From NCBI GenBank assembly GCA_964106915.2, contig OZ066925.1: a DNA stretch of 64,000 nt; one strand, 5' to 3'. Both the position numbers and the translations under genes were made by a program. Of this stretch, positions 1 to 64,000 are shown in pieces. Within the stretch, counting starts at the first letter, position 1. Every line of letters starts with the position of its first letter. Under the pieces are notes generated by a model. The model was given only the letters and a program-made list of their open reading frames with translations. It was not told the DNA's origin and searched no databases. This DNA comes from Podarcis gaigeae. Its lineage: Eukaryota.

Positions 1-110
1 GATTAAGCAAACTTCTGTGCAGGTTGCCAGAGGAGGGAGTCAGGCTGCGCCCTGACCAAAAGCCTGGTGGAACAACTCTGTCTTGCAGGCCCTGCGGAAA
101 GATGTCAGGT

Positions 111-1000
111 GAGTTGGAAGAGAGTTGGAAGAGACCACAAGGGCCATCGAGTCCAACCCCCTGCCAAGCAGGAAACACCATCAGAGCACTCCTGACATAT
201 GGTTGTCAAGCCTCTGCTTCAAGACCTCCAAAGAAGGAGACTCCACCACACTCCTTGGCAGCAAATTCCACTGTCAAACAGCTCTTACTGTCAGGAAGTT
301 CTTCCTAATGTTTAGGTGGAATCTTCTTTCTGTAGTTTGGATCCATTGCTCCGTGTCCGCTTCTCTGGAGCAGCAGAAAACAACCTTTCTCCCTCCTCTA
401 TGTGACATCCTTTTATATATTTGAACATGGCTATCATATCACCCCTTAACCTCCTCTTCTCCAGGCTAAACATGCCCAGCTCCCTTAGCCGTTCCTCATA
501 AGGCATCGTTTCCAGGCCTTTGACCATTTTGGTTGCCCTCCTCTGGACACGTTCCAGTTTGTCAGTGTCCTTCTTGAACTGTGGTGCCCAGAACTGGACA
601 CAGTACTCCAGGTGAGGTCTTACCAGAGCAGAATACAGTGGCACTATTACTTCCCTTGATCTAGATGCTATACTCCTATTGATGCAGCCCAGAATTGCAT
701 TGGCTTTTTTAGCTGCCGCGTCACACTGTTGGCTCATGTCAAGTTTGTGGTCAACCAAGACTGCTAGATCCTTTTCACATGTACTGCTCTCAAGCCAGGT
801 GTCACCCATCTTGTATTTGTGCCTCTCATTTTTTTTGCCCAAGTGCAATACTTTACATTTCTCCCTGTTAAAATTCATCTTGTTTGTTTTGGCCCAGTTC
901 TCTAATCTGTCAAGGTCGTTTTGAAGTGTGATCCTGTCCTCTGGGGTGTTAGCCACCCCTCCCAGTTTGGTGTCATCTGCAAATTTGATCAGGATGCCCT
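111..1000 (-). mobile_element. CR1 LINE, 5'-truncated 3' portion (young)
   Basis: ORF 312..956(-) encodes the CR1 RT C-terminus ([55 protein letters not shown]). It is followed by a CR1 3' UTR that matches the copy at 24454-24558. Confidence 0.95.
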
Positions 1001-1707
1001 AACCAGCTTGGCTAAAGGAGTTGATGTAAATCTGCGTTGTCATTTGCAAGTGGGCCAGAGGCCCCTGATACAGGCCTCAAAAATCCTGCTGGCAGCCCTG
1101 GTTTCAACCTTGCCCTACAGTTCGTTCCCTTTCATTTCCAGAAGTGAACAAGATAATGCAGGCACCAAATACCTTGACCAAATAGTGACTAACATGAAAT
1201 CCAGTTCTTTGTTTTAATAGATAAATTACAGGGGTTCCTTCTACTTTCTTCACAGGAAGAAAAGATGTAATGTCTCTGCCTGCAACTCATTTTCCCTTTT
1301 CTATATAGTACAACATGTTATATGGTCAACCAATCACACAACTGCTGTGTTGCTCAAATAATTACTCAATTAGTACCCTTGGTGCTTCTAGGAGTCTATT
1401 ACTCAAAAGTGTAATCAATTTCATAGAGCTTGCTCTGTTTAGTACTTACTTTACAAAAGAGTCTTGTCACCTGCTCTTTTTAAAGCCATCTCTCTCCCAG
1501 CACTTCACACAAGCTCCCTCCCCCACGGTGCTCTTCCATGATATGTGTGTAAAATACCACAGCCACATGGGCATGGTTAAGTTCACCCCATTCAGTTGTC
1601 ACTTTCCCTCCATGTAGGGCAATCCTTAGATGGTCCCATTCATGTGGTTGCAGTATTCACAATATTTTAGTACAGAGCCTAGCACGTATCAGGCAATTCA
1701 GCAAAGA

Positions 1708-2203
1708 GTAGAATTAGAATTATAGAGTTGTAGAGTTGGAAGAGATCTCAAGGGTCATCTAGTCCAACTGCCTGCAATGCAGGAATCTCAACTAAAGAAT
1801 CCAGAACTGATGGCCATCCATCCTATGCTTAAGAACCTCCAAGGAAGGAGAAGCCACCACATTCTGTTCCACTGTCAAACAGCTCTTGCTATCAGAAAGT
1901 TCTTCCTGATGTTTAACTGGAATCTCCATTTTTGTAACTTGAATCCATTGCTATGGACCCTACGCTTCAGAGCAGGAGAAAACAAGCTTGCTCCATCTTC
2001 TTTCTATGGGACAGCCCTTGAGATATTGGAAGATGGCTGTCATATCTCCTTTCTAAGTCTCCTCTTTTCCAGGCTAAACATACCCAGCTCCTTCAACCAT
2101 ACCTCATAAGGTTTGGCTTCCAGACCCTTGATCATCTTGGTCAGCCTCCTCTGCACACGTTCCAGCTTGTCAATGTCCTTCTTAAATCATGGTGCCCAGA
2201 ACA
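1708..2203 (-). mobile_element. CR1 LINE 3' fragment (older, diverged)
   Basis: Collinear similarity to 111-600 (ttccactgtcaaacagctctt, ttcttcctgatgttta, ccaggctaaacatacccagctcc, ggtgcccagaac); degenerate tagaat tail. Confidence 0.85.
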
Positions 2204-2339
2204 GGGCAGAACAGGGCAGGATGTACTTATGCATTCACATGTTGGTCAGATCTACACCTGCATTGTTTGAGGAGGACTGGTCCAATACATTACTTACCTG
2301 AGGAAGGATAGAAATGAATGCCCTGAAGTCAAGGTAAAA

Positions 2340-3430
2340 ACAACAACAAATCGAATACCCTTATTGGCATCACAGTATAAAACATTTCAAGTCACTGGAA
2401 TAATTAAAAGAACAAGGGTGAAGCTGTCGCCCTGTCTGTTCCCCAGAAGGATGGATCACTGGGAAACCTTTTGGTTAAGATTGTGGCTAAAAATGAGGCT
2501 ACTAAAGCCTCATTTGTCCCAATCTGCCAGGAGAAACCTCATTTGACTTCTTCTCGGAGTTATAGGCTGGAAGTCCAACATTTTCCTCAGCATCAGTTGG
2601 CGAGGTCTGCTGTGTAGAGAGCAAACTAAGAGAATGTGGTCCATTGAATCAGGTACTCCTTGGTTGCAGGCACACAAACAGGCTTGATATGGAGTATGTG
2701 AGAATCTGCCTGTAAGGTCACTGCGGAAGGGAAAGCATTTAATCTCATGAACATAAAGGCTCTTCAATGGGAGGGGAGTAGTAGATATTTGGCACAGGTT
2801 CCATAGGATGTCGTAATACCTAAGGCTCCGGAGAACAGGATCTCGGAGTATGAAGTAACAAGCACTGTCTTTGGTAGTCGTAGAGTCGCTACTCGATTAT
2901 TTGGAATATGTAACTTGCGTCACATGCTTCAAGGCTCTCGAGAGCAATGCCCAAACTACGAATTTTATCTTGAATTGCTCTATACCATCTAGATGAAATG
3001 CGGTCTTCAAGCACAGAGGTTAAGAAGGAGTTAGCTGTTGTTCTAAAGTGGACTTTCAGCCAGGCCTTGGTTGTAGTCAGCCATGCTTTGGTTTCCATCA
3101 GATGTTGACCGGTTTCAACACATAAGGCTAAGTAACTTATACATTTAGGGGCACCAAGGATCTTACAAAGAAAAGTTGCTTGAATTTGTTCAACTTCTCT
3201 ATTAAATGCTTGTATCCAAATTGGAATGCTGTACAATAATTGAGAAAGGACCTTGGCATTAAAAATATTTATTGTAGCGGGACCATCTGCTTGCATCTGA
3301 GGAAGAAAAAATGAAGAATCGCAGATCTGGTGCATTTTGCTTGGATGATCATTCGGCGCCTGTGTGTTGTTCAGTTTAAATTTGACTGGTAGGTATCCCT
3401 AGGTATTTGAAAGATTTTACCTGGTCAGTG
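2340..3430 (-). mobile_element. RTE-X-like non-LTR retrotransposon, 3' fragment
   Basis: ORF 2889..3335(-) resembles an RT thumb/C-terminal region (IFNAKVLSQLLYSIPIW..QATFLCKILG..ETG). ORF 2510..2767(-) has a CCHC-like knuckle (CAC..DSMDHILLVC). The minus strand ends in tgatgccaataa followed by a (TTG)n-like tail near 2340-2372. Confidence 0.7.
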
Positions 3431-3602
3431 GGGTATAATACCCAAAGCTGGTGAAGCTATTTTGGCAACTGGGGCAGAAAATCCCACAAGTGCCTCTCCC
3501 TGGCAGTACTAAATTTAATAACAATTTTCTGCCCTTTCATGACTCTCAAAACCAGGCCACTCCTCTGCTCTTTATGTACTGAGACTTGTGTGCCCAACCA
3601 TA

Positions 3603-3966
3603 AAGGTAAAGGTAAAGGTACCCCTGCCCGTACGGGCCAGTCTTGCCAGACTCTGGGGTTGTGCGCCCATCTCACTTAAGAGGCCAGGGGCCAGCGCTGT
3701 CCGAAGACACTTCCGGGTCACGTGGCCAGCGTGACATTGCTGCTCTGGCGAGCCAGAGCTGCACACGGAAACACCATTTACCTTCCCGCTGGTAAGCGGT
3801 CCCTATTTATCTACTTGCACCCGAGGGTGCTTTCGAACTGCTAGGTTGGCAGGCGCTGGGACCGAGCAGCGGGAGCGCACCCCGCCGCAGGGATTCGAAC
3901 CGCCGACCTTTCGATCGGCAAGCCCTAGGCGCTGAGGCATTTACCCACAGTGCCACCCGCGTCCCC
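3603..3966 (-). mobile_element. Sauria SINE (young subfamily), full length
   Basis: (ACCTTT)n tail, tRNA-like B box (GGTTCGAATCC on minus strand), near identity to 51823-52187 and 59254-59612. The TSD tgtgcccaaccata (3589-3602 / 4093-4106) also encloses an extra 126 bp. Confidence 0.93.
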
Positions 3967-6002
3967 AGCTCACCTGGCTGGCGCTCATGCCCCCCCGGTG
4001 GCCGTCCAACCAGGTGCCGTGGGGGGGGCGTGTCCAGCAGCCTTGATGCTGCAGCGTCAGCCTCTCCCCGGCCTCATTTCTCTTCGTCGTCCTGTGCCCA
4101 ACCATAGGATTCTGTATATTTCAACATCTGTCTAGCACTGAAATTACTGGTCTTTGAACCAGTGTTTTCTATTCTCTTAGAAATGATGGAGGCCTAAATA
4201 CAGGTCCTTGCTGTGTCCTTTTATGTTTCATAACGGAAAAACAAAATCAAGCTTGTGTTCTTTAAGGCATGATACATCTAAGACCTAATTTGCTTTGTGT
4301 TCCCTTGCTGCATTTAATTTAATTTATTGGAAGCAAATTAATGAAGAATGATCAAATAATTTTAAAAATGGAAATAGAAGCAAATGAATGAAACAAATCA
4401 ACAGAGGGAAATAAAAAGAGGTTGATTGCTATAGTTCACAGGATAATTCCCATTTTAATTACATTAATCCTAATTGTTAGTACAGAGATAACGGAAAATG
4501 TATCACTTTGTAACAGAGGAGTAAGTTATGGAGGAGAAACAGATGGAAACATAACTATTGAGTTCAAATTCAATGTCAGACTCACTTTAAGAATTTCAAT
4601 CATTAGCACTGAGTGCCCACAACCGAAGGAATTGCAAGTATGCATTTAAAGTTAATTATTTAGGCAACATTGATTATACATTAGTGACTAGTGGAGTGCT
4701 TTCCCGTGGAAATGGCTGCAAAGCAAGGGAGAGCTGGCAAATAAGCCCCATGGACCAATGGTATCCTATCAGAAGGATGCAGCATTTGGGTGGAACTGCT
4801 GAGTTTATGAAGTACCCCCACAACCCCATCACAACACTGAGAAACATCACAGGCAGGCTGCAGCAAGTCAGTTATCAGGAGAGATCAAGGCTAAAAGAAT
4901 TCATCCCGGTGATCAAAACATAAAAAAACCTCCAGCAATCCCAGCAAAGGTAGCTCAGTATTTCCTTAGCTTCTGCCATAGGCTGAGTGCACACACACAT
5001 GAATCAGAGCCATGAGAAACACATTGGTCATACTCAGAGTAGGCCCCTTGAAATCTGTAGACCTCCTGTGAGAAGCATTTAGTTGGATTTCTCCCTTCAA
5101 TTTTTGACATTCAAAAACAATCAGCATTATCAAGGCCAGTGCTTTTTTTCACGGGGGACTCAAGGAAATGTTGTGTGACCTTTTGCAGCAGTTATAAACA
5201 CTTTTGCAGCACTTTTGCAGCAGTTATAAAATGCTTCCAATTAGTAATGTGAAGAAATTGGGGACCTTAGTTCTGAGCCTCACAGATTGTGTATATGTGT
5301 GATAATGTTCGCAGAACTTTGGCATAGGGAGACTGACCCATTCATTTCAATGGAGCCAGAAGAGAAATCCAAATGAAGGAAATGATGCAGGGGGTTTGCT
5401 CCCTCCATGGAAATGAATGGGGAAGACTTTGTGGGCTGTGGCAACTATAGCTGGAACAAATCTCTAGATCAGAGCAAGAAACTCTTTTCAATTCAGACTA
5501 GTTAGAGATTGATAGTTCAGGTCCTTGTTTATATTTGGTAGCCCCCCGCTATTAAAACAAAACAGCTGTGAAATACAATTAAAATTAAGGGAACTATGAA
5601 TGAAAAATTGGGAGTTTTTTCCAAGCAGCATGAAATCCCATCATATGAGAGGAGTAACACATTGCAGCTGCTGATAATTAAAGAATCTGCTATTACTATC
5701 ATTGTGCTTGGAGTTTTCTCTCACTCCAAACATGCTACTTTGTCTCCCTCCAGGTCATTTTGTAATTTTAGTGAAAGTCCAAGAGCTGCAGGCATTTCAT
5801 TATGTACTTAAACGTCTAGATCTACTGTGTATACATTGCCTACCTATGGATCTCTTTGCAAATTAAATTAATCTTTGGTAATGGTCTCAGAGGATTAGCC
5901 ATGGAAAGGGCAATAGAATTACTGTGTTTTCATAGAAGTGGATAAAAATATGAAGCATGTTGAATGTGTGTCTATGTTAGGCTTTGGTAGAGCAAAAGAA
6001 AC

Positions 6003-6072
6003 GGCTGCCAGTCTGGGTAGAGAGCACTGAACTAGATGGGCCAATGGCTTGGCTCTGTATAAGGCAGCTTTC
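6003..6072 (+). mobile_element. Degenerate 3' part of a Squam3-like (CR1-tailed) SINE
   Basis: gctgccagtc..gtaga..actgaactagatgggccaatgg..ctgtataaggcagctt resembles the recalled Squam3 3' end. Confidence 0.5.
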
Positions 6073-6084
6073 AGTGCTCCTTCT

Positions 6085-6757
6085 GGGGACGCTTGTCCAC
6101 CTGTGGTCCCCACCCTGCACTCAGCTCTCACCTGCGGCTTCTTGATGCTGTCACTATGTGGCAGCTGCCACACCCTGGGGAAAAGGTTCAGCTGGCTGGT
6201 TTAGCACCAGGTGAGGGTAGCCGATGGGTCTCAAACCCTGTGAGTTAGGGATTTCACCAGCATGCGAAGACAGGCTCTGATGGATTGAGAGGATGAGACC
6301 AAGAGTGGATCCAATGGTCAAGAAGGCAGTTTCTGCATGTGCTATAGAGGGAAGTGAGGGCTCATCAACGTAGGAAGGGAGCCCATCTAGGAGAAGGAAT
6401 ACTCTGGTCCTCAACCACCATTGCTTGCGGGATATCTTCAGGAGAAGAAAAGGCTCAGGAGTAAACCCTACACAAATCCGGAGTGGAGATCCTAAGGCAG
6501 TTGGATAGCACCTTGTACACCTCCTTCTGGAAACTCCTGCAGCCAAGCTGGTGCCAAATGTTTTGCTCTGCTTTCCTTTGGACCACGTCAGTGCAGCCGG
6601 GAGGGAGTCTTGATATCTGGGCAACCCAGGACCTCCATACACATGGCCCAGGCTTGCGCCCCAGAGATGTCACTTTGGTGCTGCAAACGCAGCAGTTTGA
6701 CATCACCCCTGGAGGCGTACTCCATTGTCTCTCAAGACAGATGGATGCCAACAACAA
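6085..6757 (+). mobile_element. Non-autonomous bipartite RTE-clade retroelement (RTE 5' UTR joined to RTE-type 3' end)
   Basis: The 5' part resembles RTE 5' UTRs (ctctcacctg..ccacaccc..caggtgagggtagccgatggg..gtgagttaggg). The element ends in ctcaagacagatggatgccaacaacaa with a short (CAA)n tail and has no RT ORF. Homologous copies lie at 25752-26137 and 60420-60640. Confidence 0.65.
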
Positions 6758-8047
6758 GGATTCAAAGTTGTACTTCCTCCAAATGTGGAGAGCCTTTTTT
6801 TTCTTAGGTTTAGCTATCATAACTAACAGCTCTTGCATTTCCAAGTTTGTCTAATCCTTCATTAGTTTGTTTAAGCCTGCCATTCCATTTTGTGCCAAGT
6901 TATTGAAGATGTGCCTGCTTTTGTGTGTGAATCACCTTTCACTACTTGTTTTATGTGCCATGGCTTTCCTGTAAAGAATATCAGGGGAACAGCAGATCTT
7001 GGGACAGTGGTTCTCAGACTTCTCTGTAAAGAGGGATGCATTCTGCAATGTACTGTAGTGTAGATCTGTCCATGAGTTCAAGATGGTGTGTAATTCCTAA
7101 GAAAGGGACATAGCATCTGGGCCAAACACAAGTATATTGATTTTCTCAGAAGGAAATAGCTTTTCAATGCTAGCAATAAGAAAGGGAACAAAGATTTGCT
7201 GTCAGATTGCTGTCTTAACCACTCCAAGTTGGCAGCATGTAGTGACCAAATGAACAAACATGTTTAGGTCACCTCCACTCACTCGGATGAATGTCCGTGG
7301 TCCTGCTGGTCTCCATCATTCTGTTGACATGTCTGCCTTTACAGCCTCTGATAGGCTTGCCAAAACAAAAGCAACAACCCTTTCTTATTTTATCAAGAAA
7401 AGAACAGCCCAAATGTCTTGACCCAGCAGATGCCCCTGCTGTTCTTTTGGGTCATTTCCTCGGCCTGTTTATAGAACTGAATTGTTTATTGTCAGGAGTC
7501 CAGCAGTAGAAGCATTTCATGGTTTCTCCTGCCTATTATTGTTTTTGTCATATTGATTTTTATTACCTGAAATGTATGTCATTAGATTCTTGTTAAAAAA
7601 GAGATGTGAAGCAGCATTTCTTGGGTGATGGTTTCAGATAATAAATTTTAAGAGATGTTAGAAGAACAGTATGTTTGTGTTAAAAAAACTAGCATACAGC
7701 GTGCCTTTTTCCATTATCTTATTGCCCCTTTCCTCCACACAGGCATGGATGAAGGAGAAGAATTTGATACTTAGTACCACCCATTTTTATTTTTATTTTA
7801 AATCTAATTACTGTAATGTGTAAGTAGGATGGGAAATAGCAGCAAATTGAGTTGTTTCACTTATAATCTTGCCAGCGGGGGGCAGCGTTTCTGGGGGGGG
7901 AGAGACTTGAGCTGCCCTTTTCCCTCCAGTTAAATAAGGTTCCCTTCTCTCATTCTGAATATCCTCCTCCTCCTTGACCATGGTCCGACAGTGCTCCTGC
8001 CCTCAATGGGCAGTGGTAAATCATGTCCTCCATCATGGAGAGCCATG

Positions 8048-8865
8048 TGTTGCGGGGAGATCACCTAAACTGCCTCCTTGTTGCTGGGGTGGGCCTGATT
8101 GGATGACCACTGAACCCCATTGGCTGCACCTCTGTTGCTGGGGTAGAAAATTGGGCTGTTTGGGCTTTGATTGGAGTATGAGGGGCTATTGAAGGTGCTG
8201 CACGATGCGTGGAGCTTTCTCTTTTGCATCGTGCAGCGGATCCCCACCCTCCCGCCCTCCCTCCCTATAATTTTAGGTTGTCTTTTTGACCTTGCTATAC
8301 CTGTCTAGGAGTTGTCTGCTTTTGGAGCAGGGGCCTGGTAGGAATTTTGCCACTTGGCTGATTGGCTGGTGCTATTTGGTTTTTGCCTACCATGTAGCAA
8401 ATCATCACAACTTTGTAAGGTTGGCAGTTAGGCAACTGGTTCATTGTTCATTGGTTCATTGTTTTGTGGAGGGGATATGGTTGGCTGTGCCTACCCCACA
8501 TCTTGCTGCTGCTGCTAGAGAATTCTATTAAAGAAATCCAGGGGCTCAATTTGCTCTGTCCAATCCCCTCTCAGGGCTAGGGCCATGCCAGAGTCCCTGG
8601 GAGCATCCGGGGTGAACTAAGAGACGGAAATCCGCCTCTGTGCTCCCCCAGTGTGTTTTCCCTTACTGACCTCTGGTGGTGTCCAGTTGTCAGCCCTGTT
8701 CCTGCCTGAGCGCAGGTTCAGGTAGTCCGAACCAATGCTTAAGCAACCACTCACATGCTGTAGTCAATAAAGTTGTAGCCAAATTAATGCCAAAAACCTA
8801 AACAAATATTCTGTGTCTATTGTGATTTATTTCGGTGGTGGTTTGGTGGTCTTCACACGCAAACA
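8048..8865 (+). mobile_element. LTR-like solo element, DIRS/Ngaro-type signature
   Basis: TGTT..AACA imperfect inverted termini (tgttgcggggagatcacc / ggtggtcttcacacgcaaaca), several ATTGG (CCAAT) boxes, a cccaccctcccgccctccctccc tract, and aataaagttgtagcc at 8766; no TSD seen. Confidence 0.5.
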
Positions 8866-9051
8866 AGCTGCTAGATATGAACCAATAAGTAGGTTTGTCA
8901 CAGAAATTTGTCACAGAAATTTAGCGGTTTCTTCTCATGTAATGAATTCAGAAAAGTAATGAAAATTTCAAAGCCAAAAGAATGTTGATACAAAATGTAA
9001 TTAGCACAAGTTGGAATCCTGTGAGAATTCACATAGGCTAAGCATTCCTTC

Positions 9052-12000
9052 CTTTCCCCCTTCATGGGTCACTGCCTTGCCATGGCGAAGGGGCTTGAAT
9101 AACTCAGAGAAGCTATGAACTATGCCGAGCAGGGCACCCAAGATGGACAGGACATAGTGGAGACTTTTGACCAAACGTGATCCACCTGGAGGAGGAACCG
9201 GCAAGCCACTCCAGTATCCCTGCCAAGAAAACTCCATGGACAAAGACAACAGGCATATAAAGGTTGTGACGCTGGAAGATGAGCCCCTCAGGTCGGAAGG
9301 CGTCCAACATGCTGCTGAGGAAGAGGGGAGGACAAATAAAAGTAGATTCAGAGCTGATGAAGCGGCTGGGTCGCTCAGTTGCAGATATGCCTGGAAGCGA
9401 AAGGAAAGTCCAATGCTGTAAAGAAAAATATTGCATAGGAACCTGGAATGTAAGAACCATGAACCTGGGTAAGTTGGATGTGGTCATAAATGAGATGGCA
9501 AGAATAAATATTGACATCCTGGGCATCAGTGAACTAAAATGGATGGGAATGGGCAAATTCAGTTCAGATGACCATCATATCTACTACTGTGGGCAAGAAA
9601 CCCGTAAAAGAAATGGAGTGGCCCTCATAGTCAACAAAAGAGTGGCGAAAGCTATACTGGGATGCAATCTCAAAAATGATAGAATGATCTCGATACGAAA
9701 CCAAGGCAGACCTTTTAACATCACAATAATCCAAGCTTATGCACCAACTACTGGTGCTGAAGAAACTGAAATTGACCAATTCTATGAAGACTTACAACAC
9801 CTTCTAGAAATGACACCAAAGAAGGATGTTCTTCTCATTATAGGGGATTGGAATGCTAAAGTAGGGAGTCAAGAGATAAAAGGAACAACTGGCAAGTTTG
9901 GCGTTGGAGTTCAAAATGAAGCAGGGCAAAGGTTAATAGAGTTCTGCCAAGAGAACAAGCTGGTCATCACAAACACTCTTTTCCAACAACACAAGAGACG
10001 ACTCTACACATGGACATCACCAGATGGGCAGCATCGAAAACAGATTGATTATATTCTCTGCAGTCAAAGATGGAGAAGCTCTATACAGTCAGCAAAAACA
10101 AGACCTGGAGCTGACTGTGGCTCAGATCATCAGCTTCTTATAGCAAAATTCAAGCTTAAACTGAAGAAAGTAGGAAAAACCACTGGGCCGGTAAGATACA
10201 ATCTAAGTCAAATCCCTTATGAATACACAGTGGAAGTGAGGAACAGGTTTAAGGATTTAGATTTGGTGGACAGAGTGCCTGAAGAACTATGGGTGGAGGC
10301 TCGCAACATTATACAGGAGGCAGCAACGAAAACCATCCCAATGAAAAGGAAATGCAAGAAAGCAAAGTGGCTGTCCAATGAGGCCTTACAAATATCAGGG
10401 GAGAGAAGGCAAGCAAAATGTGAGGGAGATAGTGAAAGATACAGGAAATTGAATGCAGATTTCCAAAGAACAGCAAGGAGAGACAAGAAGGCCTTCTTAA
10501 ACGAGCAATGCAAAGAAGTAGAGGAAAATAATAGAATGGGAAAAACCAGAGATCTGTTCAAGAAAATTGGGGATATGAAAGGAACATTTCGTACAAAGAT
10601 TACCATAATAAAGGACAAAAGTGGTGAGGACCTAACAGAAGCAGAAGACATCAAGAAGAGGTGGCAAGAATACACAGAGGAATTATACCAGAAAGATATG
10701 GATGTCTCGTACACCCCAGGTAGTGTGGTTGCTGACCTTGAGCCAGACATCCTGGAGAGTGAAGTCAAATGGGCCTTAGAAAGCACTGCAAATAACAAGG
10801 CCAGTGGAAGTGATGGTATTCCAGCTGAACTATTTAAAATTTTAAAAGATGATGCTGTTAAGGTGCTATACTCAATATGCCAGCAAATTTGGAAAACTCA
10901 GCAGTGGCCAGAGGATCGGAGAAGATCAGTCTACATCCCAATCCCAAAGAAGGGCAGTGCCAAATAATGCCCCAATTACCGCACAATTGCACTCATTTCA
11001 CACACTAGCAAGGTTATGCTTAAAATTCTACAAGGCAGACTTAAGCAGTATGTGGACCGAGAACTCCCAGAAGTGCAAGCTGGATTTAGAAGAGGCAGAG
11101 GAATCAGAGACCAAATTGCAAACATGCACTGGATTATGGAGAAAGCTAGAGAGTTCCAGAAAGACATCTACTTCTGCTTCATTGACTATGCAAAAGCCTT
11201 TGACTGTGTCGACCACAGCAAACTATGGCAAGTTCTTAAAGAAATGGGAGTGCCTGATCAACTCATCTGCTTCCTGAGAAATCTCTATGTGGGACAAGAA
11301 GCTACAGTTAGAACTGGATATGGAACAACTGATTGGTTCAAAATTGGGAAAGGAGTACGGCAAGGCTGTATATTGTCTCCCTGCTTATTTAACTTATATG
11401 CAGAATTCATCATATGAAAGGCTGGGCTGGATGAATCCCAAGACGGAATTAAGATTGCCGGAAGAAATATCAACAACCTCAGATATGCAGATGACACAAC
11501 CTTGATGGCAGAAAGTGAGGAGGAATTAAAGAAACTTTTAATGAGGGTGAAAGAGGAGAGTGCAAAATATGGTCTGAAGCTCAACATCAAAAAAACAAAG
11601 ATCATGGCCACTGGGCCCATCACCTCCTGGCAAATAGAAGGGGAAGAAATGGAGGCAGTGAGAGATTTTACTTTATTGGGCTCCATGATCACTGCAGATG
11701 GTGACAGCAGCCATGAAATTAAAAGACTCCTGCTTCTTGTGAGAAAAGCAATGACAAACCTAGACAGCATCTTAAAAAGCAGAGACATCACCTTGCCAAC
11801 AAAGGTCTGTATAGTTAAAGCAATGGTTTTCCCAGTAGTGATGTATGGAAGTGAGAGCTGGACCATAAAGACTCCCTGGAAAAGACCCTGATGCTGGGAA
11901 AGATTGAGGGCACAAGGAGAAGGGGACAACAGAGGACGAGATGGTTGGACAGTGTTCTCGAAGCTACCAATCAAACTGCGGGAGGCAGTGGAAGACAGGA

Positions 12001-12059
12001 GTGCCTGGCGTGCTCTGGTCCAGGGGGTCATGAAGAGTCGGACACGACTAAACAGCAAC
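9052..12059 (+). mobile_element. BovB (RTE clade) LINE, near full length
   Basis: Bov-A-like 5' UTR, single APE+RT reading frame, 3' end gagtcggacacgactaaacagcaacaa, 12-bp TSD aagcattccttc (9040-9051 / 12060-12071). Confidence 0.97.
9279..11990 (+). pseudogene. BovB endonuclease/reverse transcriptase ORF, disrupted
   Basis: APE motifs (GTWNVRTM, GISELKW, QAYAPT, GDWNAKVG, IDYIL, SDH) in 9279..10967. RT motifs (AGFRRGRG, FIDYAKAFDCVDH, QGCILSP, YADD at 11484-11495) continue in the same frame across stops at 10965-10967 and 11415-11417. A frameshifting deletion follows at ~11870. Confidence 0.95.
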
Positions 12060-15045
12060 AAGCATTCCTTCGCCCCTGAAACAAGCATTGCAGAAAGAAA
12101 AATGGGGGGAGTGGTCAGCTCCCAACCTAATCAAGTTCTACTTTGGGAAAAGTCAATTTGGGAATCAATTTGACAGCCCTGCAGACTCTGCCCCATCTCC
12201 GAGGATGCTGAGGGCTCAGTGCCAGCATGAACAAACAAATGCCCAGCTTCTGTGGAAAGAGTACCCACTGGCTTGCCCAGGCCGAAGGCTTGGGATTTCA
12301 GCTGCACAAAGAGCCATGCCTGCTCAATAGGAGAGCGCAGAGGCCATGTCAAGTGTTGGATCAGCACCTTTGCTTACTGCTTAGCCGTGTATCATAGATC
12401 TGTGCCATGCCTTATCAATCTGTAACCTGCAGACCCATGTTGGGATGCTGAACTGACTTCTTAAATCAAATCCGTAAGACTTCCAAGCATCATGATGATT
12501 CTAGTTCCACGTCTGACGAAGAGCCAGCACCACAGGAGTGCTGCTCTTCATGGTTCCAGCCAGCCTTTCTCTCCAAGCAGTACATTCTGCTCTTCCCTTC
12601 CTCCCATGCTAACTTTTCTTTTCCTGTTGTCAATCACTCTATATTCCATGGCTACTGAGCCATCTAAGTTCTCACCAGCCTCTTGTTGTTTTGAAAACAG
12701 CTTTTGTGCAAACTTTGGGCTGAGTCTTCCCTTTTGTGTCTTAATGGCCTTGTTTTTACTCCAATTCTCTTTGTCACTTAGACTTGTTGTCAGGAGGCAG
12801 GCTTATGGGAGCTTGACATACTTAGCATTACATCAGATTCCACCAGAAGTGAATTTTGTGTTAGATAAAACATCTGAGGAAATTCAAAAGAAGTCCAAAC
12901 AAGCTTGATAAGAGTAGCAACATTCCTCAGGATAGCTTACACATGGAATCCAGGTAAGTTGTAAGAATGCCAGGGAGCTATACAGATTCATGGAACAAAT
13001 GGGCAAAATAATTTCTGAACATGGCATTTGCTTCTCTCAGTGAACAAGAAGCAAATATCTGCAGGTTTGCAAAAGAATTCTGCAATTCACAGGTGAGGTA
13101 CTAGAGAAAGCAGAGTGGCAGCATAAGAAGCCATTTAGCCTTTTTAATATTGAAAAAATTTACTTCCCTGCTTTATCTTGACAGTAGCAAAATTAAAACA
13201 CCAGTTAGCAGTCAATGGGAACTATATTTAGCAAACCACCTGCCTGTCTAGGCAGGGTACCCAGTGAAAAGATGGTTTTCTCAGAGGAAGAGAGACTTAC
13301 AACTAAAAAGTGTCGCATATTCAGCTTTTTGGTACCCTGTCAAAGAACTCTTTGAGCCTTCAGTGGCTCCCATGACATTTATAATAAAAGACCCTACTTA
13401 GATTTGACAGCCAAGGAGAAGAAAATTCTCACAAGCACCTCCCGTGTGGGAGCTGCTCATGATGCTTTGCCTTCCAGCCCTTCACACCCTGCGCAGAGTG
13501 GATTGCATGAAGTCCAGCCTCATACTCACAGTTTTGTACCTAATGGTAGGATTCAGTGGGATTTTTTCATTCAGGTTAGGTGTTTGGACCCTCAATGGAA
13601 AAGTGGAGAGCGGCCATTTTTGCCCCTCTTTCATCTCCCCCCCTACAGCCTTCCTGCCACCAGAGCAGGTTTTCAGGGGGCTGCCAAGGAAAGAGAGAAT
13701 CAGCGAGTGCCCCCTCTCCTCGTTTGTCTTCACAAATGTGTCTGCTGGATCCAAGCCCCTTCTCTGGGTGAAAAGGCAGCATTGACACAGCTGGCCCTAT
13801 CCTCAGGCAGAGGGAAGCATCATGCAAGGGCAGCAGATTGTTAGTCACTGCATTTATTATTGGCTTTTACTTCTGGGGAGGGGACAGAGGGGAGAAGCTG
13901 TCTAGGGATTTCTGCCCCAGGTGCGAAAATAGCTTGGCTAGATGTGGCTTCTAGGCTTTGACCCCGAGAGGGGATACTATTTGCTGTTCTGCCTCAGGCA
14001 GCAACATGTATTGGGTGAGCTCTAATCAATTGATTCAGTCCACTGACTGTGTTTCTTTCTCATAATAGCTTTTAAGGCAAAGTTCATTTAATTAATCTTT
14101 TTTTTAAAAAATGAATGAAATCTGAAATCTCATCAATAACAAACAGCTGTGCTAATAGCATGCTGCTAAACAATACACTCCACATTACTTTCAGATGTAA
14201 ACATTTATTATTCCAGCCAGGGTTTTTTTGTGTGTAATGCTTGCTGCTCTCTATAAATTGCGTTTCACTTTCCAAATTCATGCTTAACATTTTTTTTTCA
14301 AATACCCTACTAAAACTATTCATGAAAGCAAGTCACAAATTCTTTCACGTTGTTTTGCACATCCTTCCAATATCATCACATCTATTTTTAGTGCCTCCAG
14401 TGCTGTAGAAATCTTGCTGAGGCTTCTGAGGATGCCACTGGACTTCTCATAACTTTGACAAATTCCAAGACTTTATTGCTTACAGTCTGTTGTGAACTGA
14501 AATCTCTGCATCAGCCTTCGCCATGGAAAAGATTGGATAGATACCAACATCTTTGTTGCTTTCAGGCAGAGGATCTGAGTAGTTTTGTTAAGTGGGGGTG
14601 AAAAAAGCATTACATTTTAAAAGCTAATTGGAAAGTTTTAAATTCACAAGCTGTGAAGTTTGGGTGGCATACACCAGAGTGCTCTTAAAGAACATGCATA
14701 TGACATTTCTGACTATTAACAACAAAGTCATTAGGGACTGGAGGATCACCAACGTAATACCAGTATTTTGAAATAAGAGGTTGAGCCAAGGACTATCAAC
14801 CTTATTCCTATCGCACTCCTAATGGTGGAAAGCATAAAGTTAGCAGTTTTGGTTTGTTTTGTTTAAAATTTATTTATCACATCTCACAACCAACAGAGGT
14901 CTCAGAGAATTTACAGATACAGAAAATACAATATATGATAAAATATCCATGAAAACATTTAATTATTAAACACATAGAGAACAAAGCCTTAGCAAACACA
15001 CTTGCTTAGGACATGTGCCAAAATGGCGCAAATACATTAAAACTA

Positions 15046-15531
15046 GCAATGGGAAGGAGGTGGTTGAGCCCTTGGATGATGAGGGAGCCAAAGTGTGTCA
15101 AATAAGCATAAGGAGATGGAGGAGAAGCTGAAAGAATTATTTGCACCTATTTTCACAACAGAAGATACAGGGCAGGTCCCAGTGCCATAACTAACTTTTG
15201 CAGGAGGCAAGTCTAAGGACCGGGGGCAGATAGTGGTGATGAGGGATGAAGTTCTAGGCCTAATAAACAAAATAAAAACAAATTGCTGCGTCTAGCTGGC
15301 ATCCACACAAGAGTTTTCAAGGAACTCAAATGTGGAAATACTTATCTTCTAACTTGTCCCTCAGATCAGCCTCCAGAACTGAGGGCTGGAAAGTAGTTAG
15401 TGGGACACAAATTTCTGAAAGGGATCAGTGGCCAGGGGGCGGGGGGGGGGGTCTTGGAATTAGCCAATTAGCTTATCATCCATCCCAGGAAAACTGGTAG
15501 AAAGTATTGTTTAAAATAGTTAACAAGCATT
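15046..15531 (+). mobile_element. Old CR1 ORF2 internal fragment, continuing briefly after 16361
   Basis: Degenerate EKL..FA..FT, GIH.RV.KEL and PISL.SIPGKLVESI motifs; split by a solo LTR and a hAT MITE. Confidence 0.75.
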
Positions 15532-15532
15532 T

Positions 15533-16095
15533 TGTAATAGATTTGGGGGGACCCCCCTACAGAAATTAATAAATGATAGGCTTTTGATTAATTGGGGTAT
15601 GGATAAAAGGACAAGCTGCAGAACTGTGCCAGACAAGGAATTCCTGTGTGGCTGATGCACACCAGCCTGGTGTGCCATCTGAGAGGAATCCTTTGGTCTG
15701 GGGGGACAGATGCTGCCCAGGTGTGTGTGTTTGAGGTGACAGGAAAAAAAGAGTCTGGTAGCAAGGGGTTCTGGGAAGGAGAAGGAGGAAGAGAGACTGG
15801 GATCCATTTGGGGGCAGGCTGGCTGCAGAGCTGGCTGGGAGAGATGCCTTGGACTCCAGGACTGCACTGCTGTAGGGGACACCCCCTCTCGAAATGACCA
15901 TGCAGAAGATCTGGATTCCCCCCATGCAGACAGAAGGTGTAAGTAGGTGAATAAACTAGATTTCTTGAAGCTAGGACAGTCTCTGCTATGTCTCAGTTCT
16001 CCAAAGGAGCACAGACCCTGGGTGAGTACCTGGAACCCCATGGACTCTTGCCACTGCTCGGCGGAGAGAGAGGGAAGTTCCAAACTTTTGTAACA
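15533..16095 (+). mobile_element. Solo LTR (Gypsy/ERV-like)
   Basis: TGT...ACA termini, ~560 bp long, AATAAA at 15950-15955, interrupts a CR1 frame; TSD not clearly resolved. Confidence 0.6.
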
Positions 16096-16103
16096 AGATA
16101 GAA

Positions 16104-16360
16104 CAGGGGTAGGCAACCTAAGGCCTGTGAGCCAGATGCAGCCCAATCGCCTTCTCAATCTGGCCCACAGACGGTCCAGGAATCAGCGTGTTTTTATGAG
16201 TAGAATGTGTCCTTTTATTTAAAATGCATCTCTGGGTTATTTGTGGGGCATAGGAATTCGTTCACCCCCCCCCAAAAAAAAATTATATATATAGTCCAGC
16301 CCACCACATGGTCTGAGGGACGGTGGACCGACCTACGGCTGAAAAAGGTTACTGACCCTG
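16104..16360. mobile_element. hAT (Charlie-like) MITE
   Basis: CAGGG..CCCTG termini, 8-bp TSD agatagaa/agatagga; inverted homologous copy at 37578-37828. Confidence 0.85.
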
Positions 16361-16719
16361 AGATAGGAGAGCAAGTCTTGTTGAAGCAGAGCTAGCCTTT
16401 TCTCACAAACCTTCCCAGTCCCCCTCCTAACCATTCTTTGGGCCATGTGCCACTAGGCAAAGTCAGCCAGCATGGATTGTGCCCAAAATGAGTCTCATAG
16501 AAAAAGATAGATAGATAATTTATTGCAGTCAGAGACCAGCTTATAAAACATGCTTGGGGGTACAGGGTTTCCTTTCTCTCCCAATGAGCAGGCACAAAGT
16601 CTCTGAGCGTATGGGACTTTTTAAAAGGCTCCTTCCAGGACCAGCAAGGGCAGAGCTGAGCTTCTGGCAAGTGTAAAAGCCCTTCTTGCATTTTTAGATA
16701 TGAGAAAGAAGAGATATGC

Positions 16720-17690
16720 TGCCGGTGCAGCTATATCTTTCAATATGTCCAATTTTATAGTTGGGGCACCTTGAGCAGTCCCATTGTCTCTCGGTGTCTA
16801 TGATTCTTTGCCTGACCATAGCTTTTGCCTGGCCCAACCCCAGACTTAGAAGGGCTTGAGGGGCAAAACCCAGTTTCTGAAGGGTGTTCAGGACTGCAGT
16901 CTGCCAGCCTGACTGGAATTGGTCACAGAGGATCAGTGGGGCTATTCCTCAGGGGAGCAGATTCAATGTCAGCCATTTGTAGATTGATGTTAGGCAGATA
17001 TAAGCCTCCACTCTCATCATCCCCATTTCTAGTCTAACCCATGCATTTGAAACACTTCTGGGGACGCGTAGGAGAGCTCTGAGGAGTTTGCATTGGACTC
17101 TCTCAAGTGGGGAGAAAGCAAAGGAAGACAGGCCCAGAAAGGATCCATAAAGGAGCTGTGCCAAAGTTTTGGCCTTGTATAATTTTAGAGCCGCAGGGAC
17201 GAAAAAGCCCCCTTGTCCTCTGAAAAATGTAAGGATACAGTTTGCGGTTTTTTCCTCTGAGCTCCCGATGGAGTTTTTGTGAAGTTTGTTGGTTCCTGAG
17301 GCCTGTACCACCATTCCTAGATACTTATAGTTTGTGACTTGTTCTAATTTATGACCTTGGAGTTCCCAGATTCTAAGCTTTGGTTTTTCCCCAAAAGCAA
17401 GTATCTTGGTCTTTTGATAGTTGATTTTGAGACATTCAGATTCACAGTATGCTGCGAGCTTTCTTAGTGCTCTTTTGAGTCCAATGGGGGTTCTAGATAG
17501 AATTACCGCCTCATCGGCATATAGCAGGACCGAAATATGCCGATTTGCAAGCTTCGGCAGGTGGCGTTCTGAGTCATTGAGTGCAGATACTAAGTTATTT
17601 AGATAGAAATTGAATAGTAGAGGGGCCAATAGGCACCCTTGCCTGACTCCTTTGAAGGTTTTAATGGGGTCCATTAGGTGTCCTAGGCTC
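16720..17690 (-). mobile_element. RTE-X-like LINE internal RT fragment
   Basis: ORF 16949..17674(-): GVRQGCLLAPLLFNFYL, LLYADEAVIL (YADD variant), INYQKTKIL, YKYLG, LAQLLYG. Confidence 0.85.
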
Positions 17691-19409
17691 TAAGAATTAA
17701 GAATTAAGAACAGAAGCCTTCATAGAAAGAGAATTATGGAGTTGTGGTGGCCATCTCACCAATAAATCAACACAGAAGACAAAAGCAGTCAAAAAGCCAA
17801 ACTGAAAATTTTGAATTAGAAAAAGGACTAAAACCAACATTGTGGTGTATGGCTGATCACTGTTGGAAACACAATGTTAGAGTAGATGGAGCAACAATCT
17901 GTTTCACCAGGTCTCTAGTTACTTGATCTTGTTTGCAAACATTGTTTCCACTCCTCTTCTGATACACCATTTCCCCTCTCTTAAGAAAGATTTTACGAAC
18001 ATTTTCACAAAGAACTGAACTATATATAGTATTTTTGCGTATAAGTAATTAATGTGCATAGGTTTTTAAAAATTAAATAGACATCATTGGTGGAGGAGAA
18101 GCATCAGGACTTCAGTGCATGGGTAAGGGCATTAACCCTTTTCACCACCTTGGACCCAATGAAAAAGATTGCCCCACTCAGGCTCCCTTTGGTTCCACTG
18201 CTTTCTTAAATCTGCAGTTGCCATAGGCTTCCTATGCCCACTCCAGAATCTTATGCAACAAAGATTTAGGTAGGGTTTTTTTAAAAAAAATAATCAAATC
18301 AAATCTGTGTTAACATCTAATTCCAAATATAATCCCTTCAAAGACAGATTGCTTTGATTTGCTTTTTGGACTGACAGGAAAAATACATATGCTCAAAGAG
18401 CACTTGACTGCTTCCTCTTCTGAAGTGCAATCAATTCTAGAGAGCATTTTGAAGCAGTCATATTTAGTGGTTTATTCTTCGATTCCTCTTTCTACAGTAG
18501 AGAGCCTTGAAGAAAGAATCTGAAAGGTTCAGGCACTCTTTCGTCAGCAGCTGTCCCCCTTCTCTGGATAGGTCACTTTAGAAAGAAATGGACTAAGGGA
18601 GTCAAGTGCATCAGATGTGAATAAGTTTTTAAAAAATCTTTCATACCCTATTGAGTCTTAACGTAAGCTTTTCTTCCTTTAATCCTTGTAAGCATTTTCA
18701 CTGGGATTATTATTTTTTCTCTGGCTCCCTCTGATTTAAGTAAAAGTCATTTTTCTGTTTCTGAACATTGTTTCAAGCTTTATAGTCCTTGATAACTTCT
18801 TTCAAAACACATCTTGCTCCTGTGATATTTTAAAAAACACACAATTTTTGTTATAAAGAGAACCATGTTATCACTTGATTTGCAGGAGAGATGGCAATCG
18901 GTGCTCTCAGTGGCTTCCCCATTTCACAATGGCTTAAGGCTGCAAGCATTTTGCCAACCCATTGTGAGCAGTTAATCTCTCGGTAACAGAGGGCCAGCAA
19001 CAGGAAGCTCCTGGATCAAATTGGGTCCCAGGGAGATTCTGCCTGTCCCTCATTGCCACCAATTCTTGGAAAACAACAAAACTCATCAACTAGTCACTGG
19101 AAATTGCCTCTCTTTTCACTTGAAGTCGGGGGATGGAGAATGGATTGGGCTGGAGCCGCAGCCCATGAGAAGAGGAGGGAAGCCAAAGAGCGAAGGTGGA
19201 GGGGTTCACTCCCCTCCCTCACCTGCATAGCAAGCCTCCTTGCAGTGACCACTTAGAGTAAAGAGAGAGGGCTGGGGTCTTCCAGTGATATGTTTTGTAT
19301 CACATCTAGTTAAGCCCAGTGTTGTTTTGACTCCATCCTTGTGGAAGAATGCAAGCAAATAGGCTAAGGGAGATCTCGCGTATACACAAAAATGTACGTA
19401 TTTGGGGGG

Positions 19410-19517
19410 AGGTATTCAGCTAAACTTAACACAGAATGGACCTATTGAAATTAATGGCCCTAGCTCATGTTCATTTCAGTAGGTCTACTTTGAGTAAATC
19501 TTGATTGGGTACTACCC
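19410..19517. repeat. Degenerate palindromic MITE-like repeat
   Basis: Imperfect inverted arms (gacctattgaaat / atttcagtaggtc); related actcagagtag motifs near 5030 and 34013. Confidence 0.45.
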
Positions 19518-19838
19518 TTTATCTTTTTATGGCAGGGCAGCACTTTCCTCTGAGCAGGGAGTTGGATGGGGCAATGGGCAAAGTGTCCTCGGGTGAGCAA
19601 GCTCCACAGTCGATGGGTCCTTGGCAGGCTTATGTGGTACATATTTAGCACTCCAAACAGCTCTGGGTACCTGGGAGATGCCCTTTTCCTTTCCGGCAGT
19701 GTCTCAGAGTGTGAAGCTACATTGTGGGAGATTAAAGTGATGGCTAGACTTAGCCACTTGGAGCTCTGGAAGAAGGGGGATGAAAAAGAGTCGAAGGGGC
19801 AGGGCAGGTGTCAGCAGTGGGTGCTGCCAGGATTTTTG

Positions 19839-21515
19839 TTTTTTTTTATAATAATTTTTATTAAGGTTTTCCAAATTAAAACAAATCAAAACAAATTAAA
19901 TCCAATCTATAAACTTTTTGCCAATAACTAGGACTTCCCCTCCCTACCCCCTCTTGTGTTCCAAATCTTCCAAATAAGCAATTAAATTCAACAAGTTCTT
20001 ATCCCCGAATTACACTCATCATCAATAACCCAATTTGTCCAAATTCCCATCCCCTAAGATCGATCTATACCCTTCCACGAGTTTCCCCCTTTCAAACATA
20101 GTACAGATGGAAATAAGATAAATATGAATAGTGATTTTACAGCCTTTGGATTCCAATTTTCCCTCCCCTCTTTCCCCTTTGCGTTTCACCTATCCCTCTA
20201 CTTCTAATATCTTCCTGGAGTTCCCACATTACACTATGTCCCTCAGGTTCTTTGCCAGTCTTTGATTTCGGATGTCCAATCATAGAAGGAGCCTATCAAA
20301 AAAGGGGCCCATTTCTTCTATCCAGGTTTTTATATCCAGGAGTAAAAACTCCAATTTTGTATCCATAAGCTTGTCAAACCTGAATATCCCAAATGTTCCC
20401 CCAGTTCTGTCCAGTTCTTGTTATTTCCTTGTTCTTGTCAATCATTCTCCTCCTTTTTATTTCTCTGTTCTCCCACAGAAATGTTCTTTTTCCAAAAGTT
20501 TCTAGTGTCTCTGTAGAGGCTTGTTATTCATGGAGCAAAGCATTGCATCATATTCCTTTCATTTTCCAACAAATAGTTCCATTGTTTCCTGTAGTGTATA
20601 GACCTCTGTAGACAAAATAATGTTCCATTCCTGCAGTTTCCCAGGAGATTAAAAGTTCCATTCAACTGTTCAAGTTTCCTGTCAAAAACACATGCAATAT
20701 CCCTCGGCTCCTCTAGGTGGATTACAGTAGCAAAGTTCCCTTCCAGAATCACATCCACCAGTCCAAGTAGCTTGTTAACCGATATTTAAAACAGTTTATA
20801 TTCAATTTATAACAAATATAACCGGCAAAGTCCTCATAACAAAATCTCTATTTTAATCTTCCTTTTTGACAGCTCTTTGACAGCTGTCAAAACCTCCATC
20901 GCTTTTCTCCAGGCAGTTTCACAAATCGCTCCAGGGATTCCGGGGGGGGATTGCTTTTTTTAAAAAACAATTCCACTTTTCTCCTCCAGCTCAATCTTAT
21001 AATTTTCCCTCGTGAAGTTGCTGATTCGGCAAGATAAGGTTACACTCGATCTTAGTTGTCCAGTCCTTTGTTTTGGCTCTTCTACAATTTAGGGGTGGGC
21101 TGACTTCCTTTTTTCCGCCTCCCCCGTTCGCTCCGAATTTTAAAAATTTATCCCTTTTTTTTTTTTTAGTCCATATTCCAATTACTCACGGGTTCTTCTT
21201 TAGAGCCGAATTTTCAATAGAAGAAGTCAGCGCTCTCCGCCGGATGGCATGCGGCTGCGCTCGGCAGGGATAGCAGAGAACTCAAAGCACCACGCTTCTC
21301 CCCGGCACCCGATCCGTAGCCTTTAAAAAGGCTCCTTCACGAGTCGGGAGAGCGCTAACGGTGCCAGCCGAGTCTCCATGTCCACGGCCTCCTCTGGCCG
21401 TGGTTTTTAAGGGTCCCCGCATCGCCGGTGCGGTAGGACCCAGCCCCTGCCAAGCCGGCTCCCTCCGGAGCTCGGAGGGAGTCCGCCATTCGGCGATGGC
21501 GCCGACCCGGAAGTC
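19839..21515 (-). mobile_element. Short (1.68 kb) non-autonomous L1/HAL1-like retroelement
   Basis: CpG-rich 5' end GACTTCCGGGTCGGCGCCAT, AATAAA plus A-rich tail, perfect 18-bp TSD gtgctgccaggatttttg (19821-19838 / 21516-21533); only broken ORF1-like pieces. Confidence 0.8.
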
Positions 21516-22713
21516 GTGCTGCCAGGATTTTTGGATCCAGCAGCTGCCCCAGAATGCCCAGCGCTAACCAACCCTGCCTCTACCTGAGGTTTCTTGACTT
21601 GCTTGGCAACGTTTTGTTCTTTCAGAGGGCCTGTACGCAAAGTAAGCCGTACCTACCAAACATTTACCAGAGTTCCAAAGTTTAAATAAATGCTTTGCCA
21701 GTCCCTGCATAACAGCGAACCTTTCCCTAGGCAATAGCATTCAGCTGTGGAAGCCTTCATCATGATAATAGCTTGCTTCACTGTGTAATTTTTAATGCTT
21801 TCTATTCTTTTCACTTGTGTACCACTAAGGCAGTGCAGTGATGATAGAGTAAAACCTCTTCCTGATTCATTCTGCAGATAAATGCATTACTTTTCAGTTC
21901 AGTAGTTCAATGCCGCCAAGGGCAGTACAACACTGTATGATGAATTTGTTGAATATTTAGAAACAAATCTTCATAACTTATGAGAATGCATGGATGGAAT
22001 AGATCGACACAAAGGCACTGTGAGGCCCCGGGACATGGTTTCTCATGGTGTTACTCCGCAAGAAAAATTATTCATAAGTCTTTTTTCCTTCCTGGCACCA
22101 TTGCTTTGTTCCAGAGCAACAGTTCTTGGAACATTGATTCAGATAAATATGTGTTAAGCCTGTCCTCTTATTTTCATGGCTATTTGTGACTTCCCACCTT
22201 GTAGTGTCACATGTTGGCTGACATTTATCTGCACACATGCTATTTTTTCTAGATCTAAATCACTGTCATGCTCCACATGATATTATTCTGCAATTGATAC
22301 CAAACCCCAGAATAAAGACATGAGGCACTGATAATAATTTGCACCTAATTAGTTATTTCCCAAAATCATTGTAAGTCTCTTAGGTGAGACTTTAGAATCA
22401 AATGTATCTTGCTGTTACAGGTGTTTACCTGGACTCACATGTGCACTGCCAGCACTCATTGATGCTCATATGCACACTGCTGAGAGGTTTAGGATCTTTT
22501 GCTGGAGTTATAACGTGCTTGCCTATGAGAATGTGTTTTCCCTTAGCCTTATGTCCACAAGAAGCTCTTTCACAGAGGAATAAAGAACACTTGGTTTATT
22601 ACATGAAATAAAAGTAACAAAATATATAAATGCTGCTTCTGACAGCATAATTACAATTTAAGCAGACAGTAAATTCTACAATACATACACACCTTGATAT
22701 AAAGTTTGATATA

Positions 22714-22929
22714 CAGTCATACCTCGGGATAAATACGCTTCAGGTTGAGCGTGTTACTTCTGGGTTTTGCCACTCACACATGCAGATGCTCAAAATGACG
22801 TCACATGCATGTGCAGAAGTGGCGAAATGCGACTTGCGCAGGCACAGACGGGCTGTCGCGTCTTACGTTCTGTTAGGGATGCGAATGGGGCTCCAGAACG
22901 GATCCCGTACACATCCCGAGGTACCACTG
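22714..22929. mobile_element. Tc1/mariner (Tigger-like) MITE
   Basis: TIRs cagtcatacctcgggat / atcccgaggtaccactg, TA TSD; longer sister copy at 46990-47241. Confidence 0.88.
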
Positions 22930-23346
22930 TAAAGGATATAAAGAATGACAGATTCCCTTAACTATTTCCAAAGCCTACAGAAAATTTTGCAATAGGGCCA
23001 ACACTAGAAATAAATCAGAACCAGTGAAGGCAGTGAAGGTCCTGTTTGAGTGTCTGGAGGCGGTTGGAGGAAGGATTGTGGCTAACAGATTCAGATGTAA
23101 TCCTGACAAGACAAAGGTGCTGTTTTGGGGGGACAGGGAGCAGGCAGATGTGGAGGACTCCCTGGTCCTGAATGGGGTAACTGTGCCCCTGAAGGACCAG
23201 GTGTGCAGCCTGGGAGTCATTTTGGACTCACAGCTGTCTGTGGAGGTGCAGGTAAATTCTGTGTCCAGGGCAGCTGTCTACCAGCTCCATCTGGTACACA
23301 GGCTGAGACCCTACCTACCTGCAGACTGTCTCGCCAGAGTGGTGCA

Positions 23347-23965
23347 CAGGCAAGTCTTTAACATATGTACCACTGGGGTAAAAAGATCTGCCCAGTGCCC
23401 CCAAATTTAGTTGTGAGCGCCGTCGTTGAGTCTGACAAGTGCCGCCATTGTGAATGACAAGTGCCGCTGCTTGCACGGTGCGTCTTTGGTAAATGAACGC
23501 ACAAAGTTGAAAGTCCTTTAGTGAAACAGTAGGTACAGTGGTACCTCGGGTTACATACGCTTCAGGTTACAGTTGCTTCAGGTTACAGACTCTGCTAACC
23601 CAGAAATAGTACCTCGGGTTAAGAACTTTGCTTCAGGATGAGAACAGAAATCGTGCTTTGGCGGTGCGGTGGCAGCAGGAGGCCCCATTAGCTAAAGTGG
23701 TGCTTCAGATTAAGAACAGTTTCAGGTTAAGAACGGACCTCCGGAATGAATTAAGTACTTAACCCGAGGTACCACTGTATACCTTTTGTCAATACCTAGG
23801 TATATATGTATTTTGTTTTTCTAGCTTGATCAAAATTATTTATTATTTCATAACAGGTAGATAGTTAAGAGCTTAGGCAGCTTCAGTGGTGGGCACCTCG
23901 CGCCCCCCAGAATTCGGCGCCCGGGTGCCCCGCACCCCTTGCACCCCTGGGTAAAGACGGCCCTG
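23347..23965. mobile_element. hAT non-autonomous element nested in L2
   Basis: Imperfect TIRs caggcaagtcttta / taaagacggccctg; perfect 8-bp TSD gtggtgca (23339-23346 / 23966-23973). Confidence 0.88.
23536..23777. mobile_element. Tc1/mariner (Tigger-like) MITE nested in the hAT element
   Basis: Perfect TIRs cagtggtacctcgggtta / taacccgaggtaccactg, TA TSD. Confidence 0.92.
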
Positions 23966-24453
23966 GTGGTGCATGCTTTGGTTATCTCCCGCTTGGACTA
24001 CTGCAACGTGCTCTGCGTGGGGCTACCTTTGAACGTGAATCAGAAACAACAAATCTAGAATGCAGCTGCCAGACTGGTGACTGGGAGTGGCCGCCGAGAC
24101 CATATAACACCAGTTCTAAAGAATCTACATTGGCTCCCAGTGCATTTCTGAGCACAATTCAAAGTGTTGGTGCTGACCTTCAAAGTCAAGTCATCTCTTT
24201 GTCTGCCTCCTGTACCACCATCCATTTAGTTGTTTGAACAGACTATGCTAGCAACTTGATTTGCATGTGTTTCCTAAGATGAGGCCAGTATCAGGCTGGT
24301 ACCAAGGTCTAGCAAGGTTCAAGATGGAGAATCTCATGCCACATTTAAGTTATGTCAATCTGATACCATGCCATGATCTACAGAGATAAATCATATCTTA
24401 AGTTCAGATTCACACCCACCTGTTCACATTGCTGCCTCCTTGCCTAGGATAAC

Positions 24454-24558
24454 TCATAGAATCATAGAATCATAGAATCATAGAGTTGGAAGAGACCACA
24501 AGGGCCATCGAGTCCAACCCCCTGCCAAGCAGGAAACACCATCAGAGCACTCCTGACA
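24454..24558 (-). mobile_element. CR1 3' terminus
   Basis: (ATTCTATG)n tail plus 3' UTR matching 122-198. Confidence 0.92.
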
Positions 24559-25751
24559 CACCCTCGCTCAAAGCCTAAGGGCAGTATTATATCATGCTTG
24601 CACACTTTAAGGTTTGCCAAGGAGGGGTTGTCCACATCAACCAGCAAGTGGCAGGTCTTGTGGGTCATCACGAAGCAGCAAGAGTCCAACGATCTCCTTC
24701 TCCTTTCCAGCTGATGGACCTTGACAGGTTGGTTTGGGCAAGTCTCCATTCATCACTTTGATGACATACAGTATTTGGAAAGACTCGGAATAAAACACAA
24801 GGAATGAAAACCCCTCCATGGCCACTGCCACCTCCTGAGGTTTGCTGTAGCACTCTTAGGCCTTTGACTAGGAAAATGAAAGAATTTAATTAGATTGCTG
24901 TTTTCATAAGCAATTATAATGGTATGCAGCAAGGAGCATATAAATGAAATCAAGAAAATTTGGGAAGAACCATCATTTTGATTGTTGCAATGTAGCTGGA
25001 AATAGGTACATTTAGGTCATCCCACCATTTCATGTCTAATAGTATTTTCTTCCAAACAATCTAATAGTTTACACTTTGCAGAGAGATGCTTGTTTAAGTT
25101 CTTGACTACCTGTATTTCCAGATATCTAAACTACTTGTTCACCAATATGCTGGAGCTCAAAAGTTGCACAGGGGAAATATCAGAACATAAAAGGTCTGGC
25201 TTTCTGACGTACAATTTCAGTCCTGCAGCACCTTCACATTTTTTTAGCTCCAGCTTTAATTGTGCTCTTGCCATTACTGGATTCCTGAAGCCTGGAGTTA
25301 TGCATATGAGTCCACTTGTAACAGCTAGTTCAGGCTTCAAGAAGCCCAATACTTTGACCTATCCAAAATAAAGAAATCCTCAACTTTGGCAATACAGAGA
25401 AGGCAAAAAGGGTGGGGGCTACTCCCATGTCCCCAGCAGGTCAATGTGGCTCCAGTGGCATCTATCATCTTCATCTATTGCTGCCACAAAAAGAGGGTGG
25501 GGTGCTTCAGCAGATGCTTAAAGTATATGCAGCATCCCTCCTATGGGCCAGTCTGCCCAAGACCCTCGCAACGCTCACATCCAGGCTTCCTTTGGTGCTG
25601 CTTTAATATGTACAGGGCTGGGCTTTAAATCTCCATTTCCAAGCATGCTTTTTTCTCTGTTTTTGCAGTGGCACTTTCACTGGAGGAACCCTCATTTTAT
25701 GGCTGAAACAAGCAAACCGTAATTGGGTTTTCAGTGGATTGCTATTTGCAC

Positions 25752-26137
25752 TGTTGGCATCCATCTGTCTTCAGAGACAATGGAGTGCACCTCTGAGGGT
25801 GAGGCCCAACTCCTGGAGAATCACAGCTCTTGCTGTGGCTGCAAAGATCAGTAAGTCATGGCTGCTGCCTCCCACATTGTTTTTGCTGCATTAGGAGCAC
25901 TGCAGTGACGTCTCCAGGACATACGCCTGGGGAGTATGTCTGGAGGTCCTGGGCTGCCCAGACGACAAGACCTTGGCCCGATGTGGCCCAAAGGAAAGCA
26001 GAGCAAGATGTTTGGCACCAGCTTGGCTGCAGGAGTTGCCGGAAGGAGGCAGACAATGTGCCATCCAGCCATCCGAGGGACTCCACTTCGCATTTGCGCG
26101 GGGTTTATTGCTGAGCCCTTTTCTTCTCCCAAAGATG
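25752..26137 (-). mobile_element. Bipartite non-autonomous RTE-like element, partial
   Basis: Reverse-complement homology to 6430-6755 (tttggcaccagcttggctgcaggagtt, tgttggcatccatctgtctt). Confidence 0.7.
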
Positions 26138-27797
26138 TTTGCACTGATTCAGCAATAAAACGTGGGTTTCTTGGGGAATGCTCTGGAACAAACAAACAAA
26201 CAAATCATGCAGCCAAATAACTTTCCTGTGTGGCCCAAAAGGGCGTCTGGGCGAGTCCCAGATTTCTTGCTTCCTCCTCAGGAGTGGAAGAGGAATTCTG
26301 TAGCTTTAATTATGCATATGTGAGTCAGACAGGACTAAACAACAACAACAAAAGATCCTTGTAGCATATTGCATGCAACTCACCCTGCACACTAAGTCAC
26401 TGTTGTACCCCATGGGCTCAGTGGTAATATTGTCAAGAAATCTGCTATAGATTCACGATGCTTGTCTTTGCACAAATGTGTACAGTATCTCTAGGTCCAA
26501 ATCAATTGCATTCTTCTATTTGTTTACATTACTTAGGTAGCATTAGGTTTCTTGAGTAATCGTGGTACATGTTAACTAGGATGTAGGTTTCACTGGGTTC
26601 AGTGGGGTTAATTAGCAATAAAGGGCCCACAAGTGAAGCTTAGTCTGAGCTGTATTGCAGGTCCATTGCGAGGATAAAGCTAAATAGCAATAGATTATTC
26701 ACTTGCCTTTTAGTCAATAAATTAGCTAACTGACAATGCCTATTTCAAAAAAGTAGAAGACTTTTTGATATAATGAAGGAAGCGTAAGAAAGAAAAAGTT
26801 GTGACCAATACTTAGGAGAGGCCATTCTAAATATTTTCCCACTCCTTATTATAATAATGCTAGAATCAACATACCTCTTAAAAGTGTTCATAAATACTCC
26901 CCTCAGTAAAACTTTCATTAATTAATCAACCAGTTAGACTTCAGTCTTAATAATAGCTCTATGAATGCATCCTTAATCCCAATGGATATAGGATAGAAAT
27001 GTAAAAAGAATAAGCATTAACTATTTCTCCAAATGTAAAATGCGTTTTAAAATAGTAAGATTAAATTGTTTCATATCCATCTTTTTCTTTCTTGAATTTG
27101 AGACTTACAAAATAGTGCCAGAAACAGATTCCTATCAGATTAACTGGGCTCTTTTTCGTTGTTTATCAGCTTCAAACTTCACTTTGAAATATGCAGAATA
27201 ATCTAATTCAAAGTATAATCCCATTCAAGCATGGATAAAACTTGTTAATGGAAAGAGATGTGAAGCCACCTGCACTTTTTTCAGAGTATGGTACTGCTAT
27301 CCAATTTGGCGTAACGCTGTACTGGGATATCTCCAAAGCCACGATAAGGCAAGAAATGGCGGGTGGGGAGTTTCTTATCCCACACATGTTCATAGTTCAG
27401 TGATTTGTTCTTGCAGTGCCTGGCCTAATCTATAGTAGGTTGATGGAACTGTAAAATCTTTTCAGCTGTGTGTGTGTGTATGGAAGAGAGAGGAAGTGGG
27501 GGATTTGGCCGCTCACTGGCCCCTTGTAGTGTCATCTTTTGATAAAATACTCTTCCTTGGAGCTTTTTGTAGAATGGTGGGACTTCTTGTTCAAGATGTC
27601 TTAGGGATGAGTTGTTGGGCAATGTGACCCATTCGTACTATCCAAACCTATGCATTGTAAACATCTATTCACCTTATCTCAGAGAACAAAGCTGTGAGTT
27701 CCCAAGAACCAAGAGCAATACTTGTTATGAGACTTCTTCTTCAGACAACAAAAAATTAATTTATGAAACTATCTGCCACAAGGTGTGGTGATGCTTA

Positions 27798-28156
27798 AAG
27801 TAAAGGTAAAGGGACCCCTGACCATTAGGTCCAATCGTGGCCGACTCGGGGGTTGCGGCGCTCATCTCACTTTATTGGCCGAGGGAGCCGGTGTACAGCT
27901 TCCGGGTCATGTGGCCAGCATGACTAAGCCACTTCTGGCGAACCAGAGCAGCGCATGGAAATGCCGTTTACCTTCCTGCAAGAGCGGTACCTATTTATCT
28001 ACTTGCACTTTGATGTGCTTTTGAACTGCTAGGTTGGCAGGAGCAGGGTCCGAGCAACGGGAACTCACCCCGTCGCGGGGATTCAAACCGCCAACTTCTG
28101 ATTGGCAAGTCCTAGGCTCTGTGGTTCAACCCACAGGGCACCCCCCCCCATCCCTC
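27798..28156 (-). mobile_element. Sauria SINE (older subfamily) inserted in a CR1 3' remnant
   Basis: ACCTTT tail, SINE body, 14-bp TSD tgtggtgatgctta (27784-27797 / 28157-28170). Confidence 0.92.
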
Positions 28157-29089
28157 TGTGGTGATGCTTAGGTGGCTCCAAAAGAGCAGAGCATAAGTTT
28201 ATAAATGGCTACTAGTAATAATGGCTATGCACTACCTCCAGGTTCAGAAGCCCTGGGCCTTCAAAAAACAACTGCTAGAAGCAAGAGCAGGAGAGGGCTA
28301 TTTGCATGAGGTCCTGCCTGTGGGCTTGCCAGAGACATCTTGTTGGCCACCATCAGAAACAGGTCACAAGTTCTGCATTTAAACCAAATTAAGAGACTAG
28401 AGGGAGAAAGAAAGGGTGCAAGCCGGTGAGAAAATTTCCTGTGCAAGTCGGTGTGAAATGAATATGACTTGAGGAGCAGGAGGAATTTCTGCTGAATTAT
28501 GCTCACAGTTCATATTTACTCTGTACGGTATAGAACAAAATCCTAAGCCATATTTAACTTTTTCTTCACAAAGATAATGTTGTCTGTGTACATGAAACAT
28601 CCTGTTTCTTCATTCAACTATAGTGAGAGGTTAATATAGGAGCAATTAGTGGGATGCTTTATGGGAATAATTTGCACAGGAAATGATACATGTTGTGCAA
28701 AAATTTTGCTAACTCTTGACAGATTTGTCCTTATTATAGCAATAAAAAACCCTTCACATGCAGTGTATTAAAAAAAGTCAAGATTATTTCATATATCATC
28801 TGCTCCACAGAATGCATTGTCATCAAGGAGACAAGCTTCTGCCAATTTGTTTTGTGGAACAGATGCTTTGGGAATATATGATGTACAGTATGGCACTCTG
28901 GAAAATAGATCCATCTGTGAGAACTTCATGTTTGCAAAAGCTAACTTCTAATGGGATGTCTTCATCTTGTTAGTTTCCTGGAGCAAGCAGGCTGCTCAGC
29001 AATACAGGCTTTGACACAAGTGGGGTGACCAGTGCACCAGATGGCCTAACCGCCAGCATCACTTTGGCTTGCTTAGAAACGTTCAGATA

Positions 29090-29250
29090 TTTCTCCTGAG
29101 CAGGAACCTCTTAAGGATTCCTTATGCCCCACCTCGATCACTGAAATCCTCTGATGGGCCACTTCTGCTGGGTCCCCCATCCAGGAGGTTGGGTTGGCCT
29201 CCATGGCAGATGGACCCTTTAGTGTGACAGACCCTTCCCAGTGGAGCTTC
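29090..29250 (+). mobile_element. Highly degenerate L2 fragment
   Basis: tatgccccacctcgatcactgaaatcctct..tttagtgtg resembles the L2 ORF2 C-terminal region. Confidence 0.4.
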
Positions 29251-29487
29251 CTACCAGCAGAGGTTTAACAGGAACCTCCCCAGCCTTCTTCTGGAATCTT
29301 TTATACCACGTGCCTGTTGTCAAAACCAGTTGCAGCAGAAATACACACTTCTGCTCACCAGAGAGCCAATCCTGGGAACAGGCACACACAGCCAAGGCCC
29401 TTTTGCAATTAGCCCTGTGCTGCTCTTTAAAGAGGCTGCCTGCCTGCCCCACCACCCTTCTTCCCCAACCACCTTGCTGTGTGACTG

Positions 29488-29990
29488 CTGGAAGAAGCAA
29501 AGATCACCAGTGTCAAAGCAATGATTCTTCAACATCAACTTTGTTGAACTGGTCATGTTGCTCAGATAACTGATTATCGTCTTCCAAAGCAACTATACCC
29601 AACTTAAGAATGGAAGGTGAAATACCGATGGACAACAAATGAGATTTAAAGATGCTCTCAAGGCAAATATTTTTTAAAATGCAATATAAGCACAGAAAAT
29701 TGGGAAACGCTGGCCTGCGGGCACTCCAATTGGATAATAGCTTCTACCAAAGGCGTCATGGACTTTGAAGAAGCACAAACTCAGAAGGAAAGGGAGAAAT
29801 GAGCTAAGAGGAAGGCACATTTGGTAAATCCTCACTGTGATCAACTTCTGCCCGAAAACCCATGTCCCCACTGTGGAAGCACATGTAGATCCAGAATTGG
29901 CCTCCACAGTCACCCATGGACACACTGTTAAGTCCATGTTCATGGAAGACAATCTTACTTGGCTACGAGTGACTGCAGAAGAAGAAGAGT
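29488..29990 (+). mobile_element. RTE LINE 3' fragment
   Basis: Degenerate EAKITSV.AMILQHQL..TGHV, RLPKQL, RFKDALK and CPHCG.TCRSRIGLHSH..TH (C2H2-like) motifs, with a (GAA)n tail. Confidence 0.85.
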
Positions 29991-30199
29991 TGCTTTTTGC
30001 AGAGGCTGCCTGCCTGCCCACCCCCCTTTTCCCCCAACCACCCAACCACCTTGCTGTGTGACTGTCTTGGGCTGTTCCAGCTGGACTGACCCAAGGCAAT
30101 CCAGAGCTGTCTCAACCCAGTCATTAATACCTGCCCTTTTCCTTCCTGGGATTCAATGCAGATTACAGAAAAAAAGAACCACTAAAAAACAGAAAACAC

Positions 30200-30880
30200 A
30201 ATTACTAAAATACAATTGAACATGAAAATAATTAAAACTCTACACATAAATAAAAATTGTTTAAAACATAACAATAATTACAACAAAAACAGCACGGCAC
30301 CAGCCCTTTAATTAAGCAGTCAATTCCCCAAAGTCTTCACCTGCCAGTGGAAGGACAAGGAGACAACCAGTCTGACTTCTCTAGGGAGGGAGTTCTGGAG
30401 TCTGGGAGCAGACACCGAGAAGGCCCTCTCCCGTACCCCCCACAAGTGTGCCTGGGTGGGTGGCAGAACCAAGATTAAGGCTTCCCATAGACCTCCCACC
30501 CCAAATGTCAAAACTCAGGAAGGTTCATTTGAGACAACATGGTAGAGCGTTATAGGTCACTAAGCCGTGTGTCCCTGTGGCCAAATCAGGCATCTCAAGG
30601 AATGGGCACAGCTGGCACACTAGCTTTAACTGTGTCAATGCACTCCTGGCCACCACAGAGGTCTGAGTGCATCCAGGAGCATGCCCAACGGAGAAGTGTT
30701 CCCCCATCCAGCACAGGCGGGATCCTCATTCCCTGTTCTGGCTTCCATCTGACCAAGAGCACCTCTGTCTAGTCTACATAAAGGCTCAATTTGTCAAAGC
30801 CTGGATCTGCTCTGTTTGGTTCCAGATGCAGGCTTTGGCCAGATCTGGTGGACAGCCCTATTAGAAACAGGGCAGTTGGC
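30200..30880 (-). mobile_element. Old L2 3' fragment
   Basis: Minus-strand ERAFSVSAPRLQNSLPREVR and LVCQLCPFL motifs. Confidence 0.75.
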
Positions 30881-32014
30881 AATGGGGGTGGGGGTTTGGC
30901 AGGAGGTCTGGTAACATTGTCATCCATGCCCTACAAATGAGTCTCTAGTAAGGACTCTTGCTGTTCTGCTGAGGAGTGAAGTTGTGTAAAGTGGCATGCA
31001 GAACCTGAGAAATAAGGAACGTTCACCTAATTAAAATTAAACACCTTTCAGTACTTCAGAGTGCTAAATAGGAAATGATTACAGAAAGAAGATGATTAAA
31101 GAGGGTTTTTTTGGGGGTGGGGGTGGGAATCTACTAACATCCTTCAGTTCCTATTTAACCTTGAACAATTTCAGTTCACAGGGATAAATGGTAATGAGTC
31201 TACTTATCTGCGAAACATGCCCACCTGGTGTTAAGTTGTAATACCTCTTGAAGTGAGTGTGAGTTGATTGTCACAAACCTGAACACCTGGGGAAAGGCAG
31301 AGGCGTCCTGCCAAAAAAACGCACAGCATCTGCATTTTGCATATCCCCAGCCATTAAAAGTGCTTGGGAGATAGGCTGGAAGCCATAATCCAGAAGGCTA
31401 AACAAATTACATGCTTGCATAAAACAAGGAGGAAGTGCCATCTTCAGAAAAAAGGAAACGTTAAAGGAATGACTCACACAACCAGTGTATGTTTAGCTGA
31501 GGCTGAAAGAAATTGCATCAGTAAGGGACCCATCAGTTCCTTTGCAAGTTGAAAAGATCGCCAGAGTGAAGAAGTTTCTATGCATGGCTGTACAGCTGGT
31601 ATATAGGCAAACTGCAAGTAAAATGAGCTGGCTGTTAACTACAAAGAGTGCACCTGACTCTCATGTGCTGGAAAAGGGAAATCCATTATCCGTAGCTTTC
31701 AGTGAAACTTCTGACATAGGGCAAGTTGTTCTAATTAAAAAGTTGAAGCTTGCGTCTCTCATTTCAGCCCCAGATGCATTCGCTCCCCTTTCTTACTTGG
31801 GGCACATACTTTAGATAGTTCAAGAAGTTTTGAAACCAGCCATTTGTCCATGCTAGAAAAACTACCATCGAGGGTTGTGGTTCCACCCATAGTGCACTGT
31901 GGCACAGGGAAAACTGGTGGATGGTATTTCTCAAGGTAGAAGCACAAAGCATATGGAAGAACAAGGCTTGCCATGGAAGAGCTAGCATTGTTTCCAAAAG
32001 AGTATACATCTAGC

Positions 32015-32700
32015 TAACCTTTAAGAGCTTGTTGAGAGTGTCAATAAGCATATGTATAGGAGTGACCCAGTAGAAACTGTGTACTTGGACTTTCAAAAAG
32101 CAGCTGATAAAGTCCCTCACTTCTGAGTAAGCTTAGTCATCATGGGCTATGAGAACAGATCCTCTTAGAGATCTGTATCTGGCTAAAGCACAGGAAGCAG
32201 AGGACAGGAATGAATGCTCACCTCTCCAAAGGAAGGATGAAAAATCTGGGATCCTCAAAGCATTGGGAGCTACACTTTGTAACTTGTTCATAAATTACCA
32301 GGAGTCAGGGGTGAGAAATGAGTCCTGATGGTGCCAAATTGTTCAGGGGGTAAGAACTAAAAGGGATTGTGAGAAGCTCCAAAAGGATATCTTGGAACTG
32401 GGAGAATGGGCATTAAAATGGCAAATGCTATTCAAATGTAAGGAAGTGTAAAGGGATGCAGATTGGGGTGGGAAAGATCCTATCTTCCCATGTGCATATA
32501 AATATATGAATGGAGCTTGAAACTCTCCATGGCTATGGTGAGGGATGTATACTAGCTCCACAGTCAAAGGCAGTTTGTCTCTGAAGACCAGCTGCTGTGG
32601 AGCCCAAGCGGGGAGGGGGGGAGGGGGGATTGCCAGAGGAATCTGGCTGGACACTGAGAACAGGATGCTGCTTTTTATGACCCACCAGATCTCTTCTCAT
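32015..32700 (+). mobile_element. Old CR1 RT and 3' UTR fragments
   Basis: VYLDFQKA.DKVPH, LGEWALKWQM.F and CR1 3' UTR motifs (gagaacaggatgctg). Confidence 0.75.
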
Positions 32701-33309
32701 GCTCATGGATTTCCAAACTGTGTGCCAACCTGGACACATTCATGTACCACAGGAGGATGGAAGTGTGCCTTGAAAAATAATGCTGCCATCTTGGAATCAT
32801 CCTTCATCCCTCCCTTCAGAATAGAGAGGCTCTGAGAGGACTGTGTGAATTTGTGGGGATTGGGGAGGGTGAAGAAGGTGGGAAAAGGGGGGCAGAGAAA
32901 GTTCTGACATTTCCAGGGCCACTTTTGCAGGGAATGGGGCTTACTTTTTAATTTTTAATATATAGTCAGAGGCTTCTCCTTTTTAGCCCACCCTCTTCCT
33001 GTTTTAAATATGTATTTTTGAAGTGGTAGAGATCCTTCTCCATCTGTATGGGGTAAACATGTCCACAGTGCAGCTATGGGAGGAAGGAAAGTCAGTCCAG
33101 CCCACCCTTGAGTGTGTAGATAGTGCTTTACTACCTTCACAGCCTCATGGTGAAGCAGGGGAAGTTGTGAAGTACTTCATGATTAGCCTTAGGCTCTGTG
33201 GAACTGATCTCTCTTTCAGTCAGTATAAGGGAAATGGCATCATTCCTGGGGGAGAAAGTAAGGAGGAACTGAAATTATTTGATGCAGCCTGTGTGAGAAT
33301 CCCAGAAAG

Positions 33310-33410
33310 GGATGTTTTTAATGTTTGATGTTTTATTGTGTTTTTAATATCCTGTTGGAAGCCACACGGAGTGGCTGGGGAGGCCGAGCCAGATGGGTGG
33401 GGTATAAGTA

Positions 33411-33455
<45 letters not shown>
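33310..33455 (+). mobile_element. L2 3' tail with (AAT)n microsatellite
   Basis: tgttggaagcc..gagtggctggggaggcc..ccagatgggtggggtataagtaaataa(taa)n; same family at 50925-51050. Confidence 0.7.
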
Positions 33456-33801
33456 CACCACTATAGGGGTGGGTGGGTGTAACCATATTTATGTGCTTCC
33501 AGTTTTGAAGCAGGAAAGAAACAACAGCACTGCAGGTCTTCACACATCTACACCTTTTGTGTTTGATGACTCATGCATGTTTCTAGCAGATGCATGCAAA
33601 CATACATGTACAGGTGTGCCATGTCACACGGTACATTTTAAGCATGGGAGGCTTCTCTTGCGTCCCATGGGGTGTGTGAATTCTATGTCAAAATGCTGGA
33701 TAAATCATCCCTATGAAACACAGTCAACATTTTGTTAGTCAAAAGATGAATCTGTAGGTCCTGATAACCATAGCATAAAGTGGAAATACGAAAGCAGGAA
33801 G

Positions 33802-33972
33802 CAGGGGTGCCAACTTGAATAATCTGGGGGCAGGGGCAGGTGAGCCCCACCCTGAGTAACTGATCACAAGATGCAGCACATGCACACCATTTGAATGACA
33901 ATGCCCATCAACTTTGGGGGAGCCTGATCCCCTCAGATACTTTAATGGGGATCCTAGGAATTAGCTCCTATG
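33802..33972. mobile_element. hAT-like MITE
   Basis: caggggtgccaactt...ttagctcctatg ends; inverted homologue at 57096-57267. Confidence 0.65.
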
Positions 33973-34807
33973 TCAGGATTGGAAGTCATAGGGTTGTAGT
34001 CAACTAATTTTTACTCAGAGTAGTCCCATTTAAATTAATGGGCACAACTAAGGTAGCCAAATATGAACCATAGAGTATAATTGAATAAAGCCTAGGTTGC
34101 ACTCTGCTTTCTCCCCTGCCCCTGGTTTTTTGTTTTGTTTTGTGGTAGTTGTACATTAAAGCCTATGAAATCTTGACATGATTTCCAGTTATTTTCACTG
34201 AATGGAACTGGCTAATTTTGACTCTGAAACTGGTGTGCCAGACTCTGGGTAGCAAATGGCAGATAGGCCAATCTTAAAATGAATTGATGCAACTTGCAAT
34301 TGGAAGTAACTCAAGGGGACCAGGGGACTGCAGCTGTTTTAGGTGCTCAGTGGCCTTTGCCTCTGGAAAGCTGAAGCAAAAATAAGTTTAGTAATCACAT
34401 CCCAGTCCTTCATTCCCATCAAACAAATTACCAGAAATGGACAGCCTGGGTGGCTTCTGAGGAAAGTCAGACAATGATATGGGTCATGAAATGAGATATA
34501 TTAGTGAAATTACATAGAGAAGTTTGAAAAATCGGCACTTTCAGTATAGCTACAGATTAGTTCAAGCTTTCTGTGAACAGCCCCAGAAAGAGAAATATAG
34601 AAAGAAAGAGTGAAGAGAAGAAAATACCAAGAATCATAAAGATAGCATGAATTGATTGGAATAGGCAGCTATTCCCCAATTTTATGAAATCTCACTTCCT
34701 ACATTTACTAGATTTCCTGTGCCACCCCTGCTCCAGTTCAGAAACCTTTTTCTATTTAGGCTATATCATATTTTGAAAAAACACGTAAACGTAATAGGCT
34801 GTATGAT

Positions 34808-34901
34808 AACTTCCATGATCCCTAGCTAGCAGGACCAGTGGTCAGGGATGATGGGAATTGTAGTCTCAAAACATCTGGAGGGCCGAGGTTGAGGAAGCCT
34901 G
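34808..34901. mobile_element. Partial hAT (URR1/MER5-like) MITE
   Basis: Homologous to 52284-52421 (gggatgatgggaattgtagt..catctgg..ggttgag..ctg). Confidence 0.65.
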
Positions 34902-35168
34902 GTTTATAGCATGTCATTGAGCAATGTTCCTTTAAGAGTGAATGAACATGAATTATCTGCACCTGTTGCCGTAGTTACTGTTCCCCCTGCTCTTATATTG
35001 TACTCAGAATTACTGGTTTACCTCGACTGAGAACCTATTACGAATAAGTTCTATGTAGCTGTTATATACAATAGCGGTATGTGCATTTATTATATCCTTG
35101 TATCTTTCTTTGGAATTTATGTAGCTATTATATTACAAAGTGTCTATGTTTATATGATTTAGAACTAC

Positions 35169-35232
35169 GCACAGCTGATGAAGCCCCTTGGGCAAAACGG
35201 GGGAATATCCAGGACTCCTTGTCTGTCTGTGC
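35169..35232 (+). ncRNA. Degenerate type I hammerhead ribozyme motif (probably a Penelope-like remnant)
   Basis: CTGATGA at 35175-35181, stem II gccc-ctt-gggc, AAAAC in place of GAAAC, stem III acggggg/tccttgt, GTC triplet, gcacag/ctgtgc stem I. Confidence 0.5.
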
Positions 35233-35874
35233 CAGCATCTGCCAGTGCCAGTTTCTTTTGTCTACCAACTTTATCATCTTCATTAGACACTTAGAAGATT
35301 ATTTCATGTCACTCTTCTAAGGAATACGTTGGACAGAAAAATACAAGAGAAGATGAAGAAATTAGAAATGAATGTATTACAGCACTGACAAAATAGGATT
35401 TGTATTTTGTACATACTGAACTTGGTGGTCAACTGAATAAGCTACATTTTAATATATTATGTCACAATGTTGATTTTGACACTATGAGAAGCTGTATCTA
35501 ATTTTTGAGAAGTAGTTTCTAGTAAATAACTTTGCAATTGTTATCATACAGCCTATTACGTTTACGTGTATTTTCAATTGGATTTGCGTAATACAGGCAT
35601 TCTGGTGGTTTTGATTTTATATCATATTTTGGACAGCAATTTGTGTCACCTCTGAAACCAAGCAATGTTTTTAACATCACTGTGAAATTGCTGAGTGGGG
35701 GGATTTGGAGTAAGGTTTTCTCAGGATGCTGATGACACCAGGCAGAACTTCTCTTCTACATCTGGCTGAAGTGAGAGGGGCAGGCTGCCAGTAACTGGTA
35801 ATGGACTTGATGAAAGGCAGTAAACCAAAGTGCTAGCTGGGCCCCAGCTTGCAGGAGACTAAGCATGCTTAGGA

Positions 35875-36007
35875 TAAGGTTACCAGACGTCCCCGTTTCC
35901 TGGGGACAGTCCCCGGATTTATAAATCAGTCCCCTGACAACATCCATTTCTGGAATGGGGAAGTTGAAAAGTGTCCCCAGATTCATTGAAAAAATCTGGT
36001 AACCTTA
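35875..36007. mobile_element. hAT (Blackjack-like) MITE
   Basis: Perfect 13-bp TIR taaggttaccaga / tctggtaacctta; perfect 8-bp TSD gcttagga. Confidence 0.92.
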
Positions 36008-37577
36008 GCTTAGGACTGCAGAACTAGTGTTTTCTTTTTTGCTCTGTGTTTGATGCAATAATTGCATTTGAGCAATGGTTGCAACTTATGAACCAGGAAG
36101 GTCTGAGGTTTTCCTGGAACCTCACTACAGGTCCCACATTGTGGAGATCTGTGATGGTAGACAGGTTTGCCTGAAAGCAGTTTGCCCGCCAATATTGAAC
36201 TTCGCCAGCAAGCCTTAGGAAAGGGCTGGGTGTGTTCCAAGTGCATATTGTGCACTTAATCCTTTCTCCAGGCTTTGCACATGGGATGTGTGTGCATGTG
36301 TGTGTCGTGGCCTAAAAATGGACCAGAGTGTTTCCTAGATGAAAAATGTACTGTAGTGACTCAGCAGTCCTTTCTCATTAGTATTCATTGTTTAACGAAA
36401 GGTTCCAGGCTGCATGCGGGTGTGAGAGTCAGTCAGTCTTATTTTCAAGCTATGCAATTCACTGGCATCTCTTTGTAACAGTTTTTTGAAGCTATGCACC
36501 CAGCCAGGGCTGAGAACTTGCAACCACTATGCTTATTGAAAGGCTTCAGGAAAGCGTATTTGCTGATGAAGTGAGCTGTTTGTGTGATTCATTTACTGCT
36601 GATACTCTGCTGAGTTACTCTGCTGAACTCTTTACATGCCCTGAGGTCTGAAACACCAGGCATGTATACCAGGAAAGTCCTGGGGGCGTCAGGACCCTAA
36701 TCCTGACTGTGTGCATGTGTGCCGTCAAGTGCTTCCTTGATCTGGCACACCTCTTCCTCGCCATTGCTGCCCATGGATTTGTTATCTCCCTTTGGGCCTG
36801 ATCCGCATAAACACCTCAAGGAAAAGGGCAAAGCAAGTGGGGCTCCAGAACTGTCTGCAGTGCCCAAGGGTTCTGCAGCAAGGAAATATATGTGAAAGCT
36901 TTCTCTGAAGATAAACAGTTTGAAATGCTTTCTAAAATTATTTCAGGGCTTCAGAAATCTGGCAGTTCAAGTAAAGATAGAGAAATAGCTTTGCAGGATG
37001 AATCAGCTGCTTGCTGGTCTGCAAGCCCAAGGAAGGGCCTTTGTTTTGCATCCTCAGGCGCCATGCCTAGCACAATGCATGACCTGACTGCTGACTGGTA
37101 CATTCTTCTAAATTGGCACGGGGTGGAAAGTAACAGGATCCTCTTTGGAGAGGCGCTCTTCAGGGATCAGCAGTTTTGCATGTTCCAGTGCCCTTTCAGC
37201 TCCCCGTGTTATGTCACAGCAGGCAGAGAGTAAGGAAGTGGAGATAGGGAGACATCAGCTCACATAGCCTCACAAAGCCGGCTCATCTGTTTTCGACTGA
37301 TAATTGGTGGGTGTGCGGGTAACAAAAGGCAAAGATGGGAAGAGAATCCAACATTTTCCTGTTCAAGGACAAATATTATCTGGGACTTAAATGAAAATTA
37401 ACAAAGAAGTAAGAAGGTTGTGTCTTTTGTAGAAAGTTGGTGACTAACTATCAGCACTGTGGCAGATGTTTGTCCATCTCACTTTTCAGATCTAACAAAG
37501 TGCAGATGCTGTTTCATTCCCCCTCTTTGGCAGCTTCAGCGCTGCCTTTTCTCAGGTCTCTTTGTTTCCTTAAAGTT

Positions 37578-37828
37578 CAGGGGTCAGCAAACTTTTTCAG
37601 CAGGGGGCCAGTCCACTGTCCCTCAGACCTTGTGGGGGGCCGGACTATATTTTTAAAGGTTTGAAAATGAACAAATTCCTATATCCCACAAGTAACCCAG
37701 AGATGCATTTTAAATAAAGGACACATTCTACTCATGTAAAAACACACTGATTCCTGGACCGTCCCTGGTCCGGATTGAGAAGGTGATTGGGCCAGAACCC
37801 ACCCCAGGCTTTAGTTTGCCTACTCATG
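37578..37828. mobile_element. hAT (Charlie-like) MITE
   Basis: Reverse complement of 16104-16360. Confidence 0.85.
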
Positions 37829-38933
37829 CCTTAAATGGTGAAAAATCCAGTCAGAGATTAAGTGGTGATGAAATACATCCAAGCAGATTTGACTATGCAA
37901 CCAAGTTAGTCAGGATAAACAAAGGTGATTGAGACGGATTGCCCAGGCTCAGAATGGGTCAACACTTTGGGCCTCCTTTCAGGGCAGTTCCTGAAAGATG
38001 CGCCCCTTTCAGACCAGTCTTACTAAGTTATGAAGCCTGGGTAAATAGAGCAAATTGGGATAATCCAGAACTTCTTTTTCAATTTAATTTCTACTGAAGA
38101 CCTTAGAGTTTGCGTTACAAAATGCCATGGTATGTTCAATTCATATTTATACTAAACCGGTGACAGCAATCGCGGTACACAACTCTTTATAGCTGAAATG
38201 AATTCTAATGTTCTTCACATATTCTCTGAATGCTCAGATATAAGACTCAACTGAAAGGGGAAAGTTTCCCTTTCCTTCTTTGTCAGCCATTCTGGGTCGG
38301 TGTGGCAAGAGGGGGATTTGTGTCTGTGCAGGCTATCACTATCTCCACCCAGTCATCCTTGAAGGATATGTGAAGTTCAGGAACAGTGGTTTCCCCTTTG
38401 TTTGTGCCAAGAAGAAGTAATCCAAAGTGGCACATTGGATTATGCATGCATCACCAGACATGATTTATGGCACCTGTTTGCATCGGATCACTGGCTGATG
38501 GGCCTGGGAGCTAAAAATAAATGTGCAAATTTTCACACCTGAGAACTGTCTACATTGCTATACCTAGTGAATAGGTTTGTAGAAGAAAACAACACTAAAA
38601 AACAAATTAGGCCCAAATATCTGCTAAGAGCAGTTTTGCTTGACATAAATAAATTTGGCAGGGCCAAATGGGCAGTTCCTGGCCAGGCATAGTCTTTCTG
38701 GTCTGAGACAGGGCTTGGGAAAATCTGGCAGGTCATGGATGGAGGCTGGCAAAATCTAGAACCAGTGCCCCATGCACCAGTTACTTGATAGAGCACTTTC
38801 TTTTCTACCAAGAACGGTATAAATGGTAAATACTGGCTGGTTGGGAATCTAAACTCGGAAGGAATAAATTAAAACTGCATATTAATAACGGTTTGGTGGG
38901 ATTTATTGTGCTCAGGGTAGGACCATGTAAAGG

Positions 38934-38934
<1 letters not shown>

Positions 38935-38982
<48 letters not shown>

Positions 38983-39030
38983 TGTACCCCACCCTCCCCA
39001 GCCGGAGCCAGTCTCAGAGTGGCTAACATC
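38935..39030 (-). repeat. (AAT)n microsatellite plus L2-type tail
   Basis: About 15 AAT units next to a sequence homologous to 51465-51515. Confidence 0.7.
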
Positions 39031-42000
39031 ATATAACATCATATATGTAATACAATATGAAAGGAAGAATTCACGAAAAACAAATTTGTCCCTGGGAAGG
39101 GAGTGATTCCAGCATGCTAAACGGGCTTCTGAGGCCCTTTGCAGAACAGCTTTCATGTAAGGAAGAGAGGCTTTGATTCAGAGAAATCTCATGATCAAGT
39201 GTCACACCAATATTACTTAGCTATATTACACTCTGTTTAATCAATTTCATTCCCATTAAAGCTTCTGGTTTTTCCCAAGCTGATCATTCCTTCCTTTCTG
39301 TGGAAGCAACCATTTCCCTTGAAAAGAAAAGAAAGTAGAAAGAAATGGAACAGTCCAGTTTGTACATGAAATGCAAATTTGAGAGAGAATTTATTTATTT
39401 GTTCACCTTAATAAATTTATTTTATTGTAGGCTCTCAGAATTCTGGAATGAGCATGAATAAAAAATGCTGTAGAAATAAACTGATGTAAATATTAACGCT
39501 TCAATGCTTTAGTTGTGATTCATATTATAGCTACTAACATGTTTTTGGGGGGACGGGGGAGTTAGAGAGATAAATCACAGTATTCTTCTAAGCTCTTGAC
39601 AGCATGTGCTTTTCTCCAGTCATTGAGGTTACTCCTGATATAAAGCCGGTTTTCTCAGAGTGTTATCGAGTAGATAAGACTGTGGAGGTTTACGAGATGC
39701 ACACTTGAGCAGTTCAAGCACAGTGATGCTAGACAGAATTGGTTATTGGAAATTTCCAATTGGACTTGAGGGAAAGAAGCAATAGATTCAAAGCTCCTGT
39801 CTTTCTCAATCAGCAGTTTCAAAAGCATATCAAGCCGCCACCAAAAGAAGGCTAGTGTTAGATTAAAATGTCACACGATTATCACATATAGCTCTAAGTG
39901 ATACTGGATATTCTATTATCTGCCTCATGTAGTCCTAAATTGAATTTAAATGTCGGTTGAATATGTTAATATCTCAAACTCTGCAGCTTTGAATTTCTTT
40001 CTAAAAGTTGTTGTAGGTCAGCCTACAATGTTTTTGTTGATGTTAATTAAACCTCTGCCCAACGTGAAGGTCCTTTGGACCACTGAACTCTTCTCGGTTG
40101 CGGCAGGTAGGTTGCTGGAGCTCTTCACTGCTGCAAGGTGGCAGCTTCAATGCATGCCTAAAATGCCAATGCCATGCTCTTCTCCAGGTGACCCTGGGGG
40201 CGGAGGTGATGTCCACCCCCTCAATATTCCTTAGCAGGGGACTCAGCCTCCCTCCCATTATTGAGGCGGCAAAGGAGGCCAAAGTGCTGAGCCGAGCTCA
40301 GTGCGATGTCAAAGGCAGGCTCTTCCTGAGTGCGAGACAGGAGAAGCCATGGCCACTGAAGCTGCGTGGTGCTGGGTAAGGCCTCATCCCAATGACACAT
40401 GTGGCATGCATGTGACGTGTCAGGCTCGTTGCGTGCATGAAGTCACATGTGCAATGCACCACTGCCCCCCAATCTTCGGCCCAAGGCATCACCACTGCCA
40501 TTCTCGGATTGACAGAGCAAACTAGTAGCAAATAATTTTTTATTCACTGAAGACAGCTTGCAGGTTATGAACAGAATCAGGAGCAAGAGGGAGCAAGTTT
40601 GTAGGAATCAGTGTCCAAGTGCGAAAGCACAAGCCCTGGAGGCAGATGGACCCTCCTCTTTCAAATATGAACTCTGTTGGGGAGAACTATTGTAGAGATT
40701 ACACAATCTATTGGCACAACTCGACTGATGTGGAGATGGCTGCTTTGCTTGGAACTTCTGCTCAATCTATTTATCTCCCCTAGGCTGTGCTGATAATAAA
40801 GTTCAGGGTAGCATCTGAGTCACAAGTACCTTGCGGATCCTTCATCTATCCTCTGAATGCTCCTAAGCAGCTGTCATCTATTCAGTGGAGTGCATGCAGA
40901 AAAATTTCCTGGCACATTGTGCCCTAGACTAAAACCTGAATTCGTGAGGCTCACTGGTCCAGTTTTTATTTCCCCATGCATTAATTACATAGCAGATCTA
41001 GATAAAGAGGTTGGTGAATGGGGGCAGTCAAATGAATAAATTGAATGGACATCAAATATGGCACCAGAAAATGAGTGTATTTGAAGCAACAAGAGGAAAT
41101 CTATAAGGAAGGCAAGCTGCTGCCTCTTCTCAGGCAGCCACGGATATTAATTAAGATTCCACCATGTTGTACTATACGGTCAATCAATAGTTGTAGTGCT
41201 TTGACATTTCATTTACTTGTCGCCTGCTTATTAATGTGATGTGATTGAGCCTGGCATGCAATGTCCTCCATGGATTGCTCTGCCTGTGACGTTTGAGCTT
41301 TGAGGTGAAAAGTGACTGTGTTCACTGCTCAGACGGTGAGAGCTGACAAAAAGAACTTGTTGTAACTTTCTTTAATTCATATGGCATAAAGAGTAGCAAC
41401 CAATGCAGAGAATTTTAAATGCTGAGCAGCACACACAGATAGTACCAAAGGCTGCCCAGGCAGAGTTAATTCCTTAATTAATATTGATGCATCACGGTAT
41501 TAATACATTTCTCTATTACAGTGTTTAATTAAAGCTATCTACAGCACTTCAAAGTAAGTATTAGGCATAGCAAATGTGAGCTCAGTAGAACAATCTTACC
41601 TTGTGTTAATTCGCAATCCTACCTTGTGACTGTAGCTTGGGCTGAAGTCACTTGTAATGTACAAACTTGGGATCCCAGTGCATTGTGAATGATCTGCAAG
41701 CCTTGCTTTTATAGCATGTTATTAGTATCTAGCCATGGTAATTCCTGTGAATCAGATGCTGACAAATCACGTCTGCTCCTCTCTGTTTGCTCACTTGCCT
41801 GATGACTGCTGCTGCTGCTGCCTCCTACTCTGGCATGGCAATGAAGTGGCCCACAGCCTAAGCCCCTCTTCATACCACAAAGCTTGCTTCCTTGCACTGC
41901 CTGGCCGTGGATTCTCGCCTGGAGCGTGCTCTCAGTCCTGCCACCTGCTAGTTAAGGAGGCTACTGTTGAGTGCCCACAATCCTGAATCTAGCCCTGCTT

Positions 42001-42056
42001 GTGAAAGAACACTGTCCAATGTAACATTAGGGTTTGCCGAGGTTTAAGAGAGGACA

Positions 42057-42430
42057 TTTTGAATTATGGTGCTGGAGGAGACTCTTGAGAGTCCCATGGA
42101 CTGCAAGAAGATCAAACCTCTCCATACTGAAGGAAATCAACCCTGAGTGCTCACTGGAAGGACAGATTGTGAAGCTGAGGCTCCAGTACTTTGGCCACCT
42201 CATGAGAAGAGAAGACTCCCTGGAGAAGACCCTGATGTTGGGAAAGATGGAGGGCACAAGGAGAAGGGGACGGCAGAGGACGAGATGGTTGGATAGTGTT
42301 TTCGAGGTTACCAGCATGAGTTTGAGCAAACTGCGGGAGGCAGTGGAGGACAGAGGTGCCTGGCGTTCTCTGGTCCATGGGGTCACGAAGAGTCGGACAC
42401 GACTAAACGACTAAACAACAACAACAACAA
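42057..42430 (+). mobile_element. BovB 3' fragment (5'-truncated)
   Basis: ORF 42034..42414 FELWCWRRLLRVPWTARRSN..YFGHLMRREDSLEKTLMLGK; (CAA)n tail. Confidence 0.95.
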
Positions 42431-43532
42431 GTACTGACATCTAAAGGCCATCTCGATCACCAGATCATTGAATGTCAGTTACTAATTCTTTCATGAAATC
42501 TAGTTATAAAAATGTCACACAAGCTTTTTTCAAAAAGACATCTTGTCTTGATTCAGAGCACCCTTTCCTGAGAACTGAATAAGAAAAAAGATTCCCCCCC
42601 ACCCAGTAAAATGTATAATGTAGAACCTAACAGATATGAAGGGCAGAGGAAATGCCCCTGCGCTTCCTGAGAATTCTGGAGAAATGCTCTTATTATTGCT
42701 AGGAACTTAATTTTGAAGTTTTTTTTCTTACCGTTGTTTCTTAAAATAGAAGGCAGGAGCTAGTAAAGACCCTCTCTCCTAGTGTACTTTATGTTTCAAT
42801 TCCTCATATTCATCTCCTCCATACCAATGACACCAAGGGCACCAGTGCTTCCACTTACATGCACAGCTAATGAAGCAGCATTCCTTCTCCCCCTAAATGG
42901 AATCATTTTTCTGTCTTTCATCCAGAGATAAGGTGATGCAAATTAGAATGGCAAATCTCCTTATTGAGACAACATATGATAACCACCAGTTTTCCAAGAG
43001 CTGAGCTTGCTTTTCCAGAGACTCTCAATGTGAATAACCCATATGAGCATTTTCAGTATTATGCTCAATCTTCATTCTGTTTCCCCCCATCTTATTTTCT
43101 AGATTGTCATGTTGTGCTGTAACTTCTGTTGTTGTTGTTAAAAATTTGCATACCACACTTCATTCAAAGATCACAGGGCGGTTCACAACATAAAAATACA
43201 AAATGAGAACACAAAAGACATAATAAAACAAAAACAAACCAATTTTGTTTTAAATTGTTGTTAATTGTTAGGTTATGAGGTATTAAAAAGTACAATAAAT
43301 AAATAAGAGCTAAAGTCACTAGCCATATAGCTGACTTTATGATATTAGCATTGTGGTTCCAGTTGCAGCACACCCAGGCCTGTGCAGTGTCTGTAGCTAA
43401 GGTGTAATGAATAAACTCAAGCAGACAACAATCAGTGCACAAAATAGGCACAACTTTATTAATTCCAGATATAGGTGAGTTTTAGCTCAGGTGTTGGGTG
43501 TATATCCAGTTTCAGCCTCCTGGTGGAGGGCT

Positions 43533-43560
43533 CAACAACAACAACAACAACAACAACAAC

Positions 43561-43603
<43 letters not shown>

Positions 43604-43955
43604 TCCCCAGTCACTCTGGGCAGCTTCCAACAAAATATTAAAAATACAATGAAACATCAGATATTAAAAACTTCCCTGAACAGGGCTGTCTTCAGATGTC
43701 TTCTAAAAGTCAAAGAGTTGTTTATCTCCTTGACATCTGATGGGAGGGCATTCCACAGGGTGGACGCCAATACCAAGAAGGCCCTCTGCCTGGTTCCCTG
43801 TAACTCCACTTTTCACAGGGAGGGAACCACCAGAAGGCCCTCGGCGCTGAACCTCAGTGTCCGGGCCGAACAATGGGGATGGAGACACTCATTCAGGTAT
43901 ACTGGGCCGAGACTGTTTAGGGCTTTAAAGGTCAGCACCAACACTTTGAATTGTG
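43533..43955 (-). mobile_element. L2 3' fragment with compound (CAA)n(TAT)n tail
   Basis: Minus-strand AQFKVLVLTFKALNSLGPVYL..RAF motifs typical of L2. Confidence 0.88.
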
Positions 43956-44115
43956 CCAAGGATTATAGTCTTCCCAAGATGCCAATCTACTGAAGTGGCC
44001 GTCCTCAGGCCACTGCTGGAAACTCCATGGCTGTCTGCCCCACACTTGACTTCTGTCAAAACAAAACAAAAAATTCTTCCAGTAGCACCTTAAAGACCAA
44101 CTAAGTTAGTTCTTG

Positions 44116-44153
44116 GTATGAGCTTTCGTGTGCATGCACACTTCTTCAGATAC
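44116..44153 (-). ncRNA. Minimal type I hammerhead ribozyme (antisense copy)
   Basis: Minus strand reads gtat-CTGAAGA-a-gtgtgcatgcacac-GAAA-gcTC-atac. Confidence 0.8.
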
Positions 44154-44164
44154 ACACTTCTGTC

Positions 44165-44200
44165 TATCTGAAGAAGTGTGCATGCACACGAAAGCTCATA
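44165..44200 (+). ncRNA. Minimal type I hammerhead ribozyme
   Basis: tat-CTGAAGA-a-gtgtgc(at)gcacac-GAAA-gcTC-ata; intact core, predicted cleavage after C44197. Confidence 0.8.
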
Positions 44201-45520
44201 CCAAGAACTAACATAGTTGGTCTTTAAGGTGCTACTGGAAGAAAAAAAAATTGTTTTGACTATGGCAGACCAACACGGCTACCTATCTGTAACTTGACTT
44301 CTGGACAGAGAATTCCACCGAGACCCATCTAACCAGGTGTCCTGAGTACTCACCTGTGATACAGCAATTCACCCAAAAGCTTGATGACTAGGATTCCACC
44401 CAATGCCTTAACCACCCAAAATTGTGACTTTTGCAGTGATGAAGGCAAAAGCTTCAGACTGGCCGATTTGTCTGCAGATAAATTCTTTCCCAGCTCCAAA
44501 TACGGCAACCACTGGCAACCACAGATAAACTACAGCAAGGTCAGATAGTACAAAGGAAGCAAAACATTGTGAAGAAGCTACCTAGGAAACAAAACAAAAC
44601 ATGGCTAAACACGCAACCCTGGAAGAAAATATGTATGGTTAAATTTCCTAAGAAGCAAGCGATCTAAAATGCAATAAAAGGTTAAACTAAACTATTATAG
44701 GAGCATGAAGGGAGGGAGGGTTTGCTCTTATGCCAACTGCACTGGAAATGTCCAGCCCAGCCTAATTTTGGTGTCACTGGCGGACTGGAGTGGAAACTTC
44801 TAGCTTACAGCCCACCAGCAAAGCTCCACCCACTAGCAGCCCCCGATTGGCCCGTTCAAATGTTGATGTTTGGCAGCAATTCTGCCCTGCAGTCCCCATC
44901 ACTTCCTCAAAATGGGAAGCCAGATGTTGCCACAATTATCCGTTCTGGTTTTCCCTTTCACAGCAAGGCGATCAGAGATAGCCACTTTGCATGGAAAGCT
45001 GTTTTGACAATTGGATTTTTTCCTGTTCCATTTTGACTTTGATTAAAGCTTCACATTTCCATTAATTCATTTCATTACATTGGCAATATACAACAGTTTG
45101 CCCAGGGTGGAACTACACATTGCTTGCACCATGGGGGTGCTGGGAAATAGGGCACCCAGTATTCTGTGCTTCATTCTTGAAACATGCAGCATCTCTCAAA
45201 CTCACATGGAATATTCTGATTTCATTGTATGTACTTTCATGCCAGCTTGAGTGGCAATCATTGACAGGAATAGGGGTGAGGGCAACAGTGCCTAAGTGAG
45301 CATTGCATGGGACAAGGACGGGCAGCATTGTCTAGCAGTGTTAATTTGGGTGCCAACAGCCCCATCATCCCTTAATACTGGCATTAATTTTAGACGCTAT
45401 ATATTCAGGACCCATGGAGATGCTTACATTCAACCAAAGATAATCTCAACAGCACTGGGAACACAGAAGGAGTTGCTCTTAGTTGCTGTTCAACTATTGT
45501 AGAACTATTCACGTGAAGAT

Positions 45521-45790
45521 TCATAGAATCGGGGACCCTGAGGGTCCTCTAGTCCAATGCCCTGCAATACAGGAATTTCATCTAAAGCATCCATGGCAGA
45601 TGCTACCCAACCTCTGCTTAAAAATCTCCAAGGAAGGAGAGTCCACAACCTCCTGAAGGAGACCATTCCAATGTCAAACAGCTCTTACGATCAGAGAGTT
45701 CCTCCTGATGTTTAGTCGGAATCTCCTTTTTTGTAGTTTGAAGTCATTGGTTTGAGTCCTACCCTCCAAAGCAGGAGAAAACAAGCTACT
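45521..45790 (-). mobile_element. CR1 3' fragment
   Basis: catagaatc tail; homology to 1740-1990. Confidence 0.8.
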
Positions 45791-46989
45791 GTTGAACATA
45801 TTTTAAAGTATATTGTGACCTTCCCACTAAGCTTTCTGTAACACATACTACAATAACATTAATTCATGTCCATATTGGCATCAGGTTCTGAAGCCCAGTG
45901 GTAGATCAGGTCCTCAGTTTCATTCAGCCAGCTAATTGTCATTAGCTTTGCTGACAAAGAATGTCCTCACATTTCTTTCTCCTCAGCGTTTAATTTATAG
46001 TTAATTACACTGCATTGTGTCTTCAAAAGGGAGCACAAAAACTAAATAAAAGTGAACTGCTTTGTCTGGAATCTATTTGTGCTTTTGTCTTATCCTCCTT
46101 TTGAAAAAGGGAGAGCTTACTGTATGACACAGGCTGTTTCATTCACTCGCTTTCCAATTTAAGTGTACTTCACTTGTCTTACCTATTTGTAATAGAAGAA
46201 TCTGTGTCTCTTTCACTCCATGAGCAATACTCATCAAAAGAACCTGACTTATTGTACACCCACCTGCACCGAGGTTTATTCATTCTTGTGTCATTTACTT
46301 TCGAGGATGTCCTTGTGTGTCCTCATTGTATACTCTGCAGTGATTTGCTCAGAAGTCTTTCCCAGAAATGCAAGTATGAATATGCTTTGTGGCTGGGAGC
46401 CAGGAAACTGCACACGGTGTGCACCTGAACATCCTGAACTCAGCCACTGCTGGTGTCCCCACCTCCAGTATCATCTCTACAGCCTATAGAGGCTTTTGTG
46501 ACATGAAGAACTATCTGTGGCCCACTGTAAACACTTAGCACAACATTTTGCAGTTAAGATCACTCACATCTATTCCTATTTGGACTCTACTTTCGAAACA
46601 AAACTAGCTGTCACTTTCAGGGGGTGGGGAAACACTGACTCTAATGAAATTATATCATGCAGTTGTTTTAACAAATATTACTGCTAGAAAGGCATGGAGT
46701 GGGGGGGGGGGGACACATAATGTATTATTAGACTCTCATCAAGCAAGGCTCCTGCAGATGACCTGTTCAGTCAGCATAGATTTGCTTGCTCAGAGCTTAC
46801 ATAGTGGTTAGATTATATCCAATATCATTGAGCATTCATTCAGATTTGTTTATGGGGCAGATATATGATAATGAGCATACATCCAGTATTCATTCTGTTT
46901 TTCTTGTGGGGTATTTACATGCCTCCCATTCATCATCCGTTCATTGCCCACTACAGTGCAGGGACTTAGTGGCTCACAGCTGAATAGTA

Positions 46990-47241
46990 CAGTCATACCT
47001 CGGGATAAATACGCTTCACGTTGAGCACTTTTGGATTGCGTTCTGTGGCAACCTGGAAGTAACGGAGCATGTTACTTCCAGGTTTTGCCACTTGCGCATG
47101 CGCAGATGGTCATAATGATGTCATGCGCATGCGTGGAAGCGACGAGACATGACCTGCACACGCGCAGACGCGTCTTACGTTCTGTTCAGGATGCGAATGG
47201 GGCTCCGGAACGGATCCCGTTCACATCCCGAGGTACCACGG
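46990..47241. mobile_element. Tc1/mariner (Tigger-like) MITE
   Basis: Same TIRs and body as 22714-22929; TA TSD. Confidence 0.88.
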
Positions 47242-50121
47242 TATCAAGTTAGGCAGATACTACTAGAGAGGCACTTTCCAGATGAGTTCCCATCACAGGC
47301 CTCTTGTTTCAGGATGGGGAATTGCATGCAGCCCTGTCTCACCTCCAGTAAGATAACTGGTCCTTTCTTTTCCCCTATGAATTACTTTTTGAGTTTTAAG
47401 CTAAAGAGACTATCCAAGATGCACCAGAATAAACATGAAAGATATTATTTCAATAGCAACCTAATCCTGCCCATTCCAAAAACAACCACCCTATTTCTAG
47501 CAAATATATCTCTGTTCATATGTCCAGCACACTTGCTCTTCTCACACCAGTGCAATTGGAGTGACATGATGTTTGTATTTTTAAAGAAGACGCTAAAAGG
47601 GAGATGATACAGACACAAGCAAGGAAAGGAGTAATCTGAAAGAGTAGAAGAGTCCCAATGGCTGAGCAAAGGCACCAGCAGTCGAGTTTTTAGTATGAGT
47701 ATTCCAAAAATGGATTCCAGTCCCCACCCCCAAGGTTTGCAAAAGCTTGCCCTCATTTGTAAGCAACCTGCTCCTTAGGAGCCAAATCTACCATTTGCAC
47801 CCCTCCAGTCTGGCTTCCTGGGTTGGCATTCCAAGCTTAGAGTGCCAGACCTCTGGCAACGAGGGCAGCACATCAGAATCAAACTGGCTGGTGGAATACA
47901 AGGTTCATTTTTACAAAATACATACAAAAATGGCAGGAAAGATTTGTATGCTGGAATACTGCTCCAAATTTCATCACATGGTGTGATCCATGAAAATGGT
48001 GAGAAAATCACATTGCAAAACTTCTGCGATTTCCCCATTTAACAGGGTTGCAAACTGATGTGTGTGGAATCGATTGATTTGGAACAAACACCAAAATTCT
48101 GCTAGATTCCACTCAATATTCAGAAGCGGCTTTTAGGTCATGTCAAAGATAACATAAAATGTGGAAATTATCTGGTAGGGAAATGGACTGTCCCATTCTG
48201 AGCCCTTAAAGGTACCCCAAACCCGCTCCCTCCTCGTGGCTGAGCCCCTCTGCCTTGAGTCTCCAACTCAGGCATCCTTCCCTTTCGTGCTGCTTCTTTA
48301 GCGTCTGTCTCATTTTGTATCTTTTAACCCAAACCGTGTCCAAAGTGCTGAGCAGGGAAGAAATGTAGCCCTGTCATTGGCTTTTCCCTGACAATTTAAC
48401 ATAAAGGGGGAAAGCTGAGCTGGAGGTTTTCCTGCAGCTTCTGATGCCTGATCAGAGAAAATGCAAGTTTAGCAAGTCATACTTTATGTTGTTGTGCAAG
48501 GAAAGGAGGCAAAGAGGCAGAGGAGGGGGAAGAGGAATGCAAAGGGATGCAACACACATTCTCGGTCCGTGTCCTCTGCTTTCCAGGATGCTTGCAAAGT
48601 TCAGCTAATACTTGTTTGTCTTAAACCAGTTTTACTCTCCTATGTTTGTAAAAACAACTTTACTAATCCAATGTTCACATCATATAGATCCAAACGGTCA
48701 GATTTGTTTGTTTAAAGAAGTTGTATTTGATGATAAAATGAAAACTATCATGACAATAAAAGACAATTATCATGAAACATCATTGTCTGTACTATCGAAA
48801 CCATTATGCAGTGGTGTCTGGATATGCAATGATATTCCCTCCAATATGTTCTCATCACACCCAAATATCTGACTCATGTTCTTTTATGTTCTAGTCAGAA
48901 GTCTTGGAGGTATTTATTTTTAAAGCTGAATAATACTTTGTTTCAGTATGTTAGAGTCATTTAGACAACCCTTGATATTGAGTATTGCTGAGCTCAAAAT
49001 TTCTCAAAACACATTTTTCTGAGAACATTTGTGAGGTGTTTCTTTTTCCCACCTCCCCTAGCAAAGGATCACTTTGCAGAATTTTTGCCAAATATTCAGC
49101 ACCCTTTTTTATAGATGCTACCATTTCCCATTTGTGCAATACCTTGTAATGAGGCTAGGGTCATCTCTTCGCTTGAAACTGAATTTCTCCTCTCTCCCAA
49201 TGTTTGGGACATTTCTTTGGAATAAGTTTGGCAGTTTCCTCAAACTTGTTGTAGTAGAACTACAGAGACTCTGGGGGGAAAGTTAAGCCTTTCCAAATGC
49301 CTTTTTCCTTTGGAAAAAAATCTTAAAATGAATTTAGCTCAGGTAAAGGGTGGTAGACTCACATCTTTACAGCTCCAGTTTAGATTTTGTTGTCTTGTCC
49401 TGCCACTGCTCCTTAACCCTTAGGAGCAAAGAGGCTGGAACAGTCCAACTGGCATCCCAGTTCATTTCCTTACATCTCTGAGGAGATGGCCTCTAAAGGG
49501 GGCATTGAAAAACCCTTGGTGACCATGGAATCAGTGCATGAACACCAGGTTCCCCAGCGTTAACTGCGTGAATATCTGAGGCACAGCCTCCCCTGAGTTT
49601 AAAGCAGCTAGACATTTTAGTGGAAGTAGAAAGGGTAGTAATGCTGGTCATCACAGTATAAGCACTTGGTGAAATCCAAATCAAATGTCATTTTTAAATT
49701 TAAAAAAACTGATTGTTATGTATATTACTAATAATCATCATCACAATATTTAAATTTATATGATGTGCTTAAAAGCACCAATTAACATAAAACATTGAAA
49801 CAATATCATAAAACCAGAGCTAAGACTGCAGAAGATGGCACAAGGTCAAACTTACAATATTCTGAAAAGGTCTCTGAATTCTTTTGGCCATCATCATTCA
49901 AAACAGTTGAATTATGTGCAACAATACCTCAGCCATGAAGGAAACTCTTTTTAGTGTGTCCATACTTTTTTATAAAAGTATCATAGTAACCGTATGTTCT
50001 CAGGGATTTTTTAAAAAAACATTTATACATGGAAGCCTAACACATTAAGCAGAAGGCTAAGCTAGGACTCCCCTCCCTGTCCTTCCAGCCTTCCACAAGC
50101 AAGGTGCTTTTATCCGAGGAA

Positions 50122-50210
50122 TTATAGAAGGGACCCCAAGAATCATCTAGTCCAGTCCCCTGCAATGCAGGAATCTCAACTAGATCATCCATGACAGAGG
50201 CCATCCATTC
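50122..50210 (-). mobile_element. CR1 3' terminus, short
   Basis: tcatctagtcc..ctgcaatgcaggaatctcaacta, homologous to 1755-1795. Confidence 0.7.
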
Positions 50211-50924
50211 ATTCAAGCACATTCCCATATCTGGTATACCAAAGCATAGCAAACCCCCAAGTGCTGTCACACATGTTTTGTTTTGATGTAGACCAGCTCT
50301 TTGTGGTAGTAATTTTATTTTGTTTCTTGGAAAGAGAATTCTCAGAAGCAGTGTCTCAGACCATATAAGACAGCATGATTTAAAGAATTAATAAAACCAA
50401 TTTCCATTATGATGCAGTTTTGTGATAAATTCTGCCCATGAAATCCTGTCCACTGTAGTTATCAAACCATCTATAACCCTCGGAAAAATGGACTTTTAAA
50501 AGGAGATTGAATTTTCCCTTTCAGTATTTACAGTTAACTTTTAATGGGATGGTGATGTATAATAGATGCCCAAGTTAGCTGATCAGAAATTAACCTATAG
50601 CTGTGGTTGCAAGTCCAGTCCCCAAACATGCATTATGGTGATAGGTGTGGGTTGAGCACCGTTTTATTGTGTATAAGTCAATGGCACAAACCAGTGTATT
50701 AATAGTCACTTTTGAGAAAATGAGGTATGACTGATATTGCAGAGCACAGACAGATAATCATGATCATTCACTCAATAGTCGTCATTGAGATAGCAGCTTC
50801 TTTGAGGTAAACTTTCTCTAGTGAAAGGACTTCTCTCTTCAGTAGCACTATATTATTGATTCAGACTATAGCCTGGGAAGATCAAATCACCTCAGTGTAT
50901 TCATTTGCATTCAGAGCACATTTG

Positions 50925-50992
50925 ATATCCTGTTGGAAACCATCTAGAGTGGCTGGGGAGGCCCGGCCAGATGGACGGGGTATAAGTAATAA

Positions 50993-51049
<57 letters not shown>

Positions 51050-51050
51050 A
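50925..51050 (+). repeat. L2 tail with (TTG)n microsatellite
   Basis: Homologous to 33348-33410, followed by about 18 TTG units. Confidence 0.75.
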
Positions 51051-51464
51051 TAGTACTTTGTTCATGGGGACAGCAAGCAGCTCATGCACTGTGTGGTGTC
51101 TTCCACATGTTTTGGTCTATAGTTTGCACCAAGCCCAGCCATCGTGACCAATGATCAGGAAATAGCGATGTGCCATATCTTTTCCCTTTTCTTTCCTTCC
51201 TTCCTTCAGCCATCCTTCCTTCCCCTTTTTGCCACTATTCTGTTTGCTAGTTCGTAAAACTCTCATCAGTTCACCAAGCAGTCTAAAGGCCATTTATAAG
51301 GCTGTTTTAAAAGTCCTCACCAGATGTTGGGGCTGTGCAGTTCTGGAGCTCACATGATAAATGAAGCCCCGCTCATTCTCTAATGTATACAGGAGAGGTG
51401 TGTGGGTGTTAATGGGTACTTTCAGATGTATTCAAACACATTTGATTGTTTGATTGTTGATTGT

Positions 51465-51516
51465 TGTTAGCCGCCCTGAGCCCGGCTTCGGCTGGGAAGA
51501 GCGGGATATAAATAAA

Positions 51517-51568
<52 letters not shown>
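51465..51568 (+). repeat. L2-type tail with (TTA)n microsatellite
   Basis: gttagccgccctgagcc..gcgggatataaataaaa followed by (tta)n. Confidence 0.7.
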
Positions 51569-51822
51569 TTTTTACAAGTGCAATGTTTAGGTACGCTGGT
51601 TATTATTATACTGCCAAATATAATTCATCCTGCTTCACCCTCAGAAAGGGTGGGCCAGGCAGGACACTTAACAAAAAAATGTGTTAGTCTGGTATGTTGG
51701 AAAACTTGTATTTCAATCATTACAAAATGGCACAACATACAGGTAAACAAATACCTGCTCACCTCAAGTTCCCAGAACTCAAAAAGGGTAGGGAAGTACT
51801 AAAACAGCACCAGACAGCAATA

Positions 51823-52187
51823 AGGTAAAGGTAAAGGTACCCCTGCCCGTACGGGCCAGTCTTGACAGACTCTGGGGTTGTGCGCCCATCTCACTTAAGA
51901 GGCCAGGGGCCAGCGCTGTCCGGAGACACTTCCGGGTCACGTGGCCAGCGTGACATCGCTGCTCTGGCGAGCCAGAGCCGCACACGGAAACGCCGTTTAC
52001 CTTCCCGCTGGTAAGCGGTCCCTATTTATCTACTTGCACCCGGAGGTGCTTTCGAACTGCTAGGTTGGCAGGCGCTGGGACCGAGCAGCGGGAGCGCACC
52101 CCGCCGCAGGGATTCGAACCGCCGACCTTTTGATCGGCAAGTCCTAGGCGCTGAGGCTTTAACCCACAACGCCACCTGCGTCCCCTG
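51823..52187 (-). mobile_element. Sauria SINE (young), full length
   Basis: 14-bp TSD accagacagcaata (51809-51822 / 52188-52201), ACCTTT tail, B box. Confidence 0.95.
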
Positions 52188-52283
52188 ACCAGACAGCAAT
52201 ACCTAGTGGGAAAACCTCCCTTGAGCACCATCCAGAAGAAAAGAAAGCATACACAACAATTTAGGCTATGTTATGATCTATAA

Positions 52284-52421
52284 CAGCTTTTCTCAACCTG
52301 TGGGTCCCCAGATGTTGTTGAACCACAACTCCCATCACCCCTAGCTAGCAAGGCCAGAGCTCAGGGATGATGGGAGTTGTAGTCCAACAACATCTGGCGA
52401 CCCACAGGTTGAGAGCCGCTG
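52284..52421. mobile_element. hAT (URR1/MER5-like) palindromic MITE
   Basis: Long inverted arms ctcaacctgtgggtc.ccagatgttgttg / caacaacatctgg.gacccacaggttgag; 8-bp TSD atctataa/agctataa. Confidence 0.88.
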
Positions 52422-54696
52422 AGCTATAAGAACAGCTTTTCCTAAAATCACATGGTACCATATTCTCCAATCCTTAACAGAGACTTGCACAAAACAAAAT
52501 GCAATATGTTATCAAATGTCTATACAGGTGGCAACTATTTTAGGCTCATCCAATTGACGTGCAATCAATTGGACCCAGAAGAAGACAGAATGGGTGGAAT
52601 GGGGGCAGAGCACAATGGGGTGGAGTGCACTTATATACCCTCCGCTGACACCTGTGGGGGCCAGAAACAGAACCCCTGTGTGAAATGGTTGTTGCCTGCA
52701 TTACACTGCATGCACATTCTAATTTTCAGTGTCAAACATGGGGTGTTTTCTTTCTTCTTGTCATCATTTTCTTTTTTGTTATATTTGGGAGGGGGGAATA
52801 AAGAAGAGAAGAGAAAAGAAAGCACTCCTGTGTAGGCAAATGTGTACAAAAGCACACATAGAAAAACTAGGTCTCTGCAACCCATGAGCACTGACACAGT
52901 CCAGTGTATGCCCTGCCTTGGAGGCTATAGCAGGACAGAAGACCATTCCACTCCAGCATTTTGAGCCATTTGCATTGAAGAACTCTTCTTTGCAAAAACA
53001 CCTTAATTGTTCTTGTGGAACCTTTTATTAAATGGAACTCCTTCATCAACTCTCACCCTTTTTCACACTGATTTAACAGTTCAGAGTAGTGATGGCATTT
53101 ACCTCCCCAATTAAACTGGCACTTTCTATTTGTCTCCTGCTGTCAACCATTAGGTTTGATAAGAGCTGGAAGGAAATAGTTTGTGTCAACAGCACTGGCA
53201 ATTTTCTGTCTAAAGGTAAAGCTGTCCTTCAGTGGCTGTACTGGGGGCATATAGAAAAATATCAGTGACAGGTTTCTCCATTCAAGAAATGGCTAAGAGA
53301 AATTTCTTGAATGGCATGTGTGCAGGGTAAGACTGCAAACAAGAAAGCCCTATACTTTTAAGAGCCCGGATTCATCACTGCTGAGGTGGTGGGATATAGA
53401 CTGCACCCTCCCCTGTATTATTGCTAAGCAGTCAAACTTGTGTCAGCATTTGATTCTGAAGTACCAAGCTGAGAGGAATTGGGTGCTCAGCCTGCACCGC
53501 AGCACCAAGCTTGAGTCAATAGAGGAAACTCCAGGGAAACTTGTCACAGTAGAAATGAAATCTCTTTATACTCCTAAGCTAGAAGATGTCCTTGTAAAGC
53601 AAAAGTGGAGAACCCGTGGTTCTCTGGACGTGGTTGGCCTGGCCATTGACCATAGGAATTGGGAGTCCAACAATATCTGGAGGGCCACAACTTCTTTATC
53701 CCTTGCTGTAAATGCTTCAAAGTCAGTCTAGTTAAAGGTGTAAGTTTAATATGCACAAAATTCTATGTCTGAGTTCATTGTATTTAAAAATGCCATGCAG
53801 ATAGGTTTGCATTAGGTACAATAGGTTTACCTCTAGCAAAGGCATCAAAGAGAGGCTGGAGAAGGCTAGTTGATGACTCATCCCTGAAACCAAAGCAGAG
53901 ATCTCTCACAGCAGAAAATGACACCTGAGAACTCGGGGTTTCAGCCAGTCATCGGGTTCAGCCGCAGTAGGTGCTCAGCTCAAGATCTTGAACAAACAAG
54001 ATGCTTGCATGGGAATTCTCTCTCTGAGCAAAGAGAGGAAAGTTCTTGAACCATATTAAGGACAGAAAAGAAGACGGGACAGGATTGCCTCCTTGCTTAA
54101 GTTCAATGTGCTACAAATAAACATTACAAAATAGAAAGTAACTATTTTAAGACTGTTCTACAGTAAATCTTTGAAACTCATTCTTGTGAGGGAGAGCATT
54201 CATTTCTACTGTGCGTAAGGTCCAGATCAGGGATTCCGCTTGCACGCACTCTAACAAGTCTCTCTTCCTCTTCTGATGGTAGAGATGGTGGTGTCTGGTT
54301 TTCCCCGCCTCAAGCCGTGTGTGCTGAAAAGTTTCCCCACATTTTTTCCTGACCATTCTCCATCAATTAGTGAGAAAATAAACTGTATTTGAAAATTATC
54401 AAAGGGGAGGGAAATGATGATGACTTTTTTAGTGGTGGGGTGCAGGATTTTTGTTGCCTTTTCCTTATTTTAGGTCAGCCAAGGGGTATTTGTGAGTCTC
54501 ATTTCTTACGCCTACATTGTCTGACTGGAATATAAATTTGTGGATTTTTATCTATTCCTTAAAGAATTTTTAAAAATGGTCCCTCCCCTTTTCAGCTGCT
54601 TTTAACTTTGTCATGTATTTGTTTATGAATGGTATTTGATTGGTAACTGGTATTTGTATTTGTATTAAGTGTTGTCAGCCACTTTGTGAAGGCTTA

Positions 54697-55047
54697 AAGG
54701 TAAAGGGACCCCTGACCATTAGGTCCAGACGTGACCGACTCTGGGGTTGTGGTGCTCATCTCGCTTTACTGGCCAAGGGAGCCGACGTTTGTCTGCAGAC
54801 AGTTTTTCCGGGTCATGTGGCCAGCATGACTGAGCTGCTTCTGGCGAAACCAGAGCAGCGCACGGAAACGCCGTTTATCTTCCCGCCAGAGCAGTACCTA
54901 TTTATCTACTTGGACTTTGACTTTGATGTGCTTTCAAACTGCTAGGTTGGCAGGAGCAGGGACAGAGCAACGGGAGCTCACCCCATTGTGGGGATTCGAA
55001 CCGCCGACCTTCTGATCAGCAAGCCGAGGCTCAGTGGTTTAACCCAC
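54697..55047 (-). mobile_element. Sauria SINE (older subfamily), slightly 5'-truncated
   Basis: SINE body and tail; 6-bp TSD ggctta (54691-54696 / 55048-55053). Confidence 0.9.
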
Positions 55048-57095
55048 GGCTTAGGCAGCGAAAAGTGGGATATAATTATCCAGAGAGAGGGAAAATCTAT
55101 GACTCAGGGGAAGAGAGGAGAAATGGAGGAAAGAAAAGTGTTAAAATACTGTGGGGGATTTTCCTGTTGAGAATTTCCCAAGTGGATTCATTGACACTGA
55201 GGGAAGCAGCCTGAGGAGAACAGTGCTAAGAAGCTAAAAATTAGCAATAATGTTTTTGCTCACTACCTATTTTGAAATGGGAAGAAAGCTTTGTGTCAGT
55301 CCTGATAGCATAGGGATATGGCTGGATTTGATGGGCCTGCATCCTGGCAGGAGCAGTGTCATAAAGACGTCCCCTTAACTTTTAAAGCAAGCTTGAAACT
55401 ACTAGCTGTGACCGTTCCCACCTTCCTTCCGCATTCATAGCCAGGTCCAGCAGAGGGAGCTTTTAGCCATGTCTTTGCATCTGGCTGAGAAGGGGAAAGG
55501 GTGGGAGGCGGGTCCTGTATCCCTAGGGCTGGATCAGAAGGGAGATGGGAGTGTCTATAGTTGCCTGTAATGATTCATGCATTCACAGCATCTGCATATT
55601 GTGATGACTAACTTCCCTTTAAAATGGGTTTTAATTTATGGAAGCTAATGAGCTATAAATGTTTTACCTTCCCTCTCCAAAGAGTCAAATACACGGTATT
55701 TTTGAATCATTTTGATCACGAGAGCAATAACAACAAAGGACAATTTATTGCTTTCCCTCCCTCTTCATTTCCCCCTCCCAACCACCAGATCTCCCAGATC
55801 CCCCCCCCCTTGTAATCAGCTGCTATTGGCATTTCTCCAAGATAACACTTAGTGGAATGTATCATCCATCTGCCTCTCCTCCTTTGCCTGGCTAATTATA
55901 AAGTTTTTGCAGCTAGCTCTTTTTCCCTTTGTTTGGTTGCTGCTGGATTTTTACACCCTTCCACTGAAGCCAAACAGAGTTCAGTAAATGAGCCTGGGGT
56001 GGGGCAAATATATTTCCTAAAATAAACTGGACAGGGAGAGGGGAATCACTGGATTGGATGCTGCGAGACTCATCCTTGAATTTCTCATTGAATAAAACAA
56101 ACATCAGATTGAAGAACATTATTTATATCACTTGAGAATGTGTGCCGCAAATGAGCCATCTGTGGACTGCTTTACACACAGACAGAGTTCCGCGGGATTA
56201 GATGCTCATGCACAAGATACAATGCACATTTAATCAGTTGTGGAGTAAGCATGCAGGGATGTTCTCATTTAGATTCACAGATATGTATTTTCACTTGGCC
56301 AAACGATGACATTCCACTTATCAATTCATCCATTGTTAGCGCAGATTCAAAATTCCCACAATGGCAGGATAATCAGTATCATTTCACATCCTTGTTGCAT
56401 ATTACATAGATGAATTGTTTAATTGTACATCATTCCTATTGAAAAATAGACCTTGTTCATAATTTTTCTTTCAGTACAACTTGTTGCATAATTACTTGAC
56501 ACTCAACAAGTTGCACAGTAAACTGTTTGCAAACCTCTTGTTGCTCATAACACATCCACTCTCACAAGGTAAATTGACTTTGGGAACAGATATGCAGATA
56601 TTTGCATGTATGCTCTCTTTAAAATGCAAGGTACATTTTACAAGTGGAATTTTACAAGTACATTTCTACAAGTGGAAATTATTGTTGCAAATTTGTTGTT
56701 GTTAAAGGGGGGAAATGCATGTTTTCATCTGCCCTTCAGAATGTACAGTAAGGTACATTCAAATAAGAAGGAAAGTAAGCCCCTTACTGGCAGTCCCTCG
56801 CACTCCCCCCCCCCAGGGTTGGGGGTCCATCCAGAGCAGGGGGAATAGATTGCAGTCACCACTGGCCATCACCCATAGTTTATCACTTTGGAACTTTACA
56901 CCCTTCTATTGTCACTTTCAAAAATATTATAATACAATCTTTTAGTGTTACACTTTTGGTACTTCCATAGTACTTGAATTGTTTTAAAATTTGGTATTAA
57001 GTCTCAGATTTCTGTTGACCAATATTCCAAGAGACTTTATCACTGGAAGCAGGGAGATGTTCAGTGCTCAGAAAGCTGGAAGTGAGTCAGCTGTC

Positions 57096-57267
57096 CATAG
57101 GAGCCAACTCCTTGGGGCTGAGGTCCCTGCAGCTCCCCCACTAAAATATTTGAGGGGGCTGGGTACCCCCAAAGTTGATGGGCATTGCCATTCAAGTGGT
57201 GTGGGGGGTGCGATTATGTGAGGTGGGGCTTACCTGCTCCAATATTTTATTCAAGTTGGCACCCCTG
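57096..57267. mobile_element. hAT-like MITE
   Basis: TIR-like cataggagccaact / agttggcacccctg; TSD cagctgtc/aggctgtc. Confidence 0.7.
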
Positions 57268-57519
57268 AGGCTGTCTCTGGAAGGACAGCCTCTCCTGGGA
57301 TTTCATCCTACTGTTCTGCTCCATCTAAGCTGTCTGCTGTCCCCGTTGTTGGTGTCACTTGGTTGGTGTCACACACACACACACCCTGTGAAAACCTCCC
57401 TATACACACACCACAGTATAGTTATACTGTGGTTAACATAAAGTATTTTGGAAAGGATCCTTTAAAAAATGTAACAAGTCTTTCTTGTTTCTCATTTTCC
57501 ATTACCAGTGTGTTTGTCA

Positions 57520-57531
57520 TATATATATCTA

Positions 57532-57570
<39 letters not shown>

Positions 57571-57572
57571 AT
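57520..57572. repeat. (TATC)n microsatellite
   Basis: Direct observation. Confidence 0.95.
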
Positions 57573-58701
57573 CCATCCCTGTGGCTCTAACAAATGATGA
57601 TAGGTTGCTGACATTAAAATGATTGGCAGCTGTCATATATTATGAGACGTTTGTTAAGAAGAGACAAATTATAGCAAGGATGGATGGGACTTTATGGGGT
57701 TTTAAAACATTTTATGGATGTTCTTAATAGGCTCTTCCCCTCCCCAAGACCAGCCTTCTATATTTCCACACCAGCTGAATATGTAAGAGCCCTTCAGCCT
57801 GATAAGCCAACTAAGCTGCTGTACTTGAATGCAGTCCAATTTAGTTCTATTTTAGTGGTATATTATTACCATTAATTCCACTTGTACTAAAGGTCAGCTC
57901 CTGTCACTTTATTACCAATAGTGGGCCACTTAAAAACAAAAACAAAAAAACCTTCTAATTCAGATTACGGTTCTCCTAGGGATGTTTTCAGAATGCTATT
58001 TTTGCAAATTTCTGTACAAATCGACCTGATCTGGAGCCCCTGGCCCAGTGTGTGCATCAGAACTGATTCACTCAATCTGTTTTACATTTCCTTGGTCTTC
58101 TCTTCTTTGCTCAAATATCAAAGTGCATTTAGAAATGCACATTTTGAAAAATAAAACATAGCCCTAAATTTTCCTGCATTTTGTTCATTACACAAATCAC
58201 AGTAATCAAAATCAGTTAAGACTTGGACTTGGAGTTACAGCTGCCACCATATTTAAGCTAATATAGCATTTCAGTGTTAAATTGAGAGAATCATTTGACA
58301 GGTTTTGAAGGAAGCAGAATTAGTTTTGCTTGATCAATAAATTTCTCAAAGGGGTTGTTCCTGGCACCCTAGTCAGAAACACCTTCTCACTGAGGTTGCC
58401 ATCCCAGCTTCATCCAGAACCCTAATTTGAGTTATGAGGCCTTGCATGACTTCTACTTTTGTAAATCAGTTCCATTGTAATATTTGTGATCTATTTCACA
58501 ATCATGGCTTATTAATGTGACTGGAGAACAGTATGACCGATATGCACATCCTATATGCATGTGAATGTCTTGTGCAATGTATGTCCTCCTTAGAGTTGTG
58601 GGGGAAAGCATGAATACTGCAAGAAGCTCATTAATCAAACAGATGTAGTTTCAGTAATTATGAAATCTTCTCATTAAGCAGCAGCAGCAAGTCATTAAAA
58701 C

Positions 58702-58736
58702 ATCTTCTCCAGCCTTTTGGCTAAGATCAAGTGCAG
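58702..58736 (+). pseudogene. 3'-truncated U2 snRNA retrocopy
   Basis: atcttctccagccttttggctaagatcaagtgcag versus the U2 5' end ATCGCTTCTCGGCCTTTTGGCTAAGATCAAGTGTAG, sharing the exact core GCCTTTTGGCTAAGATCAAGTG. Confidence 0.85.
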
Positions 58737-59253
58737 AATATCTCCTCATTAGGATAATGGAGTTCAATAAAATGATATTCCATCATTCTCCATAAGGGAG
58801 CAAAGTGGAACTTTTTGGTTAACTGCAATCACTTAGTGATTCGTTTTATCTTCCTCAGATCATGTTCATTCATCTATAAGACAAGATTAATTCTTCACAC
58901 AGTCAGGCTACACTCCTGAAAAAAATGCTTGGTCATAAAAGTTAACTTTGTAAAAGAAATTAAGGGCATTTTAATGAAATTAATATGGAAAAGAAATGAA
59001 TGGGTGTTTTCCATTTCTATCTCTCTACTTCCATTATTTGTTTGCCTCTTAATTTCAGGTTGAAAAAGGAATGGTCACAGGAATAGGGTTTCTCAAGAGC
59101 AGTTGAGAATCTTGGCTGAAGCAATGTTGCAGCTCTCAGACTGGAGCCATTGTTGCTCCTCCTCTTTCTTGTAAGAGCCCCATTCTGAAAGCTGCTCTTT
59201 CCTATCTGCCAAGTCCATATGTTAGACTGCAATAGTAAATGTTTACTTTTATA

Positions 59254-59612
59254 AAGGTAAAGGTACCCCTGCCCGTACGGGCCAGTCTTGACAGACTCTG
59301 GGGTTGTGCACCCATCTCACTCAAGAGGCCAGGGGCCAGCGCTGTCCGGAGACACTTCCGGGTCACGTGGCCAGCGTGACAAAGCTGCATCTGGCGAGCC
59401 AGAGCCGCACACGGAAACGCCGTTTACCTTCCCGCTGGTAAGCGGTCCCTATTTATCTACTTGCACCCGGAGGTGCTTTCGAACTGCTAGGTTGGCAGGC
59501 GCTGGGACCGAGCAGCGGGAGCGCACCCCGCCGCAGGGATTCGAACCGCCGACCTTTTGATCGGCAAGTCCTAGGCACTGAGGCTTTAACCCACAGCGTC
59601 ACCTGCGTCCCT
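59254..59612 (-). mobile_element. Sauria SINE (young), full length
   Basis: 14-bp TSD tgtttacttttata (59240-59253 / 59613-59626). Confidence 0.95.
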
Positions 59613-60118
59613 TGTTTACTTTTATACTTGCATGTAAATACCCTTTTTTGTTTAGCTTTGGGCGGAAGCCAAGACCATGTTATGATGGGCTAGAAAATGA
59701 CAAGCAACCCCAGGATGGACTTCTTCCAATTGCCCCACTTGGGATATTACCATAGGCCTCTTAGTGCAGCCTTTGAAGGCACCACCTCAAATATACATTC
59801 CTATTCCCTTACATTGGTAGTCCATTTCATTAAGATCTGTCTTAGAATGGTGCATAGCCATTTAGTTCTGTTTCTATCAGCCAAGATCCTTTTTGCTTGT
59901 AAGATTTGCTGTTTTTGGCATGCTGTTTTCCATGGTTGACATGTTCAACAGGTGCTAATTATAAGTTTCTATGCAAAATCATCATAATTTACTTCTTCAT
60001 TCATTTTCACATCCATTGACATATACCACAACGGTCTCAAGGCAACTTACAGCAATTTTGAAGAAGGAAAATATATATAAAAATACAATAAAATGTCATA
60101 ACTAATAATTTCAATACA

Positions 60119-60319
60119 GTTACAGATAGGTAGCCGTGTTGGTCTGCCATAGTCAAAACAAAAAAATTCCTTCCAGTAGTACCTTAAAGACCAACTAAGT
60201 TAGTTCTTGGTATGAGCTTTCGTGTGCATGAAGAATCTGAAGAAGTGTGCATGCACACGAAAGCTCATACCAAGAACTAACTTAGTTGGTCTTTAAGGTG
60301 CTACTGGAAGGAATTTTTT
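60119..60319 (-). mobile_element. Palindromic Penelope-like insertion with one intact hammerhead core (+ strand, 60237-60270)
   Basis: Same family as 44056-44291 in the opposite orientation; inverted arms; 13-bp TSD taatttcaataca (60106-60118 / 60320-60332). Confidence 0.85.
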
Positions 60320-60419
60320 TAATTTCAATACAATTACCACTGAATTTTGCATAAAATATAAATTTGCCTAAAACAACTTTTCTGTCTGGATTTTCACTTT
60401 TTGAAATATGGCAACACCA

Positions 60420-60640
60420 CCAGATGACAAGACTCCCCTCTCAGCCTCCCTGATGGGGTCCAAAGGAAAGCAGAGCAGGTTGTTTGGCCCCAGCTTGGCT
60501 GCAGGAGTTGCCAGAAGGAGGCAGACAAGATGCCACCCAACCACCTTAGGAACTCCACTCTGGATTAGGGAAGGGTTTAGGTCCAGAGTTTTCCTGCTAG
60601 ATTTGCTACCTTCCAGGGTTCATGGCTCCCACCTGCCCCT
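60420..60640 (-). mobile_element. Bipartite RTE-like element, internal remnant
   Basis: ccaaaggaaagcagagca..ccagcttggctgcaggagttgcc shared with 25985-26045 and 6530-6580. Confidence 0.65.
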
Positions 60641-63600
60641 TTCCTTCTTATTGCATACTCATTCCATCTCCCCAGGGTTTCCTGGGAATTATAGTTTTAT
60701 GTCGGGGACTAGGGATCTCTAATCAGAAATTCTTAGAAGACCCACGAAACCATAGTTCCCAGGAGTCTTTGAGAAAAGCCATGACAGTTAAACTGGCATA
60801 AGAACAATATAATTTCTACTGGATCTATGCCAATGTTGAGTGTATGTATATGCTGCAAAAACTAAGGTAACATTTACTTTCACTACTCAAGTAGAGCTTT
60901 AAAAAACTCTCTCACAAAAAGCATTTCCTATTTAAATTTCATTGTGAAGTTCAAATCCTGAAAGAAACCAGACAACCTTTCCTCCGACCCCAGCAAGGTA
61001 GGCATTTCACTTAGCTATTCAGTTTGTATTCCTTCCAGGATGACATTTCCTGCCAATAACAACCAAGATATGAGGACGGGGGCCATCAGTATTTTCAACG
61101 AAAATAAAATAAAAATCAGACTTAGCTTTATATCTACCACTGATATTTATGTTAGTACACAAACACACACACAAACACACAAATTTAGCATAGCAAATCT
61201 AGAAATGAAACGGCCCAATAAGAGCTGAATGAGCCGCTGTCTGATTTTGCAAAACCTTCTAAAAATTAATTTAGGGGATTTACCCACCATTAGGTTCGAA
61301 ATTCAATTCATTGTTTGACCTTTCAGCATAAAGAATCTGCTACGCCTCTTTAACAGCCAGCACATATTTGCAGCCAGCATGCTTGAATAGTGGTCAGCCT
61401 GCTGATCTTTTGTATAAGATTGCTCATGCACCATATACAGCTTTGGTTACAAAGCTTGAAGCTCGTATTTGGACATTTTAATACCCTGAAGGAGAAAGAC
61501 TCAGCCACATGGATTTTGCACTGTTCGGGAAATACAGTGCTGTGATTTATTTAATGGAGAAACTCTGTTTGTCACCAGCTTTCAATCTGCCTTGGCTTCT
61601 TTATTATAAAGTATCAAATGAAATGAGGCAGCTCAGCAGTCAGATGAGTGACATTCAGCAGCATGTACAGGCACAATATCACCCATGACATAGAAATCTG
61701 TGTTAATTTGGAACAGATCTAAACACTTTTTCATATACATTTTATAATTAATCTGTGGAATTTATTGCCACAAAATGCACTGGAGATTGCTAACGTAAAT
61801 AACTTTTAAAAGGAAAAGAAAAAGAAGTGAGGGAAATGCCCCCAACTACCAGATCATAAGTTTCAGCAGTAAGAGATAAGCAAGAATCCACTTTGCTTCT
61901 GCTTCTCATGGAAACTTCTGAGGGGCCACATTTGGCTTACTAGAATTCAGAGCAATTGTGGAGGACTTTCTGTGCTGCAACTACAGATGCTGAGGAGAGA
62001 GGTGTCAATGCACTATGTCTTCCTCTGGTGCGACATCGTGGTGAATTCTGAGTGCACAGGATGTTTGTTAATTTTCTATACAATTTGTGTCTTGTATTAT
62101 TTTACTTTTTATTTCACATGTTGTGGTGGTAAAAGTGCCATGATCCCAAAGAATACTGATTCACATCCACAACAGTCACATCTACATCACCTGTTCATTC
62201 AGCACTTGACAGCTGAATGTGTGGACAGATCTATCTGGGTTCATTTACACATACAAGTAATAATTTACTCTAGAAATCTTCAAAACATCGTGAAGGGGAA
62301 TAGTACTGACAGCAGGAAATCCTATGATGCCACCTTAAAAACAAGCCAAAATATGACACCAAAAGGGCATAGCAGATATAACTGGAAGAGAAATGAGAAA
62401 TAAAAGTTTTCTTCTAACGTGCATGGGCACAGGGATGAAAGATTGCCCACCTCTTGTAAACTCATTAGGATTCATTCTTAAATTAGATTTGCTTGCTAAA
62501 ATTTCAGTGTTTTATGAACACATTTCTTTATGTTCAGAAATGTGCACAGTACTCTTTGATAAAGCTACCTCCATTTTATGTAATTCCAGCTGTTTGGCTG
62601 TTTGGCTAACTTCCTTCTTCTTGTTATTCTTCTTCAGTATATCTGCCACTGGTGCTTTGATAGCTCCCTGGTATGACTTCAGGATTTGTAATGTGCCATC
62701 TTAACATAGCTGTGTCTTGGTGCAACTATTCTATGAGTTTCTACTGCCTGTTTTCCGTGTAAGAAATGCTAAACATTTGAAGTGGCCCTATTTGTCCTTT
62801 ACTGGCAGACGTTTAATAAACATATTTCTTTCAGCCACCAAGGCTCCCTGGACAAAGGCTGGAATGAATGCTCAGGAAGGAAGGCATACAGTATTTCACT
62901 GATGTTTATAGTGTAGAAATTGCACAAGGCTACAGAATCTCTGTGCAAGTGCAATTAGAGTTGAGGGCACTGCCGGGAAGGTCCATTAATGTATCCACCC
63001 AAAGGACCCCCAGTTACGTCCTAGTCAGTATATGTTGTCTACCTTGTATGTGCCCTTCAGCCTCCTCCTTCTGCTAGGCTAGAGAAAGGAAACAGTCCTC
63101 TTGCTTCTACTGCTGCCTTTTGCACCATTCATGTGGACTTCAGAAGCTCTGCCACCACCTTGGTCAACTGACGTAGGAAAATGAAGAAAGTCAATCACAA
63201 TCAATAGTTAAAGGAAAACAACTTGCCTTGCCTCGATGAGTTCAGCAGAGAGAACTGTTTTGATTGAGATGATCAGTTAGCACCAGAATACATGGCTGGT
63301 TTTGATTATGAATACCTTTCTAGGAGAGGAGGACTCAAACTTTTGGGCAGAAGCAGTCACTGGGCCCACAGAAAAGAGAGGAAGGGGAGCGGGTGCTGCT
63401 ATCAGGAGGCAGAACCCCCCACCTTGGTTGGCTTAGAGGCCAAATTCCTTTGCAAATTCCTATAAATTAAACTCACCTGATCTGCACCTTCTAGACTAAG
63501 GTGTGGATTCTATAGTTATCTATTAGATTTCCCACGTCTCAGATGTTCCCCAGTCCTTAGCCTGTGTGTGTGTTTAGAAAAAAATATGAGAGAATATATA

Positions 63601-64000
63601 TAATATGTTTAGAAAAATATGAGAGAAAATATGTTGAAAATACTTCACATTTTAATTTTTTAAAAAAATAATAATCTCATATTAATATGTAAATGAGATC
63701 TGTAAGCATTCAGAAAAGGTTCTCTCCTGCTCTTACCAGATGAAAGGATGCCAAGCAACCATTGTTTTATTGATCTGATCTCCAAAGGTGTCCTCTGTCA
63801 GGTGACCATCAGCCTCCAGATTTTGACAGGCTGTTAGATCTAAATCCCCAACTCATCAGATTCCATCCTTCCTCTATTCTTTTGTTGTTGTTGTTGTTGT
63901 TTAAAAAAACTTAATTTTTAAGTTTCTAAAAATACTTATGAGAAACAATCCTCCTATGCCCCTCACTCCAAGAAATATCCCATGCAATCAATTCATGGAA

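What the first reader, a model, noticed from the sequence alone, without database searches (positions are those of the whole stretch)
44056..44291. 236-bp palindromic insertion carrying two back-to-back hammerhead ribozymes, one per strand
Seen: a TSD-bounded (12 bp) element made almost entirely of a ~95-bp inverted repeat. Each arm ends in a complete minimal hammerhead core (CTGAAGA / stem II / GAAA / UC) pointing away from a ~12-nt central spacer. Established: Penelope-like elements carry minimal type I hammerheads in their pLTRs, with a short palindromic stem III (here AGCT) that is thought to work as a dimer, and they often have an inverted partial pLTR. Inference: a transcript from either strand would contain one ribozyme plus its own antisense. 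Self-cleavage would then compete with a long dsRNA hairpin (a possible ADAR or Dicer substrate). This could be a minimal ribozyme-bearing mobile unit, or a co-transcriptional cleavage switch inside host pre-mRNA.
Basis: partly seen in the sequence, partly recalled or inferred. Interest (0 to 1): 0.72.

Follow-up and report, generated by a model that had tools for sequence, protein, structure and literature searches.

The report
Two-armed Penelope retrotransposon run-off insertion
This 236-base DNA palindrome is one of over a thousand similar stubs of a Penelope-type jumping gene in this genome, likely made when both cut DNA strands each copied the front end of the element's RNA, and its ribozymes are predicted to be locked in a hairpin rather than acting as a switch.

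Summary
The palindrome, 12-bp TSD and two minimal hammerhead cores are real. Both arms match the pLTR of an RT + GIY-YIG Penelope-like element with intact copies in this genome; the 3' tail is the ORF's first ten codons. About 1,200 loci have this two-core form. Junctions differ (15 of 15), arms share haplotype (46 of 49), and 31 of 75 inverted arms reach further upstream than their partners, so the mirror arm is likely built anew at each insertion. Inner ends are neither random nor fixed: 6,116 of 14,393 core-bearing arms break at two bases just 5' of the core, about 31 nt below a TATA-like box. At the main site 65% carry an extra G (control 31%), as expected from copying a cap. Breaks at the cleavage site are rare (165). 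In a related organism's RNA-seq the paired region shows strand-specific A-to-G changes, including the catalytic GAAA. Best reading: a dead-end, twin-primed run-off product and ADAR substrate, not a mobile unit or switch. The scan noted such stubs before in other genomes.

The parts
44044..44055 (.). left target-site duplication, 12 bp
   Evidence: D1; modal TSD length in the family is 12 (28 of 77 loci with a TSD seed)
44056..44155 (-). tail-less inverted arm: pLTR from 6 nt above the core down to just before the ATG; inferred cDNA primed at the second nick
   Evidence: alignment to the 5' pLTR of full-length copy L178; outer ends of such arms cluster at -20 to -34
44116..44155 (-). minimal type I hammerhead with 4-bp helix I, extra A after A9, 5-bp helix II, AGCU helix III; predicted cut 44120/44119
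   Evidence: architecture as in PMC4209133
44156..44160 (.). junction filler ACTTC, a re-copy of the helix II/core stretch
   Evidence: D8; longer reiterated fillers in L053, L054, L116, L117
44161..44260 (+). tailed sense arm of the pLTR; inferred cDNA primed at the first nick
   Evidence: alignment to L178
44165..44200 (+). minimal type I hammerhead, helix I cut to 3 bp by the substitution at 44164; predicted cut 44197/44198
44261..44291 (+). PLE tail = start of the ORF (ATG 44262, MADQHGYLSV)
   Evidence: ORF start in L176-L179; 8,075 exact genome matches to a 26-mer spanning it
44292..44303 (.). right target-site duplication; its first 3 nt also match the parent's next 3 nt (microhomology)
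60119..60319 (-). second family member with a 13-bp TSD (60106-60118, 60320-60332), different junction and one complete core
   Evidence: TSD read from the sequence

Best explanation
The element is a very short insertion of a Penelope-like retrotransposon, likely formed when both nicked target strands each primed reverse transcription on the uncut, probably capped front end of the element's RNA and the two run-off copies were joined head to head. Shown: pLTR and tail identity; an intact RT + GIY-YIG parent in the genome; own TSDs; arms that end independently; a pile-up of inner ends 4-7 nt above the hammerhead core with an extra G. Inferred steps: (1) a TATA-like box in the pLTR starts Pol II transcription at or near GUAUCUGA, so the hammerhead is the first ~40 nt of the RNA and the RT start region lies ~100-130 nt downstream; (2) the endonuclease makes nicks ~12 nt apart; (3) one 3'-OH primes at the tail end with 1-4 nt of pairing and the other primes ~30 nt further 5'; (4) both RTs reach the cap, often copying it as C and sometimes re-copying the last few bases; (5) the ends are joined. 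The product lacks promoter and ORF and is a likely dead end. When read through by host transcription it is predicted to fold into a ~95-bp hairpin that buries both ribozymes and is edited by ADAR.
For: Parent: L178 is pLTR-ORF-pLTR, unit 3,010 bp, 910-aa ORF with RVT_1 and GIY-YIG. Clustered ends genome-wide: of 14,393 core-bearing arms, 3,582 leave the parent at G-119, 2,534 at G-121 and 4,118 read through. Unbiased 100 tails: 35 of 100 tailed arms and 37 of 75 inverted arms end at -115 to -126. Extra G: 2,345 of 3,582 vs 22 of 72 at a control site with the same reference base, Fisher p 4.5e-9; upstream contexts vary; an extra 5' G is read as cap copying for L1 (PMC11702581). TATA-like box 31-33 nt above, TATATAAG or TATAAG in older copies L189 and L228. 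Uncut template: 165 breaks at the cleavage site vs 80 and 72 at neighbouring bases, 17 of 30 inspected being true breaks. Independent arms: inverted arm reaches >=10 nt further upstream in 31 of 75; haplotype shared by both arms in 46 of 49; 15 of 15 junctions distinct; priming microhomology mean 1.94 nt vs null 0.37, maximum 0.70 in 2,000 shuffles. In vitro a lizard PLE protein nicks and extends both strands, starts at two sites that bound the tail and uses mainly uncut RNA (PMC11167929). Editing: T>C 16.7% vs 1.8% and A>G 4.4% vs 15.1% by mate strand in X23, same pattern in X24, absent in the tail and for C>T/G>A.
Against: No pile-up of read starts at the proposed start site in four RNA-seq runs; these libraries are dominated by passenger copies and are not 5'-end libraries, so the start site is not shown. 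The window copy itself has no extra G. Ends at G-121 are mostly preceded by T (78 of first 100 listed), not G, which needs slippage or a second process. The motif above the site also reads as a splice acceptor. Unequal arms could partly come from deletion across the hairpin apex; 3 of the 31 cases are doubtful (L045, L047, L048). 3 of 49 loci have discordant arms, and L018/L030 share one junction. The published both-strand extension is for a Poseidon, not a Neptune, element. The editing data come from another organism, without matched DNA.
Confidence: 0.72

Rival explanations
1. Same by-product, but the stop is a structural or protein-imposed template boundary at the 5' edge of helix I, and the extra G is terminal-transferase addition rather than a cap.
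For: The main break is exactly at the first base of helix I; reiterated re-copying of the last 8-16 nt in some junctions (L053, L054, L117) resembles repeat addition at a boundary; no start site was seen in RNA-seq.
Against: RT has already unwound helix I when it reaches this edge (inference); 4,118 arms read through; the TATA spacing fits; the G excess is absent at other break sites (22 of 72; 27 of first 100 listed).
Confidence: 0.1
2. The inverted arm arises by self-priming or fold-back (Arkhipova et al. 2013 proposed self-priming on an antisense template) or hairpin closure of a single cDNA, not by two priming events.
For: Arm haplotypes are concordant (46 of 49); some junctions sit on internal palindromes or look like snap-backs (L032, L049, L056, L003); the model is in print (PMC3846280).
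Against: In 31 of 75 loci each arm holds sequence the other lacks, up to ~880 nt in L082; the extra G occurs on both arms of one insertion (L053, L116); a sense-strand cap-like mark argues for a sense template.
Confidence: 0.09
3. A non-autonomous palindromic unit (retrozyme- or MITE-like) that is mobilised as a whole.
For: About 1,200 loci, narrow size class (median insert 217 bp among 90 loci with a TSD); simple junctions recur; L018 and L030, 23 kb apart, share a junction with different TSDs.
Against: 15 of 15 junctions distinct in the unbiased set; no promoter in the unit; continuous range up to full-length elements; cores on opposite strands cannot release a monomer as tandem retrozymes do.
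Confidence: 0.05
4. The hot spot is the 3' splice site of a pLTR intron (as in D. virilis, where the intron ends at helix I), or the palindrome is a selected cleavage switch in host pre-mRNA.
For: A pyrimidine-rich stretch ending in CAG lies at -121; precedent in PMC4209133.
Against: The main break is 2 nt below the AG; no constant upstream exon in 60 loci inspected; no forward-skip joint among the 15 of 17 joints shown. Switch: hammerhead fold -93.4 vs hairpin -157 kcal/mol; single minimal HHRs showed no cleavage in vitro.
Confidence: 0.04

Closest known systems
EN+ Penelope-like element insertions with inverted 5'-truncated pLTR, one-sided 30-40 bp tail and TSD (PMC3846280; PMC8557442; PMC2377424)
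   Same: Head-to-head inverted pLTR, one-sided tail overlapping the ORF start, 10-16 bp TSD, TATA/Inr-like pLTR, RT + linker Cys motif + GIY-YIG parent.
   Different: Here the whole insert is reduced to the two pLTR ends; inner ends pile up on two bases and carry an extra G, which the passages I read do not report.
Minimal type I hammerheads of metazoan PLEs (Cervera and de la Pena 2014, PMC4209133)
   Same: Short helix I, extra nucleotide after A9, G10.1-C11.1, palindromic 15.2-16.2; dual motifs on opposite strands 100-700 bp apart were already noted in Schistosoma.
   Different: Cores here are ~20 nt apart, so each is fully paired to its antisense; activity untested.
PAc (Poseidon, Anolis) in vitro mechanism (Frangieh et al. 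2024, PMC11167929)
   Same: Both strands cut and extended; two internal RT starts bounding the tail; uncut RNA the main substrate.
   Different: This family has the Neptune/Nematis-type linker; priming shows 1-4 nt microhomology; the paper does not address how the inverted junction forms in the parts I read.
L1 twin priming and 5' extra G (as described in PMC11702581)
   Same: Two target ends each extended by RT, joined by end joining; extra G at complete 5' ends.
   Different: L1's second primer anneals just beyond the first cDNA, giving non-overlapping inverted pieces; here both cDNAs cover the same ~100 nt, giving a palindrome.
Non-LTR retrozymes (10.64898/2026.07.22.740005)
   Same: Non-coding, pLTR-related, type I hammerhead.
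   Different: Retrozymes are head-to-tail tandems with same-strand ribozymes; this is head-to-head.
Hyper-edited repeats: lizard Penelope, frog Harbinger palindromes (Porath et al. 2017, PMC5625713)
   Same: Penelope is the massively edited LINE-class repeat in lizard; self-folding ~200-bp palindromes are strong ADAR targets.
   Different: The passages read do not link lizard Penelope editing to head-to-head insertion stubs or to the ribozyme core.

Membership tests
EN+ Penelope-like element (parent family) | Single ORF with RT and C-terminal GIY-YIG | tested here: met
   L178, 910 aa, RVT_1 9.5e-12 and GIY-YIG 7.8e-6; window arms align to its pLTR
EN+ Penelope-like element (parent family) | pLTRs flanking the ORF, with hammerhead | tested here: met
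   two cores 3,010 bp apart in L178
EN+ Penelope-like element (parent family) | Inverted 5'-truncated copy, 30-40 bp one-sided tail, TSD | tested here: met
   75 of 100 loci with an adjacent inverted arm; tail 31 nt; TSD 12 bp
Neptune clade | Zn-finger-like Cys motif in the RT-EN linker (shared with Nematis) | tested here: met
   C-x4-C-x2-C-C in the linker, read; criterion from PMC8557442
Neptune clade | RT phylogeny grouping with Neptune rather than Nematis | not tested
   no reference set held; Neptune is assumed from its occurrence in vertebrates
Minimal type I hammerhead | Conserved core, short helix I, extra base after A9, palindromic helix III | tested here: met
   not detected by Rfam
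Minimal type I hammerhead | Self-cleavage (as dimer or protein-assisted) | not testable with these tools
   needs an in vitro assay; at most a small excess of genomic breaks at the site
Non-LTR retrozyme | Head-to-tail tandem units each with a same-strand hammerhead | tested here: not met
   cores on opposite strands; definition
Self-propagating palindromic non-autonomous element (MITE-like) | Copies share a fixed internal junction and fixed ends | tested here: not met
   15 of 15 junctions distinct; both outer ends vary over ~10 nt; one exception pair L018/L030 in the biased set

The most novel reading that the evidence does not exclude
These stubs are a fossil record of the unresolved PLE insertion step: a capped sense RNA whose first 40 nt are an uncut hammerhead is copied from both target nicks, giving paired strong-stop-like cDNAs joined head to head. 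This settles the origin of inverted pLTRs in favour of twin priming on a sense template, and makes PLE stubs a main self-folding ADAR substrate of such genomes, with editing reaching the ribozyme's own GAAA core.
Probability: 0.55. Interest if true: 0.62.

Novelty: new member of a known kind. Interest (0 to 1): 0.42.

Why it matters
How PLEs form their inverted pLTRs is described as open (PMC8557442), and the proposal in print is self-priming on an antisense template (PMC3846280). Thousands of young copies here give base-level predictions: start site at -119 to -122, capped and uncut template, two priming sites ~32 nt apart, 1-4 nt priming homology. These can be tested with an existing type of in vitro assay. 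The stubs also offer a structural reason for the heavy editing of lizard Penelope reported in PMC5625713. The single window copy is ordinary.

Tried and rejected
Rfam scan of the window: no hammerhead family at E<=1. The first genome search was biased to copies with the query's junction, so counts use the tail-anchored first 100 matches on contig C1 and whole-genome pattern counts. The look-up of sequencing runs: no RNA holder listed on record; the raw-read runs laid came by species label of organism A. No read-start pile-up at the proposed start or cleavage site: uninformative for these libraries. Single arms do not fold better than shuffles. A six-frame ORF list of the window showed LINE-like fragments by eye and no host exon I could identify, so whether this copy lies in a pre-mRNA is not known. 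Small-RNA/Dicer processing was not tested. Literature searches: Penelope + hammerhead + inverted, Penelope + Neptune + palindrom + squamate (35), promoter/intron/pLTR (45), Penelope + twin priming (53; 3 papers listed, none on PLE mechanism by title), Penelope-like + hammerhead + dimer + lizard (54), A-to-I + Penelope (59), extra G + cap (65), PLE papers since 2024 (68). None of the listings or passages read reports an extra G or an end hot spot for PLE inverted arms; subscription journals, Repbase and Dfam notes were not searchable. The paper on dimeric PLE hammerheads (Lunse et al., recalled) was not held. No supplements were read; Fig. S2 of PMC11167929 maps genomic ends and may bear on the hot-spot claim.

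Full report
Observation. The sequence is as described. A 12-bp direct repeat flanks 44056-44291; inside are arms of 83 nt at 98% complementarity plus a 10-nt outer pair, and the RNA folds at -157 kcal/mol, z -24.8. Each strand carries CTGAAGA-A-GTGTG-CATG-CACAC-GAAA-GC-TC. The + core has a 3-bp helix I because of one substitution; the - core has 4 bp. Rfam does not detect them. A second copy at 60119-60319 has another junction and one core.

Family and parent. The window's genome (1.51 Gb; repeat content looks squamate to me, which is recalled, not tested) holds 8,075 exact matches to a 26-mer of the 3' end. Long copies lead into an ORF. L178 is a complete pLTR-ORF-pLTR with a 3,010-bp unit and a 910-aa RT + GIY-YIG protein with a Cys-rich linker, the Neptune/Nematis architecture of PMC8557442 (passages). 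Both window arms align to this pLTR, and the 31 nt outside the palindrome are the ORF's first ten codons, the PLE tail. Positions below are relative to the end of the 26-mer: TATA-like box -152/-150, core C3 -115, cleavage C -86.

Is the inversion point fixed? I took the first 100 tail matches on contig C1 as an unbiased sample. 75 of 100 have an adjacent inverted tail-less arm; 35 of 100 tailed arms and 37 of 75 inverted arms end at -115 to -126, and the rest spread from -34 to beyond -1000. 15 of 100 match my two-core short pattern, with 15 different junctions. Genome-wide, the two-core form with a spacer of 30 nt or less gives 1,238 + 1,205 strand hits, about 1,200 loci since most count on both strands. 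Of 14,393 arms carrying the core, 3,582 leave the parent at G-119, 2,534 at G-121 and 4,118 continue upstream; the remaining 4,159 end at neighbouring bases or carry point changes and were not resolved. These exact patterns also catch some older subfamilies.

What sets the hot spot? At G-119 the preceding base is G in 2,345 of 3,582, against 22 of 72 at a control position with the same reference base (my count; p 4.5e-9). The contexts upstream of that G are target DNA, the other arm or ORF sequence, not a parent variant, although in several loci the G could belong to the partner. An extra 5' G is the mark of cap copying in L1 (PMC11702581, passages). A TATA-like box lies 31-33 nt upstream. I infer a Pol II start there. 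Against: ends at G-121 are mostly preceded by T (78 of the first 100 listed), the window copy has no extra G, and RNA-seq showed no start pile-up. In a related organism, loose read ends at the same base begin with the complement of G in X21, X23 and X24 but not in X22. Breaks at the ribozyme cleavage site number 165, against 80 and 72 next door; 17 of 30 inspected are real breaks. The template was therefore mostly uncut, as found in vitro for PAc (PMC11167929, parts 1-2 of 4 read).

How is the mirror arm made? At a two-allele site both arms agree in 46 of 49 scorable unbiased loci and 27 of 27 in the biased set, so both come from one source RNA or element. In 31 of 75 loci the tail-less arm reaches at least 10 nt further upstream than the tailed arm, while only the tailed arm has the tail; 15 show the reverse and 29 are level (L045, L047, L048 doubtful). 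A fold-back copy of one cDNA cannot hold sequence that cDNA lacks unless the apex was later deleted. TSDs peak at 12 bp, and the tailed end shares on average 1.94 nt with the target, against 0.37 by chance (77 of 100 loci scorable). With the published finding that a PLE protein nicks and extends both strands from two sites bounding the tail, twin priming is the simplest reading. It differs from the antisense self-priming proposed in PMC3846280 (passages).

Fate of the RNA. Forcing the + hammerhead fold raises the energy from -157 to -93.4 kcal/mol. On either strand the antisense arm is made first, and minimal HHRs needed a same-strand partner and were weak even then (PMC4209133, parts 1-2 of 4). 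A cleavage switch is unlikely. In bulk runs X23 and X24 of organism A, laid on L178 4495-4640 (40 of 74 difference rows shown), all 11 T>C rows and all 7 A>G rows in the paired region were skewed to opposite mate strands: X23 16.7% vs 1.8% and 4.4% vs 15.1%; X24 25.1% vs 2.6% and 6.0% vs 19.1%. Four A>G rows in the tail and five C>T/G>A rows were not skewed that way. I left out rows of other types, two C>T rows in 4502-4544, the near-fixed 4586 and the near-empty 4538. Edited positions include A13, A14 and A15.1 of the core, and the strongest is a UAG. This is the pattern of A-to-I editing on both arms, but it is from another organism, pooled over copies, with strandedness inferred and no matched DNA. 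Heavy editing of lizard Penelope is already reported (PMC5625713, passages), as is editing of Xenopus Penelope (PMC10636886, passages).

Comparison and novelty. Inverted pLTR, tail and TSD are known PLE anatomy (PMC3846280, PMC8557442, PMC2377424; passages), and paired opposite-strand minimal hammerheads were noted in Schistosoma. It is not a retrozyme by the tandem criterion (10.64898/2026.07.22.740005, part 1 of 5 and passages). The searches listed under Tried and rejected did not turn up the end hot spot or the extra G for PLEs. Earlier notes of this scan (233 findings in at least 26 genomes) describe such stubs, and one suggests the start-site reading; I saw them after forming mine and they are not independent support.

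Verdict. Real feature; a new member of a known kind; likely a dead-end twin-primed run-off insertion (0.72). Interest 0.42, resting on the population-level clues to PLE integration rather than on this copy.

Noticed in passing
window 60119-60319: Second family member on the minus strand, 13-bp TSD, tailed arm truncated inside helix II.
   Followed up: yes
L018 and L030 (G000:C1 15.004 and 15.027 Mb): Two palindromes 23 kb apart share one junction and a rare variant but have different TSDs; by eye L018's arms differ in haplotype. Gene conversion or local re-mobilisation.
   Followed up: no
L053, L054, L040, L117: Junctions with several reiterated copies of the last 8-16 nt of the arm, like repeat addition at the template end or polymerase-theta templated inserts.
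   Followed up: partly
L144, L194, L209: Head-to-tail joins in which an arm starting with the extra G follows another unit that runs 14-70 nt into the ORF: possible template jumps that would build partial tandems.
   Followed up: no
window 44165-44170 and 44284-44289: The hexamer TATCTG occurs both at the arm's 5' end and at the tail end; it could allow strand transfer.
   Followed up: no
L235: Short head-to-tail array of 75-bp units, each with a hammerhead core: a retrozyme-like tandem of the same pLTR.
   Followed up: no
window 52311-52394: Another short hairpin repeat, sub-threshold match to mir-5408.
   Followed up: no
window 58700-58868: Degenerate U2 snRNA-like copy, 35 bits, below the gathering score.
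   Followed up: no
window 312-998, 9270-11891, 16949-17689, 43475-43993: LINE-like ORF fragments (CR1, RTE/BovB, other and L2-like by recall); the element sits about 70 bp from the last one.
   Followed up: no
L176, L177, L182, L224: Insertions whose inverted arm carries the tail, consistent with either nick using either RT start.
   Followed up: partly
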